Below, in pieces: positions 1 through 64,000 of a stretch of 64,000 nucleotides of DNA (its first letter is position 1; every line of letters begins with the position of its first letter). Both the position numbers and the translations under genes were made by a program. Below the pieces are notes generated by a model. It saw nothing but the letters and a program-made list of their open reading frames with translations, did not search any database and was not told where the DNA came from. Source of the DNA: a virus; IMG/VR virus record IMGVR_UViG_3300026097_000980, positions 32,001 through 96,000 of that record. The stretch is one strand, 5' to 3'.

Positions 1-1
1 G

Positions 2-700
2 GTCGTCGGCAAGGTCAGGACGATCGTCCTGCCCTGAAGTTGCAACATATAAATTAACCTGGCTACCAAAAGCAGAATTATCTACATATGCCTTAGTGGC
101 AGCAACTAACCCGTTATAAGTAGTATCATCTTCTGCGATTGGACTTCTAGATAAGACCAAAGGCCCAGTCATGACTCCAGCTGCCGGATCGGTTTGCCCG
201 GTAATAGGATCGATAGTATCAATACCCGCAAGACTTATTTTTCTATCTGCATACGCTTTATTGATTGCTTCATGTTCGTATTGCGGAACCAGCGGAGTAT
301 CGTCATCGCCTAAGTCAATAATTCTATACTGCCTCGCACCGGACTGCGCACTTAAATCCCCGCCTAGTTGCGGGTCGGGATCTCCTGATACCGCCGAAAA
401 CTCTGAATTTATGGTGATTTTTGTAGGATCGGTGGTTTGATCTAACGTGATACCTACACCCGGATCGAGTGCCTTAAACACAACACCGTCTTCGGTGCTG
501 TTAACACTTAACACAGTATTTTCGAATCCTACAAATGTATCCGGAGTATCGCTTAGACCAACGAATGTAAGTCTTTCTCCTAGACCTAACGAACTGTATA
601 ATTCTCTAAAGTTATCATTTACCTTACGAAACGATTCACGAATGCTATCGCCTGTTCCGTCGTTGCCGACCGTACCGATATCAATAATTTTTCTTGCCAT
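2..700 (-). CDS. Virion structural protein with T4 gp9/gp10 baseplate-type N-terminus (runs off window edge)
   Basis: Manual translation from ATG at 700: MARKIIDIGTVGNDGTGDSIRESFRKVNDNFRELY, the GxxxNDGTGD motif of T4-like baseplate/fibre proteins; ATAAATA late-type motif upstream (~725-731). Not in ORF track. Confidence 0.85.
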   Translation of the reverse strand, partial: MARKIIDIGTVGNDGTGDSIRESFRKVNDNFRELYSSLGLGERLTFVGLSDTPDTFVGFENTVLSVNSTEDGVVFKALDPGVGITLDQTTDPTKITINSEFSAVSGDPDPQLGGDLSAQSGARQYRIIDLGDDDTPLVPQYEHEAINKAYADRKISLAGIDTIDPITGQTDPAAGVMTGPLVLSRSPIAEDDTTYNGLVAATKAYVDNSAFGSQVNLYVATSGQDDRPDLADD

Positions 701-765
701 GGCCAATCCTGTTTTATATGAAGTATTTATTTGAAAATTTTAAAAGCCGAATGTTAAATAAGTTT

Positions 766-1053
766 ATGTATTTAAAATCTGAAAATATAGTTACAGAACA
801 TGTCAGAATTAGTAAATTAGGTAAAGAACACAGTTATTCGAGAAAAAAAACAGTGGCCTTTCTGGTTTGTGACAACTGCGGCAGTGATTTTCAACGAGAC
901 CTAAAACACATGGACAGGAAACGATTAAACAATAATTACTTTCATGTCTGTTCTAATTGCGATGCAAAAAAGTTTGCAAGGCGCAAAGGTCTAGAAAGAA
1001 AGCAGATATGGGATATGCCAGCCAGTGCTGACATTCCCGTATCAAAATACTAA
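766..1053 (+). CDS. Small Zn-ribbon-type protein (CxxC...CxxC)
   Basis: CDNC and CSNC pairs; start chosen just after TAAATA at 755-760 (start uncertain). Confidence 0.65.
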   Translation: MYLKSENIVTEHVRISKLGKEHSYSRKKTVAFLVCDNCGSDFQRDLKHMDRKRLNNNYFHVCSNCDAKKFARRKGLERKQIWDMPASADIPVSKY

Positions 1054-1060
1054 TAATTAA

Positions 1061-1747
1061 TCAAACATTTTCTTTGTAGAACATGGTTAATAATTGTTTA
1101 ACGATATCCGATCTTACAACATCGTCTAGTGTAAATCTCACAATAGGACATGAAATTCCGTGTTTAACACACATGTCAACAAATCTTGTTAGTGCCATAC
1201 CGTTTTTTACATCTGATTGATTTGGATCTCCCATAAGAACCAGTTTTGCGTTTTCTCCTATGCGTGTAGTAAGTGCTTTTAATTCTTCTAAATCTAAGTT
1301 TTGAGCTTCGTCGACTAAAATAATAGAGTTTTCAAAACTGTTTCCTCGTATTGTTTCAAGAGGTTGAATAACAATTCTTCTTTGTCGCAAATCACATTCA
1401 AATCTACCCTTACCCATTGCTTCTTCAAGAACAGAAGTTATTGGTTTGAGCCACGGTTCTAGCTTTTCTTCAACTGTTCCTGGAAAATATCCAAGTGACT
1501 TACCAGTAGAAATATTAGGACGAGTGATAATAATTTTGCTATATTGTCCTTTTAGGTACAGTTGCGCAGTTTTCATTCCTGAACAAAAAGTTTTACCTGT
1601 GCCAGCCGGCCCGATACACACAGTCATTACACTGTGTTCAATACTATCCAGCAGATATTGTTGCGTAGAATTTTTAGGTTGTATATGAAATGCCGCACTG
1701 CTGTTTAGTTCAATAGCGAATGACTCTTTTTTATTTTTTCTAGACAT
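1061..1747 (-). CDS. phoH: PhoH-like ATPase
   Basis: GPAGTGKT Walker A, LGYFPG, RGNSF, DEAQN, GDPNQSD, VVRS motifs. Confidence 0.95.
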   Translation of the reverse strand: MSRKNKKESFAIELNSSAAFHIQPKNSTQQYLLDSIEHSVMTVCIGPAGTGKTFCSGMKTAQLYLKGQYSKIIITRPNISTGKSLGYFPGTVEEKLEPWLKPITSVLEEAMGKGRFECDLRQRRIVIQPLETIRGNSFENSIILVDEAQNLDLEELKALTTRIGENAKLVLMGDPNQSDVKNGMALTRFVDMCVKHGISCPIVRFTLDDVVRSDIVKQLLTMFYKENV

Positions 1748-1769
1748 AGTTTCTCCCAGGGTAAAAAAG

Positions 1770-1803
1770 AAAAAACCCCACTGGCATTTACTACCAACGG
1801 GGC
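1770..1803 (-). terminator. Intrinsic terminator upstream of phoH
   Basis: CCCCGUUGGUA-GUAAA-UGCCAGUGGGG (11 bp incl. GU) followed by a U6 tract. Confidence 0.8.
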
Positions 1804-1838
1804 TTATATTCTTTGTGATTGTTTTTGTACTTTAACAT
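1791..1838 (-). CDS. Putative 15-aa leader peptide MLKYKNNHKEYKPRW overlapping the terminator 5' arm
   Basis: ATG 8 nt after a TAAATA motif; tandem TAG TAA stops fall in the hairpin arm/loop. Confidence 0.4.
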   Translation of the reverse strand: MLKYKNNHKEYKPRW

Positions 1839-1877
1839 ACAAAAAATATTTACCTGAAATGTTCGATCTTATACCTG

Positions 1878-2045
1878 TTATGCTTCTTTTTTCCAAAGAG
1901 TCCAAGCACCGTAAACTACAGCAATTAGACCTGCAAATTTAGCAAGGTTAGCCGCAAAAATAGCAACTAGACCCATAACGATTAGTCCTGCACCGTCCCA
2001 GGTAGTTCTTTCTTTAAGGCGTGATGTAATCCATGATTTAACCAT
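1878..2045 (-). CDS. 55-aa two-TM membrane protein, holin-like
   Basis: Manual translation MVKSWITSRLKERTTWDGAGLIVMGLVAIFAANLAKFAGLIAVVYGAWTLWKKEA; AGGAG SD and ATAAATA upstream. Confidence 0.7.
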   Translation of the reverse strand: MVKSWITSRLKERTTWDGAGLIVMGLVAIFAANLAKFAGLIAVVYGAWTLWKKEA

Positions 2046-2102
2046 TTTGTTTCTCCTGTGCCTATATTTATTGTAAATATTTGTCCTTAAGGAGAATAAA
2101 AC

Positions 2103-2420
2103 ATGTTTGGATTTTTAAAGAAACTTTTCGGTTCAGAAGAATCATCGCTCTATACTAAACCAGAAAGCGAAAGCAGGGTAGGCATTGACAAACCCAAAGT
2201 CACTCCTACCATTGAAGAACCAAAAGCAAAACCTGCACAGACAAAACAAGAACAGCCTAAAAAGCGTGGTCGTAAGAAAGCCGGTATTACAAAAACCGAT
2301 CTTAACAAAATGACCAAAGACGAGTTAGAAGCTTACGCTAAGAAGGAACATAAAGTTGATCTTGACAAGCGTAAGAAGAAGGCAGATCTTGTTGAGGAAG
2401 TGTTGAAGCTTGCGAAGTAA
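2103..2420 (+). CDS. Basic protein with C-terminal Rho_N/HeH-like helical domain
   Basis: DLNKMTKDELEAYAK...KKKADLVEEVL pattern; AAGGAG SD. Confidence 0.7.
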   Translation: MFGFLKKLFGSEESSLYTKPESESRVGIDKPKVTPTIEEPKAKPAQTKQEQPKKRGRKKAGITKTDLNKMTKDELEAYAKKEHKVDLDKRKKKADLVEEVLKLAK

Positions 2421-3432
2421 ATTCTTCGTAGAGCTTCGCGCTCGCTAAGTTTTTCATCTTTGCTTCCACCATAATGTCTGAGTATTCCCAAAACTCCTTT
2501 GCCCACGCATTACAGGCTGTATTCCACATATAGTCTGAGTGGGCACGGAGTTTTTGCTTTTTATATCCCCATTCTAACAGTTCTGACATATCTGGCTTTT
2601 TATCAGTAGGATGAAGATTAAGTAAATCTTCTCTGCTTAATGAGTAATGAATTACAGGACGAACACCGCGCCAGCTGTCTATTATACGCTTATATTGATC
2701 TGATTCGGGTGTAATGTAATGTCCTTCACGGACCCATTCATGATGTATATCCAGCACGAGGGCAAGGTCGTCGGCAAGTTCGAGGCTGGCGTCTGTTCCC
2801 CAGCACATTTCGTCGTTTTCGATTGTGATAATGTTTCGTGCTTCTGACGAGAGTCTTGGGAGGACTTCTTTGATACCTTGTGGCCCTTTTCTACCCGATA
2901 TGTGTACATTGCATTTAAAGTCTTGAAACGATCGACCGTAGCCCATCCATCGTGCCATATCAGCATGATATTCAAACTCCTCGATACTTCTATTTACTAT
3001 ATCTTCACTTTCGCTACTAAGTACAGTAAACTGACCAGGGTGAAAAGATAGACGCACGTCAAGATCGCGAGCAAGATCCCCAACCCTTGCAAACGCTCGT
3101 TCGCAATAGTCGCGCACGTCGCTACGCTTCCAAAAGTAGCTCCAACTGCGTTCAGTATAAACAGGAAGGCAATCACTCCCCAGCCGAACCATTCTAAGCC
3201 CATCGGGCAAACCTCCTACATATTCTATCAGATTGTAATAACTTTGAATGTTATGCTCCATCAACTCCCAAAGACGTTGTTCTGCATCTTCTTGAGTTTG
3301 ACGATTAAGCCATGCAACAGTTGTGCATCGAGTATTGAGTGGACGCTGAATTTCTTCTAGCACTTTCTTTTTCTGATCTTGATCAAGGTGCATGTATTTG
3401 CATGCAAAACCAATACGTTTTTTCATAGCCAT
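2338..3432 (-). CDS. uvsE: UV-damage endonuclease UvsE/UvdE
   Basis: RIGFACK, RLSFHPGQF, IENDE, LVLDIHH, RAHSDY, IMVEAKMK motifs. Confidence 0.93.
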   Translation of the reverse strand: MAMKKRIGFACKYMHLDQDQKKKVLEEIQRPLNTRCTTVAWLNRQTQEDAEQRLWELMEHNIQSYYNLIEYVGGLPDGLRMVRLGSDCLPVYTERSWSYFWKRSDVRDYCERAFARVGDLARDLDVRLSFHPGQFTVLSSESEDIVNRSIEEFEYHADMARWMGYGRSFQDFKCNVHISGRKGPQGIKEVLPRLSSEARNIITIENDEMCWGTDASLELADDLALVLDIHHEWVREGHYITPESDQYKRIIDSWRGVRPVIHYSLSREDLLNLHPTDKKPDMSELLEWGYKKQKLRAHSDYMWNTACNAWAKEFWEYSDIMVEAKMKNLASAKLYEEFTSQASTLPQQDLPSSYACQDQLYVPS

Positions 3433-3441
3433 AACATTAGT

Positions 3442-3993
3442 TTACATTGAAAAAACAGGGTTGTCAACATAACTAACCCCTATTCCTATTGTTTTTCTGC
3501 TACCGTTTACACTAAACCATCGATGTTCAGTATCGGAAGTATTACGCCAGCATATTAGTCTGTTATGTTTATACGGAAACGATAACGTTATTCCTTCGTT
3601 GTTTCTTGCTTCAAAGTAGCCACCGGGTTTCTGACCTAAGTAAAGCATCATATGATACTTTTTTTCAGGAAGATCGGTATGCCAATCTCTTGCCAGTCGC
3701 ATCTCGTGATCAACATAATCTCTAAATGCAATATGATTCAACCTTGTGGACTTTTCGTATTTGTCGTTAAAAATAATATCTAAAGTTGTAATCAGTTCTT
3801 TCTCTCGTTGAACGTAGTTTACATCGTAAAACTCTTTGAAAACACCATTAAGATCTGGATTTTTTAACTTTCCGCCTTTTACTGGAAAATTATCTCTCAT
3901 TGTGTCGGCTACTACTTGCGGAAGTACATTTTCTATAAGAATCATCGGCCACGGTAAATCAAATTTTGTGTAGGAGTTCTGTAAAATATACAT
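3442..3993 (-). CDS. 2OG-Fe(II) oxygenase family protein
   Basis: WHTD ... H ... RKT facial-triad pattern. Confidence 0.7.
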   Translation of the reverse strand: MYILQNSYTKFDLPWPMILIENVLPQVVADTMRDNFPVKGGKLKNPDLNGVFKEFYDVNYVQREKELITTLDIIFNDKYEKSTRLNHIAFRDYVDHEMRLARDWHTDLPEKKYHMMLYLGQKPGGYFEARNNEGITLSFPYKHNRLICWRNTSDTEHRWFSVNGSRKTIGIGVSYVDNPVFSM

Positions 3994-3994
3994 T

Positions 3995-4690
3995 TCAATG
4001 CCAGTTTTCGATTACAATTTTATCTTTAACTTCGTGTGGTTTAGGCTCACCGTGAAATACCAGTACAGCACAGTGTTTGTGTGGTTGGACATCATCTCTA
4101 ACAGTTTTAAAAGAACGTTTATTCGCTTTATACAGCAATTCACTGCGATCTCTAACTTCCCATTTGTAGCTCTGGATCCATTGATCCGGCCAAAAACAGA
4201 TTTGATTTTTTGCAACCTGCCATATCCAATCTTGATCTCCGTGTAATCTCTGTGCTTGTTTCTTGTCTCTTATAAAATTATCAAAGATATGGTTATGATG
4301 ACCAGCCATCCAGCTCATAATACTGCTATTGAGTACATTCCATTTAGGATTAAACTTTCGATTGAAATCGCGAATACCATAAAATCTGTCTCCGCAGTTG
4401 TCATAGAGTCTGGTAAGTGCTCCGACTATGACCACGTCCAGGTCAAAGTATAACATTCTACCTTCTAGACCTAGATTTTTATCAAATAAATGTACTTTAT
4501 GCCACCACGCTTTTTTATATTTTTGATTTTCTAAAATTAAAAGTTCAACACCTTCAATCGGAGTAGGATCGTCGGTAATACAATAAAATTTATACGGTCC
4601 GGTGATATTTCTCGAAACCATATTTCTTAATCGTTCTACATATTCTATACCGTATAACGATCCTATTCTAACACAGATAACATTTATCAT
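3995..4690 (-). CDS. Glycosyltransferase (GT-A fold)
   Basis: Start reassigned to MINVICV, coupled to the queD stop (TAATG); YFDLDVVI DxD, NSSIM, GDQDWI, VFHGEPKP. Confidence 0.85.
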   Translation of the reverse strand: MINVICVRIGSLYGIEYVERLRNMVSRNITGPYKFYCITDDPTPIEGVELLILENQKYKKAWWHKVHLFDKNLGLEGRMLYFDLDVVIVGALTRLYDNCGDRFYGIRDFNRKFNPKWNVLNSSIMSWMAGHHNHIFDNFIRDKKQAQRLHGDQDWIWQVAKNQICFWPDQWIQSYKWEVRDRSELLYKANKRSFKTVRDDVQPHKHCAVLVFHGEPKPHEVKDKIVIENWH

Positions 4691-5274
4691 TAAATTTGTA
4701 ATCTCTTTAATGCTTCTTCGGGTGCTTCCCAATCCCAACGAGATTTCATCGGAAGTGTTTGTTCACTTGGCATTTTACGTTGGGCATCGGTCTTAGCGGT
4801 GTCTTCATCTACTTCTACCATTGCATCGTTGCGTTCGTGCTCATACACGCGAACACGTTCTACATAACAGCGACCTTGTGTAAGTTTGTAGATATAATGA
4901 TTAACATGTTCCCAAATAAACAAACTGCTCATTTCCATACTTACTCCGCTAGGTAACACTCGAAGTGTTCCTAACAATCCTCCGGTGTCTGTTAGCGAAT
5001 CTGGAATATTATTTAATCTTGGATCATCTGCTGGTAATACAGTTACATGATCGAAGTAGTATTCCAAAAATTCTTTCACAGGCTTTAACCCGCCGAACGG
5101 AACAATCCATCCATGCTTGTCAATGTCGCCTGCGAATGTAAATTCCACTGAACGATCGTAACCGTGTACCTGAGCACAGTGTCCGGGTGTACCGTCTTCG
5201 TTTGTATCAAACCATTGTGCATGGCCACATGGTAAATTTTTAAATACTTTAGTTGCTTTTACTTTTATACCCAT
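4690..5274 (-). CDS. queD: 6-carboxy-5,6,7,8-tetrahydropterin synthase / PTPS
   Basis: CGHAQW, HCAQVHGY Zn motif, FGGLK, FDH, SMEMSS, VYEH. Confidence 0.88.
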   Translation of the reverse strand: MGIKVKATKVFKNLPCGHAQWFDTNEDGTPGHCAQVHGYDRSVEFTFAGDIDKHGWIVPFGGLKPVKEFLEYYFDHVTVLPADDPRLNNIPDSLTDTGGLLGTLRVLPSGVSMEMSSLFIWEHVNHYIYKLTQGRCYVERVRVYEHERNDAMVEVDEDTAKTDAQRKMPSEQTLPMKSRWDWEAPEEALKRLQI

Positions 5275-5345
5275 CTCTTGCCTCCTGGTGAGTAAGTTTG
5301 ACAGGCGGCAGAATATTTAATGAGGGATGACGCCTAAGACCTCTA
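5275..5345 (-). promoter_or_regulatory. Candidate preQ1-I-like riboswitch / translational switch in the queD 5' UTR
   Basis: AGAGG-UCUUAGGCGUCAUC-CCUC-AUUAAAUAUU-CUGCCGCCUG...CAGGAGGCA-AGAG-AUG: P1 stem, loop-tail pseudoknot and a competing SD-sequestering hairpin. Confidence 0.55.
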
Positions 5346-5350
5346 CGTTA

Positions 5351-5379
5351 ATTATAAAGCATATTTAACATATTTGCAA
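5351..5379 (-). promoter_or_regulatory. Sigma70-type promoter for queD
   Basis: TTGCAA-N17-TATAAT; predicted +1 near 5344. Confidence 0.75.
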
Positions 5380-5996
5380 TAGGTATTATTAAAATCTTGT
5401 ATAGGCATAAACTCGCTGTTGCGAAACTGCCATTCTTTTGGCATATTCCAACGAGGGTGATTGACTATAATAAATTTTTTAGATTTGTACAGTTTGATTA
5501 CTTTTGATATTTGATAAGTCCAGTAGCTAGGATCAACCGGTCTAGAACCTGGATCTGCATAATTTTTGGTTCCTTTGAATAGATTGTTAACTTTGCCTCT
5601 ATTACTGTAAAGATCAAACCCTAACAAAAATATTTCATCTGCATTTATTTCTTCTTGTGCCGCTAATAACACTGCATAAGGCCCACTACCCCAGTGAAAC
5701 GGATCGTCTGGACGTTTTGAAGGAGTATAAGGAACATCTGGTACAGTATGTATTCTTTTGTCTTTCATTACTTTTCTGTAATAATGATACCATCGGTCTC
5801 TGACATAAATTTTACTGTGTTCTGCATTTAAATGATCGATAGCTTCTTCGACCATTCTTTTGTCACAGCAAACTAGATGGTCTACATAATCGTATCTGAA
5901 TATTGCATTACAGCCTATTATGGTTTCGAAGTTTAAATCTGATAAAAGGATACCTGCGCGACTTTCGCCGTTTCCGGCTACAAGAATTTGATTCAC
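5352..5996 (-). CDS. MptE-like / DUF115-type Rossmann protein
   Basis: GTG start after upstream stop; ILVAGNGESR, IIGCN, SGPYAV, IFLLGFD motifs. Confidence 0.6.
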   Translation of the reverse strand: MNQILVAGNGESRAGILLSDLNFETIIGCNAIFRYDYVDHLVCCDKRMVEEAIDHLNAEHSKIYVRDRWYHYYRKVMKDKRIHTVPDVPYTPSKRPDDPFHWGSGPYAVLLAAQEEINADEIFLLGFDLYSNRGKVNNLFKGTKNYADPGSRPVDPSYWTYQISKVIKLYKSKKFIIVNHPRWNMPKEWQFRNSEFMPIQDFNNTYCKYVKYAL

Positions 5997-5997
5997 A

Positions 5998-6873
5998 CTA
6001 TCCTCTTTCTTTAATTTCCCCGAACGGATACCAGCTTCCAGGAGTTCCAGCTCGTAGGCAAACCCATCCGACATTTCTTCCTACACTTGGATTTGCATTC
6101 CAGATAATGTCTCCGACTGTGTGCGTTCCTGTCTTAGGTGGTGCTTCAGCATATTTGTGTAAATGATTATGAATTCTAACAGGACCGTTAACGTGAAGAT
6201 CAACATCTGGGTCTGAATTTTTAACACCAATAGCAAGTTTTCCGTTTAGGTTAACCTTGATAGGATTAGTGTTAACATTTCCTAGCTGAATATCACCGTT
6301 TGCTGAAACAGAAATTCGCGGAGTGTCGTCTGTTACAATATGAAAATCCGAACTGGCAAATGTACCTACCATTCCTGATAGATCTTCGGAAGTACCTAAC
6401 ATAACTTCCACGCCCATTTCTGCAATAGAAAGAGCCGCGTTCGGTTCGTCTGTGCCTAGTCCTAATCTGTCAACGGATGCATTGTAAAACAAATATTGAT
6501 TGATGTTTAACCCGCCGTCGACTGTGAGTCCTTTTAATCTTCCTAGTTCTCTTAGATTACTTTTGGTAATGCTATTTCCTAAGCTATCTTCTGTAACAAC
6601 AGGAACATTATTAATGCTGTAGTGTCGATCTTTTGCTAGATCTAAGTTTTCTGTACTGAAGAATCTGTCAGGTTTTGCAGATAAAACTAACTGTTTAGTA
6701 TAACCGTCGCCACTAAACAATAAACCTTTTCCGTAGTTAGGTTGTTTCTTCTTGCTTTTGAATTCAAGATGATTAAGATCTGACCAAACTACATCTGTGG
6801 CTTCTTTGTTGACACTAAGCTCAGTGAGTGCCTGGGATATAATATCAATCGGATTAGGAGTTTCTTTGCTCAT
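5998..6873 (-). CDS. Tail-fibre-like structural protein
   Basis: RLGLGTDEP / KLAIGVKN beta repeats, C-terminal VGDIIWN...GWVC...GTPGSW; TATAAATA 5 nt before ATG. Confidence 0.65.
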   Translation of the reverse strand: MSKETPNPIDIISQALTELSVNKEATDVVWSDLNHLEFKSKKKQPNYGKGLLFSGDGYTKQLVLSAKPDRFFSTENLDLAKDRHYSINNVPVVTEDSLGNSITKSNLRELGRLKGLTVDGGLNINQYLFYNASVDRLGLGTDEPNAALSIAEMGVEVMLGTSEDLSGMVGTFASSDFHIVTDDTPRISVSANGDIQLGNVNTNPIKVNLNGKLAIGVKNSDPDVDLHVNGPVRIHNHLHKYAEAPPKTGTHTVGDIIWNANPSVGRNVGWVCLRAGTPGSWYPFGEIKERG

Positions 6874-6881
6874 ACTCTTAT

Positions 6882-8063
6882 TTATAAGACTTTGAGAAGA
6901 ATTGTGTCCTCATTTAATCTGCCAGTAAGCTTGATGTCCACAGCATTGATATCATCCATAAACTTACGAAGTGCTACCTTACCTGCTGATTTAAATTCTG
7001 CAAGTTTCTCTTCGGGTTTACGCAGAGTTTTTTGTATACTCAGTGTTTCGCTAAAGTTTGTAATACTGGTTCCTTTAACACCTAACTTTGCTCCCGTATT
7101 GTAAGGGTCGTCTACGACATATTTTCCAAGTTTACGTGTCTTTGTATTGTAGACCCATAGTTCATTCGCTGTAAGCACTTTTACAGGGTCTACGGATACC
7201 AATTTAAGCGGAGCGTGTTCCTTCATATACTTTAGCTTTTCTACAATTTTTTCTGCAGGTTTAGATCTACGGGCTTTTGGCTTGCGTTGTGCCTTCTGAG
7301 ATTCTTGTAGCATAGTACATGCAGAATCTATTTCTTCATAAAACGCAATAATGTTTTTGATTGCTTTTTTGCTTAAATGTGCATATGCTTCTTTTAACTG
7401 TTCGTCGGCACCTGCAAGCACTTCTCGCATTTCTTCCAACTCGGGAAGGTGCATATCTTTGATTAGTCTTGCATGACCCGCCTTGGCTTCTGCTTTTGTT
7501 AGTATAGTTTTCGCAGAAAACTTCTTTACGTCATAATTTTCAGGATCTGCAAACAGTTTTTCTGCTTCAGTATCTAACCCATAATTCATACTGACAGCAG
7601 TTTCCCAAGTGCGTTGCTGAATAGTTTTTACAGGTGCTTCTGGCTTTGCTTCTTCAGCTTCTATAATTTTCTCACCTTTTGCAATAGCCGCGTCGACTAA
7701 ATTCTTTAGACTTTCGCTTACTGGTTTTACTGTTCCATTAGTGCCGTCGAGTGCTTCCCAATATTCTTTGTGACCAGGATGAATATCAGGCATTCCCACA
7801 TTTAAGCATTTTGCTAACACACCCGCATAATGAAGTCCGTCTGTGCCTTGGCTACGAACCGCTTTAATATCTTCCTTGGTGTACCCATTGTCTTTCATCC
7901 AGTCGTATACATCAGGCATGAGATCGGAAGCTTTTTTCTCAATACGATAATAATCCAATGCTTGTTGTCTTACACGATTATATTCTTCACCGCTTAGTTC
8001 TAGTGCGTTCTGAAACTTAGGCAACGATGTAGTTTGTTTTTTGGGGCGTGTCTTAGTGGTCAT
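6882..8063 (-). CDS. Conserved T4-like phage hypothetical protein
   Basis: 393-aa ORF; C-terminal LWVYNTKTRKL...TLRKPEE...GRLNEDTILL recalled from T4-like phages. Confidence 0.75.
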   Translation of the reverse strand: MTTKTRPKKQTTSLPKFQNALELSGEEYNRVRQQALDYYRIEKKASDLMPDVYDWMKDNGYTKEDIKAVRSQGTDGLHYAGVLAKCLNVGMPDIHPGHKEYWEALDGTNGTVKPVSESLKNLVDAAIAKGEKIIEAEEAKPEAPVKTIQQRTWETAVSMNYGLDTEAEKLFADPENYDVKKFSAKTILTKAEAKAGHARLIKDMHLPELEEMREVLAGADEQLKEAYAHLSKKAIKNIIAFYEEIDSACTMLQESQKAQRKPKARRSKPAEKIVEKLKYMKEHAPLKLVSVDPVKVLTANELWVYNTKTRKLGKYVVDDPYNTGAKLGVKGTSITNFSETLSIQKTLRKPEEKLAEFKSAGKVALRKFMDDINAVDIKLTGRLNEDTILLKVL

Positions 8064-8113
8064 TTCTATTCCTGTTTAAAAACTATATAGCATTTATACT
8101 TGGAAGAATAATA

Positions 8114-8761
8114 TTAGTCAAGTACTTTGACATAATTTAGTTGAGTAGTACCATCTGCTCGTCGATTTTTGACTTTGCCCTTAACAGAATACGGCATGCC
8201 GTTCTCTAGACTTTCGCGATACCAAAAGTCCATGATCTTGTTTTCTGTGCGAGCCGTAATGCGGAACTTGTCATAGTAAACTGAATAGCGACAGGCTTCG
8301 ACAATAATCTCTCCGCGGAAGTTGTCTGTTTCAACTACAGTAGACGCTCGCTTCTTCTGGTCAATCTCACGCTTCTCTTGATCCACGCGATAAACTTTAG
8401 GAAGACAACTAACAATACTGCATTCGTATTGTGTTCTGTATGAGATTTCATCGTTGGAAATAACTGTCAACACAGTTTGCTGAAAGTCGTTGAGTTTGCC
8501 CGCAAGCTGAAGCATTACATAGCCGCGGAAGTGTGTGAGCATTTCTTTAGCGGTGGTACGATCAGTATCAGTGACTGTGAGTGGATCAACGCCACGACAG
8601 TGATCCATAACCATATACTTGTTTGCTCTGCGTAATAATTTATGTTCAGAGGCGTCGCCATACTCGGGATGCTTAACATAGCCACCGTTGACGCGATCAG
8701 CGGCGATTGCTACAGCCAGTGCTTCGAGTGTTGGAAAAGTTTGTGACATTGTTCGCTCCAA
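8114..8761 (-). CDS. Hypothetical protein (possible C-terminal OB fold)
   Basis: ORF with TTGACA-N17-TAACAT promoter; VKGKVK...TQLNYVK ending. Confidence 0.7.
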   Translation of the reverse strand: MERTMSQTFPTLEALAVAIAADRVNGGYVKHPEYGDASEHKLLRRANKYMVMDHCRGVDPLTVTDTDRTTAKEMLTHFRGYVMLQLAGKLNDFQQTVLTVISNDEISYRTQYECSIVSCLPKVYRVDQEKREIDQKKRASTVVETDNFRGEIIVEACRYSVYYDKFRITARTENKIMDFWYRESLENGMPYSVKGKVKNRRADGTTQLNYVKVLD

Positions 8762-8784
8762 TGGTTAACCTAACTTTTATTATG

Positions 8785-9534
8785 TTAACTTCTATGGGAG
8801 TATTTGTCAACCAAAACAGAATTAGACTCTATATGATCGGCAAGATATTGAGCCAAAAACAATTGTCCGTCGTGATTAAAATGTTTGCAATATCCTTTGT
8901 TGAATCCGTTACTTTCTAAAAAGTCGCAAGAGTTTTGATCGTCCCCAAAAGAAATCCAACGGCGATTGTTTAGTTGTTTTCCGTATGTTGATTCGAAATT
9001 AATGTTATCTAACGCACAAAAGAAGTAATAATCAATGCCGCGATCTTTTAAAAAACTTTCAAACATAATTAATTGCTGTTGAAATATTTCTTTTTCAAAA
9101 TCGTAACAATGGGAATATTTGTAATACAGCGTCATGAAGTCTTTGAGTGATTTCTGTTGTGTGTCCCCATCGTGCGGGTTCGTAGCCAATACCCAATGTC
9201 CGAATTTTTTCTCGGTGCCAGACACACCACCTCCCAGAAGACCTTTTGGTGTTCTATCAAAGAAACTGTGATGCCAGGTAAATTCGTTTCTAGTGTGTGT
9301 AGTCCAAGCAATAATAACAGGACCTGAAAATTTAGGATTGTTTATAAGATATTCTAGTGTTGTTCGGATAATTCTTTTATTACTGGCTCCGCCAAGACTT
9401 AAATTAATAACCTTTTTTGCGTTAAGAATATTTCCTAGTTTTGATGCCCAAGATCTTTTTAGTTTACTAGATCGAAACCAATCGTTTTCGTAATCGCCGG
9501 CGGTATGAGAACACCCATTTACTAAAAGATTCAT
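8785..9534 (-). CDS. SGNH/GDSL-like hydrolase
   Basis: NGCSHTAG, NLSLGGASN, C-terminal HFNHDG. Confidence 0.7.
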   Translation of the reverse strand: MNLLVNGCSHTAGDYENDWFRSSKLKRSWASKLGNILNAKKVINLSLGGASNKRIIRTTLEYLINNPKFSGPVIIAWTTHTRNEFTWHHSFFDRTPKGLLGGGVSGTEKKFGHWVLATNPHDGDTQQKSLKDFMTLYYKYSHCYDFEKEIFQQQLIMFESFLKDRGIDYYFFCALDNINFESTYGKQLNNRRWISFGDDQNSCDFLESNGFNKGYCKHFNHDGQLFLAQYLADHIESNSVLVDKYSHRS

Positions 9535-9605
9535 TGCGTTCTGCTTTCTAAACGGCTGGAAATATTTTTTAGCATACTAACTCCTACCTTCTTGCCGAAT
9601 ATATT

Positions 9606-10835
9606 TTAAGCCGCTTTAGCTTCAACGTCTCGCTCGTAGATAACTGTTTGTCCGAAAGGCGACTGTGCATGTTCGTTGCCTTTTACAATAAACAGTGTAT
9701 CGCAATAGTCTTCGTCACCCCACTCTCCCCACGGGTATCCGTCAGTGAACATAATCAGCTTCTTAGGCTGGATGTCATTTTCTTTCATGTATTCCCAATT
9801 TACCATGAAGTCGGTGCCGCCACCGCCCATAGGTTCGTAGTTCAACATGTCGTCACCGTCATCGTGGCTGAAACTCTGATGATTGTACACTTCGGTGTCG
9901 AAGCACCAGATGTCAACTTTATAGTCTTCATACTGATCCATGATGCCTTTGATCTCTGACAAGAATGTGGTAGCATCCGCATCTGAAATGGAACCTGACA
10001 TATCAATAGCAACACAAACGTCGATAGTTTCGTCGTTTCGCATGCCTGGTAAAATTGCACCAGTGTGCCAACTTTTCCGATTAGGAAAACTGAAAGAATA
10101 GTCGTTGCGAATAATGCTTTGAATATTCATACGTAACACTTCACGCCAATCCATTTTCGGTTCAGTTAGATCTTTAATCATGCGCTGAATTTGTCCAGGT
10201 ACTTTTCCAGCACCTGCCGCCTGAGCACTTTGAATCATTGCTTCCTTGATTTCATCGCGGATTTGTTGCGCTTCTTCTTTAGAAATTGCTGGGCGACCCT
10301 TACCGTCTTTTCCTTCATTTTTTCCTTTACCGTTATCACTTTCTGTTTCACCTTCTTTAAGGTGTTCGTCCAGGACATCTCCTAACTGCTCTAACAGTTC
10401 TTCCATTGAAATTTTTTCAGCTTGTTCGAATAGATCGTCGTAGATTTCTTCCCAAGCCCAGCCGCGATATTTATGATCTTGGCAGATTTCAACTTCGGTG
10501 ATTTTGTCTCCGATTTTTTCATCTACAAGAATTTGATTCACAGCGTAATCTTGTGCAATATTGCTTAACATACGATCACGTGATCCTACACGCGAAATAT
10601 GATCAAAAATGCAATGACAAATTTCGTGACCAAATAGGAATTCTAATTTTTTTACAGATAGTTTTTCGACAAACTCTGTACTATAATAAAAATTACGACC
10701 GTCTGTAGCGGCAGTCGGACACCAATCGGAACTTTCAATCAGCTTCATCCGTGTTGCCATATTACCAAAAAATGGAGCTTTTAATAAAAGACCAACGCGA
10801 GCAGTTGTAAGTTTTTCAATGATAGGATCTTGCAT
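9606..10835 (-). CDS. Metallopeptidase-VWA domain protein (DUF2201-type)
   Basis: TAATDG, HEICH (HExxH), DMSGS MIDAS, GGGGTDF, FTDG. Confidence 0.9.
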   Translation of the reverse strand: MQDPIIEKLTTARVGLLLKAPFFGNMATRMKLIESSDWCPTAATDGRNFYYSTEFVEKLSVKKLEFLFGHEICHCIFDHISRVGSRDRMLSNIAQDYAVNQILVDEKIGDKITEVEICQDHKYRGWAWEEIYDDLFEQAEKISMEELLEQLGDVLDEHLKEGETESDNGKGKNEGKDGKGRPAISKEEAQQIRDEIKEAMIQSAQAAGAGKVPGQIQRMIKDLTEPKMDWREVLRMNIQSIIRNDYSFSFPNRKSWHTGAILPGMRNDETIDVCVAIDMSGSISDADATTFLSEIKGIMDQYEDYKVDIWCFDTEVYNHQSFSHDDGDDMLNYEPMGGGGTDFMVNWEYMKENDIQPKKLIMFTDGYPWGEWGDEDYCDTLFIVKGNEHAQSPFGQTVIYERDVEAKAA

Positions 10836-10865
10836 GAATTCCCCCTAATTTCACACTATACATAT

Positions 10866-10894
10866 AGTATATATTCGCTGTTTATATTTGTCAA
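10866..10894 (-). promoter_or_regulatory. Sigma70-type early promoter
   Basis: TTGACA-N17-TATACT. Confidence 0.8.
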
Positions 10895-10896
10895 TC

Positions 10897-10926
10897 AAAA
10901 GAATGGCGGGCGCGATGCCCGCCACT
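10897..10926 (-). terminator. Intrinsic terminator after the AAA ATPase
   Basis: GUGGCGGGC-AUCGC-GCCCGCCAU then UCUUUU. Confidence 0.75.
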
Positions 10927-10945
10927 TGAGCAAGGAGCAGGGGGT

Positions 10946-12019
10946 TTACTCCATTGCGCTCAAGACATACTTGCCAAAACGCTCGTGGAACTCGTCAAAG
11001 CTTTTTAACTTCGATGCGTCGAGCGGCAAATTATAGTTAGTGAGTGCAGTTTTTGCCCCCATTACCACAAGTTCTGTAGGAAAGTTATCCATCATATAAC
11101 GGAAGAAGTTATCAGCCATGTCATTCCAGCCTTTAACTTCTTTATCTGCACGATCTTTAAGCTCGTAGCACAAAGATACCGTTAGCGAATACATTGCAGA
11201 AATTTCACTAACTTTTAAGTCTTTGGTTTTTCCGTCCAGGATATCATCCGGCTTTGGTAGCTTGCTGGCGACTTTTCGATGCGCCATAAACTTCACAGCA
11301 AGTCCGTCTCCGATCGCACCTGAAACTAACGTAGTTAGTGTTTCGTTGTCAACTTCTTCATCTTGCAGAAGATCGCTGACAAAGCTCCACGAACGTGGTG
11401 TAGCAAAACTCTTGCTAGAACCTTTTGGATCGAAGTCGTACAGGTCTTGTTTAGCAAAACCTACATAACCAACAACTTCTGGATGAACATTATTTAGAGT
11501 AGCCCAATCCTGCCAATCTTCAAAATCCACTTTCATTTCAACGTGAACGAATCGGTTAGCCAACGGTGCTGGCATGCGGAATGTTACGCCTTTATCGCCA
11601 TCGCGGTTGCCTGCCGCAACAATGTCAACTCCGTCGGGCAGTTTATATGTGCCAACTCGGCGGTTAAGGATCAGCTGATATGCCGCCGCTTGTACAGCAG
11701 GTGGCGCTGAGTTTAACTCGTCTAAGAAAATAATAGCAGTGCTATTCGGATCAGTAGGAAGTTCCGCAGGCGGAGCCCAAGTCATTGTGTTTGCGTTTGA
11801 ATCAAAGTATGGAATACCTTTGATGTCTGTTGGCTCCCAAAGTGCAAGGCGAACATCGATTACTTCACGCCCGGTATTATCACCGATTTGTGCCACAATC
11901 TCTGACTTGCCAATGCCCGGCGGTCCCCAAAGGAACACTGGACGGCGAACTTTAATTGCAAAATGAATTGCTTTCATTGTAGCTTTAGGACCAACTTGTC
12001 GAATATTTGCGTCTGACAT
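10946..12019 (-). CDS. MoxR-type AAA+ ATPase
   Basis: GPPGIGKS, FLDELN, AAGNR, PLANRF, TPRSW; TTGACA-N17-TATTAT upstream. Confidence 0.92.
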   Translation of the reverse strand: MSDANIRQVGPKATMKAIHFAIKVRRPVFLWGPPGIGKSEIVAQIGDNTGREVIDVRLALWEPTDIKGIPYFDSNANTMTWAPPAELPTDPNSTAIIFLDELNSAPPAVQAAAYQLILNRRVGTYKLPDGVDIVAAGNRDGDKGVTFRMPAPLANRFVHVEMKVDFEDWQDWATLNNVHPEVVGYVGFAKQDLYDFDPKGSSKSFATPRSWSFVSDLLQDEEVDNETLTTLVSGAIGDGLAVKFMAHRKVASKLPKPDDILDGKTKDLKVSEISAMYSLTVSLCYELKDRADKEVKGWNDMADNFFRYMMDNFPTELVVMGAKTALTNYNLPLDASKLKSFDEFHERFGKYVLSAME

Positions 12020-12057
12020 AAAACCCCCTTTGTTGTCAACGTTCTATTATAATAGTG

Positions 12058-12558
12058 TCATTGATCTTCGTTGTCAACCACTATCCAGCCAATTTTCTTT
12101 AGATCTTCTCGAATTTCGTCAGTGACTACACTTTCGGCAACATAACCGATCTTTGTGCCACCGTCTTCTACCGGATCACTCATTATTCCTGAGCAATACC
12201 AATCTATATAGTCGCCCTCGCCTCTAATCTCTGCGACAATGCCTCCTGCACTGCGCCACGAACAACTCCATGTTTGATTTTTTAAGATAGGAATTACATC
12301 TAATTTTTGAAATTCGTTATTACAAAAAGCCGCATATAGATTCTGTGCATATAACGTAGAAGTCTGCACCTTGTCGGTGAACCATTCTGCGGTCATTATA
12401 TCCCACTCGAGATTGTTTTCACGCTGAGCGTCGTTATCAAAACGATGCTGGTGTAGATTGTCAAACCCTTCATACATTTTTATGTGATCCGGATTAGGGT
12501 CCTCGCCACTGCGTTCACAGCGATTGAGATATCGTTGTAGATTAGTTTTTCCAGACAT
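12058..12558 (-). CDS. Hypothetical phage protein
   Basis: ORF; YAQNLYAA...WSCSWRSAGGIVA...DYIDWYCSG; start approximated. Confidence 0.7.
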   Translation of the reverse strand: MSGKTNLQRYLNRCERSGEDPNPDHIKMYEGFDNLHQHRFDNDAQRENNLEWDIMTAEWFTDKVQTSTLYAQNLYAAFCNNEFQKLDVIPILKNQTWSCSWRSAGGIVAEIRGEGDYIDWYCSGIMSDPVEDGGTKIGYVAESVVTDEIREDLKKIGWIVVDNEDQ

Positions 12559-13276
12559 CGGCGAAGTATCCTTTACCGTTGGTGTCTCCACCCCAGTTGT
12601 CAACTTCTTCGCCGTCGTATTCGATAGAAGTCACAGTGTCTTCTCCGTTAAGGTATTCAACTACATAGATCTTTAGTTTGCGTGGATCAAAAGCACCTGT
12701 AGTATGTACAACACCTTCGAAGAAACATCCTTTTTCTGATGAATACATTTGAGCGATGTATTCTGCTTCAGGGTGTTCGTCGCAACAACTGTATTCGTTG
12801 ATCTCAGTGTATTCCTCACCGCTTTCTTCGTACACACGATCGACAAGCTCTTGTAGATCCTCATTGGCAATGACTTCTTCTAGTACCGACCCGCCATATT
12901 CGTCGTCCTCTACTTCTTCTACGGTGATGTATGCGTAATCATAATTTACACCATATGTATGCTCAAATTCTGTAGGAGCTTCGTACCAAGGACTGTGGAG
13001 AACTTCATCGCCATCTTCCCATTTTAGGAAATCTGCTTCAGGTGGAACATCTTCAATTTCATCAAAGTCGAAGTCACCATCTTCAGCACTTACCATATAG
13101 TGTACGAGATCGCCGTCACCGTTTTCTTCTTTTACAGCCTTCCAAAAGTCATGTGCTTCCTTGCTGATACTCATGTAGGCTCCTTCGCCGCCATACCCAC
13201 TAATCGAAATACGATAGTATCGATCCGGACGCTTGATTGCGTCTACCAGTTCTTCTTTTTCTTGATCAGTTGCCAT
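12542..13276 (-). CDS. Highly acidic hypothetical protein
   Basis: 244-aa ORF very rich in D/E, operonic overlaps. Confidence 0.75.
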   Translation of the reverse strand: MATDQEKEELVDAIKRPDRYYRISISGYGGEGAYMSISKEAHDFWKAVKEENGDGDLVHYMVSAEDGDFDFDEIEDVPPEADFLKWEDGDEVLHSPWYEAPTEFEHTYGVNYDYAYITVEEVEDDEYGGSVLEEVIANEDLQELVDRVYEESGEEYTEINEYSCCDEHPEAEYIAQMYSSEKGCFFEGVVHTTGAFDPRKLKIYVVEYLNGEDTVTSIEYDGEEVDNWGGDTNGKGYFADVWKN

Positions 13277-13475
13277 TTTTTATTTCCTCTTTATAGACGC
13301 GGCGTAGCCACCATTTGTATTTGTTAAAATAAATTCCTAGATCGTAGTCACAAGGCTTACCTGTGTAATCGTATACTTCACTTTTATGCTCTAACCACTT
13401 GTTATTCAACCAGGCACGAAAACCTTTTACCGTTTTCATATAATCTCCCGCAGTAGTAAATTTAAGATCGTTCAT
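13266..13475 (-). CDS. Hypothetical protein
   Basis: Fills the operon gap; start reassigned. Confidence 0.6.
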   Translation of the reverse strand: MNDLKFTTAGDYMKTVKGFRAWLNNKWLEHKSEVYDYTGKPCDYDLGIYFNKYKWWLRRVYKEEIKNGN

Positions 13476-13477
13476 TG

Positions 13478-14182
13478 TTAACTCCACAACGATGTGTAGT
13501 ATTTGCCAAACAAGCGGAAACCGTTCTGCTTGCGATCCATGTAGGCTTGCCAACCTTCGCGATCCCACTCGCTGGTATCGTTAGGGCCGCGATCCATTCG
13601 AAAGTATTTGGCATCTTCTTCAGCAACTTCATTACTGTCTTCGTCAACAGGTGTCCACTCTATATCGTGTGTACCACTCCAGAACTTGCCTTCTGCTTCG
13701 TCATAATCTTTTGTGTGTTCTGAGAACGCCCAAATCATTTCGTCTAATACCCAATCCCAACGCTTGAAGAACAGCGCATCGGTGGTGCCATCTGTCTTAT
13801 ACTGTTCTACTTCCAGTTTGCCCGGTCGCAGATTTTCTGGCACATCTTCTGGATCAACATTGGGAGCACCCTGCTTATTGCGTTTGAGATCTATCAGCAT
13901 TGGCAATACGATGTGTGCCAGTGTGTCGTCAGCGTTCCAAGTATCCCACGGATCAAGTTTTACGTTTACACGGCGACGGTCCTGCCAACTTTGATACTGT
14001 TGAGCCAACCATATATGACCGCGGCCCAACCAAGTATCCGCATACCATTCTCCGGCATTGTGGACCCACTCTGGACTATCTGGCAATCCATATTCATCTT
14101 CGGTTTTTGCCCAGAAGAAAATCTTTTCCATTAACTGATATGGCCCAAACCAGGTTGGATATTTTTTAATCTTTACTTTCAT
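13478..14182 (-). CDS. Conserved phage hypothetical protein
   Basis: DTWNADDTLA, WDWVLDEMIWAF, GFRLFGKYY motifs. Confidence 0.75.
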   Translation of the reverse strand: MKVKIKKYPTWFGPYQLMEKIFFWAKTEDEYGLPDSPEWVHNAGEWYADTWLGRGHIWLAQQYQSWQDRRRVNVKLDPWDTWNADDTLAHIVLPMLIDLKRNKQGAPNVDPEDVPENLRPGKLEVEQYKTDGTTDALFFKRWDWVLDEMIWAFSEHTKDYDEAEGKFWSGTHDIEWTPVDEDSNEVAEEDAKYFRMDRGPNDTSEWDREGWQAYMDRKQNGFRLFGKYYTSLWS

Positions 14183-14414
14183 TTGATTGTATCCAGTCTT
14201 TAAATTCTACACAGAATTCTTTGCCGTGTAAATCATTTTCAAAATAAAATGTGTGTTGATAAACATCCGTATAAGATTCCATGCTCCACTGCCACCTTTC
14301 GCAGTGTTTCCTGCACCAATCTTTACATTGTATGTCCAAGTCACTGTGAATGTCAACCTGATATGCATGTGGTTTCCAGCGATTTTTGTATTCAAAAATT
14401 TCCTGAGGCGTCAT
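14166..14414 (-). CDS. Hypothetical protein
   Basis: Operonic overlaps at both ends. Confidence 0.65.
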   Translation of the reverse strand: MTPQEIFEYKNRWKPHAYQVDIHSDLDIQCKDWCRKHCERWQWSMESYTDVYQHTFYFENDLHGKEFCVEFKDWIQSNESKD

Positions 14415-14557
14415 GTTTTTTCCTGCAATTCGGATATATCTACAGTTTCATCTTTATTGTTCATTTGAAGATTCTGTACTTGTTCTTCAAGTTTTACAAC
14501 TTTTTGTTGCAATTTACGGATCATTTCTCTAAGTTTAAAATAATCTTGATCAGACAT
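14411..14557 (-). CDS. Small coiled-coil protein
   Basis: MSDQDY... start overlapping the thyX stop. Confidence 0.55.
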   Translation of the reverse strand: MSDQDYFKLREMIRKLQQKVVKLEEQVQNLQMNNKDETVDISELQEKT

Positions 14558-15236
14558 TATCAATATACTCCTCGGCCAACGGAAAGATTTCTGTAATGAC
14601 CTGTGCAACTGCGTTGGCAATTTCCATGTGTTCTTTTTGTGTGCCATTAGCCGCACGTAATTCAATATAGTGGATCCAACTACGCAGTGTACCGTTCATG
14701 TACATTCGACTAACAGTTAACCCTTCAGGAAGAACAGCGCGAGCTTGTTCTTTGGCAATACCATTTTCAATTGCCCATTTATACGCCCGGCGAGCTTCGA
14801 TGATAACACGCTCTTGTGCTAACGCCCATTCTGTTTTTAATTCTGTATCGTATCGACTGTCTTCGTCTAATTCGATTGAGTTCTGACGGTTTTGCTTGTC
14901 TTGCAATCGAGCTTCTCGAATTTCAAAGTCTAGGTCCTTTGTCGGATCAGCATACCGTTGGCTGAACTCTTGGAAACTGAAACTGCGATGTCGTAGAATC
15001 TGTCTAGCAATATCACGAGTTGTCTCAATCTCTAGGCAAGCAGACACCATTTCAAACGGCGACCAATGTTTATGTTTTGCCAAGTAGTTGAGTAGGCGAG
15101 CAGAGGTCTCTGAATTATTCTGATTTGATGGATTAGATACTCGAGCCGCGTAGGCAATAAGATCCTGTACATCATCTATTCCTTCTTGTAAAAATTCTTT
15201 GCTGGGTTGTGAATAACTTACTAATTTAACTTTCAA
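14550..15236 (-). CDS. thyX: FAD-dependent thymidylate synthase
   Basis: HWSPFE, RHRSFSFQEFSQRY signature, EQARAVLP. Confidence 0.96.
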   Translation of the reverse strand: MKVKLVSYSQPSKEFLQEGIDDVQDLIAYAARVSNPSNQNNSETSARLLNYLAKHKHWSPFEMVSACLEIETTRDIARQILRHRSFSFQEFSQRYADPTKDLDFEIREARLQDKQNRQNSIELDEDSRYDTELKTEWALAQERVIIEARRAYKWAIENGIAKEQARAVLPEGLTVSRMYMNGTLRSWIHYIELRAANGTQKEHMEIANAVAQVITEIFPLAEEYIDNV

Positions 15237-15534
15237 GATCTGCCTCCTTTACAAATACGCCGTCTATCATTTTTCCCTTTCGATCTTTGATATCATTCCA
15301 TGCACAGTCAAGGCATTCTGCAATAGAAAGATTGTTTCTTTCGGCAATGTTAATCAAAACAACCATCATGTCGCCTATATCATCTTTGATATCTTTGCCT
15401 TTACAGATATTATCAGATAGTTCGCCTGCTTCTTGAATCAGTTTCATGTATTGATCTTTATCAGTAGCACCGTCAATTAAATTACGATCGTGATGCCATT
15501 GTCTGATGTAGTCTATGTATTGTTGTACGTTCAT
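15226..15534 (-). CDS. MazG-like NTP pyrophosphohydrolase
   Basis: KLIQEAGEL...DDIGD...IKDRKG. Confidence 0.88.
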   Translation of the reverse strand: MNVQQYIDYIRQWHHDRNLIDGATDKDQYMKLIQEAGELSDNICKGKDIKDDIGDMMVVLINIAERNNLSIAECLDCAWNDIKDRKGKMIDGVFVKEADLES

Positions 15535-16094
15535 TATTTCTCCGTTATAATATCAAAATTCACAGCGCACCTAGGGTTTTTTATAGGTATACCTCCACTA
15601 TGTAATGTTAATCCGTCAAAAATTACCAATCTTCCTTTTTTAGGAGAGACTGTTTTTATAATTTGTTCTTTTTTGTTATAAAACACTGTGTCACCTTCGG
15701 AATCATTCACATAGTATAACACAACTGTATGATCGAAGTCAAAATCTGTATGAGGATCCATTGTCGTTCTTTCGGTTTCATATGGCATTATAAGGAAAAT
15801 TCTTCCTAGGATTATTTGTTGTAATGATTTATTAATTTTATTGCAAGCGATTCTAGGCAATATTGAAAAATTTTCAAGATGCTGGGATTGTTGTGTGCTT
15901 GACTTCAAAACATGGGTGAAGCTTATAGGATCGCGATCTTCTTCTTTTCCGGTTGATTCATATTTTACCTTAAAATCTATTGTAGGAAAAATTTCCCCTT
16001 CGTCGGATCTTCCAAAAACCTGCATACAAAAATAGTTTTGGAGATATTCGGGAACAGCGTCATCAAAAACTTTTATTTTATCAAAACTATTCAC
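15534..16094 (-). CDS. 2OG-Fe(II) oxygenase
   Basis: PHTD, LYYVNDSEGDT, FDGLTLH, RCAVN. Confidence 0.85.
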   Translation of the reverse strand: MNSFDKIKVFDDAVPEYLQNYFCMQVFGRSDEGEIFPTIDFKVKYESTGKEEDRDPISFTHVLKSSTQQSQHLENFSILPRIACNKINKSLQQIILGRIFLIMPYETERTTMDPHTDFDFDHTVVLYYVNDSEGDTVFYNKKEQIIKTVSPKKGRLVIFDGLTLHSGGIPIKNPRCAVNFDIITEK

Positions 16095-16473
16095 GGTTTA
16101 ATGCGTCCCAAACTTTTTCTTTTTGTAAAAGTTCTTGTTCGAGCTTACGATATTCGTCTCCAATTTTTTTAAGTTGGTTCCATTTTTCTTCTAATTCCGG
16201 ACTAGGTTGCAGTATGTTCAATCTTTCTTCTACCCGAGCCATAAACTCCTTAAGGCTTTGCTCTCCCATTTTGATATCACCGTCGTTGTGGATCTTGATA
16301 TCACCTTGACTTACATCAATACCTGGATTGAAAGTGTTGAAATCGATGTTGCTGAAATCAAAACTGTAGTCGTCGGACACCGTAATGGTATCAACCGAGT
16401 CTACAGCAAACGTGTCTGTTGTATATTGTATTCCTGACACATCCAGTGTTATTGTATTATCATCGTCGTTCAT
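16087..16473 (-). CDS. Hypothetical protein
   Basis: GAGG SD; VEERLNILQP...LEEKW motif. Confidence 0.7.
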   Translation of the reverse strand: MNDDDNTITLDVSGIQYTTDTFAVDSVDTITVSDDYSFDFSNIDFNTFNPGIDVSQGDIKIHNDGDIKMGEQSLKEFMARVEERLNILQPSPELEEKWNQLKKIGDEYRKLEQELLQKEKVWDALNRE

Positions 16474-16488
16474 GTTCTACCTCTTGTA

Positions 16489-16603
16489 TGGTGTGGTCGG
16501 TAGGGTTCGAACCTACAAGTATCTGAGGCTACACCTTCGATACCGTCCCGCATCCTACAGTGTAGGAATTTTGGAGCTTTGCCAAAAATTTGCTCACGAC
16601 CAC
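16489..16603 (-). ncRNA. 115-nt tRNA-like RNA without a canonical anticodon arm
   Basis: 7-bp acceptor GTGGTCG/CGACCAC + ACCA, T arm GTAGG-TTCGAAC-CCTAC, D-like arm, irregular central arms; own TTGACT promoter. Confidence 0.8.
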
Positions 16604-16676
16604 ATACTATATTATAGCCTTTTTACAGTTCAGTCAACTAACTCCTGATTAAATACTTTGTTCGCAAAGGTGTCCA

Positions 16677-17381
16677 ATGAGAATAGTAGCTTTCGGTGAT
16701 AGTTTTACAAATGGCCTTATAAAATTACCTAAAAGATACACACAAGAAGAATCTCATCAAAACAGTTTTGTAAACAAAATGTTTCAGTCTAGTAAAATAT
16801 TTACTGATTATTCAAATTTAGCCGACAACGGTTGTGGTAATAGACAGATAGCATCTAAGATTTATAAATGTTTACTTGAAAAGAAAATCAGCAAGAACGA
16901 TTTTGTATTTATTGGATGGTCTAGTTTGACTAGAACAGCATTATGGGACAACGAATATTATAAAACTCCTGATAACAATGTTGTTGATTATAAACAGTTG
17001 ATTTATGATACAGAATCTAGTATACTTAGTACACACATGATACTGAAATTACAAGGAATCCGACACTGCATGATACAAGCGTTTCATGATTATTCAAGCC
17101 AGACAGACATAAAATATCTGCTAGAAAAGAATATCAATTTCCCGTGTTGGATAAATTTTCAAAAAAACAATAACACCCTTATGGATATATGTATGTTGAG
17201 ATATTTGAGCGAGGCAAAGTTCAAAGATATCAAAAATCATCATAAAGAAAAATATGTTCAGCATACAAAATACCTTGCAGAATGTTATCATCCTAACGAT
17301 GCAGGGCATAGATTAATAGCAGAAACACTGAGACCCATTGCGGAAATATATGCTACTACAGATAAAAGTTTAGAGTATTAA
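16677..17381 (+). CDS. SGNH-like hydrolase
   Basis: AFGDSFT, NLADNGCGN, HPNDAGH. Confidence 0.8.
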   Translation: MRIVAFGDSFTNGLIKLPKRYTQEESHQNSFVNKMFQSSKIFTDYSNLADNGCGNRQIASKIYKCLLEKKISKNDFVFIGWSSLTRTALWDNEYYKTPDNNVVDYKQLIYDTESSILSTHMILKLQGIRHCMIQAFHDYSSQTDIKYLLEKNINFPCWINFQKNNNTLMDICMLRYLSEAKFKDIKNHHKEKYVQHTKYLAECYHPNDAGHRLIAETLRPIAEIYATTDKSLEY

Positions 17382-17389
17382 GGATAGAA

Positions 17390-19381
17390 ATGCAAAGATA
17401 CAAAAAAGAAATTGCCAGAGTAACATTAGTCGAACCCGAATCCGGCGACTACTTAGATCTTTACTTCAGGCTTTATGACATTTCTATCACAAACAAATGG
17501 ATTCATAATTTTAAACAACTAAAATCAGGACCGCATAGCTTCAGAGAAAAAAATGTATTTCTAAGGTCTTACAATCGTAGCCTATTGGATGATATTAACG
17601 AGTGTATAGAAAAAATTAATAACTTTTATGACAGACCTTTAGAATCTATAAACAATCTAACCGAAGAATCGTTAAACTATCTACACGAATGTTATGAAAT
17701 TTACGGTAAAAGACTAAATGAACATTTAGAAAAAAGATGGTGGGATAGCGCATACAAAAAGATTTCCGTAAACGACCCGGAAGCAATGGTCTGGCCTGGT
17801 AGATCATTTAACGAAGATATGCATTTTTCGTTTATCAAATTAAATGAACTCATTCATAAATCGGAATTTGCCGACGAAAGACGTTCTCCAGGAGCAATTG
17901 TTCTCGGCAGTTTCAATAAAAGAACAGACCATATTCTAGAAAGAGACGATTATTTAACAATAACTCCTTTTCTGAATTTCGGAGATTTCTGTCTTGGTTA
18001 CAATACTCTCGGAAAAAATCTTCAACACATAATATTAGATAATGACGAAGATGCTGTGGCCAGAAATGCAATTGTTCCGCAACAAACATGGTCCGATGAG
18101 TTTTATATCCATCTAAAGTCCGACGAAACAAAACCTGATCATCTAATAGGTTATAAAGAAATGTGGGACAATTTAAAAATCAAAGGATTCCAGTTCGGCA
18201 ACTTTATTGCTAATAAAGAAGGATATATCAAACTAGGGGAAATGATCCCTGAGCAAAGAGCGAAACTCTACAAAAACGATCACACTCTTATTGATTTTAA
18301 AAAATACACAGACCTACAAGATATAACATTGATTTCAACCGATGAATACAAAACAGGAGTTCGTTTCCCGGAGTTCAAGAAACCTTATAAGAAACAAGGA
18401 AAAGAGATCGTAGCTGTAGATACTGATAATGTTGTAATGATTACATGGATATTAAATAATATTTGCACCTACAGTTGTAGATATTGTCCTCCAAATTTAC
18501 ACAACGGAAAAAACTACAGATACGAGTGGGAAGATATAGAGCCATTTGTGTCCCATTTACTTAAATTTTATCGAGGAAAGAACATTGAATTTAATTTAAG
18601 TGGTGGCGAACCGACACTTAGTCCCTTTTTTCCTATGCTGGTTAAAAAAATTTACGATAGCGGAGCGTATGTAGGTATAACCACAAATCTCGCAAGAAGT
18701 ACTAGATTTATAAAAGATAATTTTAAATATTTGAAATTTGCGTGTTGTAGCTTCCATCCTTATTACGAATTTCAAGACGAAAAATATAAAGAGTTTTTAG
18801 AGAAAATTAAGGAATGTGCAAACCATTGCCATACAACAGTCCGGGTTATGATGGACCCGTTACACTGGGATCAAACAGTGGAATTTGTAGAAACTCTAAA
18901 AAAATTAAAGTGCTGTAAAGTAGAAGTAGTATATATTGATAATCAGTACGGCAGTACACACAAACAGCTGATTGACATAAGTTATACGCCAGCCCAAATA
19001 GAATATATCAAAAACTTCGAACCTTTTCAAAAATTTGATGCAAAATGGAGTAAATCTGAATTATGGTCGCCAATGCCTACGAAAGGTGATGTAATTTTTT
19101 CCGACGGTTCTAGAGAAGAGTTGGGAACTGCACAAAAATATATTAATAACGGTCAGGCAAACTTTTTCAATTACTCGTGCGATATAGGTAAGAATAGTTT
19201 GTTTATTGGCCCAAATGGTGAGGTCAGAAAAGGAAATTGTTTGGTCGGAGGAAAAATTGGAACTGTTGAGAATTGGAGAGGAATAGACTGGAACGATCTC
19301 AAGCAATCAATAATTTGTAATTCATTGTGCTGCCATTGCGGCGCAGATGTTGTAATCTCCAAAAGGAAACGCAATGCGTAA
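17390..19381 (+). CDS. Radical SAM protein fused to a ~340-aa unknown N-terminal domain
   Basis: CTYSCRYC, SGGEPT, Cys-rich C-terminus. Confidence 0.9.
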   Translation: MQRYKKEIARVTLVEPESGDYLDLYFRLYDISITNKWIHNFKQLKSGPHSFREKNVFLRSYNRSLLDDINECIEKINNFYDRPLESINNLTEESLNYLHECYEIYGKRLNEHLEKRWWDSAYKKISVNDPEAMVWPGRSFNEDMHFSFIKLNELIHKSEFADERRSPGAIVLGSFNKRTDHILERDDYLTITPFLNFGDFCLGYNTLGKNLQHIILDNDEDAVARNAIVPQQTWSDEFYIHLKSDETKPDHLIGYKEMWDNLKIKGFQFGNFIANKEGYIKLGEMIPEQRAKLYKNDHTLIDFKKYTDLQDITLISTDEYKTGVRFPEFKKPYKKQGKEIVAVDTDNVVMITWILNNICTYSCRYCPPNLHNGKNYRYEWEDIEPFVSHLLKFYRGKNIEFNLSGGEPTLSPFFPMLVKKIYDSGAYVGITTNLARSTRFIKDNFKYLKFACCSFHPYYEFQDEKYKEFLEKIKECANHCHTTVRVMMDPLHWDQTVEFVETLKKLKCCKVEVVYIDNQYGSTHKQLIDISYTPAQIEYIKNFEPFQKFDAKWSKSELWSPMPTKGDVIFSDGSREELGTAQKYINNGQANFFNYSCDIGKNSLFIGPNGEVRKGNCLVGGKIGTVENWRGIDWNDLKQSIICNSLCCHCGADVVISKRKRNA

Positions 19382-20078
19382 AATTTTAAATTTTGGTTGT
19401 AGTCATACCAACGGTGCAGAGATTGACGAACCGTGGTCGGGAGAAAGACCCGATCTAGCTTATGGCGCTGTTCTTTCAAAGATGATAGATTACAAAGTCG
19501 AGCAGATATGCGGGAATGGTTGGAGTAACCAATGGATAATTAAAAATGCGTTCAATGCGTGTTTAGAATACATTGATAATAAAGATAAGCCGTTTATTCT
19601 CGTCGGATGGACATCAGTTGAACGAATGCCGTTGCAGTTTGCTGGTCAAGGCACAGTTTATCATGCAACAACAAATTTACCCCCAGAACCTAAATATTAT
19701 CCTGTTAGGAATTATGAAAGAATACACAGTACACTTTGGGGTTCTTCTGTTAACAAACCTGAAATGACTGAAATGCGATTATCTAATATATTAGGGTTCC
19801 AATCTTGGTTGAAAGAACATAATTTTCCATTTTTATTTTTCTGGGCCGTTAATAGTGCTGATACTAAAGTGCTAGAAAAATATAGCATGTGTTTTGATCC
19901 TTGTAGATTTTATGAACCAATTCAACACGATGAGTCTTACTGGAGATACTATCTTAATAATTACTATGATAAGTCTAAAAGATGGGCAAAACATGCACCT
20001 GCGGAGTTCCATAGGCACTGGGCACATAAGCTTTATACGTATATTTGCAAACACAAGTTGCTGGATCTAAATGTTTAG
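19374..20078 (+). CDS. SGNH-like hydrolase
   Basis: FGCSHTNG, GWSN, HAPAEFH. Confidence 0.7.
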   Translation: MRKILNFGCSHTNGAEIDEPWSGERPDLAYGAVLSKMIDYKVEQICGNGWSNQWIIKNAFNACLEYIDNKDKPFILVGWTSVERMPLQFAGQGTVYHATTNLPPEPKYYPVRNYERIHSTLWGSSVNKPEMTEMRLSNILGFQSWLKEHNFPFLFFWAVNSADTKVLEKYSMCFDPCRFYEPIQHDESYWRYYLNNYYDKSKRWAKHAPAEFHRHWAHKLYTYICKHKLLDLNV

Positions 20079-21567
20079 CATATCGAAAGGAACATTAAAT
20101 TTAGATCATCCTGCTTGTAAAAGCCAGATTGATTTCTTTGCGGGACAAAATTTTAACAAAGTGAATATTGATAACTTTTGTTCAGGCCACTACGATCATA
20201 GAATTGCCAAGCACTTTTATTTTTCAGTCCACCCGGCAGATCTCCCAATTACAGTTCTTGTATACGGAGAACAAATCCTAAATATACATCCCGGAACTTC
20301 TAGGGTGCTTGCATATTATCTATCTGATAAGAAAAAAATTCCTGCAATATTTTTACAGGTTGGTAGCATGAAAGAATTAGAATTTGCAGAAAATGTTCAA
20401 TCTATTACTGAAAAAAACGAACTTACCTTGGTCAATCAAAACGACAAGCCGAATAAACATTTTTGGCAAATAAATGTTATTGACCAAGAATACTATAAAA
20501 AGATCGAAAACGAAAAACAATTATCAAAAAAGTTTAAAGAGTTTTTTTATAGTTGTTTAGATCAAAACTCTGTAGATACTTTAAAAAAAGAATATCTAAA
20601 AAATAATCAGAAAAAATTCTGGAAACTGTGTTCACAAATTGCTAGAGAAAATTTTAACAAAAAGTTAGCAATTAAACCTCAAAGAACCGGAGCGTGGCAA
20701 TACAACAGTGATTTTCATTGGAATGTATTTTTTAAAAACTATGATGTTTTTTTGGTAGAGATGTTACCGAATGCAATGAGTGAATTCATAGCCCATCCTA
20801 ATGAGATAGAAAGTCAAAGTCGCTGGATTAAAAAATACAAAGATACTGAAAGAAAATTTCCTGAAATTTTTATAAACTACGAGCTAGACGAGTTTGTCAA
20901 AGATTACACAGAAATTTACGATTGTTTAAAATCGGAAAATCATAAAATAGCCGATTTGGTAGACAACAAGCTCTGGATGAACTGTAAAGGATATGAATAT
21001 ATAAAAACCATACAAAGTGTTTATAAACATGGTGGCATTAATTATAGTTCTAGCATACTAACAAACATCTGCGGAGAACGAAACTTTAAGTATCATCCTG
21101 GAAGGCATTTATCGTTTGCCAAGCGATTTATAGGACAACCGGATATTCATTTTCTAACAATTAAAAAGCAGGATCGCGAATGGTTAGATCAGTATGACAA
21201 AGTTAAAATTATAACCCAAATAGAAACCAAGAACCAAATTTTAGAAAACATGCCTAAAGAAATGACAGATGTCAGCACATGGCTTCAGGGAACTTTTCCT
21301 GTATATACGTGGCCGTTTGTGAACGGAGAAATTAAACTGCCTACTACTGAATGGGGAGATTTAAAAGATGACTGCGGCTATACTGTGATAACTAAATCTG
21401 GAAAAGAAGAAAATATGAAAGTGTTTACTGAATACGCAAAAATTTTAAAAAACACTGATTTACAGAATCTGTATAAAGGAAAAAAGAAAAACCATAAAAA
21501 GCTAAATGAAAGATATCTGGGGTTCCTGTTGAACAATCAAGAAGGTGACGAATTTGAAAAAGGTTAA
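20071..21567 (+). CDS. Hypothetical protein with two ParB/Srx-like motifs
   Basis: IHPGTSRVLA and YHPGRHLSFA. Confidence 0.6.
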   Translation: MFSISKGTLNLDHPACKSQIDFFAGQNFNKVNIDNFCSGHYDHRIAKHFYFSVHPADLPITVLVYGEQILNIHPGTSRVLAYYLSDKKKIPAIFLQVGSMKELEFAENVQSITEKNELTLVNQNDKPNKHFWQINVIDQEYYKKIENEKQLSKKFKEFFYSCLDQNSVDTLKKEYLKNNQKKFWKLCSQIARENFNKKLAIKPQRTGAWQYNSDFHWNVFFKNYDVFLVEMLPNAMSEFIAHPNEIESQSRWIKKYKDTERKFPEIFINYELDEFVKDYTEIYDCLKSENHKIADLVDNKLWMNCKGYEYIKTIQSVYKHGGINYSSSILTNICGERNFKYHPGRHLSFAKRFIGQPDIHFLTIKKQDREWLDQYDKVKIITQIETKNQILENMPKEMTDVSTWLQGTFPVYTWPFVNGEIKLPTTEWGDLKDDCGYTVITKSGKEENMKVFTEYAKILKNTDLQNLYKGKKKNHKKLNERYLGFLLNNQEGDEFEKG

Positions 21568-22519
21568 GTTTGAAAGGGTTAACTTAGAATTAGTCGGCGG
21601 CTGCAATTATACCTGCCAGATGTGTCCTCAAAGTACCGGCAGAGGAAAAGAGTGGACTAAAAAACTGCCTTTCGAATTATTCGAAAATATTTTAGATCAA
21701 TTAGACGGTAATCCATTAATTGGACTACACGGTTCAGGAGAACCTACATTGATTAAAGATCTTCCTAGATACGTTGAAATCTGTAAAAAAAGAAATTATA
21801 AAGTGTTCATTAATACCAACGGTTTTAAATTGCACGGAAAATTTATGGAAGACGTAATTAATGCAGGAATAGATTGGATAAGGTTTAGTGTTGTAGGATA
21901 TAATTCTGAGACTTATAAAGATTGGATGGCGGTAGACAACTTTAATAAAATTGTAGAAAACACCATAGAGACTTCCGAGTATATCAAAATAGTTAATTCG
22001 CACTGCAAACTTTTAAGTTATCATTTAATACTTGACTCTAACAACATAGATTATGAGATTGATCAATATAGAAAAAACTATATAGAGAAAACCGGTACAC
22101 ACGGGTACATATGGAAAATGCATAACTGGAGTGGTAATTACCAGCCGTTATATTTAAGAGATCCGGCAAAGCGTAAAACCTGCGGCAGACCGTGGGCACC
22201 TGATATCACAATCAGGGCCGGAGGCATAGATAAGTTACACGGTGCTGTTGTTCCTTGTTGTCAAACAATGGGTCCTCCTAACGAAGCAAAAAGTGTTCTC
22301 GGACACGTTGAAACTGAAACAATTGACGAAATATGGAACGGACAATTATATCAAGAACTGCGTGATGCACATTCCAAAGGTAATTTTGATTCAATTGACT
22401 ATTGTAAAGACTGCGATCTTTTATATCAAGAAGATGAAAGTTTAATATGGAGTAATGCACCGGGAGCTTTTGACGGCAAGTTAATAGGAACTGACGTAAA
22501 TCTAAAGGATTTTATATGA
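21545..22519 (+). CDS. Radical SAM/SPASM-twitch protein
   Basis: CNYTCQMC, GSGEPT, CGRPW, PCC, CKDC. Confidence 0.92.
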   Translation: MTNLKKVKFERVNLELVGGCNYTCQMCPQSTGRGKEWTKKLPFELFENILDQLDGNPLIGLHGSGEPTLIKDLPRYVEICKKRNYKVFINTNGFKLHGKFMEDVINAGIDWIRFSVVGYNSETYKDWMAVDNFNKIVENTIETSEYIKIVNSHCKLLSYHLILDSNNIDYEIDQYRKNYIEKTGTHGYIWKMHNWSGNYQPLYLRDPAKRKTCGRPWAPDITIRAGGIDKLHGAVVPCCQTMGPPNEAKSVLGHVETETIDEIWNGQLYQELRDAHSKGNFDSIDYCKDCDLLYQEDESLIWSNAPGAFDGKLIGTDVNLKDFI

Positions 22520-23517
22520 CAGATTTTTCAAAAATTCCTTTTGAAGATATAATCAAAGTCGGACAGAGAACATTGCTAGATCGTCCATTATTTACTGTTA
22601 GTTGGATTCTTGGTAGATTCTGCAACTACAATTGTAGTTACTGCTGGCCATATGCCAGAAGCTCAACTCCGGATCATTTCGATCTCGATGTTTATCTAAA
22701 AGGAATTGACGAAATTAAACGGCAAGCGAGAAAGAACGGATTCACTGAATTTCACTTTAGTTTTAGTGGAGGTGAGCCCACTGCATACAAACAGTTTAAT
22801 AAAGTGCTAAAACATTATTCTGAAGATGCAGACCCTGAATACCAAAGCTTGCACATGACCACAAACCTTTCTCCTGCAAAAAAATGGTGGGAGAAGTTTG
22901 TAACAGACACATATAAATTACAGAGAAAAAGTATAACAGCAAGTTTTCATGCCGAACATGCAGATGAAACAGAGTTCGGTGATAAATGTCTTATGCTTAT
23001 GGATGCAGGAGTATTTGTAACTATAAATCAAGTTATGGTTCCTGAACTGTTTGACGAATATTATGAAAGATGCCAACGGTTTTTTGCTAGAGGAATCAAT
23101 GTAACGTTAAAGCCTCAAAGCGATCCAACAGCAAGTTATATAGTAGGCGGATATACAGAATATCAGAGAAAGATACTGCAAGAAAATTTTCCGCAAAAAA
23201 TTCCATCGAAATATAAGAGTGATATACCTCTATTACAAATCGAGTTAGAAGATAAATTTTCTAATAAGTTTTACTTAGATCAAGCAGAACGATTTAACGC
23301 TTTTGATTTTAATAAATTCCAAGGTTGGTCTTGTAATTCTGGTTATCAAAGCTGTATAATTAGAAGTAATGAAGTAAAAAGAAGCTATTCATGTCACGAT
23401 GAATCGTTAGGAACACTGACAGACGGATTTGAGTTGTTTGCTAATTCAAAAGTTTGTATTACTCCGTCGTGTGTTAGCAGTGCAGATAGTAAAATACCTA
23501 AGGTTAAACATGTATAA
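22516..23517 (+). CDS. Radical SAM protein
   Basis: CNYNCSYC, SGGEPT, C-terminal Cys cluster. Confidence 0.92.
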   Translation: MTDFSKIPFEDIIKVGQRTLLDRPLFTVSWILGRFCNYNCSYCWPYARSSTPDHFDLDVYLKGIDEIKRQARKNGFTEFHFSFSGGEPTAYKQFNKVLKHYSEDADPEYQSLHMTTNLSPAKKWWEKFVTDTYKLQRKSITASFHAEHADETEFGDKCLMLMDAGVFVTINQVMVPELFDEYYERCQRFFARGINVTLKPQSDPTASYIVGGYTEYQRKILQENFPQKIPSKYKSDIPLLQIELEDKFSNKFYLDQAERFNAFDFNKFQGWSCNSGYQSCIIRSNEVKRSYSCHDESLGTLTDGFELFANSKVCITPSCVSSADSKIPKVKHV

Positions 23518-24499
23518 ACTAAATGAAATTAAAGAAATACATTTAGAAACAACATCTAAGTGTCAAGCAAGATGTCCTATGTGTCCTCGCCGTTTAAATG
23601 GAGGATCTATTAATCCATTAATAACGCTAGATGAAATTTATCTGGACGATTTTAAAAAATGGTTTCCGGTACATTTTCTTCAAAATTTAGACCGACTGTT
23701 TATGTGTGGAAATCTAGGTGATCCGGTTGTTGCTCAAGATACACTTGAAATTTTTCAATACTTAAGAGAGATTAATCCGGATATTCAATTGAGCATGCAT
23801 ACTAACGGAAGCGCAAGAACCAAAGACTGGTGGCACAAATTAGCACTTGCTGATGTTGAAGTAACCTTTGGCATCGACGGGCTAGAGGATACACACAGTC
23901 TTTACCGCATAAACACAGACTGGGCTACTATTATTAAGAATGCACAATCTTTCATTGATGCAGGCGGGAAAGCAAATTGGCACATGTTAGTGTTTAAACA
24001 TAACGAACATCAGATTGAAAACTGCAAGCAATTAAGTTTAGAGTATGGATTCAAATACTTTAGTATAAAACACACCAGTAGGTTTAAAGAAAATAAGTTG
24101 CACGTGATAGACGATGCTGGTAAAACTGCTTATAAAATTTATCCTACCCAAAAAAGTCTAGACATGATACCTAAGGTAACACAATTCTATACCGATCAAA
24201 GTCCGTGTATTAAGTGTAAGGCTAAACAACAAAAACAAATTTATGTTTCAGCAAACGGAAATATAGCTCCGTGTTGTTGGCTAGATATGCAATACAAATT
24301 ACATATACAAGATACCAGGATAGACTATATGGATAAAATAGAACAGTTTCCTAACCTTAGAGAAATGTCAATTGAAGATATATTTTCCTCTGATTATTTT
24401 AAAAGCATTGAAAAAACTTGGGCAGATGATCCGTTGTTAGAATGTTCAAAACAATGCGGTAGTTTCGATAAATTACAGGAGCAATTCGTTGAAAGTTGA
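23510..24499 (+). CDS. Radical SAM/SPASM-twitch protein
   Basis: CQARCPMC, GNLGDP, PCCW, CSKQC; start reassigned to MYKLN. Confidence 0.9.
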   Translation: MYKLNEIKEIHLETTSKCQARCPMCPRRLNGGSINPLITLDEIYLDDFKKWFPVHFLQNLDRLFMCGNLGDPVVAQDTLEIFQYLREINPDIQLSMHTNGSARTKDWWHKLALADVEVTFGIDGLEDTHSLYRINTDWATIIKNAQSFIDAGGKANWHMLVFKHNEHQIENCKQLSLEYGFKYFSIKHTSRFKENKLHVIDDAGKTAYKIYPTQKSLDMIPKVTQFYTDQSPCIKCKAKQQKQIYVSANGNIAPCCWLDMQYKLHIQDTRIDYMDKIEQFPNLREMSIEDIFSSDYFKSIEKTWADDPLLECSKQCGSFDKLQEQFVES

Positions 24500-25094
24500 T
24501 ATACAAGATGTTCTGTTTTGGATGGACGCTATTCGTAACAGCGATGATCGTTATCGCACACTTGAAAGTTTTTGGAAAGGGCAGGTTAATAGTAAAATTT
24601 GGCTGATTGAAAATCTGCAGAAATTTCAAGATCAGAAATGGGAACACATTGTTATTCACGGTGGCTGGAACGGTGTATTAGCCAGCCTTATTTTCAACAG
24701 CGGCATAGAAGTAGATAGAATAACCAGTGTTGATATAGACCCCGGCTGTGAAGAAACAGCATACACTATTAACAAGAGATACGAAATGACGGGCAGATTT
24801 CGTGCGGTAACCGCTGATATGTGCAAATACTCTGAACCTGCTGATGTTATCATTAACACCAGCTGTGAACATATTACTCAACCACAGTATTATGATTGGC
24901 TACACAACCAAAACGATGACAGTCTTTATGTTTTACAAAGTAATAACTATTTTGATTTGAATGAGCATATAAACTGTAGTGAAGATTTAGTACAGTTTGT
25001 TCAAAAGTCCAAACTTCGGGTTGTATTTTCAGATAGATTACAACTGCCTAAATACGACCGTTACATGATTATAGGAAAGAAAAATGACAGATAA
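24489..25094 (+). CDS. SAM-dependent methyltransferase-like protein
   Basis: IHGGWNG, SVDID, INTSCEH. Confidence 0.75.
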   Translation: MKVDIQDVLFWMDAIRNSDDRYRTLESFWKGQVNSKIWLIENLQKFQDQKWEHIVIHGGWNGVLASLIFNSGIEVDRITSVDIDPGCEETAYTINKRYEMTGRFRAVTADMCKYSEPADVIINTSCEHITQPQYYDWLHNQNDDSLYVLQSNNYFDLNEHINCSEDLVQFVQKSKLRVVFSDRLQLPKYDRYMIIGKKNDR

Positions 25095-26496
25095 ATTTTG
25101 GTATAACCCTAAGGACACTGAGTTAGGAAAATATCAAAGAGAAATAGAAAGTGTAGCCGGAACACCTTCATTTTGTATATTGCCGTGGATACATTTTGCA
25201 ACCCGTCCGAATGGTGATATGAGATTATGCTGTTCTGCAAATGCAAGTGGAGCAGGCAATGATCATGAAGTAGGACTTGTAAGAATGGAACATGGCCGCC
25301 CTGCTAACTTCGGGCGAGAAACTCCTATGGAAGCATGGAATAATGAATACATGCGCAGTGTGCGCACCACAATGCTTAACGGAGAAATACCTAACAGTTG
25401 CCGCAAATGTTTTGAAGAAGAAAAAGTGGGTGTTGTTAGCAAACGTATATGGGAAACTGGAACTTGGCACAGAGATGGGGTAGATATTCCAGAACTTATT
25501 AGACAAACAACCGAAGACGGCATCGTTCCTGAAGAACTGGTATATTTAGATCTACGACTAGGGCATACCTGCAATATTAAATGTGTTATGTGTTCACCTC
25601 ATGACAGTTCTCGCTGGGTTAAAGATTGGGAACAACTTATTCCAGTTTTACAAGTTGACAATGTAAAACAACAGATGCAGTGGGATCGATCCGAGTTTAA
25701 CAACAAGTGGCACGAGAAAGATACATTTTGGGAAGAAATGTATCGTCAAATACCAAATCTAAAACAGGTATATTTTGCCGGCGGTGAACCTCTAATGATC
25801 AAAGAACACAAAGAGTTCATTGAAGAAATAGTACGTCAGGGATATCAAGACAAGATTTTGTTAAGATATAACTCCAATGGACTATTAGTAGATGAAGATT
25901 TAATTAAGTTATGGAGCAAGTTTAAAAAGGTTAAGTTTGCAGTAAGTATGGATGCAGTTTATGAAAGAGATGAATATATACGCTATCCTACAGATTGGAA
26001 TACTGTTGAAAAAACTCTGAGATTGTTAGACGATACTCCGGATAATATACAAACAAGTTTAGCAACAGCAATACAAATATTCAATGTAAAACACCTACCT
26101 GACTTTATGAAGTGGAAGGTAGAAAGCGGATTTAAAAAACTTAATCTAGGTAACGTACCTGGCGGAGTACAAATGGGCGGCGGCTTAGTAAACATGCATT
26201 TATTGTACATTCCTACATTCTTAAGCATACAAATACTACCAAAAGAAGACAAGCAAGAAGTTCGAGAACTGTATATGGATTTTAAAGACTGGCTCTGGAA
26301 AAACTATAGACAGGATGACGATTTCTGGAAAGTCAATCCTTATGGATGGCGTAGATGGGAAGCAGTAATGAACCATATGGATGCAACTGACAATAGCGAT
26401 CAACTACCAGGATTTAAAGAATATGTGAATAAATTAGATGCTATCCGCGGACTGAATGCAAAATCAGTGTTTCCGGAAATTGCTCATCTTCTCTAA
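25084..26496 (+). CDS. Radical SAM protein with N-terminal twitch domain
   Basis: FCILPW, RLCC, CRKC, CNIKCVMC, AGGEPL. Confidence 0.92.
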   Translation: MTDKFWYNPKDTELGKYQREIESVAGTPSFCILPWIHFATRPNGDMRLCCSANASGAGNDHEVGLVRMEHGRPANFGRETPMEAWNNEYMRSVRTTMLNGEIPNSCRKCFEEEKVGVVSKRIWETGTWHRDGVDIPELIRQTTEDGIVPEELVYLDLRLGHTCNIKCVMCSPHDSSRWVKDWEQLIPVLQVDNVKQQMQWDRSEFNNKWHEKDTFWEEMYRQIPNLKQVYFAGGEPLMIKEHKEFIEEIVRQGYQDKILLRYNSNGLLVDEDLIKLWSKFKKVKFAVSMDAVYERDEYIRYPTDWNTVEKTLRLLDDTPDNIQTSLATAIQIFNVKHLPDFMKWKVESGFKKLNLGNVPGGVQMGGGLVNMHLLYIPTFLSIQILPKEDKQEVRELYMDFKDWLWKNYRQDDDFWKVNPYGWRRWEAVMNHMDATDNSDQLPGFKEYVNKLDAIRGLNAKSVFPEIAHLL

Positions 26497-27542
26497 ACAA
26501 GCGTTTGAAAAACTTCCCAATCTTTTGCCTTTGGCACACACATTCCGCAACCGCATCTATCATTAGGACAAACAATTGTTTTATCTTTGTGTTCATGTGC
26601 ATACTGTAAGATTGCGTCAGTGTCACTGAGATTTCCTATGGGGCCCCGACCTTCCGAGTGCAGTGCTTTACAAGTTTGGTGATGATAAACTTCGCCAGTC
26701 TGCTGATCTATATGTAAAAAGTAACGATTAACACTGCAAAACCACCCTTTGAAATGAGTATCGATATGGGTAATGTCTTGCCACTGGCCGTTTTTTATAC
26801 CTTTCATACACCTACCTCCACAGCAGGTTCGTCCTAATTCAGTGCCCTGCTTATCAGTTTCATTGGGCGCCGAGATTCCTAGGTAATTAAAATACCATAC
26901 TTGCTGTTCTGGAGAGTAATCATGGCTGGTTCTGCGAGGTGTACCGTCGGTGTCTAAAAACCATCCTTGTCTTGATATGTTACCGTCACCGATCGGTCGG
27001 GGCTGATGCTTTATACCTAGTTCTTTTAACTCGTTACATACCTCTACACATTCATCAAAATAATCAACATGCATCATTACGTTGACTTGTAACCAAATAC
27101 CTTTTTGATATAATAGTCTTATATTTTCCAAAACCTGTTTCTTCAGTTTATCATCTGCTTCGGCATGATAACTCACAGTTACGCCTTCAAATATTTCTGC
27201 AATTCTTTCTGTGTTCTTCGGATGCCACGCTCCGTTAGTAGTTAAACTTAACCTAAACCTGTCTTCGTTATTCTTAATGTATTCAGCAAAATCCCAAAAC
27301 GCAGGATTAACGGTGGGCTCACCTCCAGTAAAATTAATATTCACTAAATGACTATATATCTTAGTGTATTCTTTTACGAACTCAAATGTTTTCATTAGTG
27401 TTTCGTAAGGCTGTGGCTTACTATAATTATCGTGTCTTGTCGCTTCGCAGTATGAGCAATCATAATTACAACGTCTTCCCGTGTCCCAGGTAACCATAAT
27501 TCTTTCTGGATTAGTCAAATCAACCGCATCTATCTTAATCAT
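26493..27542 (-). CDS. Radical SAM protein
   Basis: CNYDCSYC, TGGEPT, CPNDRCGCGMC; start reassigned. Confidence 0.92.
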   Translation of the reverse strand: MIKIDAVDLTNPERIMVTWDTGRRCNYDCSYCEATRHDNYSKPQPYETLMKTFEFVKEYTKIYSHLVNINFTGGEPTVNPAFWDFAEYIKNNEDRFRLSLTTNGAWHPKNTERIAEIFEGVTVSYHAEADDKLKKQVLENIRLLYQKGIWLQVNVMMHVDYFDECVEVCNELKELGIKHQPRPIGDGNISRQGWFLDTDGTPRRTSHDYSPEQQVWYFNYLGISAPNETDKQGTELGRTCCGGRCMKGIKNGQWQDITHIDTHFKGWFCSVNRYFLHIDQQTGEVYHHQTCKALHSEGRGPIGNLSDTDAILQYAHEHKDKTIVCPNDRCGCGMCVPKAKDWEVFQTLV

Positions 27543-28425
27543 GGGTTTCCTTTGAAAGTGGAATATCGGCCGCACATGTGCACCAATTTCTAGTGCAAAC
27601 TATCCATTCTCTAGGTGGCTCAAAACTGCCGTTATAAATATTTCCCAAGCTACCGCCCACTCTGCAAGTAGCGCGATGTACTTCGCCATCCCAGTTAATC
27701 ATCAAGCTTTCAATACCAGCAGAGCACTTCCACCCATTAAATCGATTTAGATGATTTTTAATTATATCGTTGGCATGATAAGTTTTACCCGTATCGTCTA
27801 CACAGTTAGGACGAACTGTAGAGTTTGTAGAAAGTATCCACTCTAAATCATTGCCTTCGTATCTTAAGTCGTCAAACGTGTCGTGATCGCCTTGTGTCCA
27901 CCGTATTCTTCTAACAGCCACGGGTATGTTTTCTTCGTCAAGTTCTTCGTATGCTCGTTTAACAAGATCCATGTGTTCATGATGAGCCATTAAATTAACC
28001 TGAATAGGTTTACCGAACCATTTGCCTACCATGATAATGTTTTGTAAAGAACGTCTCCAGAGATTGTTATCGAAGTGTAAACTGAATACATAATGATTAA
28101 CAGGTTGTTCGCAATACCATCTGCCATCACGAGTTCCGTTTGTTGTTATGTTTATCCAGTCAACTCTTTGATTTAAGTGATCTAACAGTTCTTCGATATT
28201 AGGGTGAACACAAGGCTCTCCACCAGTAAGGCTAACGCGAATAGGTTTGTCTAATTCACAGAGCGCATCAACGGCATCGGTCAACAATTTAATATTTGTG
28301 TGAGGAGAAACATTGTCGTGAATTTCCGAAGGACAGTATGCACAGTCTAAGTTACAACGTTTTCCAATATTCCATTCTACTTTGATAGAATTTTGATGAT
28401 CATAGATACTGGTAAGGCTACGCAT
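27535..28425 (-). CDS. Radical SAM protein
   Basis: CNLDCAYC, TGGEP, CTRNWCTCAAD. Confidence 0.92.
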   Translation of the reverse strand: MRSLTSIYDHQNSIKVEWNIGKRCNLDCAYCPSEIHDNVSPHTNIKLLTDAVDALCELDKPIRVSLTGGEPCVHPNIEELLDHLNQRVDWINITTNGTRDGRWYCEQPVNHYVFSLHFDNNLWRRSLQNIIMVGKWFGKPIQVNLMAHHEHMDLVKRAYEELDEENIPVAVRRIRWTQGDHDTFDDLRYEGNDLEWILSTNSTVRPNCVDDTGKTYHANDIIKNHLNRFNGWKCSAGIESLMINWDGEVHRATCRVGGSLGNIYNGSFEPPREWIVCTRNWCTCAADIPLSKETHD

Positions 28426-29686
28426 ATTTTTTAAACTCTGGATTGATACTAAAAAAATCTTGATTTCGGGTTACATCTAATTTAAGATTAAAATCTATGC
28501 AATCTTGCCAATATTCACTTAAATCATTTGCCTGTAAAAAGTTTATATTATCTTGTATTTGTTGAAGTGTTACCTGCTCTAATAGTTTATGTTGTTGTAC
28601 CAAAGGATATTCTAATACTTCAGTTTTCATTTCCTCTAATCTGTCTACAATTCTTTGTTTTAGTTCTTGTGGTAATGTTTGAGCACTTAATGATCTAGGA
28701 TAATTTACTCGGTGAGAGTAAAACACAATACCCATTTCGTTTATAAAGTAATCGATAACTTTATCAATCTGCATAATATTGTTTGATTGCACAGTAAATG
28801 CACCTACCACTCTACTAACATTAGGAAACGATTTAAATACCTTTATGTTTTCTTCTATTTCCGAAAACTTGCCATTGCCTCTAATATATTCATAAACATC
28901 GTGTATTCCGTCTATGCTTACGTTTACAGCAATGCTTTTAAACTTAGGCCAATAATCGTGTATTGTGCGTCCACCTTTGATGCCTAGTGTTGTTCCGTTA
29001 GTAGCGTATTTTAATTCTATCTGATCGCCATACTGTGCCAGTTTATCGAGAATCTTATAATGATATGGATCCATTAAAGGCTCCCCTCCTGCAAATTCTA
29101 CTCGTCTAAAATACGGCAATAGTTTTTCGAACGAGTCCCACCAGTTATCTGAGTTATCAAAAGGCCCAATATATTGACCCGGAGTGTCAACTAATGCATC
29201 TACTGTGGGAATAAGATAGTTATTTTCTTTTTCGTAATGACTTCTTATCGCTCCCCAATCTTTCCAGCTGGTACTATCGAGAGGGTTACACATGCGACAT
29301 TTTAAATTGCAAAGATTATTAAGCTTAATTTCCATAGTAGGAAATTCAAACGGCATTGTGTAATCGTCGTTTAAAGCGTTTAGTGCGTCTGGGTATAAGT
29401 TGATACGTGCTTCGGGTATAACGCCCGCTGTGTGACGCTGTCGTAAGCTTTCGACACCCTGATCCTCTAGGTCAAAGCACGGTTTACATACATCTGGACG
29501 TTCGCCATTTAGTACCTGCCTGCGAACTTCTCGCATAGTTTCGTTATTCCATGCTTGTTCTAAACTTTCTTTTTGGATCCAGCCGACGGGTTGGCTACGG
29601 CAGCATACTTTGATAGCACCGTCTTCTCGTGTAGCAAGACCTGTAAAAGGATGCATGCAGAATGTGCAACTATCTTTTATATTCAC
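28418..29686 (-). CDS. Radical SAM protein with N-terminal twitch domain
   Basis: FCMHPF, VCC, CKPC, CNLKCRMC, AGGEPL. Confidence 0.92.
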   Translation of the reverse strand: MNIKDSCTFCMHPFTGLATREDGAIKVCCRSQPVGWIQKESLEQAWNNETMREVRRQVLNGERPDVCKPCFDLEDQGVESLRQRHTAGVIPEARINLYPDALNALNDDYTMPFEFPTMEIKLNNLCNLKCRMCNPLDSTSWKDWGAIRSHYEKENNYLIPTVDALVDTPGQYIGPFDNSDNWWDSFEKLLPYFRRVEFAGGEPLMDPYHYKILDKLAQYGDQIELKYATNGTTLGIKGGRTIHDYWPKFKSIAVNVSIDGIHDVYEYIRGNGKFSEIEENIKVFKSFPNVSRVVGAFTVQSNNIMQIDKVIDYFINEMGIVFYSHRVNYPRSLSAQTLPQELKQRIVDRLEEMKTEVLEYPLVQQHKLLEQVTLQQIQDNINFLQANDLSEYWQDCIDFNLKLDVTRNQDFFSINPEFKKYA

Positions 29687-29724
29687 AAATTATTTAGTAC
29701 CTGTATTGTTAGATAAGTACGTTT

Positions 29725-30402
29725 ATGATAACACCAGCTGGCTATGTTTGCAACAAAGAAAAGATTGAAAAATTATGCACTTTGTTAGACAATCTGGATT
29801 TTCCACTCTGTTTAAACGAACCATCAGGAAACTTTTTTTATGATCCTTGGATTATTAAAGAAGAATTTAAAAATACAATTTTTAATGAAGTACTGTCGAC
29901 ACTAGAAACTACAACAGGACAAGCAAGAATTTTAAAATTAGAAGCAGGTAGATGTTATAATGTCCATGCAGATATTGATGATAGGTATCATCTAAATTTA
30001 TCTGGAGAAGTTAGTTATCTTGTAGATGTTGATAATGAGCAAATGTTTAGAATGTATACAGACGGAATTTGGTATCAAATGAATGCAGGTAAGAGACACA
30101 GTGCTATAAATTTCGGGAGGGGATATAGGTATCAACTTGTGGTGCGTCATGTATTACATAATCCTGTGTTAAACGATCCTGTCAATGTAAAGATAATTTC
30201 GCATGAACCTACTACAGATGATACTAGATATGTATTTGATAACTATATTAGTTCCTGGTTAAATGAAAGTTGTAAACAACAAAAGATAATGAACTTCGAA
30301 CCTAATGTTAACGAAGTAAAATTCAGTACGGAAAGAAATCACATTGATAGTCTTAAAAAAATTTTACCAGAAACCTTGGAGATGATTTTATATGATCAAT
30401 AA
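29725..30402 (+). CDS. Asp/Asn beta-hydroxylase-like 2OG oxygenase
   Basis: HADIDDRYHL, RHSAINFG, RYQLVV. Confidence 0.75.
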   Translation: MITPAGYVCNKEKIEKLCTLLDNLDFPLCLNEPSGNFFYDPWIIKEEFKNTIFNEVLSTLETTTGQARILKLEAGRCYNVHADIDDRYHLNLSGEVSYLVDVDNEQMFRMYTDGIWYQMNAGKRHSAINFGRGYRYQLVVRHVLHNPVLNDPVNVKIISHEPTTDDTRYVFDNYISSWLNESCKQQKIMNFEPNVNEVKFSTERNHIDSLKKILPETLEMILYDQ

Positions 30403-31081
30403 TACAGGCTGGGAGTATGTTCGAAAGTATGTTGACAAAGGTGATAGATTTCAACTTAGCTCGACAAATGTTCTCTATACACCTACAATAAATCCGGAAA
30501 AAACTATGATGTGTATGCATTATATAGTAGACACAAACTATATGATCGGAAGTTGTGTTCCTAGAACAGATGAAATGCTACAATATTGGTTTGAAAGAGA
30601 ATTAGGATATCTCGAATTATTTCAGGGAAAGTCCTGGTGTCCTAACATTTACGATGTAGATTATGAAAACAAAAAAATATTAATAGAATATAATAAAGAG
30701 AGTTTAAATTTTCCAGTCTATGTCGAGGAAAGATCTTTGGATAAAGAATATCCTAATTGGAAAGCAGATCTCTTTAATATTATTAATGAGGTTTATCAAT
30801 TAGGATATTATAAAGCATCAATTTATCCACACTGTTTCTTTTATACAAACGAAGGAAAAATGAAAATGATTGACTACTATGCAACTGTTCCAAGAGACGA
30901 TTCTCTTATTCACAAAAGCATTATCGAACCTATTATAGGAGTCGACTCTGAGCAACGATTTATAGAAGTTAAAAACGGAGAATATTTTGAAATGGCAAAT
31001 CACTTTAAAAACTCTCTTAAAACCTGGATCAAGTGGCCCGGAGATCCTCTTCCGGAATTTTGTGAAAAGATTTTTCAGTAA
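30392..31081 (+). CDS. Protein-kinase-like fold protein (degenerate)
   Basis: ERELGYL, PNIYD, KASIYPHCFF, KMIDYY. Confidence 0.5.
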   Translation: MINNTGWEYVRKYVDKGDRFQLSSTNVLYTPTINPEKTMMCMHYIVDTNYMIGSCVPRTDEMLQYWFERELGYLELFQGKSWCPNIYDVDYENKKILIEYNKESLNFPVYVEERSLDKEYPNWKADLFNIINEVYQLGYYKASIYPHCFFYTNEGKMKMIDYYATVPRDDSLIHKSIIEPIIGVDSEQRFIEVKNGEYFEMANHFKNSLKTWIKWPGDPLPEFCEKIFQ

Positions 31082-31096
31082 GTTAACGATAAGGGT

Positions 31097-31651
31097 GTGA
31101 GTATAATGCAAAATTATGTTAATGCTGATTTTTTTAAATTTGAATATGATTGGTCAGGCCTGCTTGATAGTATAAAAGATTTTGAGGGTGTTCCAAATAC
31201 TCCAGATCCAAGTATTTGGAAAATGGAAATTCCTGCTTACAGCGAAATTAAAAAAACTTGGGAAGAAGCTAATTATCCTGATAGTCATATAAAATGGATT
31301 AATTTTTACCCCGGGCAACATTACACAGAAGAACTAGATAAGTTATTGTGCAATCACTTTAACATAGGATATAGAAGATCGTGGATAAGCAAAATAGAAC
31401 CAGGTTATAGTGCTCCGTGGCACTGGGACGTAGAAGACGATCCGGAAGACTACGATGGACCTTTACGTTTGAGTATTTTTATAAATGATTGTGAACCCGG
31501 ACATATTTTCATATTAGGCAAAGAAGATGTTTTTTATAATATGAAATCAGGAGATGGAATTTTTTGGAAAAGATTTAACGAATATCATATTGGCATGAAT
31601 GCCGGCTTAACTTCTAAATATATGTATCATTTAAAAGCAAAAATTATTTAA
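31097..31651 (+). CDS. 2OG-Fe(II)/cupin protein
   Basis: PWHWD, YHIGMNAG, KYMYH. Confidence 0.7.
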   Translation: MSIMQNYVNADFFKFEYDWSGLLDSIKDFEGVPNTPDPSIWKMEIPAYSEIKKTWEEANYPDSHIKWINFYPGQHYTEELDKLLCNHFNIGYRRSWISKIEPGYSAPWHWDVEDDPEDYDGPLRLSIFINDCEPGHIFILGKEDVFYNMKSGDGIFWKRFNEYHIGMNAGLTSKYMYHLKAKII

Positions 31652-32189
31652 CACTTCTCCATTTTTTATATCTTACATCGTTTATTTCATCTACAAATAT
31701 TAGAGGAATATCAAAATCCGCCTTCAAAATCCAATCTATAGTTTGCACAATTTTGATAGGATCTATTTTTACATCTTCTTCAGGCCCGTACCTTTGAAAT
31801 CCGCTGGTAATAATATGTGTGGTTTTAATTTTCTCTGAAGCAAGACTCCAACTGGTATTTCGTATGTCCAGTTTTTCTTGATGAGTTACAGGATCTACCC
31901 ACGCAAATTCTTCAAACTCTAATACACTGCCGATTGTTATGATATGCCCTTGCGTCCATACGTCAGCAACATCTCGTATTACTCGTTCTTGAAACCCATA
32001 TTCGATTTGGGCATGGTTGATAAACACATCGTAGTCTTGCACTTTATCTAAAAATTCAGCATAATCGGAATCTACAGTAAGGTCAAGATTTTGACTCTTG
32101 CTTACAAAATCAATATCGGAGTAGTATTCTGATAGACATCTAGCAATACCTCCGTGGCCGGGCCTACCAGTGCAGATTATTTTAGTCAT
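31644..32189 (-). CDS. Short Rossmann/SDR-like protein
   Basis: ICTGRPGHGGIA, DVFINHA, IITIGS. Confidence 0.65.
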   Translation of the reverse strand: MTKIICTGRPGHGGIARCLSEYYSDIDFVSKSQNLDLTVDSDYAEFLDKVQDYDVFINHAQIEYGFQERVIRDVADVWTQGHIITIGSVLEFEEFAWVDPVTHQEKLDIRNTSWSLASEKIKTTHIITSGFQRYGPEEDVKIDPIKIVQTIDWILKADFDIPLIFVDEINDVRYKKWRSVK

Positions 32190-32706
32190 GCAGTGTTACC
32201 TGTAAAGTATATCTAGGAATGTAACTAACATTAACACAGGCATGCACACATTCTGGATCACTCCATTCGTAGATATCTCCTGCCCGATAATTTGCGGCCA
32301 TAAAATCATCGAACACAAACACATGCCCCGGGATGTAATCCTGTAAAAACATTGAGTATCTTACAGGATTATCCACATCTACGAGATGAGGGTCAATATG
32401 CATGGTCTGCATCTGTCCGGGAAGCAGTTTAATAAACCACCAATGACAGTGTTTTCTAGTTTTAGGCAGTTCAGGAAGTGTCACTGGAAAATTTTTCATA
32501 TCTTCTGACATTAAATTAAACTGTTGAAAATAAGGAGTTCGTGATTCGAAGAACGGTCTAGCCATTTCTCTGAAAGTGTCTAGGGTTGAGTGCCCTGTCC
32601 AACGTTCGGGTTGCCATACAGGCACGGTATCTCCTGTGTGTTTTTCTAAATGAGTAATTATTTCTGGTGTTACCCATTCTTTTTCATTTTTAATAAAATC
32701 AAACAT
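32182..32706 (-). CDS. 2OG-Fe(II)/cupin protein
   Basis: MHID, HACVN, RYTLQ. Confidence 0.7.
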   Translation of the reverse strand: MFDFIKNEKEWVTPEIITHLEKHTGDTVPVWQPERWTGHSTLDTFREMARPFFESRTPYFQQFNLMSEDMKNFPVTLPELPKTRKHCHWWFIKLLPGQMQTMHIDPHLVDVDNPVRYSMFLQDYIPGHVFVFDDFMAANYRAGDIYEWSDPECVHACVNVSYIPRYTLQVTLHD

Positions 32707-33209
32707 TATTCATAAACCGCGAAGTTAAATGTGTATCTAGGAATCTCTAGATTTATGTTTAGCGCACTGTGTCTAGCATCTGGATTATACTCAAACAAGT
32801 CACCTGCGGAATAGGTTTTTAACAATTCTCCTTCGACAATAAACATGTGTCCTTCGATGTGATCTTGTAATGGCATCCAGAATCGTCTCGCTTTTTTTAC
32901 AGTATTTCCGTCTCGGGGAGCATGATCACTATGAAACGGAATAAAGCCTCCGGTGAACATTTTCACAAACCACCAATTAATGCGTCCGTTGATTTCTACT
33001 GGTGGCATCACTGTAAACGGAAAATTGTCCGGCTCGAAACTATGCCATAAAGCATCTTTGCCGAATCTTTTTATTTTTGTCAGTGTTGTTTGATTTTTAG
33101 AACCATATTCCTCGGGATCCGACCTTGGATGGCTGTACCCTTTGTTAGATTCTATATATTCAAGCCAGGCAGGGTCAATCCATGTAGCGTAATTTCCGAT
33201 AAGTTTCAT
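32706..33209 (-). CDS. 2OG-Fe(II)/cupin protein
   Basis: PFHSD, HSALN, RYTFN. Confidence 0.7.
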   Translation of the reverse strand: MKLIGNYATWIDPAWLEYIESNKGYSHPRSDPEEYGSKNQTTLTKIKRFGKDALWHSFEPDNFPFTVMPPVEINGRINWWFVKMFTGGFIPFHSDHAPRDGNTVKKARRFWMPLQDHIEGHMFIVEGELLKTYSAGDLFEYNPDARHSALNINLEIPRYTFNFAVYE

Positions 33210-33210
33210 T

Positions 33211-33795
33211 TTATTCAACAAAATAATCCTTAAAAATTATCAATGCTTCGTCCCAGTATATATAAGGTTCACAAGAATTGCTAGGTTTTAAGACAAAACA
33301 TAATGTCCACCTACCTAAAGTTTTGTTAGGGTTGTAGGTGCTATGCATTTGTCCGACATTCAATAACGAAGGTCTATTAGTGTTTGCTTCGTATACTAAT
33401 TCACACTCGTCCTCATCGCCGCGTAAACAATTATCTTGCCTAGATTCTATTTCATAGCCCTTATTTACTGTGTGGTTATCTACATTATCTCTCGGCGAAG
33501 GACAATGCCACCATCTAGTAACACCCTCATCTGCTCCCCAAGTTACATTAATTTTAACATGATTGTCGATTATCGATTCGTCACAATGTATGGGCAACGA
33601 CCCCATTGGAGGAGTATAAAAAGCTTCAATGTTTCCTATACCTATGCCAAAAGTTTCTAGCCATTTAACTACATCTTGATCACAATATCCTGGCATTTCT
33701 ATATGTTTTTCTTCGCTAGAATAAAAAGAATCTAAGTTAGTAGGCTTTTTAATTTCAAATGGCAAATTTAAATATCTATGAAAAGTGTTTTCCAT
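33211..33795 (-). CDS. 2OG-Fe(II)/cupin protein
   Basis: PIHCD, HSTYN, RWTLC. Confidence 0.7.
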   Translation of the reverse strand: MENTFHRYLNLPFEIKKPTNLDSFYSSEEKHIEMPGYCDQDVVKWLETFGIGIGNIEAFYTPPMGSLPIHCDESIIDNHVKINVTWGADEGVTRWWHCPSPRDNVDNHTVNKGYEIESRQDNCLRGDEDECELVYEANTNRPSLLNVGQMHSTYNPNKTLGRWTLCFVLKPSNSCEPYIYWDEALIIFKDYFVE

Positions 33796-34610
33796 TAATA
33801 AGTCTCTAAATGATCTATTCCTAGTTTTTTACGAAACTCGTCGGTAAATCTTCCGTCGATGCGCAGACCATAACTTTGTTCCATAGTTCGTTCGCCACCG
33901 TGCCAATCTTGATCATTCCACCAGGCTGCTCTAGTGTTTAAGTAGATCTTGTTCTTTTCTTTCGGATCCCACAAATAAAAAGATTTTTTTGTGTTAGGAC
34001 GAATATGTATAAATTCATTTCGATGTGGGTATTCTACATTAACACCGTTTTTCGCGTCCAAGTCTCTATGTTCAAAAGGAATTCCGTCGTGTTCGCAATG
34101 AAAGAAAATAACACGACCTATATGTCCGAATATATTTTCTTGTTTAAGTTTTAAAACCCAATCTACTACACTAGGAAAAAAATGTGCTTCCTCTGTAAGT
34201 TGTCTCTCACCAGGGCGATCGTCCCAATCACCCTCTTCCCAGAGAAAGTAATAAATGTAAGGATCATACGCACCCATCGCCATCTTTAAGTAGCGTGTAA
34301 ATAAGTTACGCTGTTTGTAATCCTTAAAGTCAGACGGCCATAATTTCATACCTTCGGACTTAACAGGATCATGATCCGGAAGTTTCATAAAGTCATTCAT
34401 TGCTTGATAGATAGGAGTCCAGTTAATTTTATAGCTCATATCGTCGAATGTAAAACCAGGCTCCATCCAAGTACCTTCTTTAGCAAACTCACGTGCTAAA
34501 GCAAACCCTTTATATATTTCTGGTTGCAATTTATCAAACCCATCCATGTCAAGATATGGTTCTATATTAAAATAAGGTTGACTGTTAATTCCTCTTATCA
34601 TGGTTTCCAA
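33795..34610 (-). CDS. Putative 2OG-Fe(II)/cupin-like protein
   Basis: EHRD ... DWHGG ... LRIDG. Confidence 0.55.
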   Translation of the reverse strand: METMIRGINSQPYFNIEPYLDMDGFDKLQPEIYKGFALAREFAKEGTWMEPGFTFDDMSYKINWTPIYQAMNDFMKLPDHDPVKSEGMKLWPSDFKDYKQRNLFTRYLKMAMGAYDPYIYYFLWEEGDWDDRPGERQLTEEAHFFPSVVDWVLKLKQENIFGHIGRVIFFHCEHDGIPFEHRDLDAKNGVNVEYPHRNEFIHIRPNTKKSFYLWDPKEKNKIYLNTRAAWWNDQDWHGGERTMEQSYGLRIDGRFTDEFRKKLGIDHLETY

Positions 34611-36082
34611 TCTAATTTTTTTCTTTTGTATTCGCTTACATGATTATTTATGAATGGAGATTTGTCATTATATTTTTCCAAACGAATTATTTCTTTAATG
34701 TCATTTGTTTGATACTGAACTAATCCTGTAGGTGCACTAAAACCTGTGGTTATAAAATACTTTGGATAGACAGTTTCATAAAAATTGTCTAAAATTTCTA
34801 TTGCTTGGAGCTGATCCATGCCATCGTGCTCCCAGATACTCATAGATTCTAGCGACGGGAAGTAAGTTGTTAACACATGGTCTGAAACTTTTTTTGATTT
34901 TTTAATCATTTTTCTGCGTCTAAGTCCGTACTTTTCTAAATTTTTAGAAAATGCACTAAGATTTGTCATCGGAGAGTTATATTCTGGGACTTCTAAATAC
35001 CAACTTGTAACACTCTGTCCTTTCCAATTGCTCTTACACCAATTTATTCCATCTGCAAAGGTTTCTGGTGTTTCCTTAGGAAGCCCGCATATTAAACTAA
35101 TAGTTCCCCTGTATATATTATGAGGTTCGAAGTAGTTTCTTGCATCTATTAGTCCTTGTTTAAGTTTGTCAGGTTGCATTCCCTTGCCAATAATTTTTCC
35201 TGCATTATGATTAAAGGTTTCAATTCCATAAAAATGTCCACCTAACCCTAACGATAACATGTCTCCCCACAAATCTCTTTGGTTTACCAATAAATCCCCT
35301 CTCATAAAAGCCATGAACCATGGATCAAAATCTAGATCATTGACCGCTTCTGCATACTTTATTATCTTTTCTCTTCTGTCGTTAAATGTCTCGTCTGCAA
35401 TCGTATAATTCTTAACTCCATATTCGTTATAATTAAAAAGCAATTCCTCTTTAAAGTCATTAGCAGTTCTCGAAACATCGTCCTTTACTCCCAGTATAGG
35501 AAAATTACAAAAATCGCATTTAAACCTACATCCTCTAGATGTTTCTATTGTTAACATTTCATAAGACTCTATGAAGTCTCTTTTCTGATAATTTACACGA
35601 TAGGACGGCATATTCCATGCAGGAAAGTCACGTAACGCCTTTATAATTTTCTTCCCATTAGAATCTTCTAATTGAAATCTGCCATCAATTATGGTGTTTC
35701 CTGTGATATATTTTAACAATTCTAAAACAGCATATTCGCCAAAACTATCTATCCAGTAATCTATATTTTCAGCCGGCGTGAGCAAACAACCTTGACCTCC
35801 TATCATTGTAGCAATTCCAGGATAGGTTTTTTTAAGCCATGCAGTAAATTTATTTGCAGAGGAAGTCCAGTAGCTAATAAAAGAACTAAACCCAAAAAAC
35901 TTAGTATTAGGTCCTACTCGACTCTTTACAAGTTCTTGTAATTCTTCTTGTGTCCACTCGCTACAAAAATCTATAACTTCAACATCCCAATCATACGATC
36001 TTAAAAAGGTGGCAATTCGATGGGCTCCGTTACCCCGTTCGATACGTTCTTTTCTGTAACTAAAGATTAGTCCGTGATACAC
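34598..36082 (-). CDS. B12-binding-domain radical SAM protein
   Basis: N-terminal Rossmann (MIGG, GE), ETSRGCRFKCDFC, DETFN, GIET, ICGLPKET. Confidence 0.88.
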   Translation of the reverse strand: MYHGLIFSYRKERIERGNGAHRIATFLRSYDWDVEVIDFCSEWTQEELQELVKSRVGPNTKFFGFSSFISYWTSSANKFTAWLKKTYPGIATMIGGQGCLLTPAENIDYWIDSFGEYAVLELLKYITGNTIIDGRFQLEDSNGKKIIKALRDFPAWNMPSYRVNYQKRDFIESYEMLTIETSRGCRFKCDFCNFPILGVKDDVSRTANDFKEELLFNYNEYGVKNYTIADETFNDRREKIIKYAEAVNDLDFDPWFMAFMRGDLLVNQRDLWGDMLSLGLGGHFYGIETFNHNAGKIIGKGMQPDKLKQGLIDARNYFEPHNIYRGTISLICGLPKETPETFADGINWCKSNWKGQSVTSWYLEVPEYNSPMTNLSAFSKNLEKYGLRRRKMIKKSKKVSDHVLTTYFPSLESMSIWEHDGMDQLQAIEILDNFYETVYPKYFITTGFSAPTGLVQYQTNDIKEIIRLEKYNDKSPFINNHVSEYKRKKLDWKP

Positions 36083-37143
36083 TACATCATCCTGTATTTT
36101 TCAGGAACAATATCTAATAACGGCATTGCTTTATTTACAAGTCTGTCTCTTAGCAATACTTGATGGACAAGGGGAGAAGTAGGGTATCCTGGAAGCATGT
36201 CCGCCCAAGATTCGGTTTGCGTTTCGTTAAGGTCAATAGTTCTAAGATCGGGCCACTGAATTAATTTTACCATTACTCCATTTATTTCTACAGGATAGTG
36301 TGCTCGGATTCCTTTGTCGGGCCTTGGAACAAAAGACCATCCCATATTGTTAGATATCTGTTCCGACCGACTAACTAATTCACTCATAAACATTTTTTCG
36401 TGATCAGGACATCGACCTATATCTGTGCCTACCCGAATTCTATACATATCACAGTAGCCTTTATCTGAGTTAAACTGCTGTATTTCTTGTAGACAGTATT
36501 CTAATTGATCAAAACTTTCTAGTGTATAACTAATATTTTTAATCGGTAATCCGTGTATCAAGCAGTTTTCTAAACCCGCTATTTGTTTTTCTCTTACCTT
36601 CGGGCCTTGATAATCCGGATGATTAAGTCCAAATGTGAAATACACATTATCAAATTTGTCGAATTGACTAATGTAATCGATCTTAGAGAGGCGCACTCCG
36701 TTAGTGAGTATTATTATATGACGGTTACTGATGAAATTAATTCTTTGAATCAACTCGGGCAAATCATCTCGCACTGTAGGTTCTGCACCCATGAGCACTA
36801 CAGCATGTTGGCGAGGCATGACGTTGACTTGATCTAGTATCTGTTCAATGCTAGGATCGGAACTGTAATTGTCTGGCAATTGGTAACAATGCGGGCATGC
36901 TAAATTACAGCGATTTGTAATATCTAAACATACCGCATTATAAAATTTCTGTAAATCTCTTTTGGGATAATTATAATTTAGGTAAAAATCAGCATCTTTT
37001 TCTACAAGAAAAGTTTCAGTTCCGTGATCAGGACAAGTTTTTCTGATCCATACAGCATTATTCTCTACAAAAATTTTTGCAGGAATGTGTTTATAGCAAT
37101 GGGTGCAAAGAGATAATGTTTCAGAGTTTGTCATAATAAGCAT
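36082..37143 (-). CDS. Radical SAM protein with Tes/MJ0619-type N-terminal metal-binding domain
   Basis: SLCTHC...KTCPDHG, then ITNRCNLACPHC, GAEPT, LTNG. Confidence 0.85.
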   Translation of the reverse strand: MLIMTNSETLSLCTHCYKHIPAKIFVENNAVWIRKTCPDHGTETFLVEKDADFYLNYNYPKRDLQKFYNAVCLDITNRCNLACPHCYQLPDNYSSDPSIEQILDQVNVMPRQHAVVLMGAEPTVRDDLPELIQRINFISNRHIIILTNGVRLSKIDYISQFDKFDNVYFTFGLNHPDYQGPKVREKQIAGLENCLIHGLPIKNISYTLESFDQLEYCLQEIQQFNSDKGYCDMYRIRVGTDIGRCPDHEKMFMSELVSRSEQISNNMGWSFVPRPDKGIRAHYPVEINGVMVKLIQWPDLRTIDLNETQTESWADMLPGYPTSPLVHQVLLRDRLVNKAMPLLDIVPEKYRMM

Positions 37144-37176
37144 ATTTATTGGTAAGTATTTTGCTAAGGATTGTTT

Positions 37177-37860
37177 ATGACATACGAATATTACTATAAC
37201 GATGTTCCCGGTATGGGATTAACTCGTAATAATCTTATCTATACAAGTTTAATAAACAAAGAAAAAACTATGTTTGTTCAATGGTATTATAATGATACAG
37301 GATATCATTTCGGCCAGAACGAAGTTGTAGATCCTGCAAAAATGAATGAAAAATGGGAACGTGAAGTAAAATATCTAAAGCTAATGACGGATCACTTTCC
37401 TCAGCATGTCCCAAAAATATATAGGATCGACTATGCAGAAAAGAAAATTTTTCTACAAGTAGACGGTACTGATTTTTGGAATCAAGCGGCTTGCGATCAA
37501 AAAAACTATAACGCAGTATTACCAAACTGGCAAGAGCAAATGCTTGAAATTATACAAGCACATAAAAGTCTAGGTTTGCACAAATATTCTATGCATCCCT
37601 CGAGCTATTTTATTGTTAACGGAAAATTAAAAAGCATCAACTATTTCTTTACCTATCACAAAGATGAAGACATAATAAGTATTAAAGAAGTAGAAAGCCA
37701 TATTCACAGTAATCGCCAGGCGGAAATGAAAAAACATCTAGCAACACTTGGTATAGAATGGAACAAGCCGCAACCTTGGACGGTTATGGACAAACTGTGT
37801 TGGAACAGTTTCAGAACAAACTATCCCGAAGACTTTATTGAAAGGGCACTCGATGTATAA
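37177..37860 (+). CDS. Protein-kinase-like fold protein, paralog of 30392-31081
   Basis: NLIYT, EREVKYL, PKIYRID, KYSMHPSSYF, KSINYF. Confidence 0.55.
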   Translation: MTYEYYYNDVPGMGLTRNNLIYTSLINKEKTMFVQWYYNDTGYHFGQNEVVDPAKMNEKWEREVKYLKLMTDHFPQHVPKIYRIDYAEKKIFLQVDGTDFWNQAACDQKNYNAVLPNWQEQMLEIIQAHKSLGLHKYSMHPSSYFIVNGKLKSINYFFTYHKDEDIISIKEVESHIHSNRQAEMKKHLATLGIEWNKPQPWTVMDKLCWNSFRTNYPEDFIERALDV

Positions 37861-38404
37861 AATTGTCACATATTCCGACGAACTAGATTTGCGAGAATTT
37901 TATGCAGAAGCCGAAAAGAAGGGTTTTGTGAATAACTCCACAAAACACATGCTAATAGATTGTTTTCGCAACGAACGAGAAAGTCAGACTTGGATTCTCT
38001 ATTATAACAATCGAGCAGTAGGTAGTGTTGCCGCACACTCATTCGACGAAATGGGGAAGAACTCATATCGCATTGCCGCACGGACTTGTGTATTTACAGA
38101 TGCAATACCTACACCTACCCTTAGAACACGAAATCAAATAGTAACACAACAACATGCTACTGGACAATTTTTAATTCCTGCATGTATCGAATGGGCGGGC
38201 AGAGAAAATAATTTATACATCACCTCAAACAATCTAGAAGGCGGAAGCCAACGGTTGGTACATAATGTTTATTTTCCCGCTATGGTTAAAACAGGGCAGG
38301 CCGAAGAAATATGCGAAATGGAGTATAGGGGAACCTGGCAAAGTGTTTGGCGCTTAAATGTAGATAGATTTTACGAAGAATTAAACAAATATCCTAGATG
38401 GTGA
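37853..38404 (+). CDS. GNAT-like fold protein
   Basis: WILYYNNRAVG...YRIAART pattern; weak. Confidence 0.5.
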   Translation: MYKIVTYSDELDLREFYAEAEKKGFVNNSTKHMLIDCFRNERESQTWILYYNNRAVGSVAAHSFDEMGKNSYRIAARTCVFTDAIPTPTLRTRNQIVTQQHATGQFLIPACIEWAGRENNLYITSNNLEGGSQRLVHNVYFPAMVKTGQAEEICEMEYRGTWQSVWRLNVDRFYEELNKYPRW

Positions 38405-38987
38405 TATTTAAATTATAGATATTGTCAAATTCTTCAGTGTTACATATAATAATAACATGAACTCTGGTATTATGGCCGCAGTTTACTGTACCATGCATTT
38501 GTTTAACATCAAGAATATATGCACTACCGGGATACATATGATCAAATCCGTCTTCAGTTGACCACCATTGTGTTTCGTCAGAATAAATCGGAATATGTAT
38601 CTTTATCTTATCTTTTTGATCAGTGTGCGGTGTTACAATTGTGCCAGGTGGTGCTACGGCTACTATACTTCTATGGGCGGTATAAAAAGAATCGATTGCT
38701 TTTGCCGCCCAGTCTACACAACACCCAGTTTTTTTGTACAGTGTATAATCGTCAATTTCATTATTTTCAAACGCATGATACTCTCTGTTAATATCTTCGT
38801 ATATAGTTTGCAATCCCCAGCCGTAAGCCTTATCGTCCGCCCAAGGATTTTCGCAAGCGCATCCGCCTAGTCCAACCCATTTTTGATCTTGAAAATCAGT
38901 AACCAACCGATCATACCATGCACGAGCTGAATCTATATCTATTTTTAAATTAGGAATTTCTGTAATAACTTTTCTTTTTTCTTGCAT
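38394..38987 (-). CDS. Asp/Asn beta-hydroxylase-like oxygenase
   Basis: PHTD, IHIPI, HGTVNCG, RVHVII. Confidence 0.85.
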   Translation of the reverse strand: MQEKRKVITEIPNLKIDIDSARAWYDRLVTDFQDQKWVGLGGCACENPWADDKAYGWGLQTIYEDINREYHAFENNEIDDYTLYKKTGCCVDWAAKAIDSFYTAHRSIVAVAPPGTIVTPHTDQKDKIKIHIPIYSDETQWWSTEDGFDHMYPGSAYILDVKQMHGTVNCGHNTRVHVIIICNTEEFDNIYNLNITI

Positions 38988-38988
38988 A

Positions 38989-39558
38989 TTAGTGTAAATC
39001 TATCCAGGATCCGTTAGCATAACCTTGGAACTTATCTATATCTTCGTTATAGATGATCATTCCGTTTTTAGGCTCAATTTTATTTATAGTTTCGTTGTTT
39101 TGTTTTACACACTGAAATATTTTAGATTGTAGAGCACCGTCTTTGTTAAACCGCCAGACTCGGTAATCATTAGCATATTCGCCTTCTCCGTCGCCGGCAT
39201 TGACAAGGATATTCAGATTACTTGCCGGTGCCGGATGATTTATGTTTGCAGATTCATCTACTTGCGGAACTAACGTTGCTATACTTTTAGCAATATCTCC
39301 ATCATCTTGTTCAAAAAAAGTAGTGAAGCTCATATTCATTCCGTAATCGCCCGGGCGAAGAACTTTAGGATCTTCTGTAGAACCTCTTACTGTGTGTATA
39401 TCTAATTTTGGTTTACTGCCACCGTTGTAAACACCTGTAAATCTTGCAACAACATTGCCGTTGGTTTGTATCTTTATTGCACCTTTCTTATCTACAATAA
39501 CTCTATGTCCAACATCATCAAATGATGATATTAAAATATTTTCTCCATTATCCTTCAT
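38989..39558 (-). CDS. Stand-alone paralog of the tail-fibre C-terminal domain
   Basis: Aligns by eye with the last ~170 aa of 41640-42977. Confidence 0.8.
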   Translation of the reverse strand: MKDNGENILISSFDDVGHRVIVDKKGAIKIQTNGNVVARFTGVYNGGSKPKLDIHTVRGSTEDPKVLRPGDYGMNMSFTTFFEQDDGDIAKSIATLVPQVDESANINHPAPASNLNILVNAGDGEGEYANDYRVWRFNKDGALQSKIFQCVKQNNETINKIEPKNGMIIYNEDIDKFQGYANGSWIDLH

Positions 39559-40208
39559 GTTAGCACCTCAGAGTTATGATAAGAGCCGGAAATATTTTGA
39601 TTCTCACATGCGGCATTTAATTTTTCCTTCCATTCGTTAGTTGAATCGAATCGGTGAATTATTAAATGATAACGATCCTCGTTGCTATTGTTATAAACAG
39701 AATGTGGATAATGTATGTTCATGACATAGGTATTTCCAGGCTTCATATACAAAGATTCGCCGTCTCCCCACTTCCAAAGACATGTTTCGGGATTGCTTAA
39801 ACTAATATTTGTATTATCAAGCAATGGAACACTCGAATCAGTATGTTCGGAAATATAGCCTCCTGCTTCTAAAAGCATAAATCTAACTCTTCCTAGTAAG
39901 TTACTAGGAAAATAATTTTTAACAAAATCAACAGTTTTAGGACAATATTTAGATAATTCAGTCCAGTGCATATCATTTATTACTTCGTCAATACTGTTAT
40001 AACCATAGTCTTTCCAATGACCCGACTGCTGGTGCCGCCACCCGTGAAGAACTAAACTTCGCCATCCTTTATGATCATAACTTCCCGGACGGTGCGTCAC
40101 GAAATGTGTTTTCAATGCTTTTGCTTCTTCTAACATGCTAATGTGGTCTACATCGATATCTAGAATAACATGTTTTGCATTTGAAACAAAATAATCTTTA
40201 CTAATCAT
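39555..40208 (-). CDS. Asp/Asn beta-hydroxylase-like oxygenase
   Basis: RVRFMLL, EHTD, HSVYNNSNEDRYHLIIH. Confidence 0.85.
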   Translation of the reverse strand: MISKDYFVSNAKHVILDIDVDHISMLEEAKALKTHFVTHRPGSYDHKGWRSLVLHGWRHQQSGHWKDYGYNSIDEVINDMHWTELSKYCPKTVDFVKNYFPSNLLGRVRFMLLEAGGYISEHTDSSVPLLDNTNISLSNPETCLWKWGDGESLYMKPGNTYVMNIHYPHSVYNNSNEDRYHLIIHRFDSTNEWKEKLNAACENQNISGSYHNSEVLT

Positions 40209-40247
40209 TATGCCTTATCCTTGAACTATATTTAATTAAATAAATTC

Positions 40248-41648
40248 ATGCTACAAAAAATACCAACCTCTCAACTAAAAAAACCTATTCTAATTTGTAT
40301 ACATGATATTTTAGACACCTGTTCATCTGATTGGTCGAAAGAGATTGCAAAAAATTTATCAGATTATATGATAAATCGATTTCTAAATAACGGCTATGAT
40401 GTGTGTATAGGAACAGACGAAAACGAGTTATTAGCACAACCAACCGATCAGTATACTCATGCAGTAGTCATTGCTTCGGGAACAAGTCCTAAGCTGTCTG
40501 ACAGAATAATTTATGCTATCGAAGACAAATGCAAAGAAGACTTTTATATCGCAGGACATGTTTTAGACAGAAAAGAAAAATATTTTGAATTACATCATCA
40601 GTTTTATATTATCAACTTGTCGACACACAAGGATCTTGGGTTTCCTTCTTTGGGTGAAGAATCGGAAGTAGAACATGTAAGAATTCAACCTATTTCGAAT
40701 AGTGAAGATGAATATATATCGCAAGAATTATGTTTGGGAGATTCAAACACCTTATATAAAGGAACCATGCATGGTTGGAATATTTTAAACACTGCTCTTA
40801 TAAACAATAAAAAAGTAATAGACCTCGGTAGTGATATTAGAAATAACAAACGATATTTTTATTATGAATACGATCATGTATTTTTGAGAGAATCTACCGA
40901 ACTGTTTTACAATCAATTTCTTTTTAATAACATAGTAGTTCCGTTTAACAGTGACGAATTGAGAAACAATATAGATAAAGACGGTCCTATAGAACAATAT
41001 ATTACGTTAGGCACCGGAATTAACTGGGTAGAAAATTTACATCTAATCGGTTTCAGTGAAAGAACAGAAGTGTTTTTTACCGACATAAATCCATTAGTGT
41101 TACAGTTTATGCAACGAATGGTCAACGACTGGGACGGAAAAGATTATGTTGATTTTTATCTCGAACAAGATTTTTTACTGCCAAATCACATCACTTATGA
41201 TTACGATAATTTTATTGCACAAGCAAGGACCCAATGGAACAATTTCCTCAATAAAGTGGATAACTGGCAAGAAAAATGGAACGCTGTAAAAAAATTAAAG
41301 TTTCATTTTATCTCGATAGATTATATGAGTGATTACAATCTAGACTGGTTCGAAAATGATAAAAACACTGTTTTTAACGCAAGCGATATGTTCGATCACA
41401 TACCAGGAGTGTTCCAGCAAAGTATGAAGTATAGAATAGCGGCTGAAAATCGATTCCTAAACAAATTAAAGGAAAAAGACTCGAATATTTTCTTGTTATG
41501 GAGCAGTCGATCAGCAGGTGCATTTATACCTAAGACATGTCGTTCGTCTTCTGGTGTAGTTTCTAAGATAGATTTGATTGATATAAACGAACTAATTCGT
41601 CCTTATTGGCATAAGGACGATTGGAATGTTCTTAGACCTTTAGTGTAA
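40248..41648 (+). CDS. Hypothetical protein
   Basis: 466-aa ORF; IAGHVLD...ELHHQFY motif, function unknown. Confidence 0.75.
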   Translation: MLQKIPTSQLKKPILICIHDILDTCSSDWSKEIAKNLSDYMINRFLNNGYDVCIGTDENELLAQPTDQYTHAVVIASGTSPKLSDRIIYAIEDKCKEDFYIAGHVLDRKEKYFELHHQFYIINLSTHKDLGFPSLGEESEVEHVRIQPISNSEDEYISQELCLGDSNTLYKGTMHGWNILNTALINNKKVIDLGSDIRNNKRYFYYEYDHVFLRESTELFYNQFLFNNIVVPFNSDELRNNIDKDGPIEQYITLGTGINWVENLHLIGFSERTEVFFTDINPLVLQFMQRMVNDWDGKDYVDFYLEQDFLLPNHITYDYDNFIAQARTQWNNFLNKVDNWQEKWNAVKKLKFHFISIDYMSDYNLDWFENDKNTVFNASDMFDHIPGVFQQSMKYRIAAENRFLNKLKEKDSNIFLLWSSRSAGAFIPKTCRSSSGVVSKIDLIDINELIRPYWHKDDWNVLRPLV

Positions 41649-42977
41649 ATTTATCCAGCCAGGAGTGCCGTTAGATACTCCGCCACCAGCAAGACCTGTA
41701 TCATCTACATATCCCTGATATTTTTGTGTATCTGAATTAAATATTACCATTCCTGCAAGAGGAGTAATACTGGAAATTTTTGATGCGTCTTGCTCTGCAT
41801 ATTTTACAATTTTAGATTCAAAAGCACCGGTATAGTACATGGTAAACTGATGGTAATCGTTTGCTACGTCGCCTTCACCGTCGCCTGCACTAATTGAGAA
41901 AGCTAAATTAGATGCCGGTGCATTATCCGATGCTGTTGCAGAAGAGTCCATCTGACTTAGAAGACTTGCCAAACTCTTTCCGATATCATCTCCAGCACTA
42001 TCGAAATAAGTAGAAAATACAAGTTGGCTGGTCACGTCGCCCGGGCTTACTGTTGCAGGACTTTCAAATGATCCGCTTACAACATGTAATTGTATTTTCG
42101 GAATTGACCCACCGGATTTAAGTCCGTTTATACGTAAAACCTGTTCTCCTTCCGATCTAATAAAGGTACCTTGTGTTGTATCAACAAATACTTTACCCAA
42201 CCCACCGGCGTCTTGAATGCTTGAAGTTACAAGACTTCCTGTCAACGTGCCGTCTATTGCATCAACTATGGGTGTGCTATCGTCGCGGAATACAGAACCA
42301 ATTACATCACCATTTAGTGTACCATTAAATGTTGCTGTAGCAGAGTCCACAACTAAAGTGCTATCGTCACCGACGATATTAATATTAAAGTTAGTCCCGT
42401 TAACAATTTCTGCTCCGGTGCCAATTGTTGAGCCGCCTATTGTGGATCCTGCTGGCAAGTTCACAGCAGTACCTGTCGATGTTATCGTTGCATCACCTAA
42501 AAATAGACTAGATCCGCTTAGATACAAGTCTCTAAATTTATTGCCAGATGTACCTAGATCATACACGCTGTCTGCGGCTGGCACAATGTGTGATCTAATT
42601 GTGCCGTTCAAGTTAAACGAACCTAAAACACCATCTACCAAGATCTGCGAGTCGTCTGCAAATACTGAACCTTTAAAGCCGTCTGCACCTATTACACCTT
42701 GATAATTAGAAAGATCTTGACTTACTGTGGCAACAACTTTGTTTAGAACATCGTCGTAAGCAAAACTAACACCTTCGTGATCGCTATGAGATGTGAATAA
42801 ATCCGCAGAAGCATCTTGTGCTTCTTCAGCGGTAAAATTGGCAGCCGCAATTCCTCCTGCGGTTGATCCGTTACCTATAAAAAGTTGTTCTAATTGAGTA
42901 TCCCAAATCAGTTCACCTTCGACGGGTGTGATTGCATTTCTGTCTGCGGTAGGACCTCTTCTAATTTGTAAAGGCAT
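41640..42977 (-). CDS. Tail fibre / receptor-binding protein with Mtd_N-like anchor
   Basis: LQIRRG...EGELIWDT...LFIGNG anchor, repeated GSVFxDDS units, YDLG motif; ATAAATA upstream. Confidence 0.85.
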   Translation of the reverse strand: MPLQIRRGPTADRNAITPVEGELIWDTQLEQLFIGNGSTAGGIAAANFTAEEAQDASADLFTSHSDHEGVSFAYDDVLNKVVATVSQDLSNYQGVIGADGFKGSVFADDSQILVDGVLGSFNLNGTIRSHIVPAADSVYDLGTSGNKFRDLYLSGSSLFLGDATITSTGTAVNLPAGSTIGGSTIGTGAEIVNGTNFNINIVGDDSTLVVDSATATFNGTLNGDVIGSVFRDDSTPIVDAIDGTLTGSLVTSSIQDAGGLGKVFVDTTQGTFIRSEGEQVLRINGLKSGGSIPKIQLHVVSGSFESPATVSPGDVTSQLVFSTYFDSAGDDIGKSLASLLSQMDSSATASDNAPASNLAFSISAGDGEGDVANDYHQFTMYYTGAFESKIVKYAEQDASKISSITPLAGMVIFNSDTQKYQGYVDDTGLAGGGVSNGTPGWINLH

Positions 42978-43016
42978 ATCGTAATGACTCCAGATAAGAT
43001 TGTTACAGAGTATTTA

Positions 43017-43580
43017 TCATATATACTCTATATCTGCCGCGATTACAAATCGATTTTCTGAGCTGGTATAAATGCCCGGTCTGTGCCAAACACTGCTTGG
43101 ATATATCAACCAGGTATGCGGCTGAGGTTTAACATACACAGTATTTTCAAATTTCTCGCCATCGAGACTCATCTCGGTGCCCGACAAATCATAATCCGTA
43201 ACATCGTCTGGTATGTGAGCATAATATATTCCAGACAGCATGGGAGTGGTTTTATGCTGATGGTGATGCCATAGATTGTTGCGATCTTCTGCGGTTTCTT
43301 TATTGGTCATAAAGCTCCAAGCCATCAAGTTAGATATCTTTGCTTCTCTGCCTAAATACATAAAGACCGCAAACATAAAACTCATTCGGTATTTCAACCA
43401 CACAGGCTCCGACCGTGCAAAAATATTTTCTTCGGTTTGAAACCTTGGGGAATTTTTAAAATAACCGCCAGCGTCTATTATGTTCTTAACAATTTCGCAT
43501 GCTGTTTGATCGTCCTGTTCAGTAATGACCGAACTGAAGTCGAATTTTCTAAAAAGATCGTCCTGTTCTATAATATTCAT
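43017..43580 (-). CDS. 2OG-Fe(II) oxygenase
   Basis: WHHH, SGIYY, YPSSVWH, RFVIA. Confidence 0.75.
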   Translation of the reverse strand: MNIIEQDDLFRKFDFSSVITEQDDQTACEIVKNIIDAGGYFKNSPRFQTEENIFARSEPVWLKYRMSFMFAVFMYLGREAKISNLMAWSFMTNKETAEDRNNLWHHHQHKTTPMLSGIYYAHIPDDVTDYDLSGTEMSLDGEKFENTVYVKPQPHTWLIYPSSVWHRPGIYTSSENRFVIAADIEYI

Positions 43581-44198
43581 TTACATCCTAAAATATTCAA
43601 AATAGTCCTTGACCAATGCTTTTTCTCTGTCTCTATTTTCGTAAATCCAGTGCTTGGTCAATCTATGCGGAGTTCTCGGTGTGTAAGTAAATTTTCCGAA
43701 AAACCCTGTATCATACGGTTCGCCATACCACTCCGGATTGTGTTTTACAATACAGGCTATAGGAGCCATAGCTCCGAATGTATAATGTACAGAACTGAGC
43801 ATTGCAAAATCACAAATAAATCCATCAGCAACCACAACCATATGCGTATCAATGGTACCTTGTTCTACCCAGCTGTTGTATTGACCAATTTCAGCATACC
43901 AATTTTTCTCTGGCTTTTCGTACAGCAACGTAACCTGTTTACAGTGTGCTTCAACACCATGCAGTCTCAGCACACGCCTTAACATATTGCTCATTAATAT
44001 ACATTGATTTCCGTACTCGTGTACCCATCCTATCCTATAAAACCGAGTATAGGTTTCTAATATTTTAGGAGGAAGGCTATTTAGATCTGTAGTTGCTAAA
44101 GAATAGTCTTCCGGAGCAACCTTAAAGTTCGGCGACCAATCATACCTTTTATGGCCGTCTCCGGTTTTGTCTTTCCAATTATCGAAAAAATTTGTCAT
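43581..44198 (-). CDS. Hypothetical protein (possible Cys-His-Asp triad)
   Basis: QCILMS...HMVV...CDF spacing suggests a transglutaminase-like fold; weak. Confidence 0.6.
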   Translation of the reverse strand: MTNFFDNWKDKTGDGHKRYDWSPNFKVAPEDYSLATTDLNSLPPKILETYTRFYRIGWVHEYGNQCILMSNMLRRVLRLHGVEAHCKQVTLLYEKPEKNWYAEIGQYNSWVEQGTIDTHMVVVADGFICDFAMLSSVHYTFGAMAPIACIVKHNPEWYGEPYDTGFFGKFTYTPRTPHRLTKHWIYENRDREKALVKDYFEYFRM

Positions 44199-44647
44199 TC
44201 AAAAATTCCTATTTTTTGTAAATGTTCAACTGTCTGGTCGGATAGTTCGATTTCAAATTGGATTTTTTTGTTAAGTTTATCTTCTTCTAGATCAAATATC
44301 TGTTTTCTTAAATTAATTATTTCTTTTTTTGCTTGATCGATATCGTCTTGACTTAAAAATACGTATTCGTTGTTGTTAACGATATCGAGAAGTTCGCTGA
44401 TGCGATTATGAGCCATGTTAATTTTTTGTTGATTTAGGTCAATTCCTGAATGAATATTCGCCGCATTTAACAAAGTTTTAACATTATAAAAACACAGGGT
44501 CATGAATTGTTTTTCAGAATCATAAACTGACCAATTTTGTCGCAGATCATCGCTAGACTCGGATGAGTCATAATTAAAACAAAAGAGATTTATCTTTTCT
44601 CTTAATAATTCTAAAAGATTCTCCGCACGATAAATGCTCAGTTTCAT
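44195..44647 (-). CDS. Hypothetical coiled-coil protein
   Basis: ATGA overlaps at both ends. Confidence 0.6.
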   Translation of the reverse strand: MKLSIYRAENLLELLREKINLFCFNYDSSESSDDLRQNWSVYDSEKQFMTLCFYNVKTLLNAANIHSGIDLNQQKINMAHNRISELLDIVNNNEYVFLSQDDIDQAKKEIINLRKQIFDLEEDKLNKKIQFEIELSDQTVEHLQKIGIFE

Positions 44648-44868
44648 AGTTCGAAATCGAAATTTTCTAAATGTCGATTATCGAATTCTTTTCTTGTGTA
44701 TAACCCTCGTTCAATCTCTTTTAACGCAGTTACAGGTGCAGAATGTTCTTCTTCAATTCTTGGTTCGCTGCCATTTTGAATTTCTCTGGCACGATGTGCC
44801 GCCATCAAAATTAAATCATGTTGTCCGCCAGCGTTAATTACGCATTTGTCTCTATCAATATGTGCCAT
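44644..44868 (-). CDS. rpoZ: RNA polymerase omega subunit homolog
   Basis: DLILMAAHRAREIQNG...PVTALKEIERG matches the omega consensus; GAGG SD. Confidence 0.85.
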   Translation of the reverse strand: MAHIDRDKCVINAGGQHDLILMAAHRAREIQNGSEPRIEEEHSAPVTALKEIERGLYTRKEFDNRHLENFDFEL

Positions 44869-44875
44869 TTTTTCC

Positions 44876-45502
44876 TCACTTTAATTCTAATCTGCACGTA
44901 CCGTCTCCGATAGTGCCTCTTACCCAAACGTTAAATGCTATGCTGTATCTATCAATAGAACTTCGATTCGGATTTACTCGATGTTCTACATGCCATGGAA
45001 ACAAAAATACGTCTCCTTCTGAAGGAACAAAAGCATATTCTTCAGTGTTAAAACAATTCTGTTCGTGGTCCTCCTTAAAATCAAATCTTATCATTTCTCC
45101 GAAAAGACTTACATGATTATGTGCTTGTTTAAAAACAATTTCTCCACTGTTTTCTGCAACCGTCATATAGTAAACACCAGAAATAGCACAATTACTGTGC
45201 CAGTGTTGTGTGTTGTATTGACCTTTTGTGTGCCGATTAGCCCAACTGTTTAAAATATAAAATTCTACGTCTTTGCTAATACCCAAAATTTCATGTGCGA
45301 AATTGTTTATTTCATCTAAAATTTTAGATTTAAGATTAGCTAATTCAGGACGATCTAGTAAATACTTGTCATCGGTGTCTGCATGTCCTACAGCGTTTTG
45401 ATCGTAAGTGCATTTCCTTACTAGGTCTTTTTTAATTTGATTTAATCCTCCGATATTAGCATGATACAACGGAGTTGCAAACATCGGATGAACGGTTGCC
45501 AT
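44876..45502 (-). CDS. 2OG-Fe(II) oxygenase (TIGR02466-type)
   Basis: SWAN, HWHSN, ISGVYY, LFPWHVEH, RYSIAFN. Confidence 0.88.
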   Translation of the reverse strand: MATVHPMFATPLYHANIGGLNQIKKDLVRKCTYDQNAVGHADTDDKYLLDRPELANLKSKILDEINNFAHEILGISKDVEFYILNSWANRHTKGQYNTQHWHSNCAISGVYYMTVAENSGEIVFKQAHNHVSLFGEMIRFDFKEDHEQNCFNTEEYAFVPSEGDVFLFPWHVEHRVNPNRSSIDRYSIAFNVWVRGTIGDGTCRLELK

Positions 45503-45645
45503 TACTTGCCTTGTCCTCTATATCTTTTCTTTACAGCATTTTTGCCTTTATATCTACTGAAAGAAGAGTTTCCTATTGATGTTCTTTTTTTGGTTCTGCG
45601 TTCTTTGATAGAATCGCTGAGAGTTGCTTTTTTGCCTGCGGCCAA
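45502..45645 (-). CDS. 47-aa basic protein ending KRYRGQGK
   Basis: TTG start with AGGAG SD; manual translation MAAGKKATLSDSIKERRTKKRTSIGNSSFSRYKGKNAVRKRYRGQGK. Confidence 0.7.
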   Translation of the reverse strand: MAAGKKATLSDSIKERRTKKRTSIGNSSFSRYKGKNAVKKRYRGQGK

Positions 45646-45647
45646 TG

Positions 45648-46085
45648 TTATCTCCTATTAAACTTAATTGTGTATTCTCTACCACCGTCCCAAAATGTAA
45701 TGGTGCTGTGACTGTATACTTCTACACGCTCTTCGTCGTAGCGTGTTTCAGTTTGGCATTGTGTTTGTGTACCACCTACGGCATCTGAATTTTGATTGCC
45801 GATAATGCCACCTAATACTCCGCCAATCTTTGCGCCGTCATCGTGATCGATTTGGTGTCCTACAACACCGCCGATAATAGTGCCAACAATAGTATCAGCT
45901 GTGCGATCTCCAGGAACTTGCACCTGTTTGCACACTTCCACTGTGTAAGGACGTTGTTTGATAACAGTCTTGTAGTGATCGTTGGTCACACCCATAACAT
46001 TATTTTGTGCAAATGCAATACTCGATAATAAACTTGCACCAAATGCTATCACCACTGTGTGAAAATATAATTCTTTAAACTTCAT
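45648..46085 (-). CDS. Glycine-zipper 2TM envelope protein
   Basis: Signal peptide; GTIIGGVVG...GGVLGGIIG. Confidence 0.8.
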   Translation of the reverse strand: MKFKELYFHTVVIAFGASLLSSIAFAQNNVMGVTNDHYKTVIKQRPYTVEVCKQVQVPGDRTADTIVGTIIGGVVGHQIDHDDGAKIGGVLGGIIGNQNSDAVGGTQTQCQTETRYDEERVEVYSHSTITFWDGGREYTIKFNRR

Positions 46086-46102
46086 TTTCTTTTCCTATAA
46101 AT

Positions 46103-46193
46103 TGGCAGAGATGGAGGGATTCGAACCCTCGGAACGCTATTAACGTTCACTCCCTTAGCAGGGGAGCGCCTTCAGCCACTCAGCCACATCTCT
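46103..46193 (-). tRNA. tRNA-Ser(GCT)
   Basis: Cloverleaf, CTCCC-CTGCTAA-GGGAG, long variable arm, GCCA end; own TTGACT/TATAAT promoter. Confidence 0.95.
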
Positions 46194-46233
46194 AATTTAT
46201 TTTATTATACACTAATTATTAAAAAAGTCAATA

Positions 46234-46941
46234 TCAAGTAGCACGACTGACCAACATATCACGAATATGTCCAATCGCCTTTGTGGGATTGAGTCCTTTA
46301 GGACACACACTCACACAGTTCATGATTCCTCTGCAACGGAACACTGAGAACGGATCATCCAGTTCGCTCAGTCGTTCTTCTGTGGCTGTGTCTCTGCTAT
46401 CAGCAAGATAGCGATATTGTGCTAACAGTGCTTGCGGTCCTAGGAACTTGTCTGGATTCCACCAAAAACTAGGACAACTTGTTGAACAACAAGCACACAT
46501 GATACACTCGTACAGTCCATCTAGCTTTGCTCGTTCTTCTGGAGATTGTAGTCGTTCTTGATTGGGTGTAGGCTCGTCGTTTTGTAGATAAGGTTTTACT
46601 TTTTGATACTGCTTATAGAACTGTGTCATATCAACCACTAGATCGCGAATAACAGGCAACCCAGGCAGTGGACGAATAACCAATCTACCTTTGCGATCTA
46701 CAACTTCACTCACAGGAGTAATACAGGCAAGTCCATTCTTGCCGTTCATATTAACACCGTCACTGCCACAAACACCTTCGCGGCAACTTCTACGATATGT
46801 AAAACTTTGATCCCGTTCTTTGATCATACCCATAACATCAAGCACCATGAGATCCTTGCCTTCAGGTAGATCAAACTCTACCTCTTGCATCCAAGGTACG
46901 TCGTCTGTTTCTGGATTATAACGATATAAACTTACTTTCAT
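46234..46941 (-). CDS. sdhB: Succinate dehydrogenase Fe-S subunit
   Basis: RRSCREGVCGSDG, ECIMCACCSTSCPS, RCRGIMNCVSVCPKGLNP. Confidence 0.97.
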   Translation of the reverse strand: MKVSLYRYNPETDDVPWMQEVEFDLPEGKDLMVLDVMGMIKERDQSFTYRRSCREGVCGSDGVNMNGKNGLACITPVSEVVDRKGRLVIRPLPGLPVIRDLVVDMTQFYKQYQKVKPYLQNDEPTPNQERLQSPEERAKLDGLYECIMCACCSTSCPSFWWNPDKFLGPQALLAQYRYLADSRDTATEERLSELDDPFSVFRCRGIMNCVSVCPKGLNPTKAIGHIRDMLVSRAT

Positions 46942-47102
46942 TTTAATCTACATCCTAACTTCCAAGTAGGCTGAATATCATTGTTTTCTTCAACCCAAGT
47001 TTTTGCCCATTTGCATTGCTCTTTATCTTTGTATACAAAGAGTTGTTCCTCGCCGTAATAGGGAGGAACCAGAGTAAGCCAAGAAACAAATAATACATAC
47101 AT
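46938..47102 (-). CDS. Small hypothetical protein
   Basis: ATGA overlap with sdhB; TAAATA just upstream. Confidence 0.55.
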   Translation of the reverse strand: MYVLFVSWLTLVPPYYGEEQLFVYKDKEQCKWAKTWVEENNDIQPTWKLGCRLK

Positions 47103-47110
47103 GTAAATAT

Positions 47111-47269
47111 TTACCAAAAGCCCAATACTCGACTGTTGCCTGTAATAATAGCAAGACAGGTGACGATATGTAATAGCACCCAACCTGTTCTTATAATAGC
47201 GACACGGTCTGCTTTATGATCTTCATCATAAGCCTTTTGACCTATGGCTTTGCACCAATATTCCCACAT
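47111..47269 (-). CDS. 52-aa membrane protein
   Basis: Manual translation MWEYWCKAIGQKA...ADRVAIIRT... Confidence 0.6.
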   Translation of the reverse strand: MWEYWCKAIGQKAYDEDHKADRVAIIRTGWVLLHIVTCLAIITGNSRVLGFW

Positions 47270-47275
47270 CGAATA

Positions 47276-47356
47276 TTAGTCTTGTCTACCAGTGTCTGCA
47301 ATAGCCATGACCAAAAAAACAGCAACCCATAGGCAAAATAGAGTAAACGGATCCAT
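47276..47356 (-). CDS. 26-aa single-TM peptide
   Basis: MDPFTLFCLWVAVFLVMAIADTGRQD; start coupled to the cytochrome stop. Confidence 0.4.
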   Translation of the reverse strand: MDPFTLFCLWVAVFLVMAIADTGRQD

Positions 47357-47775
47357 TATAATGTCTCCACATAGTTGCCAATGTCACGCATGTCTTGTTC
47401 AGTCATCCAACTGGCTTGACCCCACATCATTGCACTTTGCTGTCCGATGGTCTCGCCATTCTTGTATTTGGTAAGTTTTTCAACAATCTGATCACTGGTC
47501 TGACCTGCAAGTGTTGGACCAACGCCACCTTCACCTGCTTGACCGTGACAGGCGGCACACTGAACATAGTGTTTTGCACCCACAGCCACAGCAGGATCAA
47601 CTGCCGCTACTTTTACTGGCTCACCACTCTTCCAGGTTACTCCACAAAAGTAATCACCACGAGGACATTGTCCGTTATTAAATCCAATGTTACGATTCTC
47701 ACCGCCGCCCAAAAATGCAAACACACTTGCGGTTGCAACAAACATTAACACCATTCCGATTACTGCTTCTTTCAT
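47356..47775 (-). CDS. Membrane-anchored class I cytochrome c (c553/c4-like)
   Basis: N-terminal TM/signal, CAACHG heme motif, GPTLAGQ, distal Met in SAMM. Confidence 0.92.
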   Translation of the reverse strand: MKEAVIGMVLMFVATASVFAFLGGGENRNIGFNNGQCPRGDYFCGVTWKSGEPVKVAAVDPAVAVGAKHYVQCAACHGQAGEGGVGPTLAGQTSDQIVEKLTKYKNGETIGQQSAMMWGQASWMTEQDMRDIGNYVETL

Positions 47776-47927
47776 ATTCCTGCGTCCTTTTTATATACTT
47801 CTGCTTTTTCCATCAAGAAACTATACTGCTTGATGTCACCATTACGCTGTGCCTTTTGAGCGAGCTCTAGTGTTTCAAGATACTGCTTCTTGGCTTTTTC
47901 TTTAGGCGATTTAAATAGTCCGAACAT
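47772..47927 (-). CDS. 51-aa protein (DUF6435-like)
   Basis: Manual translation MFGLFKSPKEK...AQRNGDIKQYS. Confidence 0.6.
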   Translation of the reverse strand: MFGLFKSPKEKAKKQYLETLELAQKAQRNGDIKQYSFLMEKAEVYKKDAGI

Positions 47928-48090
47928 TATTTGTCCTTTCCTTTTTTATCTTCTATGTCAGAATATCCTGTGTCCCAATCCCAGTGACGTTTTGAGTCAA
48001 CTATATGCGGATGCTGAACACGGCGTTTACGATCTCGCAGTTTTTCTTCATCTGTTTTGAATAGGTCTGCGAGTAGATTGCGAAACTTGC

Positions 48091-48390
48091 TCACCCTTCT
48101 CGCTCTAAATCCCATTGAACTCGGTTAGGTGGTGCAGGAGGAGTTCTTGACTTCTCCTTGGTGAATACATAAAAAGTAAAGAACAAACAAGTAAGAAGCA
48201 CTGTGTGTCCAATAATATTGTATCCAATGAATAATAGTTCTGCTGTGTAGATACCAAATGCAATACACCACATTGCCGCAAGAATATTGCTTGCTAAGAA
48301 CTTGTATTCCATAGGACTGTTGCGCAGTCCATTCTTTGTAGCATCCAAAATGCCGTAAGCAAAAGTGCCCAAGTTAATCCAACCCATCAT
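48091..48390 (-). CDS. Small membrane protein
   Basis: Two hydrophobic segments; ATGA overlap. Confidence 0.7.
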   Translation of the reverse strand: MMGWINLGTFAYGILDATKNGLRNSPMEYKFLASNILAAMWCIAFGIYTAELLFIGYNIIGHTVLLTCLFFTFYVFTKEKSRTPPAPPNRVQWDLEREG

Positions 48391-49526
48391 TTTAAAATCT
48401 CCACGATTCTTTCTGCTAATTGTTTAAACCATTCAGCATCCCTGCCCCGTGTAGTCTCTGCGGCTGTGCCAATCCTAATACCACTTGTTTCTACAAAACT
48501 TCGTGGATCATTTGGTACACCGTTCTTGTTCACTGTGATGCCGTGCTCCTCCAGTAAGTCTGCGGCTTCACGACCTGAATGTTTACTTTCACTCAAGTCA
48601 AGTAATAGTATATGCGAATCCGTGCCTCCTGTCAACAGTTTAAAGCCATTATCTACAAATACTCGTGCCATTGCCTGTGCATTGTGTACAACACGACTTG
48701 CATAGTCAATAAACTCGTCTGTGTTTGCTTCTGCGAATGCCTGTGCCTTTGCCGCAACAATGTTCATCAACGGTCCGCCCTGTGTGCCTGGGAAGATAGC
48801 TGAGTTGATTTTCTTAGTAAAGAACTCGTCGTTCCAAAGAATGATGCCTCCTCGAGGCCCACGCAGAGTTTTGTGTGTTGTGCTTGTGACAACATCTGCA
48901 TAATCACAGGGATTAGGATATGCTTTACCAGCAATCAACCCACTGTAGTGTGCCATGTCTACCATGAAGATTGCACCTACTTGATCAGCAATGTGTCTAA
49001 ACTTTTCCCAGTCAATGCGTCTAGGATATGCACTTGCACCTGCAATAATCATAGCAGGTTCTACTTCCAGTGCTTGTTTCATAATAGCATCATAGTCCAG
49101 CCAACCTTCGTCGTCTACACCATAACTGTGTGCTTCAAACCATTTGCCACTTAGGTTGGCAGGAGATCCGTGTGACAGGTGTCCACCACTTGCCAAGTCC
49201 ATTCCTAGAATCTTATCACCAGGTTCCAAAAATGCTTTGAACACAGCTAGGTTTGCATTCGCGCCTGAATGCGGTTGAACATTGGCAAATTCACAGCCGT
49301 ATAGTTCTTTGAGTTCGTCAATGGCAAGTTGTTCAATTTCGTCCATGTGTTCGCAACCGTTGTAGTAACGCTTGCCTGGATAACCTTCAGCATACTTATT
49401 AGTGAATACACTGCCGCAAAGCATCATTACGTAGTCACTGGCAAAGTTTTCTGAAGCAATAAGCTCAACAGTATTTCTTTGTCTTTCGTCTTCTTTCTCT
49501 AATATATTAACTATTCTTTTATCCAT
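48387..49526 (-). CDS. glyA: Serine hydroxymethyltransferase
   Basis: LIASEN, NKYAEGYPGKRYY, GGHLSHG, TSTTHKTLRGPRGG (PLP Lys), SGIRIGT; start reassigned. Confidence 0.97.
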   Translation of the reverse strand: MDKRIVNILEKEDERQRNTVELIASENFASDYVMMLCGSVFTNKYAEGYPGKRYYNGCEHMDEIEQLAIDELKELYGCEFANVQPHSGANANLAVFKAFLEPGDKILGMDLASGGHLSHGSPANLSGKWFEAHSYGVDDEGWLDYDAIMKQALEVEPAMIIAGASAYPRRIDWEKFRHIADQVGAIFMVDMAHYSGLIAGKAYPNPCDYADVVTSTTHKTLRGPRGGIILWNDEFFTKKINSAIFPGTQGGPLMNIVAAKAQAFAEANTDEFIDYASRVVHNAQAMARVFVDNGFKLLTGGTDSHILLLDLSESKHSGREAADLLEEHGITVNKNGVPNDPRSFVETSGIRIGTAAETTRGRDAEWFKQLAERIVEILK

Positions 49527-49527
49527 T

Positions 49528-49737
49528 TTAAGATCCTGCTCGTAAGAAGATAGGCAACACAAAGATAAAGAAAACCAGCAACCAGAAGTTTAGATACAGC
49601 CTATCCAACTTGTCGCTCATTTTCTTGATGCGAAATACTTCACCTTCGATGTATTTCTGCAGGGTGGGATCATCCGTGGTCCGTCGTGCTACTTCCTTGG
49701 CTTCTTTTTCGTATTCTTCGTCTGTTTGACCGAACAT
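49528..49737 (-). CDS. Small membrane protein
   Basis: GAGG SD, C-terminal TM. Confidence 0.6.
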   Translation of the reverse strand: MFGQTDEEYEKEAKEVARRTTDDPTLQKYIEGEVFRIKKMSDKLDRLYLNFWLLVFFIFVLPIFLRAGS

Positions 49738-49753
49738 GATGTTTCCTCAAAAA

Positions 49754-49830
49754 TGGTACCGCTGAGTGGACTCGAACCACCACTGTATAGAACCTAAATC
49801 TATCGCCTCTACCAATTGGGCTACAGCGGC
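49754..49830 (-). tRNA. tRNA-Leu(TAG) with short variable loop
   Basis: 77-nt cloverleaf, ATAGA-TTTAGGT-TCTAT, ACCA end. Confidence 0.92.
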
Positions 49831-49860
49831 ATACTACTATTTAATTATCGGGCTATAAAC

Positions 49861-50085
49861 TTACAGGTCGCTCGAATCTTTTACAAACGGGCCTGCATCT
49901 AAAATGTTCATTACAGCATTGCTGTGATCAACTTCAAACATCAAATTTAGATGTTCAAACTCTTTGGTCTCCCAGTCCTCATTTGATTGAATACGCACAT
50001 CAGTGGCTCCAGCGGCTAATGCGGCTTGAAATGCTTCGGTTCCTGCTTTGATATCTTTTGTGTATACATCTACTGATACTTTCAT
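49861..50085 (-). CDS. Hypothetical protein
   Basis: AAGGA SD. Confidence 0.65.
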   Translation of the reverse strand: MKVSVDVYTKDIKAGTEAFQAALAAGATDVRIQSNEDWETKEFEHLNLMFEVDHSNAVMNILDAGPFVKDSSDL

Positions 50086-50107
50086 TAAGTTTTTCCTTTT
50101 ATTACAT

Positions 50108-50284
50108 TTATTTGAATAGGCTCTTGCCTACAGTTTTTTCAAGTTCTTCTAAACTTGTTAAGTCTTGCTGTTTCTCTAGTATAGCACGTTTTGGATTTAG
50201 GTTAAACCGTTCTTCGAACCAAAAGTTAATGGTGTCGAAAAAGTCCACGCACCAACGGAAGATCTTGCGTTTACGAATCTTCAT
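50108..50284 (-). CDS. 58-aa hypothetical protein
   Basis: Manual translation MKIRKRKIFRWCVDFF... Confidence 0.5.
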   Translation of the reverse strand: MKIRKRKIFRWCVDFFDTINFWFEERFNLNPKRAILEKQQDLTSLEELEKTVGKSLFK

Positions 50285-50353
50285 CACTTTGCACCGCTTT
50301 TACTAATGCATAGATTGATCCAATAATAATAAGAGCAATAATTAAATCATTCA

Positions 50354-50728
50354 TTAAAATAATTCCTTTTCGGTTAACACTTTAAACTCATATCCTTGCT
50401 GTTCACAGTATTCTTCAGCGGCCTTCCACTTGGCACGATTAACCTTGTACTTCTTTTGATAGTAGGGTTTAATCTCTACAATAATAACTCTACCATCCCT
50501 AGTGTTTACCATAAAATCAGGATAGTAGTTATGCCACTTTTCATCTTTGGGAGCAACATAGGGAATATGTAGTTCCTCTGAGCTCCATTTAAATATCTTA
50601 GGGCTACGATCGCAATACAGCATAAAACGCCTTTCCCAAAGACTGCGATAGGTAATCTTGTTTACGTTACCCGCATACTTCTCAGGATTCTGTGGACGAT
50701 ATCTACCACGTATTGCTGTTGGCTTCAC
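50354..50728 (-). CDS. T4 gp4-like head completion nuclease (TnsA-type PD-(D/E)xK)
   Basis: PQNPEKY, YRSLWER, WSSEE, YYPDF, VEIKP, KWKAA, LTEKEL. Confidence 0.88.
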   Translation of the reverse strand: MKPTAIRGRYRPQNPEKYAGNVNKITYRSLWERRFMLYCDRSPKIFKWSSEELHIPYVAPKDEKWHNYYPDFMVNTRDGRVIIVEIKPYYQKKYKVNRAKWKAAEEYCEQQGYEFKVLTEKELF

Positions 50729-50730
50729 TA

Positions 50731-51267
50731 TTACTTAACTCTCAATTCTTCAATGTTAATCGGAGTGTAGTCAATGTGCTCAACACAAACACATCTGTGA
50801 TGCTCTGTGGGACTGGGATTCTGGTGAATATGTCCGTGAACATTTAACAACTGCTCGCCTTCCTTGTTGTGGCGATAGCGAAACAATCCACTAGGATCCA
50901 AAGGAATGTGACTTAACAGTAATCCGTATTCGTGAAACTCTCTCCACACAACAACCTTGGTAACAAGTCCGTTCTGAATAAAGAACTTAGCATCATCGTG
51001 GTTGCCTAAGATAAGACGCTTGCTGCCGTTGAGCCTAGCCCATAAACTTCTAAATGTGTCTTTGTTACCAAAGAACACATCACCTAAGTGATACACTGTA
51101 TCGCCAGGCTTAACAACACGATTCCAGTTCTCGATCATTGTTTCGTCCATTTCTTCAACAGAGTCGAAACGATCTCCACGAACTAACTTACCTGTGTTTG
51201 AATCCACAAAGGTAAGGATGTTAGCGTGTTGAAAGTGTGTATCACTTATTAACCAGATGTCTTTCAC
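50731..51267 (-). CDS. Calcineurin-like metallophosphoesterase
   Basis: SDTHF, HLGD, GNHD, HGHIH. Confidence 0.92.
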   Translation of the reverse strand: MKDIWLISDTHFQHANILTFVDSNTGKLVRGDRFDSVEEMDETMIENWNRVVKPGDTVYHLGDVFFGNKDTFRSLWARLNGSKRLILGNHDDAKFFIQNGLVTKVVVWREFHEYGLLLSHIPLDPSGLFRYRHNKEGEQLLNVHGHIHQNPSPTEHHRCVCVEHIDYTPINIEELRVK

Positions 51268-51578
51268 AGTTCTACTATCTCTACCGCATCGCCGAAACGT
51301 TCTTTGAGTTGATTGTAAATGCCAGCATTGCTCATCCGCAATCCTTGATACTCTTTACGCAGATTATACACGCTTCCGCTGTCGGTTTCGACTGTGATAT
51401 AGTCTTGATCAATGTTGATGTTCATTTCTTTGATACGACTGCTCATACGCCATGAGTCACCATAAAGATAACCACCACTCCATCCTGACAGAATCTTTTG
51501 AAACTGTTCACCTTCGTGATTGACTTCAACAATCACCCAACTGTCTGGTGTAATTCCTTGTTCTGGTTCAAGTTTCAT
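51264..51578 (-). CDS. Conserved phage hypothetical protein
   Basis: GWSGGYLYGDSWRMSS motif. Confidence 0.7.
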   Translation of the reverse strand: MKLEPEQGITPDSWVIVEVNHEGEQFQKILSGWSGGYLYGDSWRMSSRIKEMNINIDQDYITVETDSGSVYNLRKEYQGLRMSNAGIYNQLKERFGDAVEIVEL

Positions 51579-51834
51579 AAAGATCATCATTCCCATTGGT
51601 GATGAAGATCTTCAGTGTGCGATCATCATCTTGGATGTCATGGTCCATGTACTCATTATCTTTGAAGTATCGAACATACTCACGTTTCTCTGGTCCAATC
51701 ACTTCGACGCGAGAAATCTTTGAGAACTTTCTTTCACGTTCTAACTCACCTACTCTCTTGAATAAGAACCACGCATACCCTTGAAGTTGCTCGTGATCCA
51801 TGTTCTTGATAGTTCCTGGCACTTTATCACTCAT
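51568..51834 (-). CDS. Hypothetical protein (RVEVI...QDDxRTLKIFI domain)
   Basis: Domain shared with 52294-52854. Confidence 0.65.
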   Translation of the reverse strand: MSDKVPGTIKNMDHEQLQGYAWFLFKRVGELERERKFSKISRVEVIGPEKREYVRYFKDNEYMDHDIQDDDRTLKIFITNGNDDLYET

Positions 51835-51989
51835 GTGTTTTTATCCTCCCTACGCTGTTTGCGAATCACTGCGATTGCTTGTTGAACGGTTTTTTCTGTG
51901 AGTTTACCTTCACCTGCAATCAAACGGATGTCCTGCATATCGATACCGTCTGCTGTTGGGATTTGTGTTTCCAGTTCTTTTGAACGCAT
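51831..51989 (-). CDS. 52-aa hypothetical protein
   Basis: AGGTG SD after a TTGACA-N17-TATACT promoter. Confidence 0.55.
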   Translation of the reverse strand: MRSKELETQIPTADGIDMQDIRLIAGEGKLTEKTVQQAIAVIRKQRREDKNT

Positions 51990-52088
51990 TTCACTCACCT
52001 TTCTAACTACTATATGTATAGTATACTGTCAGAGTTTGGCTGTGTCAACTGTTAAGCAAAACTTAATGGTTCAGTTGTTAAGCGCCGC

Positions 52089-52310
52089 TTAATAAGTGGG
52101 TGCGGAATAGTCTGTGGTTTTAGTGTATTCCGCAAACCCATCAGAACCATAGGCAGGACACACTAAGATTTTCTCAGGTAATCCCACGGCATCCTTGTCA
52201 CCTACTTCACCGCAGATAAAATATCGTCCACTCTGTTCAGGAACACTGTGCATCCAAATGTTTTTGAGTTTTTCAAACAGTTCGTATTCTTCGTCAGTTA
52301 TCGTTTTCAT
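52089..52310 (-). CDS. Hypothetical protein
   Basis: Start reassigned to MKTITDEE. Confidence 0.6.
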   Translation of the reverse strand: MKTITDEEYELFEKLKNIWMHSVPEQSGRYFICGEVGDKDAVGLPEKILVCPAYGSDGFAEYTKTTDYSAPTY

Positions 52311-52854
52311 CTTCTGGTTCCCAATCCGGTTCCCAATACTCGCATTCGCATACATAACGATCCATGGAGAGACTGGCATTTCGATCGAATCCGTGAGGTG
52401 CGTCAGGATGCGTTTTACAGGGCACTTCTTGTGTATTCTCGATACGATCCAGTTCATGGGTTGCTGTAAGAGTGTCAATAAAGATTTTCAGTGTGCGGTT
52501 GTCGTCCTGTAGGGCATAACGCACTCCCTCTCCATCCTTGAGATATTTTACATACCCGCGGCCAGTCTCGTCGATCACTTCAACTCGATTTACCTTATCG
52601 TAATCAATGCCTTCCAGTTTTGAACTTGCTTTAAACATTTCCATCTTCACAGTCTCCCAGAGTTCATCATGGATAAATTTTTTCTTTGAGCGTAGACGTT
52701 CTTCTTCAACGGCCCTAAACCACTCGTTGATATCGTCTTTCATCTCACCACAAGTGGCAGGGTCTTCTAATGCCGCACTTAACCACTTGCCTATTTTTTC
52801 GTCTGCGATTTCTTTATTGCTGGCATAAGGTAATTCTGATTTTGATTTAATCAT
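52294..52854 (-). CDS. Mosaic hypothetical protein
   Basis: Several small domains, ending CKTHPDAPHGF...CEC. Confidence 0.65.
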   Translation of the reverse strand: MIKSKSELPYASNKEIADEKIGKWLSAALEDPATCGEMKDDINEWFRAVEEERLRSKKKFIHDELWETVKMEMFKASSKLEGIDYDKVNRVEVIDETGRGYVKYLKDGEGVRYALQDDNRTLKIFIDTLTATHELDRIENTQEVPCKTHPDAPHGFDRNASLSMDRYVCECEYWEPDWEPEDENDN

Positions 52855-52856
52855 TT

Positions 52857-53324
52857 CTAGTTCCTTGTGCAATCTAGTTTGTGAATATGCTTTTTTGTTT
52901 TGCGTAAGTCTGTGACCAGCCCGCACTCATAACACTTATACCAAGTGTCGTCTGCCCAACGAATCTTTGTACCACTGTCTTTTTCATACTGAGCAACGAG
53001 GTCATCAAACTCCCACAGTTCTTCAGTAGGGTATTCTTCCAACCAATCACCAAAGTCGTTCCAATCTTCACCGTGCATTATGGGCAAACTGTATTCATGC
53101 CAACCGTTCCAATACTCGTCACCAGGAACACCACGAATATCAATACGCCCACCTGCATAGTATGTGGTGACTACCTCGTATTCCCACACATCACCTGGAC
53201 CAAGACCTTTGGGATAAATCGTTTTACCTTCTTCGAGAACTTCTCTAACTTTTTTAGTTAGTCCTCGTTCGCGAAACCATTCCATATTAACAGGACCCAT
53301 CATGTTGGTGCTGTATGTAATCAT
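52857..53324 (-). CDS. Hypothetical protein
   Basis: Coupled ORF; C-terminal CxxC..H..C. Confidence 0.65.
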   Translation of the reverse strand: MITYSTNMMGPVNMEWFRERGLTKKVREVLEEGKTIYPKGLGPGDVWEYEVVTTYYAGGRIDIRGVPGDEYWNGWHEYSLPIMHGEDWNDFGDWLEEYPTEELWEFDDLVAQYEKDSGTKIRWADDTWYKCYECGLVTDLRKTKKHIHKLDCTRN

Positions 53325-53626
53325 TAACTTTTCTTTCTTTTAGGCTTGTTGTTAGCAATCAAGTCGTGTCCTGAAATGTCAGCACTCATACCTGTTTCAC
53401 CTTGCGCGATCTTTTTCAATCTATACTTGTCAAGGGTTCGATCACTTTCAATGAGCGTCCTCACAGCCGCAAGTTCAAGATCACGTTCTTCGTTGCCTGC
53501 TCGGGTCTGCTGGCTAAGCACAATTTCATACATTCTGTATTTGTCTGGTGTGCTTAGACTCTTCAGCATTTCCCTTGCTTCTTTGTCATAATTGCGATCG
53601 TTAGTCGTTCCGAATCTCTGCATCAT
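53324..53626 (-). CDS. Hypothetical protein
   Basis: Operonic overlap. Confidence 0.6.
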   Translation of the reverse strand: MMQRFGTTNDRNYDKEAREMLKSLSTPDKYRMYEIVLSQQTRAGNEERDLELAAVRTLIESDRTLDKYRLKKIAQGETGMSADISGHDLIANNKPKRKKS

Positions 53627-53822
53627 CCGCCTCCACAGCAGGTTGAGGTGCGTTATATACCACGCCCAGTTTGATTTTTCGTGCTAATGCTTTTGCATAG
53701 CGATCTCGCTTCTTTCCTGATGCTGACTCTAGTTTTGCTGTTAACTGCTTGAGAGTCAGTGGACCTAATCGTTCTTTTCCGCTTCTGGTCATCAGTGGTG
53801 TTCTTTTTCCTGTTTTCTGCAT
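53601..53822 (-). CDS. Small basic protein
   Basis: GAGG SD. Confidence 0.65.
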   Translation of the reverse strand: MQKTGKRTPLMTRSGKERLGPLTLKQLTAKLESASGKKRDRYAKALARKIKLGVVYNAPQPAVEADDAEIRND

Positions 53823-53836
53823 TTTTACCTCTTTTG

Positions 53837-54490
53837 TTAAAATTCAATCCATGTAGCCATTAAGTATTTGACATTGCTTCTGGGCGGATTACCCCTATGC
53901 GTATGTGTATAGTTTCCTGGATAAATTAGAAGAGTTCCTTCTACCGCAGTTTCGGCTTTGTTATGATATAAAAACTCTGTCTCTCCACCATCTTTTACTG
54001 TGTTAAGGTATAGGGTAACATTCATAAACCTATTACACTCTGCTCTACCCGATTGCTCCCAGTGCCATACATGAAATCCTCCGCCGATATCTGTTCTTTG
54101 AATTTGTACTTCGTTAATGTGTTGCGGGTGGAACTGTCTAGTATCTACTAAACTATACCGGTCTGCATACTGATTATAGCATTCCCACACTGTTTCGATG
54201 AACGTTTTCTGTATGGCTGGAACTCCGACTACACCCATTGTATGTACCGAGTTACTGATCAGATCAGATGTATAAAATAGTTGATTATCTTTAATGTGTT
54301 TCGGAACTTTGTCATTTTGTTGCCGAGATTTTCCAAATCCCATTTTATCCATTTGTTCGAAATATTGAATTGCGCTTCTGCAGTAACTAGGACTGAACGC
54401 TCCTTCAAATCTACCGATAAAATTATCAATTTCAACTTTACAATTTTGCAACAGTATCTCCTTACAGCTTCGAATCAATGAACTTCGCAC
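53837..54490 (-). CDS. 2OG-Fe(II) oxygenase (prolyl-hydroxylase-like)
   Basis: GGFHVWHWE, YLNTVKDGGETEF, THTHRGNPP, KY; TTGACA-N17-TACTAT upstream. Confidence 0.9.
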   Translation of the reverse strand: MRSSLIRSCKEILLQNCKVEIDNFIGRFEGAFSPSYCRSAIQYFEQMDKMGFGKSRQQNDKVPKHIKDNQLFYTSDLISNSVHTMGVVGVPAIQKTFIETVWECYNQYADRYSLVDTRQFHPQHINEVQIQRTDIGGGFHVWHWEQSGRAECNRFMNVTLYLNTVKDGGETEFLYHNKAETAVEGTLLIYPGNYTHTHRGNPPRSNVKYLMATWIEF

Positions 54491-54532
54491 TAATTAATAG
54501 TAACAAAAGAATATGCCCTTGTCAACCTAAAA

Positions 54533-54608
54533 TGGAGTGAGGGACGAGATTCGAACTCGCGTAAAACAGATTTGCAGTCTGGTGCCTAACCAATTCAGCC
54601 ACCCTCAC
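54533..54608 (-). tRNA. tRNA-Cys(GCA)
   Basis: Cloverleaf, CT-GCA-AA, U73, CCA. Confidence 0.93.
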
Positions 54609-54612
54609 AAAG

Positions 54613-54688
54613 TGGAGCGGATAGGGAGAATCGAACTCCACTCTCTACGGCTTGGAAGGCCGAGGACACAACCCGTGTGCTTACCCGC
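54613..54688 (-). tRNA. tRNA-Gly(TCC), atypical D arm
   Basis: CT-TCC-AA, U73, CCA; A at position 8 and a short D loop. Confidence 0.88.
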
Positions 54689-54739
54689 ATTGTAAAAAAC
54701 CCTTGGCAGAGTCTATGACATCACCCAAAGGCCGTGTTA

Positions 54740-54815
54740 TGGTGCAACCTCCAGGGATCGAACCTGGTTCTTCGGAACTTCAACCCGACGTGAGGACCAC
54801 CTTCACCAAAGTTGC
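54740..54815 (-). tRNA. tRNA-Phe(GAA)
   Basis: TCGGG-TTGAAGT-TCCGA, ACCA. Confidence 0.9.
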
Positions 54816-54819
54816 AATA

Positions 54820-54903
54820 TGGTGGAGAGTGTTGGATTCGAACCAACGCGATGTTACTGCCAGATTTACAGTCTAGTGCTTTCGACCACTCAGCCAACTC
54901 TCC
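54820..54903 (-). tRNA. tRNA-Tyr(GTA)
   Basis: CT-GTA-AA, extended variable region, ACCA. Confidence 0.93.
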
Positions 54904-54909
54904 TCTTAA

Positions 54910-54983
54910 TGGCACCGGATGAAGGAATCGAACCTCCAGTAAGAGATTTGGAGTCTCCTGTGTTTCCATTACACCAATCCGGC
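54910..54983 (-). tRNA. tRNA-Trp(CCA)
   Basis: CT-CCA-AA, G73, CCA. Confidence 0.93.
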
Positions 54984-54989
54984 TTTATA

Positions 54990-55065
54990 TGGTCAGGATA
55001 GATGGATTCGAACCACCGTCTCCGCGCCCCAAACGCGGTGCTAAACCAACCTCAGCTATACCCTG
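54990..55065 (-). tRNA. tRNA-Pro(TGG)
   Basis: CCGCG-TTTGGGG-CGCGG, C1-G72, ACCA. Confidence 0.94.
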
Positions 55066-55070
55066 TAAAA

Positions 55071-55145
55071 TGGCTCCCGGTGTTGGAATCGAACCAACCA
55101 ATGACGGATTAACAGTCCGCTCCCCCACCTTGGGGGCAACCGGGA
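55071..55145 (-). tRNA. tRNA-Asn(GTT)
   Basis: CT-GTT-AA, U1-A72, G73, CCA; atypical D arm. Confidence 0.9.
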
Positions 55146-55152
55146 ATAAAAA

Positions 55153-55228
55153 TTAGCACGGTAGGACTCGAACCTACACCACCCAAACAAAAACTGCCAG
55201 GCGTTCTACCAGTTAAACTAAATGCCAA
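55153..55228 (-). pseudogene. Degenerate tRNA / tRNA-like RNA
   Basis: Good D arm (GTTT-AACTGGTA-GAAC) and T arm (GTAGG-TTCGAGT-CCTAC); irregular GU-rich anticodon arm, no CCA. Confidence 0.7.
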
Positions 55229-55240
55229 TAAACTTATTAG

Positions 55241-55302
55241 AAAACACTTGCTGGCTGGACTCGAACCCACTGTAGACCTCAAAATACTACAACAAGTGCT
55301 TT
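55241..55302 (-). ncRNA. Mini tRNA-like three-way junction lacking an anticodon arm
   Basis: 11-bp closing stem, UGUAG/CUACA hairpin, GUUCGAGU T-loop hairpin. Confidence 0.55.
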
Positions 55303-55412
55303 ATAATAAGTGCCAGGCTGTCCCTGACTTGACCTATCTCATTACATCCAGGCCGCCGCCCATTTATTTTTTAAAGTGCTTGTCGGATCGCGTTTCCTTT
55401 GCACTATACATT

Positions 55413-55442
55413 AAAAAACCCCGGAGTATTTCTACTTCGGGG
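55413..55442 (-). terminator. Attenuator terminator upstream of the tRNA array
   Basis: CCCCGAAGUA-GAAA-UACUCCGGGG-UUUUUU. Confidence 0.88.
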
Positions 55443-55487
55443 TCCAGTATAATCTTGTTGTGCTACTCTAGACTATACTGAACCTCC
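55439..55487 (-). promoter_or_regulatory. Antiterminator hairpin overlapping the leader stop codon and the terminator 5' arm
   Basis: GGUUCAGUAUAGUCU (55484-55470) pairs at 15/15 positions (2 GU) with AGAUUAUACUGGACC (55455-55441). Confidence 0.8.
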
Positions 55488-55577
55488 ATGACGATCATTA
55501 TACCAGCCACAGAACGATCCTGCCACCGTTGGCTGGTTCTTGGGCTTGATAATCATGTACATCGTTTTGTTCATCAT
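55473..55577 (-). CDS. 34-aa leader peptide MMNKTMYMIIKPKNQPTVAGSFCGWYNDRHGGSV
   Basis: ATG 6 nt after the -10 box (leaderless); stop codon lies inside the antiterminator arm. Confidence 0.7.
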   Translation of the reverse strand: MMNKTMYMIIKPKNQPTVAGSFCGWYNDRHGGSV

Positions 55578-55583
55578 AGTCTT

Positions 55584-55612
55584 ATATTACGACACTTGCT
55601 CTACTGTGTCAA
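55584..55612 (-). promoter_or_regulatory. Sigma70-type promoter of the leader/tRNA operon
   Basis: TTGACA-N17-TAATAT. Confidence 0.85.
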
Positions 55613-55635
55613 CCTCTTTTTACAAATTTATTTAT

Positions 55636-55908
55636 CTATTCTTCGTCCCATGCGTCCATATATCGAACAAACATGTTTTTACCAATTTCATACAGTCCTA
55701 CACCTGTAGCATAATCGCATCCGCTAACATGCAACACCGCCGATCCGTTGGCATCTAAACTACAGGCAACAAATTCAGTCATTTCTCGATTTTCAACTCG
55801 TCGTCTCATTTCATCAAGAGCTTCCAACAAGTCAGCTTGTCGTTCCTCCCAGAATTGTTCTTCTTGATCCTGTTTTTTATCTTTATCGTTAATGCTTACA
55901 ACTTTCAT
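55636..55908 (-). CDS. Hypothetical protein
   Basis: AGGA SD, 90 aa. Confidence 0.7.
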   Translation of the reverse strand: MKVVSINDKDKKQDQEEQFWEERQADLLEALDEMRRRVENREMTEFVACSLDANGSAVLHVSGCDYATGVGLYEIGKNMFVRYMDAWDEE

Positions 55909-55911
55909 ATT

Positions 55912-56118
55912 TTATCCTAATATTTTTCCTAATAAACCCGCGGCGGTCATAAAACCGTTCGTTGCAATCAACGGCTTGTCTTTCATTACAACAGCCGCTA
56001 CTAACCAAAACACACCACCGGTGATCTGTATATACCAACCGTATTCGATTCCAGCTGAAAACAATCCAAATCCTAAAATTAACAAGCTGGTTGCAAACCA
56101 TTTGTAGGTTTCGAGCAT
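55912..56118 (-). CDS. Small multi-TM membrane protein
   Basis: KWFAT...W...KDKPLIATN, three hydrophobic segments. Confidence 0.65.
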   Translation of the reverse strand: MLETYKWFATSLLILGFGLFSAGIEYGWYIQITGGVFWLVAAVVMKDKPLIATNGFMTAAGLLGKILG

Positions 56119-56119
56119 A

Positions 56120-56305
56120 TTAATTTTTACCTTTATCATTTTTTCCAGTAAAATTAAAAGGATCTACATGATCCATAATCATGTTGTTTAATGCTTTGAC
56201 ATAGGCATTGTATGTGACTTGCATAAACTCAGTTTGTTTATCCCCCGGAACAAACATTTCTTTTGCTTCTTCCGGAGTCATATCTATTTCGATTTTAATT
56301 TTCAT
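56120..56305 (-). CDS. Small protein (DUF6489-like N-terminus)
   Basis: MKIKIEIDMTPEEA. Confidence 0.6.
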   Translation of the reverse strand: MKIKIEIDMTPEEAKEMFVPGDKQTEFMQVTYNAYVKALNNMIMDHVDPFNFTGKNDKGKN

Positions 56306-56501
56306 TATTAAACCCTAGTTTGGTGTATTCTTCATCTGTGAAACACGCTTCGCAGGTAATATAACCTTCGTTCCAAGCTCTCATAATAGTTAGAGCAAGA
56401 TCTCCTGGTGTATTAGGATTAATGACGAGAGCGCAACGTTCAACCGAATCGTTTCCTTCTTTGACCTTGTAAAACGGACTGTCTTCTGTGATAGTTTTCA
56501 T
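56295..56501 (-). CDS. Hypothetical protein
   Basis: Operonic overlaps. Confidence 0.55.
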   Translation of the reverse strand: MKTITEDSPFYKVKEGNDSVERCALVINPNTPGDLALTIMRAWNEGYITCEACFTDEEYTKLGFNNEN

Positions 56502-56761
56502 CTCTTTAACGCCTCTTCTACTTTACGTGTTTCTTCTTCGACTTCCCATTTTGCTCGACTCCAAGCAATCTGTACACCTGTTACCCCCATAAATGTACCG
56601 AGAACAGTTATAAGTCCTGCGGCTCCTGCCGTATCTTTATCTAACCCGATACCGTGATGCCAAAACATAATACACAGGACGGTTACAGTTATAGAACCAA
56701 AAGCTATTAAGACACCTCCGGCTATTTTTTTAAAAAATCTTCGTTGAATTCGAGTAAACAT
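56498..56761 (-). CDS. Two-TM membrane protein
   Basis: TTGACA-N17-TATACT promoter upstream. Confidence 0.65.
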   Translation of the reverse strand: MFTRIQRRFFKKIAGGVLIAFGSITVTVLCIMFWHHGIGLDKDTAGAAGLITVLGTFMGVTGVQIAWSRAKWEVEEETRKVEEALKR

Positions 56762-56831
56762 AAGCTGACCTTATCTTAAATGAATTTATTGTTTAAGTAT
56801 ATGGTCTTTTGTTTAAGATGTCAATACCGAA

Positions 56832-57671
56832 TTAGACTTCGATAATTAACTCTGGATCATATCCTGTTTCTTCTGCAAATGTTTGAGTAATATAACCTCG
56901 AGGATTACACACAATTCTAGTGTCTCCTAACATATAATCAAACGCAAAATGAGTGTGGCCGTGTGTCCATAACTTGATATTGGGATTATCTAAAATGATA
57001 TCGCTAAGGTCGCTGTGATACCCGCCATTGGTTAGCATATCATCTTTATATGTATCGTGAACACTTAAAAAACAAGGAGAATGGTGTGTACACACAACAA
57101 CTGGTCCTTCCACACTCCCTACGGTAGTTTTAATAAAACGTACACTATCCATATGGCGGAGCAAGGTATCTCTAGGTTTAATTCTACGATACCCTTCTTT
57201 GTCGTTGCGAATATTTTTATAATCGTTCAAATAATTTTCAATTGTGTACATAGTGTGCGGATCTTGTTTGTTAAAGTCAGTCCAAAGAGTTGCACCTACA
57301 AACGTTACACCGTCGATCTCTACGCTATCATCCTCCAAGAAATGAATATTATCATATTCTGCTACTTCTTCTCGAATGTAATCCAAACCTTTAAAGAATT
57401 TGCCATGATAAAATTCATGGTTACCCGCAATCAAAATTACATGATCGAATGCTAGACTGGCAGTTTTTAGTAATTCTCTTGCACGTGAAACAGCTTGTTG
57501 CCTGCGACTTAACCCGTCAATAGGCAATTCTGTATCCGTCGCGGCAAAATCATGCAAATCCTCAGCAACGAAGATGTCACCGCCAAGAATCAAAGTGTCA
57601 GCACCCATTTCGTTATGCAGATTATAGTCAGCAAATTCTAAGTGTAAATCTGAAATTGTTGTGATTTTCAT
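56832..57671 (-). CDS. Metallophosphoesterase
   Basis: SDLHLE, GGDI, GNHEFY, THHSP, HGHTH, NPRGY. Confidence 0.93.
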   Translation of the reverse strand: MKITTISDLHLEFADYNLHNEMGADTLILGGDIFVAEDLHDFAATDTELPIDGLSRRQQAVSRARELLKTASLAFDHVILIAGNHEFYHGKFFKGLDYIREEVAEYDNIHFLEDDSVEIDGVTFVGATLWTDFNKQDPHTMYTIENYLNDYKNIRNDKEGYRRIKPRDTLLRHMDSVRFIKTTVGSVEGPVVVCTHHSPCFLSVHDTYKDDMLTNGGYHSDLSDIILDNPNIKLWTHGHTHFAFDYMLGDTRIVCNPRGYITQTFAEETGYDPELIIEV

Positions 57672-57722
57672 ACTGTAATTATACTATCTCATTATCAAAA
57701 GTCAAGAATATCATCGATGATA

Positions 57723-57929
57723 TTATTTAAAGCGGGTTGTTAACAAGTGACGAAGTATCACAACGGCTGATAGCACCGCAACCCAGGTTAGGTATATTGT
57801 CAGTCCGCTTCCGCCTGTAATTTCCATAAGTTCTCGTTTATCAAAGAACGATCCTAGAATGCCCAAGCTGATTAACATCAATGCAAATGCTCCCAGCCAA
57901 CATAACGATAAATTCAATAACAGTTTCAA
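57723..57929 (-). CDS. Two-TM membrane protein
   Basis: Hydrophobic 68-aa ORF. Confidence 0.55.
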   Translation of the reverse strand: MKLLLNLSLCWLGAFALMLISLGILGSFFDKRELMEITGGSGLTIYLTWVAVLSAVVILRHLLTTRFK

Positions 57930-58492
57930 TCTAGGATACCTTCAATTACCAAACTGGGCTTTTCATCATACTGTTCTCTAAAGTATGGAGGTATTTTAAT
58001 ATCACTTGAGAAATACCAATGACTACCATTGGCGGGATCGCCTACGCTCTTGTTGCTTATTCTACAGATGCAAGGCAGATGAGTCCACCCCATGAGAGGC
58101 ATCATGTAAACTCTGTGATTGCCTGAATCTAAACGGATGGTGCGTTCAATGATGTTTACCCAAATAAGTATAGGATCCTTTACTCCATTAGCGTCTACGT
58201 CCCTGCCCAATTCTACTAGATCTAGAGCATCAGCATATGTGGGTGGCATTGCGGCCCACTGTAGTAATTTTCGTATTGATATTTGTTCTATGATGTCTGG
58301 CATATCTAATCCCAATATTTGTTGTAGTCTATGGTCTTCCAATACCGTTCGTTGTTGCGGTTCCAAAAATTCTTGATCAAATACCAAGCCATACCAAAGT
58401 ATCCCATCTTTTGAAAGCGTCTGCTTTACATCCACGGGTTCCGAGATGAAGATCTGAAATAAAAATGCTCTTGTAATGTGCCATGACAACAT
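57926..58492 (-). CDS. ParB/sulfiredoxin-like domain protein
   Basis: GVKDPILI...LDSGNHRV...HLPC. Confidence 0.65.
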   Translation of the reverse strand: MLSWHITRAFLFQIFISEPVDVKQTLSKDGILWYGLVFDQEFLEPQQRTVLEDHRLQQILGLDMPDIIEQISIRKLLQWAAMPPTYADALDLVELGRDVDANGVKDPILIWVNIIERTIRLDSGNHRVYMMPLMGWTHLPCICRISNKSVGDPANGSHWYFSSDIKIPPYFREQYDEKPSLVIEGILD

Positions 58493-58549
58493 ATTTACCG
58501 CTCTGACTAGATTAAAAGATTAAATCAATATTACAGTTTTTAGGAAAAA

Positions 58550-58975
58550 TTATAGGATGGCAAGTATAAAGGCACCAGTTGCGGCTATACAAATCGCAAC
58601 AGCAACAGCCACTATACTCATATCAACTAGGAATTTTTTACGCTGGGCTCTAGCAAGTCTTTTTTTGCGTTCAGCTTCTTCACGAGATTTTTTCATGTCT
58701 GCTTGGAACTGTAGCCAGTCTTGCCACATACCACCGCGACCTTGCCAAATCATTAAATCCTTGAGTTCGTCTTCTTGAGCTTTGAGTTTTTCAGCGGCCA
58801 TGAACGCTTGAAGATCACTTTTGTATCCGTGTTCGTGTGCTCGTTTTTGGATTTCAGTTTTTAGACCAAAGTATTCAGCAACAGCTTCACCTGCTTCGTA
58901 GATTTCTTTGCCGTTCTGAATACTCTGTTTGATGACGTCAAACGCCGCGTTTGCCGCCGCAAGTTCTGCCAACAT
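58550..58975 (-). CDS. Coiled-coil protein with C-terminal TM
   Basis: AGGAGG SD, TAAATA upstream. Confidence 0.8.
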   Translation of the reverse strand: MLAELAAANAAFDVIKQSIQNGKEIYEAGEAVAEYFGLKTEIQKRAHEHGYKSDLQAFMAAEKLKAQEDELKDLMIWQGRGGMWQDWLQFQADMKKSREEAERKKRLARAQRKKFLVDMSIVAVAVAICIAATGAFILAIL

Positions 58976-59009
58976 AGGTCGCTCCTCCTAGTTGCTATAT
59001 AGTATTTAC

Positions 59010-59630
59010 CTACATATCGTTAAGCGGATTGTCCAGAGCTTCCTGCACCATTTCAGTTAGATCAGTTTCTAATTGGCGCATATCTGCATCAATACGATCT
59101 TCAGTTTCACGCATTGTGGCACGAACATCCTTTTCGCTTTCACGGATAATGGCTTCTACTTCACGGATGCTTGCTGTCACATCTTTTTGCACCTGATTCA
59201 TTTCGTCGCGAACTGTTTCAAGATGTGTTTCAATACCATCCTGTGCATCCTTAACCCTGTCTTCACTCTTCTCAACCTTGTCTTCAAGACGTTCTACCAG
59301 AGCCTCCATCTGCATTACGTCTTCACGAAGTCCGTTTTTGATGTCGCGAGTGTAATCAATGGCATCTGCAAGTTTGGTTTCAATAGCAACATTACGAGCT
59401 TCTACTGCTTCTATGTCCATAGTCTCTAACTTCTCTGCCATTTCCTGAAATGCCTTGTATGATTCAAACGCACCATACAGTGTGCCTAGTAAAGCACCTA
59501 CCAGTGTAAGAGCACCCATTATGCTGGTAGGTGTCACCGTAATGCCAAAGATTTTCATCTTGGTATTTTTAAGATTTTCCATTTCGTTTTCTATATTTTC
59601 GGTGATTTCACCCAAGTCTTTGTCACTCAT
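59010..59630 (-). CDS. TM-anchored long coiled-coil protein
   Basis: TM near aa 35-55, then heptad-rich region ending ALDNPL. Confidence 0.8.
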   Translation of the reverse strand: MSDKDLGEITENIENEMENLKNTKMKIFGITVTPTSIMGALTLVGALLGTLYGAFESYKAFQEMAEKLETMDIEAVEARNVAIETKLADAIDYTRDIKNGLREDVMQMEALVERLEDKVEKSEDRVKDAQDGIETHLETVRDEMNQVQKDVTASIREVEAIIRESEKDVRATMRETEDRIDADMRQLETDLTEMVQEALDNPLNDM

Positions 59631-60315
59631 TGTTCGCTCCTAGTGTTGTATAAAGTTGTTTGAGTTCTGTGTAATTTTTTACAGTTGTATTTTTCCTAGC
59701 ATTAGCTACAGTGCTAGGTTTTTTGTTAGAATGTAGGTCAAAATCAAACACTGTTTTAAGATCCTGTTTCGGATTAAATGATAGCCGATCATAATCAACT
59801 ATCCTATCAAATTCGCAAAAATTTTCCACGTAGTTTTTTTGTCTTTTAAGGGTATAATACGCTTCTGCGAATAGTTCGGTACTTACAGTGATCTTTTTAA
59901 CCATACCAAACTCAAATCTTTTTCTGTGCCATTTTCCTGTTTCAGACGCTACAGAATAACTTAACACAATATCAAATAAATTTTGTCTGTCAATGTATAC
60001 TGTATAGAAATTTGCATCTACATAATTTCTGTATTCTCTATCTAAATCTTTGAACTTTTCAAAGTGATTCTCTTTTTGGCTGATATACCAAAAAAGATTC
60101 CCGATATCTTTTATTAGAGCCGAGTTACTGTTTTTTATATTTTTTAATTTGTTAACAAATTTTTTATAGTCTGTATCATATTCTAAGTCAGGGTTTTTGC
60201 CAGTGTGAAACGGCTCACAATAATCAACATTATAATGTTGCATAAACTGTGCAATCTCTAACATATATGTGCTTCCTGATCTAGGAAGACTAATTATTGC
60301 AATTTTATCTATCAT
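59623..60315 (-). CDS. Sulfotransferase-like protein
   Basis: PRSGST PAPS-binding motif, EPF, R...S. Confidence 0.7.
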   Translation of the reverse strand: MIDKIAIISLPRSGSTYMLEIAQFMQHYNVDYCEPFHTGKNPDLEYDTDYKKFVNKLKNIKNSNSALIKDIGNLFWYISQKENHFEKFKDLDREYRNYVDANFYTVYIDRQNLFDIVLSYSVASETGKWHRKRFEFGMVKKITVSTELFAEAYYTLKRQKNYVENFCEFDRIVDYDRLSFNPKQDLKTVFDFDLHSNKKPSTVANARKNTTVKNYTELKQLYTTLGANNE

Positions 60316-60550
60316 TACCTATCCGTGTCTCTGACACTACGTTATCATTCTGTTTGATTTTTATTATTATGGTTTGTTCTAATTCTACTTGTTCTTCGCA
60401 CACTTCTATTTTACATTTCAAATGTTCGTCGTATTGTCTATGTGTAAACTCGCCGATTTCTGCTCCAAAATATGCTAAAAATCCAAACGCTATCGCTTCC
60501 ATGTTCTTTTTGCCATCTCTCTGTCTAATGCTTTTTGAAAGTTTGAACAT
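60305..60550 (-). CDS. Hypothetical protein
   Basis: ORF; start uncertain. Confidence 0.45.
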   Translation of the reverse strand: MFKLSKSIRQRDGKKNMEAIAFGFLAYFGAEIGEFTHRQYDEHLKCKIEVCEEQVELEQTIIIKIKQNDNVVSETRIGNDR

Positions 60551-60631
60551 CTAGGGTTCATTCTTTTAATCTTTAGCTCATTATCCTGCCATTCACTGGT
60601 CCAACATATCACAGGTGAATAACGAGTTCGT

Positions 60632-62623
60632 TCACTGTTCATATTGACTTCTCACCATTGATTTATGTTTTGCATCGCTGGCTCCATTAAAGAAGCGAGC
60701 CGCAGGATTGTCATAGTTCTTCTTGTCCGTGTATATATCCTTTGGCGGGTATAAATCGCCGTCTGCCATTTGCGGTTGTTGATATGCTCTAAAGTCGGGA
60801 TTATATCCTAACAGTGCTACCAGTGCTGATTCATCTGTGCTACCTGCCATTGCAGCCTGTGCCAGTCTATCTTCTTCTGCATTGGCTTGTGCGATACTGG
60901 TTTCATTGGCTTCTTCCATTGTATCTTCTTGTTCGTCCTTGATGTCTTGTAGTGTGCGTTCTGCAACGCCGTTCACAATGTCGCGTATCAGATTCAAATC
61001 CAAACTGGCCAGTTCAATGTCTGCCATGTCAGCACCTTGACTTAACTGCTCTGATGCGCTCAGTGCAGATTCGCCTGTGATGTCTTCAGTTTGCACTGAC
61101 CCGCCCTGTGCAAGATCCATGCTGTTGTCACTGCCCGCATTGCCTGCACTACTACCAGAGCCGTCCATACTGTTCATACTGCCCATGCCACTGCCTTGTG
61201 AACTGCTACTTCCAAAGCCTCCTCCACTGCTACTCATACTGGAGTTCATAGCACTAAGACTGCTTGTAAGGCTCTGTGTGCTACTCTCTGCGGCTGTGCT
61301 TTGTGCGGCACTGGCTACATCGTCAGCGGCACTGAGAGCGTTCAGTTCGTTTGCGTTTAAGGATCTTCCCGATCCTGATGAGGTTGTTTCCGTGCTCGGA
61401 GCAATATCCCCTGTTGACACTTCAATACCTCCAGCGACTGCTTGTGTTTCTTGCACAGGCGTTCCTGTTGCTGGGTCAGTTGTCTCCATTCCCACCATTC
61501 CTTGAGATTGTGTATCCATTGAAACATTTCCTGTTCCTCCTGTTATATCTGGAGTGCCTGTAAAATCTTGTGTGCCTGAATATAAATCTTGTTGCGGTGC
61601 TATTTGTGCCATCATAGCATCATTGTAGCCTGGACATTCTGGGGAGAATGTAGGATCTGCTGAACACTGTGCTGACAGCAATACCGTATCCTCTAGGCTT
61701 TCCTCTTCTAGGGGATTGCCTGCGTATCTGTAGTTCAGTTTGATTGAGGGATTCGCAAACTCTGGACCGTAGTATCCTGCCCAGTATCCCAAATCTTTAC
61801 CAGTCACATTCAGTTGAATAGATTCCAGTGTGTTCACATCAAACGGGTCTTTGAATGTTTCCTCACCTGAGATGTTTGTCCACTCACTGTAATATTGACT
61901 GTAGTCATAGGTCTTTGAAAACACAGCCGTGCCCTGTGTGTCACGAATAACTACCTCCACATAGAAAGTGTCTGGAGTGCTTCTTGCATTATTAGTATAG
62001 TTGGCATCCCAGTTCTTGACACTCCACGAATAGTTGTAGCCAGTGGCTTCTATTCCTGCTTGCTCTAGTGCAATGTTTATTGCGGCGAGGTTCGTGAGTG
62101 TGCGTTCTACATATCCAAAGTTAATCTGTCCATCCGCCGCACCAACGTATTGATCATTAATAGTAGGACATGATCCGCCTGAAGTTCCACCCCATCCTCT
62201 GTTAAGTTCGTAGCATCCATTCCAATATTGGCTAGTGTCACCTATCAAGTCGCCGGTTTGCCCCACAATGTATTCCTGTGTTGCCCAGTCTATCTCGTCA
62301 ATCTGTATATATGAGTAGGTAGAATCCATTGACCTATTGACGCAGACATCTGAACGACCCACATACACTTTGTTTACATCGTCTCTCAAACAAAGATATT
62401 CGTTGCCTAACACGCCGTCCGATCCTGTGGTTGAGTTTTCTGAATAGAAATATTCGTCAACACTGCCGCCTTGATCTATCCACCAATCTTTTATTTCATT
62501 GTGGTCGGGTGCTTGGAATGTGTGGGTGTCGTGAGGACCCGCTTTAGAAAGCGGCGCCACCAGTAGCATACATAAGCAGAGCACTGCCCAATATGCCCCA
62601 GCCAATGCCTTTGAGTGTGTCAT
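60632..62623 (-). CDS. Large secreted protein with Ser/Gly-rich linker
   Basis: Signal peptide, GYWAGYYGP, CSADPTFSPECPGY, low-complexity middle. Confidence 0.8.
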   Translation of the reverse strand: MTHSKALAGAYWAVLCLCMLLVAPLSKAGPHDTHTFQAPDHNEIKDWWIDQGGSVDEYFYSENSTTGSDGVLGNEYLCLRDDVNKVYVGRSDVCVNRSMDSTYSYIQIDEIDWATQEYIVGQTGDLIGDTSQYWNGCYELNRGWGGTSGGSCPTINDQYVGAADGQINFGYVERTLTNLAAINIALEQAGIEATGYNYSWSVKNWDANYTNNARSTPDTFYVEVVIRDTQGTAVFSKTYDYSQYYSEWTNISGEETFKDPFDVNTLESIQLNVTGKDLGYWAGYYGPEFANPSIKLNYRYAGNPLEEESLEDTVLLSAQCSADPTFSPECPGYNDAMMAQIAPQQDLYSGTQDFTGTPDITGGTGNVSMDTQSQGMVGMETTDPATGTPVQETQAVAGGIEVSTGDIAPSTETTSSGSGRSLNANELNALSAADDVASAAQSTAAESSTQSLTSSLSAMNSSMSSSGGGFGSSSSQGSGMGSMNSMDGSGSSAGNAGSDNSMDLAQGGSVQTEDITGESALSASEQLSQGADMADIELASLDLNLIRDIVNGVAERTLQDIKDEQEDTMEEANETSIAQANAEEDRLAQAAMAGSTDESALVALLGYNPDFRAYQQPQMADGDLYPPKDIYTDKKNYDNPAARFFNGASDAKHKSMVRSQYEQ

Positions 62624-63509
62624 TGCGTCTGGTTTCCTCTTCCTGTTCAGTAGGCTTTAGTTCTGGATACTTTGCCCACATTTCTTTGGCTTCATCGCCT
62701 ATCTTGCCATTGAACGGACAAGGTGTTCCAGCCATTTCCATTGCTGTAAATACCTTTGGATCCTGGCACATTAGACTCACAGCCGCAACCTTCATGCCCA
62801 TGTTGTACAGGGTCTTTGAATTCTTTAGTCGCTCACAGTTTAGATCACGAACATGTCCACCGCCCGCAATACCCAGTATTTGACTTTGCACTGCCGCTGA
62901 ATATGAAACTGTGCAGGTGTCATTGCCTCCTGCGTTCACCGTGGGGGCAATAGCACTGGGTGGTGGTGACTTGATGGTCTGTGTAATATCACTCTTGTTG
63001 TTGTTATTGTTTGTGTTGTTATTGTTGTTGGTGTTATTACTGGTTGACGTATTTGTGTTCGTGTTGTTGTTAGTGTTTGTGTTCGTGCTGGTGCTGTTCA
63101 CAGTTTGGTCAACAGTTTGATCAATGGTGCTGTCCGTGGTCTGATTGATAGTGCTGTCTGTGGTCTGATTGATTGTGCTGTTAGTAGTGTTATTAATCGT
63201 GCTGTTGTTGGTGTTGTTGGTAGTCTGATCAATAGTGCTGTTATTAGTGTTTGTGTTAGTGTTGGTGTTGTTAGTGCCGCCACTCAGAATATTGTTGTTG
63301 GTGTTTGTGTTTGTGTTGGTGGTTCCGCCACTCAGCACATTATTGTTGGTATTTGTACTGTTCACCGTTGAGTTGGTATTTGTGGTGCTTTCCGTCACCA
63401 CAAGGCTTGAACTGTCTGCTTCGCCATCTGCATCTTCAAGTGCATGTGCTTGTGGCACCGCACTGATAGACAAGGCTATAACTGCTACGAATAGCACTCT
63501 TTTAATCAT
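62544..63509 (-). CDS. Secreted Asn/Thr-repeat protein with Cys-rich domain and C-terminal TM
   Basis: Signal peptide (AHA), N/T repeats, PPPSAIAP...DLNCERLK...MGMKVAAVSLMCQD...GTPCP. Confidence 0.85.
   Translation of the reverse strand: MIKRVLFVAVIALSISAVPQAHALEDADGEADSSSLVVTESTTNTNSTVNSTNTNNNVLSGGTTNTNTNTNNNILSGGTNNTNTNTNTNNSTIDQTTNNTNNSTINNTTNSTINQTTDSTINQTTDSTIDQTVDQTVNSTSTNTNTNNNTNTNTSTSNNTNNNNNTNNNNNKSDITQTIKSPPPSAIAPTVNAGGNDTCTVSYSAAVQSQILGIAGGGHVRDLNCERLKNSKTLYNMGMKVAAVSLMCQDPKVFTAMEMAGTPCPFNGKIGDEAKEMWAKYPELKPTEQEEETRRNDTLKGIGWGILGSALLMYATGGAAF
62995..63390 (-). repeat. Intragenic Asn/Thr low-complexity tandem repeats
   Basis: 24-nt units encoding T(D/N)STI(N/D)QT, a duplicated NNNxLSGGT unit and (AAC/ACA) runs. 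Confidence 0.85.
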
Positions 63510-63641
63510 TTTTCGCTCCCGGGATAAATCGTATTCCCTCAACAGTATTTAATCACAGGTTATTGTGAATTTTAGTACTACTTTAGTACAAGTATTTATC
63601 ATAAAGGTGTAAAAATATTTACACCAGACTATAAATACATC

Positions 63642-63863
63642 ATGTCCAGAGAAGAAGATGACGAACTGAGAAGAATCGTTGAGGAACTAGAAAGTTTAAG
63701 AAAACAAGTAGGGCTTCCAGACCGTGTTGAAAAAGTAGAAAAGGATGCTATTCAGAATGCTCTTTATGAGACCGATGGCAATCAAACACTTGCGGCAAAA
63801 AAACTTGGATTAGGTAGAACCTGTTTGATTGCCAAAATGAAGAAGTATGGGATTATAAAGTAG
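63642..63863 (+). CDS. Fis-like helix-turn-helix protein
   Basis: IQNALYETDGNQTLAAKKLGLGRTCLIAKMKKYGI; TATAAATA 4 nt before ATG. Confidence 0.88.
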   Translation: MSREEDDELRRIVEELESLRKQVGLPDRVEKVEKDAIQNALYETDGNQTLAAKKLGLGRTCLIAKMKKYGIIK

Positions 63864-63999
63864 CGTTAGGCTCGTTAGGTTTCTTATCTAGAGAATCTGG
63901 CATTCCATCATTGTCAGCGTCATTATATGTATTAGGAGTGTCAGTGTCTTTCTTCTTATAGATTGTCAGCATTTCATTGTTAAGATCTGCTAACACCTT
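63853..63999 (-). CDS. 3' end of a gene with a DxDxDG Ca-binding-type motif (partial)
   Basis: Manual translation ...NDADNDGMPDSLDKKPNEPNATL*. Confidence 0.55.
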   Translation of the reverse strand, partial: KVLADLNNEMLTIYKKKDTDTPNTYNDADNDGMPDSLDKKPNEPNATL

Positions 64000-64000
64000 A

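Follow-up and report, generated by a model that had tools for sequence, protein, structure and literature searches.

A conserved pseudoknot in the leaders of phage queD/PTPS genes: a candidate ON riboswitch with a preQ1-I-like fold

The locus described here belongs to a 64,000-nt window, by which is meant the whole stretch of DNA analysed, taken from a 155-kb virus record (IMG/VR record IMGVR_UViG_3300026097_000980, positions 32,001 to 96,000). A queD-like gene of the PTPS family is preceded by a 240-aa ORF, and the 77-nt gap between the two encodes an H-type pseudoknot (Table 1). An earlier note, made from the sequence alone, had read a TTGCAA-N17-TATAAT promoter upstream of the pseudoknot; the promoter is present, with its -10 box overlapping the stop codon of the 240-aa ORF, and promoter-like sites as such are not commoner in the region than in shuffles (26 vs 21.8). 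The probable start of transcription lies a few bases ahead of P1, the first helix of the pseudoknot. At the other end of the leader the bases CAAGAG lie between the SD AGGAGG and the queD AUG. The queD gene overlaps a glycosyltransferase-like gene, behind which come a 183-aa ORF that weakly matches 2OG-Fe(II) oxygenase (E 0.0011) and endonuclease V (E 1.5e-4), and then UvdE. These four genes may be co-translated behind the proposed switch.

Table 1. Coordinates of the queD leader, its parts and other features of the window
Feature	Position in window	Strand	Remarks
queD-like gene, PTPS family, 194 aa	4690-5274	(-)	Pfam PF01242, E 2.2e-15; phrog_2389
queD start codon AUG	5274-5272	(-)	
Stop codon TAA of upstream 240-aa ORF	5354-5352	(-)	
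Sigma-70-like promoter	5351-5379	(-)	TTGCAA 5379-5374, 17-nt spacer, TATAAT 5356-5351; 10/12 matches
H-type pseudoknot	5343-5302	(-)	3' end 28 nt before queD start
P1 5' strand GAGG	5340-5343	(-)	alignment A2; middle pair covaries
L1 UCUU	5336-5339	(-)	alignment A2, loop statistics; family consensus N-C-U + 0-6 nt
P2 5' strand AGGCG-U-CA = AGGCGUCA	5328-5335	(-)	U opposite C = conserved mismatch/bulge
L2 U-C	5326-5327	(-)	C5326 = near-invariant unpaired C at P1/P2 junction, putative ligand-pairing base
P1 3' strand CCUC	5322-5325	(-)	alignment A2, covariation
L3 tail AUUAAAUAUUC	5311-5321	(-)	A-rich; three A positions, U and C invariant
P2 3' strand UG-C-CGCCU(G)	5302-5310	(-)	also 5' arm of alternative, SD-covering helix
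UGCCGCCU, then G	5310-5303, G at 5302	(-)	P2 3' strand as read 5' to 3' on the RNA
Conserved linker UCAAACUUACUCA (CC follows)	5289-5301	(-)	common to 70/172 copies
CAGGAGGCA, containing SD AGGAGG (5286-5281)	5279-5287	(-)	3' arm of alternative helix
Covariance-model match	5300-5346	(-)	model R1, 50.2 bits, E 2.3e-9
Stretch with the glycosyltransferase-like gene and the ORF behind it	3442-4738	(-)	phrog_1962, E 2.5e-27
UvdE	2338-3432		behind 183-aa ORF
tRNA genes	46106-55227	(-)	eight, six clustered at 54.5-55.2 kb (Rfam tRNA)

The strands of the pseudoknot follow one another in the order P1, L1, P2 5' strand, L2 (N-C), P1 3' strand, A-rich L3 and P2 3' strand. Pairing of GAGG with CCUC as P1 had been recognised from the single sequence and is present, with covariation in relatives. 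For P2, the earlier note had paired the loop AGGCG (5335-5331) with the downstream CGCCU (5307-5303); this pairing is there, but P2 is longer than five pairs, with 7 pairs across 8 positions (AGGCG-U-CA with UG-C-CGCCU) and a conserved U/C mismatch or U bulge inside. Beyond the mismatch the extension consists, in the window, of C5329-G5309 and A5328-U5310. In the register of the family, the loop vvvvv-U-C-R faces the tail Y-G-C-vvvvv; the family aptamer has a P1 of 4-6 bp, an L1 of N-C-U plus more, a 2-nt L2 and an 11-nt, A-rich L3. Taken alone, the window is unremarkable in its fold energy (minimum-free-energy z -0.83), and it is by comparison with relatives that a conserved H-type pseudoknot in a phage queD/PTPS leader, as first proposed, proves to be real.

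Relatives were collected by two DNA pattern scans of viral contigs, in which the unpaired bases and the P1 3' strand were fixed. A matching P1 5' strand accompanies 180 of the 239 pattern matches listed, and a stricter parse of the matches gave at least 176 distinct copies in viral contigs. Among the matches listed, the loop R (TC-R) and the tail Y (TC-Y-G) always pair, as A-U in 123 and as G-C in 53; R at 5328 covaries perfectly with Y at 5310 across copies. This covariation was not imposed by the search, because the pattern left the purine position free, and from the exceptionless pair it follows that P2 continues past the five pairs of the first reading. The middle pair of P1, again among the matches listed, is A-U in 116, U-A in 92 and C-G in 2, with 4 non-pairs. 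Positions of P2 pair with their own partners, in a fixed register, in 69-96% of the matches listed (80-96% for the four pairs nearest the mismatch); given partners from other copies, about 45-60% of them are paired. As for the loops, the first triplet among the matches listed is ACU in 120, UCU in 34 and CCU in 14, about two thirds of the copies have A as first loop base, and N in the L2 motif N-C is U in 84, A in 60 and C in 32.

In an alignment of 149 distinct aptamers (alignment A2), paired cells make up 93.1%, against 72.0% in shuffles, and the covariation score, 0.554 vs 0.168, is reached by none of 500 shuffles. The signal collapses when the 3' partners are slid. Compensatory changes are found in six of the seven P2 pairs, and the UTRs of queD homologues carry the covariation that the earlier note had looked to for confirmation. 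P1 is 97.4% paired, with covariation, and the tail has three invariant A positions. As the copies are phylogenetically related, p-values overstate their independence.

Sets of leaders seeded with the protein, which are unbiased for the RNA, confirm the invariant positions, the junction C among them, and add a third P1 class, GCGG/CCGC. In this class the tail reads AAUAUAAAYUC in place of UNUAAANAYUC (leaders L384, L389, L391, L410, L014 and L020), and the joint change of P1 and L3 fits contacts of the tail with the minor groove of P1. In L402, a further relative from a protein-seeded set, the P1 pair next to the middle one is swapped from G-C to C-G. The junction C is replaced by U at L461:1968-2003, L462:7421-7456 and L463:6770-6805, which come from different samples and read UCAC-U-CCAC, still upstream of QueD. 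A dedicated scan gave one distinct U variant only at this position, for the GUGG class; the change to U may mark an altered specificity or a copy in decay. That the leader contains a conserved structured RNA is virtually certain.

The element is closely tied to one kind of gene. Among the matches listed, 172 of the 176 copies sit 19-46 nt upstream of a PTPS/QueD ORF, and the four exceptions comprise a locus that is truncated, a match by chance and a QueD whose SD is weak, the last counted twice. All ten divergent representatives of the downstream proteins match PF01242; their identity falls to 26-30% between groups, while more than 15 positions of the RNA are still invariant. A search seeded with the QueD of the window gave 39 viral loci, about 30 of them with the same leader. 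In the protein-seeded sets the motif is found with 79 of 80 homologues of one QueD group and 29 of 80 of another; in the remaining homologues queD is translationally coupled to the upstream gene or has a promoter directly before the SD. Among the matches listed, 80 of the 172 copies have a promoter of at least 10/12 within 60 nt upstream, whereas 4 of 173 shuffles do, and its -10 box ends mostly 7-17 nt (range 7-29) before P1.

Searches with model R1 found a single copy in the window and in the whole 155-kb record, and three complete records (208-382 kb) also gave one apiece; the motif occurs once per genome and, in essence, in phages only. A specific pattern run on 185,579 bacterial and archaeal genomes gave five matches, two of them chance, and the three remaining matches, all in bacterial bins, are probably phage contigs binned with bacterial genomes. 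Perfect motif copies occur on two contigs of 'Rickettsiales' marine metagenome bin MED657 (L289:2019-2070 and L292:4926-4977) and on a 4-kb contig of a Nitrospira bin (L293:2788-2833). No match to cultured phages was obtained by blastn of the region, and the motif is absent from the nearest cultured QueD homologues, those of Pseudomonas phage pf16 and Rhizobium phage RHph_I1_18 (58% identity), in both of which queD is translationally coupled to the upstream gene. Openly searchable full text yielded nothing relevant on a phage riboswitch for queD, on a fourth class of preQ1 riboswitch or on a motif of queD/PTPS genes. A cis-regulatory element specific to phage PTPS/queD genes is very strongly indicated.

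Information about the pathway can be garnered from 33 long motif-bearing viral records (G001-G033) surveyed for their genes. The carriers are mostly fragments of very large phages, with pieces of 60-100 kb rated 15-30% complete by CheckV. FolE is present in 18 of the 33, including all 3 that CheckV rates complete, and in two complete records folE follows on the same strand at a distance of up to 3 kb. None of the 33 has TGT/DpdA, and QueC is essentially absent from them: short partial matches came from four records, two of them just reaching the cut-off and none covering the family. The classical phage preQ0/DpdA DNA-modification set is therefore not carried. In the 155-kb record of the window, QueC, FolE and TGT/DpdA were all sought and none was found. 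The context in one carrier comprises IMPDH, FolE, PTPS, a phosphoribosyltransferase and a radical-SAM gene; one carrier has a lone PTPS among T4-like baseplate genes.

An alternative helix that buries the SD had been described together with the pseudoknot. This helix, of UGCCGCCUG (5310-5302) with CAGGAGGCA (5287-5279), is part of the minimum-free-energy fold, where it is extended by UCU/AGA and by CUCAUU/GAUGGG over the start codon. The two folds are mutually exclusive, as was claimed, in that the pseudoknot and the helix sequestering the ribosome-binding site (RBS) use the same strand. Two such folds, a conserved structured leader and a gene of a single pathway are together the general mark of a riboswitch, and all are found here. 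Across the family, the P2 3' strand and a few flanking bases are complementary to the SD and/or the start codon. The pairs in relatives include AAGUCAUC with GAUGACUU, GCCAUUG or GUCAUUG with CAAUGGC, GUCUAUUU with AAAUAGAU, GUCUUCU with AGGAGAC, ACUCC with GGAGU (the ACUCC standing just after P2, or else in the tail itself) and CCUC with GAGG. The pairs differ from lineage to lineage and the same rule recurs.

Complementarity to the RBS is higher for the P2 3' zone than for shuffles of that zone (mean z -1.73, t = -15), with p at or below 0.05 in 80% of one group. In the group with Y=C, the SD pairs with the tail/P2 zone with a probability of 0.68, against 0.44 in shuffles, and RNAalifold on 65 leaders of the window's subgroup gives CAUC/GAUG over the start codon, with the end variants U-G, C-G and U-A. 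A cruder whole-leader test was negative, the SD being no more sequestered with the natural aptamer (0.40) than with shuffled ones (0.36, p = 0.19), and in two of three groups pairing of the SD core by itself with the P2 zone falls below the level of shuffles. For the ON signal to emerge, the start-codon region has to be taken in or the groups have to be treated one by one. Accessibility of the SD rose in a constrained 'bound' fold, a gain that is partly trivial. Because the same bases cannot join both helices, a stabilised pseudoknot would free the RBS and so act as an ON switch. This is the geometry that the earlier note had favoured; comparative analysis across many lineages points the same way and makes ON logic moderately probable.

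Between the two arms of the alternative helix, the linker UCAAACUU(A/G)CUCA is near-invariant in 70 of 172 leaders, and the spacer after it varies freely, among the matches listed. The A/G change in the linker tracks GGCAAGAG vs GACUAGAG before the AUG. A pairing partner for the linker UCAAACUUACUCA was sought by hand and with RNAalifold, and none was convincing. A reading of the TATAAATA-like tail as a late promoter was considered and rejected, because the tail varies (CUCUAAAUAC, CUUAAAACAU and others) and a T4-type late promoter would not tolerate such variation.

The closest known family is preQ1-I (Rfam RF00522, types I-III; B. subtilis queC, T. tengcongensis, E. coli). Both are H-type pseudoknots of about 35-45 nt in the leader of a queuosine-pathway gene, with P2 formed by loop and 3' tail. 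In both, an invariant G-C pair closes a short P1, the base directly preceding the P1 3' strand is an invariant, unpaired C, and L3 is A-rich and so placed that it could lie in the minor groove of P1. Of the preQ1-I layout seen in the single sequence, the short G-C-rich P1, the invariant C before the P1 3' strand and the A-rich tail stand, whereas the loop-initial U is not conserved. In preQ1-I the specificity cytosine at the P1/P2 junction pairs with the ligand, P2 has 3-4 pairs, L2 has 4-6 nt and a conserved U (U6 or UU) starts L1 (PMC11625349). The phage motif, in contrast, has a P2 of 7 pairs with the conserved U/C mismatch, an L2 of 2 nt with one base between P2 and the C, an L1 of N-C-U plus more without a conserved U/UU, and an invariant U-C in the tail before P2. 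Its SD is not within P2 but 16-35 nt downstream, where it vies with the P2 5' strand for pairing with the P2 3' strand. Regulation is predicted to be ON, whereas all known preQ1 classes are OFF (in preQ1-I by an SD in P2 or a terminator), and the motif occurs in phages only, in carriers without TGT and with QueC essentially absent. The Rfam PreQ1 model, which the earlier note had named as a check, does not detect the element as a member, giving 8.4 bits against a gathering cut-off of 39 (E 7.5, model positions 6-32 only, window 5316-5344(-)), and five unrelated sites in the window's record score higher. Rfam searches gave no relevant family on the window, at gathering and at E up to 10, nor on ten further motif loci (nine with the whole aptamer). 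The motif would work in the way of a preQ1-I aptamer but lacks several defining features, and it is not filed as a preQ1-I member.

Likeness to the other preQ1 classes is more general. Both preQ1-II and preQ1-III are pseudoknotted and linked to queuosine genes, and in preQ1-III the expression platform is separate from the pocket (PMC11625349). They are unlike the phage motif in being HLout pseudoknots of about 80-100 nt with 4-5 helices, queT-associated and OFF, and neither gave an Rfam match here. Guanidine-III (mini-ykkC) is a small H-type pseudoknot aptamer thought to be ON when the ligand stabilises the pseudoknot; it has no sequence similarity to the phage motif, and its ligand pocket, its efflux/carboxylase genes and its bacterial distribution are different.

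The explanation favoured, and with reasonable confidence, is a cis-regulatory RNA particular to phages: most probably a riboswitch for a small molecule, whose aptamer is an H-type pseudoknot like that of preQ1-I and which would activate translation of queD and the genes coupled behind it. An ordinary preQ1-I member, binding preQ1 and repressing queD as feedback, would share with it the closing G-C of P1, the junction C, the A-rich tail and the queuosine-pathway gene downstream, but is very unlikely in view of the Rfam score and the five higher-scoring sites, the lack of an Rfam match at the ten further loci, a P2 of 8 positions rather than 3-4 and an L2 of 2 nt rather than 4-6, a first L1 base that is not a conserved U, carriers without TGT/DpdA and with QueC essentially absent, and an SD whose competition with P2 for the same strand predicts ON, not OFF. 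Chance resemblance is practically negligible: the single-sequence statistics of fold and promoter are weak, as chance would have them, but there are at least 176 distinct copies with compensatory changes, a covariation reached in none of 500 shuffles, and the protein-seeded sets with the motif in 79/80 and 29/80 homologues.

A translational operator is improbable; in that case the pseudoknot would be bound by QueD itself or by an RNA-binding protein of phage or host, and would sense no small molecule. Translational repressors and operators are in use by phages of this kind, and pseudoknots are known as protein operators. The unpaired bases, however, are invariant while the PTPS proteins diverge to 26-30% identity, which speaks against a co-evolving protein regulating its own gene; there is one motif per genome and, among the matches listed, it stands only before PTPS genes, unlike a general repressor site; and the junction with its unpaired invariant C mimics a known ligand pocket. 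Highly improbable is a constitutive structural element without switching, serving mRNA stability or a fixed translation level or responding to temperature/Mg2+ only. Small pseudoknots can be stability or standby-site elements and the fold energetics of the window are unremarkable, but complementarity of the P2 3' strand to the RBS is kept via many sequence solutions, which is hard to explain unless two alternative states exist, and the strict tie to one enzyme family points to a pathway-specific signal. One point against the favoured riboswitch itself is that riboswitches sensing a product seldom switch a biosynthetic gene ON.

A metabolite riboswitch is likely, and its action could be as follows. 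Without ligand, the P2 3' strand would pair with the RBS and block initiation. A planar ligand, stacking between the two helices in the manner of preQ1 in class I aptamers, would pair with the junction C and lock P2, so that the RBS is released and translation is turned on. The invariant junction C suggests a guanine-like, 7-deazaguanine or pterin ligand. Candidates with a guanine face from the GTP-to-7-deazaguanine or pterin route would be preQ1, preQ0, CDG and guanine, and further ones 7,8-dihydroneopterin triphosphate or its pterin core. That the ligand is preQ1 itself seems rather unlikely, and the caution of the earlier note on this point fits the carriers, in which QueC is essentially absent, TGT/DpdA is lacking and FolE is common. 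Tentatively, the element could be a new phage-only class of ON riboswitch with a preQ1-I-like fold, sensing not preQ1 but an upstream guanine-faced intermediate of the FolE-QueD route (for instance 7,8-dihydroneopterin triphosphate, a different pterin, CDG or preQ0) and exerting feed-forward control over a pterin/7-deazapurine pathway without QueC and DpdA.

Should a metabolite bind to this RNA, the element would be among very few riboswitches confined to viruses and the first ON-type relative of the preQ1-I fold. At about 45 nt and rich in sequence variants, the aptamer is simple to test. The motif marks a widespread, uncharacterised pathway of large uncultured phages, comprising FolE and a PTPS/QueD-like enzyme without DpdA and with QueC essentially absent, and the identity of the ligand would tell what the carrier phages make from GTP.

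Follow-up and report, generated by a model that had tools for sequence, protein, structure and literature searches.

Organization of the tRNA array and its leader

The window, the whole stretch of 64,000 nt that was analyzed here, comes from a phage described as giant. A tRNA array in it is preceded by a promoter, a short open reading frame (ORF), a hairpin and a terminator. All parts of the leader and array lie on the minus strand, and coordinates are window positions:

55584..55612, minus strand: promoter P1, TTGACA, 17-nt spacer, TAATAT; 10 of 12 matches to the sigma-70 consensus
55473..55577, minus strand: leader ORF, leaderless, starting ATGATG; 34 codons plus TAG stop
55439..55487, minus strand: putative antiterminator hairpin; 5' arm, Gly-codon G-run and stop codon; 3' arm ending in the CCCC of the terminator
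55413..55442, minus strand: intrinsic terminator; 9-bp stem with one A-C mismatch, GAAA loop, six T
55375..55405, minus strand: nested hairpin AGTGC...AACGCG...GCACT directly after the terminator; an A-rich tract and GGGCGGC come next
55241..55302, minus strand: tRNA-like remnant with a T-arm and no anticodon arm; varies among relatives
55233..55234, minus strand: junction at which about 310 nt of L117, L118 and L121 are missing by alignment
55153..55228, minus strand: degenerate tRNA-Lys(UUU)-like gene with a weakened acceptor stem; Rfam 37 bits
54740..55145, minus strand: tRNA genes Asn-GTT, Pro-TGG, Trp-CCA, Tyr-GTA and Phe-GAA (ARAGORN and Rfam)
about 54694..54733, minus strand: terminator-like hairpin and T-run inside the array, between tRNA-Phe and tRNA-Gly; -14.6 kcal/mol
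54533..54693, minus strand: tRNA-Gly(TCC)-like gene and tRNA-Cys-GCA

An earlier sequence-only reading had described a TTGACA-N17-TAATAT promoter with its +1 on the ATG of a 34-codon ORF, followed by a hairpin, a terminator and the tRNA array, and all of these elements were present. The doubled ATG lies six bases past TAATAT, with the usual +1 falling on the A of the first ATG (55577), and the ORF uses 18 amino-acid types and has no Leu, Glu or AGY codon. The hairpin arms (55484-55470 and 55455-55441) form 15 bp, two of them G-U, and two further G-C pairs past a bulged A extend the stem to 17 bp; the stop codon (55475-55473) sits within the 5' arm. The terminator (55442-55413), with a predicted energy of about -16 kcal/mol, separates the leader ORF from the tRNA genes, as the attenuator class requires. 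Elsewhere in the same phage, another leaderless gene start lies behind the same promoter type (G000, 145.4 kb).

Six of the array tRNAs (Asn, Pro, Trp, Tyr, Phe and Cys) were called by both ARAGORN and Rfam. The seventh that had been claimed, Gly-TCC at about 54693-54609, scored below the Rfam threshold but shares 81% identity with tRNA-Gly genes annotated in T5-like phages. ARAGORN called the tRNA-Lys-like gene (55228-55153) only when an insertion was permitted, and its homologues in the related loci L117 and L118 were called as tRNA-Lys. No such leader was found at the tRNA-Ser, the tRNA-Leu or the Met-Arg-Leu cluster of the same genome. We also considered a Leu-sensing paralogue in this genome (L002; G000, about 110.1 kb), in which an 18-codon ORF with four consecutive Leu codons follows a peroxiredoxin-like gene, and a CCCGGGG able to form pairs with a similar terminator is followed by a small ORF. 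It was set aside as a curiosity because it is not beside tRNAs and only its terminator is conserved in five related records.

The leader layout recurs in divergent phage lineages

The sequence-only reading had proposed a search for the same order of upstream ORF, antiterminator and terminator near other tRNA arrays. This layout was found, with unrelated sequences, just upstream of tRNA arrays at nine further loci in six other lineages (L117, L118, L153, L121/L124, L119/L120/L122/L123, L125, L129, L140/L142 and L141/L144), and with the window's own lineage at least seven divergent phage lineages carry it. The common order is a promoter with its +1 at ATGATG, an ORF of 22-41 codons, a helix, a terminator and the tRNA array. 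The stop codon lies in or beside the 5' arm of a helix in which a G-run is paired with the C-run of the terminator, and in every relative the terminator, or its C-run, lies 28-36 nt past the stop codon. Most hairpin and peptide sequences cannot be aligned from one lineage to another, and the L129, L140/L142 and L141/L144 loci were found by patterns that omitted the ORF body and the hairpin. P1 is conserved in L117, L118, L121 and L153, and equivalent promoters with 16-17 nt spacers precede ATGATG in L119/L120, L129, L140 and L141; L125, the sole lineage without the promoter, has a Shine-Dalgarno sequence (GAAGGA) 8 nt before the ATG. An identical terminator 24-mer occurs at seven IMG/VR loci, each adjoining tRNA genes. 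A second promoter inside the ORF of the window (GTGGCA, 18-nt spacer, TATAAT with TG; 55526-55497) was rejected as a conserved feature because it is retained in L117 alone and lost in L118, L121 and L153.

Array transcription from a promoter downstream of the terminator had been named as an outcome that would speak against attenuation. A consensus promoter follows the terminator in six of the eight leader types (L117, L118, L121, L119/L120, L141 and L129), whose arrays therefore need no read-through, whereas no promoter-like site was found between terminator and tRNAs in the window or in L153. The segment of about 310 nt missing at 55233..55234 carries a TTGACA...TATACT promoter and structured RNA, and L153 lacks it too, at the identical junction. 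Between terminator and array the window has 185 nt of conserved structured RNA. Its nested hairpin is present in five lineages, with the inner stem changing from GGA/TCC to GGT/ACC; L118 has the same tRNA-like remnant, and in its place L117 and L121 have a different tRNA-like sequence and L153 a short hairpin.

Among cultured phages, DNA searches at near and distant range returned matches at the level of tRNAs only and no relative of the leader. Loci found through the flanking 2OG oxygenase and metallophosphatase proteins (L003-L085, about 50-58% identity) were dropped as a comparison because no tRNAs lie at the corresponding place. L116, which shares the 3' half of tRNA-Trp, proved to be an unrelated phage with no leader and was likewise discarded.

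Conservation of the ORF and of the hairpin

The ORF is kept open in all ten loci. Each of the three indels within ORFs has a length divisible by 3, whereas an indel just past the stop codon is 2 nt long, and the ORF conservation the earlier reading had asked for was found throughout the relatives. These in-frame indels, the ATG at +1 and the Shine-Dalgarno sequence of L125 suggest that the ORF is translated. Its 3' half is almost invariant at the nucleotide level, with no synonymous changes. A phmmer search with the leader peptide returned one true homologue (P0004). The 42 other matches were large proteins, for which homology was rejected because their scores sum over 4-9 repeats; the three of them checked in Pfam were Listeria-Bacteroides repeat proteins, and the peptide probably has a short Gly/Phe/Trp/Tyr/Asp motif in common with this repeat.

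The covariation anticipated by the earlier reading was also found. Among five sequences, 98.8% of the cells in the hairpin alignment are paired, with three compensatory and three one-sided changes, a result equalled by 3 of 500 shuffles. One of the compensatory changes turns the last codon from GTA into GCG. This pattern indicates that the hairpin is under selection as RNA. When folding of the nascent RNA was predicted, the C-run was sequestered in all lineages, more strongly than in 150 of 150 shuffles in L125, L129, L140 and L141, and in L125, L129 and L140 the antiterminator is part of the minimum-energy fold.

Competition between hairpin and terminator in the window

The 173-nt leader of the window folds better than 200 of 200 shuffles (z = -4.1). 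That the antiterminator captures the CCCC of the terminator was borne out as far as the pairing goes, but the two structures compete for the CCCC only: the mutually exclusive part amounts to 2-4 G-C pairs, one near-optimal fold contains both the 13-bp core hairpin and the complete terminator, and sequestration of the C-run is not higher than in shuffles (p = 0.2). In free RNA at equilibrium, the terminator forms with a probability of 0.37 in the window; close relatives reach 0.7-0.9 and L119/L120 reach 1.0, and any switch in these leaders must therefore be kinetic. With a ribosome placed at the stop codon, the predicted terminator probability was 1.0 in the window and in all lineages. The predicted folds contained no protector (1:2) helix between upstream sequence and the antiterminator's 5' arm, so that untranslated RNA is predicted to favor read-through rather than super-attenuation. 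Taken by itself, the window would be suggestive only, and the case for a switch rests on the relatives.

Amino-acid content of the ORFs and of the downstream arrays

The window ORF contains all seven amino acids of the array (p = 0.04), and the chance level of its 18 types among 34 codons is also modest (p = 0.05-0.11). Most lineages have 18-20 types per ORF: three unalignable ORFs of 36-41 codons have all 20, and three more have 19, whereas the L140 ORF is ordinary (15 types in 36 codons). When the least favorable member of each lineage was used, the Fisher-combined p for diversity was 3e-5, although the lineages are partly homologous and combined p-values therefore overstate independence. 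Randomizing the variable columns of window-type ORFs gave a weak signal for preservation of composition (p = 0.05-0.3 per sequence).

ORF content had been expected to track array content, and pooled over the loci the ORFs cover 78 of the 80 amino-acid types of their downstream arrays. Window-type ORFs lack Leu, and tRNA-Leu is located outside the array; the L140-type ORF lacks Glu, His and Tyr, and the cognate tRNAs lie upstream of its leader. Two narrower claims fared worse. Codons 14-27 had been read as tailored to the seven tRNAs of the window, but L117 has an array of at least 18 tRNAs behind nearly the same ORF, so that the window holds a reduced array behind an inherited leader, its codon match coming from an ancestor with a far larger array. 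Avoidance of AGY codons holds for the window ORF but is no rule, as the L121 and L120 ORFs use AGT or AGC. Runs of regulatory codons were not found; the amino acids of the array each occur once or twice.

A model for attenuation of the tRNA array

Anatomy, conservation, covariation and composition are direct observations, and from them we infer translation of the ORF, the switching itself and its physiological trigger. We think it rather probable that read-through from P1 into the tRNA array is controlled by the leader, acting as a ribosome-mediated leader-peptide transcription attenuator. Polymerase would initiate at the A of ATGATG, so that the transcript would be leaderless and ribosomes would load at its 5' end. 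A ribosome moving at full speed would reach the Gly-codon G-run and the stop codon before polymerase completes the terminator; at the stop it would cover or melt the 5' arm of the hairpin, leaving the CCCC free, and the terminator would fold and end the transcript at 55413. With a ribosome held at a slow codon, or with untranslated RNA, the hairpin and its G-run would instead hold the CCCC while the 3' arm of the terminator emerges, and the weakened termination would let polymerase enter the structured RNAs and the tRNA genes.

Nearly every amino acid has about one codon in the ORF, and the time a ribosome needs to cross it would therefore reflect the summed decoding speed of almost all tRNA species; the ORF would act as a stopwatch rather than as a sensor of a single amino acid, on the assumption that the delay from one slow codon, with no runs, suffices. 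That the attenuator measures decoding speed across nearly all amino acids is, on the composition of the ORFs, also fairly likely. More phage tRNA would probably be made when ribosomes slow, and the tRNA from read-through would speed decoding again, a negative feedback. With slightly less than even confidence, we further propose that shortage or cleavage of any tRNA represented in this leaderless, all-amino-acid stopwatch raises array transcription, and that ORF content co-evolves with the array; a link to anticodon nucleases would be pure conjecture. Overall, the comparative tests favor the interpretation first drawn from the sequence, while codon tailoring and the AGY rule have been given up and the switch in the window itself looks weaker.

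The same locus could be read as a unit standing alone, in which P1 transcribes a small leaderless gene or a small RNA up to its own terminator, and the terminator serves mainly to shield the tRNA genes from transcription coming from upstream, the arrays having their own promoters. A promoter, about 165 nt and a strong terminator do look like a small gene, the terminator is favored at equilibrium in several lineages, a consensus promoter lies past it in six of the eight leader types, and the start at G000 145.4 kb shows the same promoter type before another leaderless ORF. We nevertheless consider this reading unlikely, since the window and L153 have no array promoter and since the layout is conserved between lineages while the peptides, as proteins, are not. 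Within the ORF, the nucleotide-invariant 3' half without synonymous changes and the structure-preserving change that alters the last residue also speak against it, as does the recurrence, with different sequences, of a stop codon within the terminator-pairing helix; amino-acid diversity and coverage of the arrays would be left unexplained.

It is quite improbable that the hairpin serves RNA processing, stability or protein binding, for example as an RNase III site heading the tRNA precursor, with a leaky terminator and no sensing. The precursors of tRNAs in large phages do undergo heavy processing, the 13-bp core hairpin is conserved and covaries alone, independent of the terminator, and further conserved hairpins follow the terminator. 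Such an element would not, however, explain the frame-preserving indels, the ATGATG at +1 or the Shine-Dalgarno sequence of L125, nor the fixed distance of 28-36 nt from stop codon to C-run and the amino-acid composition. Factor-dependent processive antitermination as at lambda PR'-tR', with a phage protein acting at P1 or on the leader RNA and timed in infection, would work even where the terminator wins thermodynamically, and the arrangement resembles PR'/6S RNA/tR', in which a strong promoter and a short terminated transcript are followed by a long unit. This seems scarcely probable to us: Pfam matched none of nine neighboring proteins to an antiterminator family (metallophosphatase, 2OG oxygenase and weak domain-of-unknown-function matches only), and the conserved ORF, the stop codon in the helix and the composition would be left without a role.

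Why phages carry tRNA genes, and what use they make of them, has been debated for decades. Among the ideas put forward in the available parts of the recent literature are codon compensation and escape from host tRNA-cleaving defenses, and in those parts the regulation of the arrays is hardly addressed (PMC10264068, PMC11464382, PMC13056530). We did not find in the literature a published attenuation control of this kind for tRNA genes. If the attenuator model is true, it would present a first case of tRNA genes under attenuation control and widen the trp paradigm from a single amino acid to the entire decoding apparatus. It would also predict that phage tRNA output goes up upon depletion of tRNAs by the host. 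The leader is about 200 nt long, self-contained and built of host-type signals, which makes it directly testable in reporters or reconstituted systems, and it might find use as a compact sensor of translation stress.

Comparison with known systems

The amino-acid-operon leaders of enterobacteria (trpL, hisL, leuL, pheL and thrL), as the proposed attenuator would, place a translated short ORF and a terminator before the regulated genes, with a helix that excludes the terminator and is masked by the ribosome, and slow decoding leads to read-through. The proposed attenuator differs from them in that phage tRNA genes would be regulated, about one codon for nearly every amino acid takes the place of single-codon runs, the mRNA would be leaderless with no 1:2 protector helix, and the overlap with the terminator in the window is only 2-4 bp. 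Rfam leader families gave no match at E <= 1 in window positions 53500-56500; the best leader score was His_leader with 26.5 bits, in L118 only, against a cut-off of 49. The multivalent attenuators of ilvGMEDA (Ile, Val, Leu) and thr (Thr, Ile) also serve several amino acids with one leader, but with two or three amino acids and several codons each rather than 18-20 types once or twice.

In pyrBI-type coupling and in the ermC and cat leaders, output is set, as proposed here, by the position of the ribosome relative to polymerase or to a leader helix, and attenuators that respond to general slowing share with the proposed attenuator that any block of translation, not one metabolite, induces. 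Neither group controls tRNA genes: pyrBI depends on UTP-dependent polymerase pausing, and the drug-responsive leaders, many of which act on translation, require a drug together with a specific nascent peptide. T-box riboswitches couple the state of the tRNA pool to terminator read-through before translation-related genes, as the proposed attenuator would, but they bind uncharged tRNA directly and require no ribosome or ORF; no T-box (RF00230) match was obtained in the window, L117 or L118. In the lambda PR'-tR' region (6S RNA), as here, a constitutive promoter and a strongly terminated transcript of about 165-190 nt come before a long unit, but the Q module depends on Q protein and a qut site and lacks a translated leader. 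Neither Q protein nor a qut site was seen at this locus, a qut-like site not being recognizable by sequence alone.

Among phages, the tRNA blocks of phiCbK (JX100813) come directly after annotated terminators, and upstream of its Pro-Lys-Leu-Ser block lies a 45-codon ORF rich in Ser, Leu, Pro and Lys. These elements have no sequence relationship to the present leader family, in which a single leader with a leaderless, doubled-ATG ORF that covers nearly all amino acids stands before one large array.

Leader anatomy in the window

The window spans bases 32001-96000 of an IMG/VR viral record (155.5 kb, GC 40%) with a CheckV completeness of 42%, from which the phage should measure roughly 350 kb; genes near the leader lie on the minus strand. 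Every leader element that the sequence-only reading had placed ahead of the tRNA array (promoter, ATGATG, short ORF, helix and terminator) was confirmed in position:

55612-55584, minus: promoter-like site TTGACA-17-TAATAT, the best in the region
55577-55473, minus: leader ORF, 34 codons and 18 amino-acid types, without Leu, Glu or AGY codons
55484-55470 with 55455-55441, minus: candidate antiterminator helix, 15 bp with two G-U pairs, TAG stop inside
55442-55413, minus: intrinsic terminator, about -16 kcal/mol

Because ATGATG begins six bases past the promoter, transcription would canonically start at the A of its first ATG. The helix can gain further pairs beyond a bulged A, GG-A-GG then pairing with the complete CCCC of the terminator arm. 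None of 200 shuffled sequences folded as well as the leader (z = -4.1).

Taken alone, the window evidence is not very strong. In a random 34-residue peptide of phage composition, all seven array amino acids are found with p = 0.04, and at least 18 amino-acid types with p = 0.05-0.11. The terminator lies clear of the 13-bp core hairpin, competition for CCCC involving the outer 2-4 G-C pairs only, and one near-optimal fold holds core hairpin and full terminator together. The terminator C-G pairs had an equilibrium probability of 0.37 in the free RNA, which rose to 1.0 when a ribosome occupied the stop. When the nascent RNA reaches only to the terminator loop, CCCC is sequestered, as it often is with shuffled upstream sequence (p = 0.2).

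Related leaders and their shared layout

Leader relatives sought among cultured phages and via flanking proteins were not obtained. With the 90-residue gene just upstream as query, the metagenome contigs L117 and L118 were found, whose corresponding proteins are 79% and 73% identical and which carry the same leader. The exact terminator 24-mer identified seven IMG/VR loci that add three leader types (L121/L124, L119/L120/L122/L123 and L125). Two patterns, promoter plus ATGATGA and the conserved hairpin after the terminator, from which the ORF body and antiterminator hairpin were left out, gave three further types (L129, L140/L142 and L141/L144); the remaining promoter-pattern matches were ordinary genes and served as controls. 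A phmmer search with the peptide returned one true homologue, hence locus L153. All leaders found stand directly upstream of a tRNA array, several with tRNAs just upstream as well. The window, L117, L118, L121 and L153 are referred to as the window type.

The shared order starts with a sigma-70-like promoter (16-17 nt spacer), ATGATG a few bases from the expected start, and an ORF of 22-41 codons. In each type a G-run of Gly codons lies 1-5 codons before the stop, the stop is inside or adjoins the 5' arm of the helix, and the 3' arm ends in a C-run that opens an intrinsic terminator 28-36 nt past the stop. Between types, hairpins and peptides are mostly unalignable. L125 alone lacks the promoter, because a tRNA abuts the leader, and alone has a Shine-Dalgarno sequence (GAAGGA, 8 nt ahead of the ATG).

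Both ORF indels within the window type are 3 nt and the one past the stop is 2 nt; the L119 and L120 ORFs differ by one in-frame codon. Almost no nucleotide changes, and no synonymous drift, are seen in the 3' half of the window-type ORF or in its hairpin and terminator, against an identity of just 73-79% for the neighbouring protein, which points to a constraint on the RNA. In the window-type hairpin there are three compensatory double changes, and three more on one side only that leave the pairing intact; 98.8% of hairpin cells are paired, against 28-48% with the partner slid, and 3 of 500 shuffles were as good. One compensatory change replaces GTA by GCG as the final sense codon, so structure was kept at the peptide's expense.

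The C-run of the nascent RNA is paired upstream in every leader type. Its sequestration exceeded that in all 150 shuffles for L125, L129, L140 and L141, with p = 0.03 for L120 and 0.09 for L121. The full-length minimum-energy fold is the antiterminator in L125, L129 and L140 and the terminator in L117, L121, L119/L120 and L141; that of L118 is intermediate, with only part of the terminator stem kept.

Two further elements were noted around the leader. An extended -10 promoter-like site (TG-n-TATAAT; 55497-55526, minus), made by the Trp-Tyr-Asn codons of the ORF, was rejected as a conserved feature, being kept in L117 and lost in L118, L121 and L153, where the Tyr, Asn and His codons stand in a different order. 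Past the terminator lies a nested hairpin (AGTGC...AACGCG loop...GCACT; 55375-55405, minus), followed by an A-rich tract and GGGCGGC; it recurs in L117, L118, L121, L140, L119, L120 and L141, shows a compensatory GGA/TCC to GGT/ACC change in its inner stem, and had no match in Rfam.

ORF composition and the downstream tRNAs

All 20 amino acids occur in three unalignable ORFs, those of L120 (40 codons), L129 (41) and L141 (36). Nineteen types, only Leu being absent, are found in L117, L121 and L153, and 18 in the window and L118; L125 has 16 types in 22 codons and L140 is ordinary (15/36). With each of seven lineages represented by its least favourable member, the combined p for this diversity (Fisher) was 3e-5, an upper bound on significance since the lineages are partly of common ancestry. 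Where arrays are known, the ORFs hold nearly every amino acid that has a downstream tRNA.

Amino-acid types of the downstream array present in the leader ORF
L121 type: 17/17, p = 0.0025
L120 type: 19/19
L117: 16/16
L125 (Cys, Phe, His, Arg, Trp, Tyr): 6/6, p = 0.004
L140 type: 14/16
Window: 7/7, p = 0.04
Pooled loci, window taken as 6/6 with the uncalled tRNA-Gly left out: 78/80, p = 9e-5 (2x2 test)

The missing amino acids carry information. Glu, His, Tyr, Arg and Val have no codon in the L140-type ORF, and the tRNAs for the first three of these are confined to the region upstream of that leader. No window-type ORF has a Leu codon, and the tRNA-Leu gene is not part of the array; it is found upstream of the leader in L121 and 5.7 kb downstream in the window. 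The tracking is imperfect: the L125 and window ORFs contain many amino acids without a downstream tRNA, the L119 ORF lacks Ala despite a downstream tRNA-Ala, and AGY codons are present in the L121 and L120 ORFs.

The sequence-only reading noted codons readable by each of the seven tRNAs of the window array. Nearly the same ORF fronts at least 18 tRNAs in L117, so the match was inherited rather than tuned.

tRNA genes and promoters after the terminator

ARAGORN called 12 tRNA and tmRNA genes in the record. Six tRNAs, called by both ARAGORN and Rfam, lie within the array (55145-54533); single Leu and Ser genes follow 5.7 and 9.4 kb further down, and a Met-Arg-Leu cluster lies elsewhere. The Gly-TCC gene is sub-threshold, yet 81% identical to the annotated tRNA-Gly of T5-like phages. 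A structured RNA of 185 nt separates terminator from array in the window. Other elements are:

55241-55302, minus: tRNA-like remnant; a different tRNA-like sequence at the same place in L117 and L121, a short hairpin in L153
55228-55153, minus: degenerate tRNA-Lys-like gene, homologous to the tRNA-Lys(UUU) heading the array in L117 and L118 but decayed
about 54733-54694, minus: terminator-like hairpin and T-run inside the array, -14.6 kcal/mol, 5 bases before the tRNA-Gly-like gene
L117 about 1108-1430, L118 about 1113-1420, also L121: ~310-nt segment with a TTGACA...TATACT promoter and structured RNA

The Lys-like gene, the intra-array hairpin and the 185-nt RNA are additions to the sequence-only reading. 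Given the intra-array hairpin, Gly and Cys may be transcriptionally separate from the first five tRNAs. The ~310-nt segment, whose RNA is closed by a long stem (~22 bp) and had no Rfam match, is absent from the window at 55234|55233 and from L153 at the same junction; the difference may be an insertion or a deletion.

A promoter past the terminator, which by the sequence-only reading would count against the proposal if it mainly drove the array, is present at consensus quality in the other six types, directly or ~190 nt later, so that any contribution of the leader there could only be an increment over basal transcription. Neither in the window nor in L153 was a promoter-like site with at least 9/12 matches found between terminator and tRNAs, leaving read-through as the only evident route to the array.

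Three sites outside the window were also noted, in coordinates of the whole record (G000:C1). At about 145375-145700, TTGACA-17-TACTAT is followed six bases on by the ATG of an ORF of ~80 codons, then a second promoter and the Met-Arg-Leu cluster; the phage may often use leaderless starts. At about 110050-110180 (about 1500-1620 of locus L002, minus), a terminator 81% identical to that of the leader comes after an 18-codon ORF in which four Leu codons stand in a row (CTA CTA CTA TTA). The site also has a CCCGGGG able to pair with the terminator arm, and the 15-codon ORF with a Shine-Dalgarno sequence that comes next resembles the small ORF past the L125 terminator. This site, behind a peroxiredoxin-like gene and not adjacent to tRNAs, shows no conservation in five related records. 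The permuted tmRNA gene (112017-112419, ARAGORN; tag ANDETFALAA) provides a further translation-rescue function.

Candidate mechanism and alternatives

From the anatomy, conservation, covariation and composition of these leaders we infer a race. A ribosome reaching the ORF end in time would free the C-run and the terminator would form, and with a late or absent ribosome the C-run would stay clamped. Since nearly every kind of codon occurs about once, total transit time would report overall decoding capacity. The weak points are whether the 2-4 bp competition is kinetically competent in the window and whether single codons suffice. We consider leader-peptide attenuation of the tRNA array rather probable. 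The original proposal of a ribosome-coupled attenuator is partly supported for the window and, by the comparative evidence, well supported for the class.

Promoters downstream of the terminator speak for a stand-alone small gene closed by an insulating terminator, but the peptides are not conserved, and the RNA-level constraint and ORF composition argue against such a gene, which we regard as unlikely. That the helix is a processing or binding hairpin ahead of a leaky terminator seems quite improbable. Factor-dependent antitermination would call for a dedicated protein; with no antiterminator family among nine neighbouring proteins, we give it very little credence.

Comparison with known systems

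No match was found to Rfam leader or T-box families. In the full-text literature, of which coverage was incomplete and absence is not proven, attenuation of tRNA genes or phage tRNA arrays was not found described. The geometry is that of trp-type attenuation, although the present leader has no protector helix. In the Caulobacter phage phiCbK (JX100813), annotated terminators stand directly ahead of tRNA blocks, and before the Pro-Lys-Leu-Ser block stands a 45-codon ORF in which Ser, Leu, Pro and Lys are abundant.
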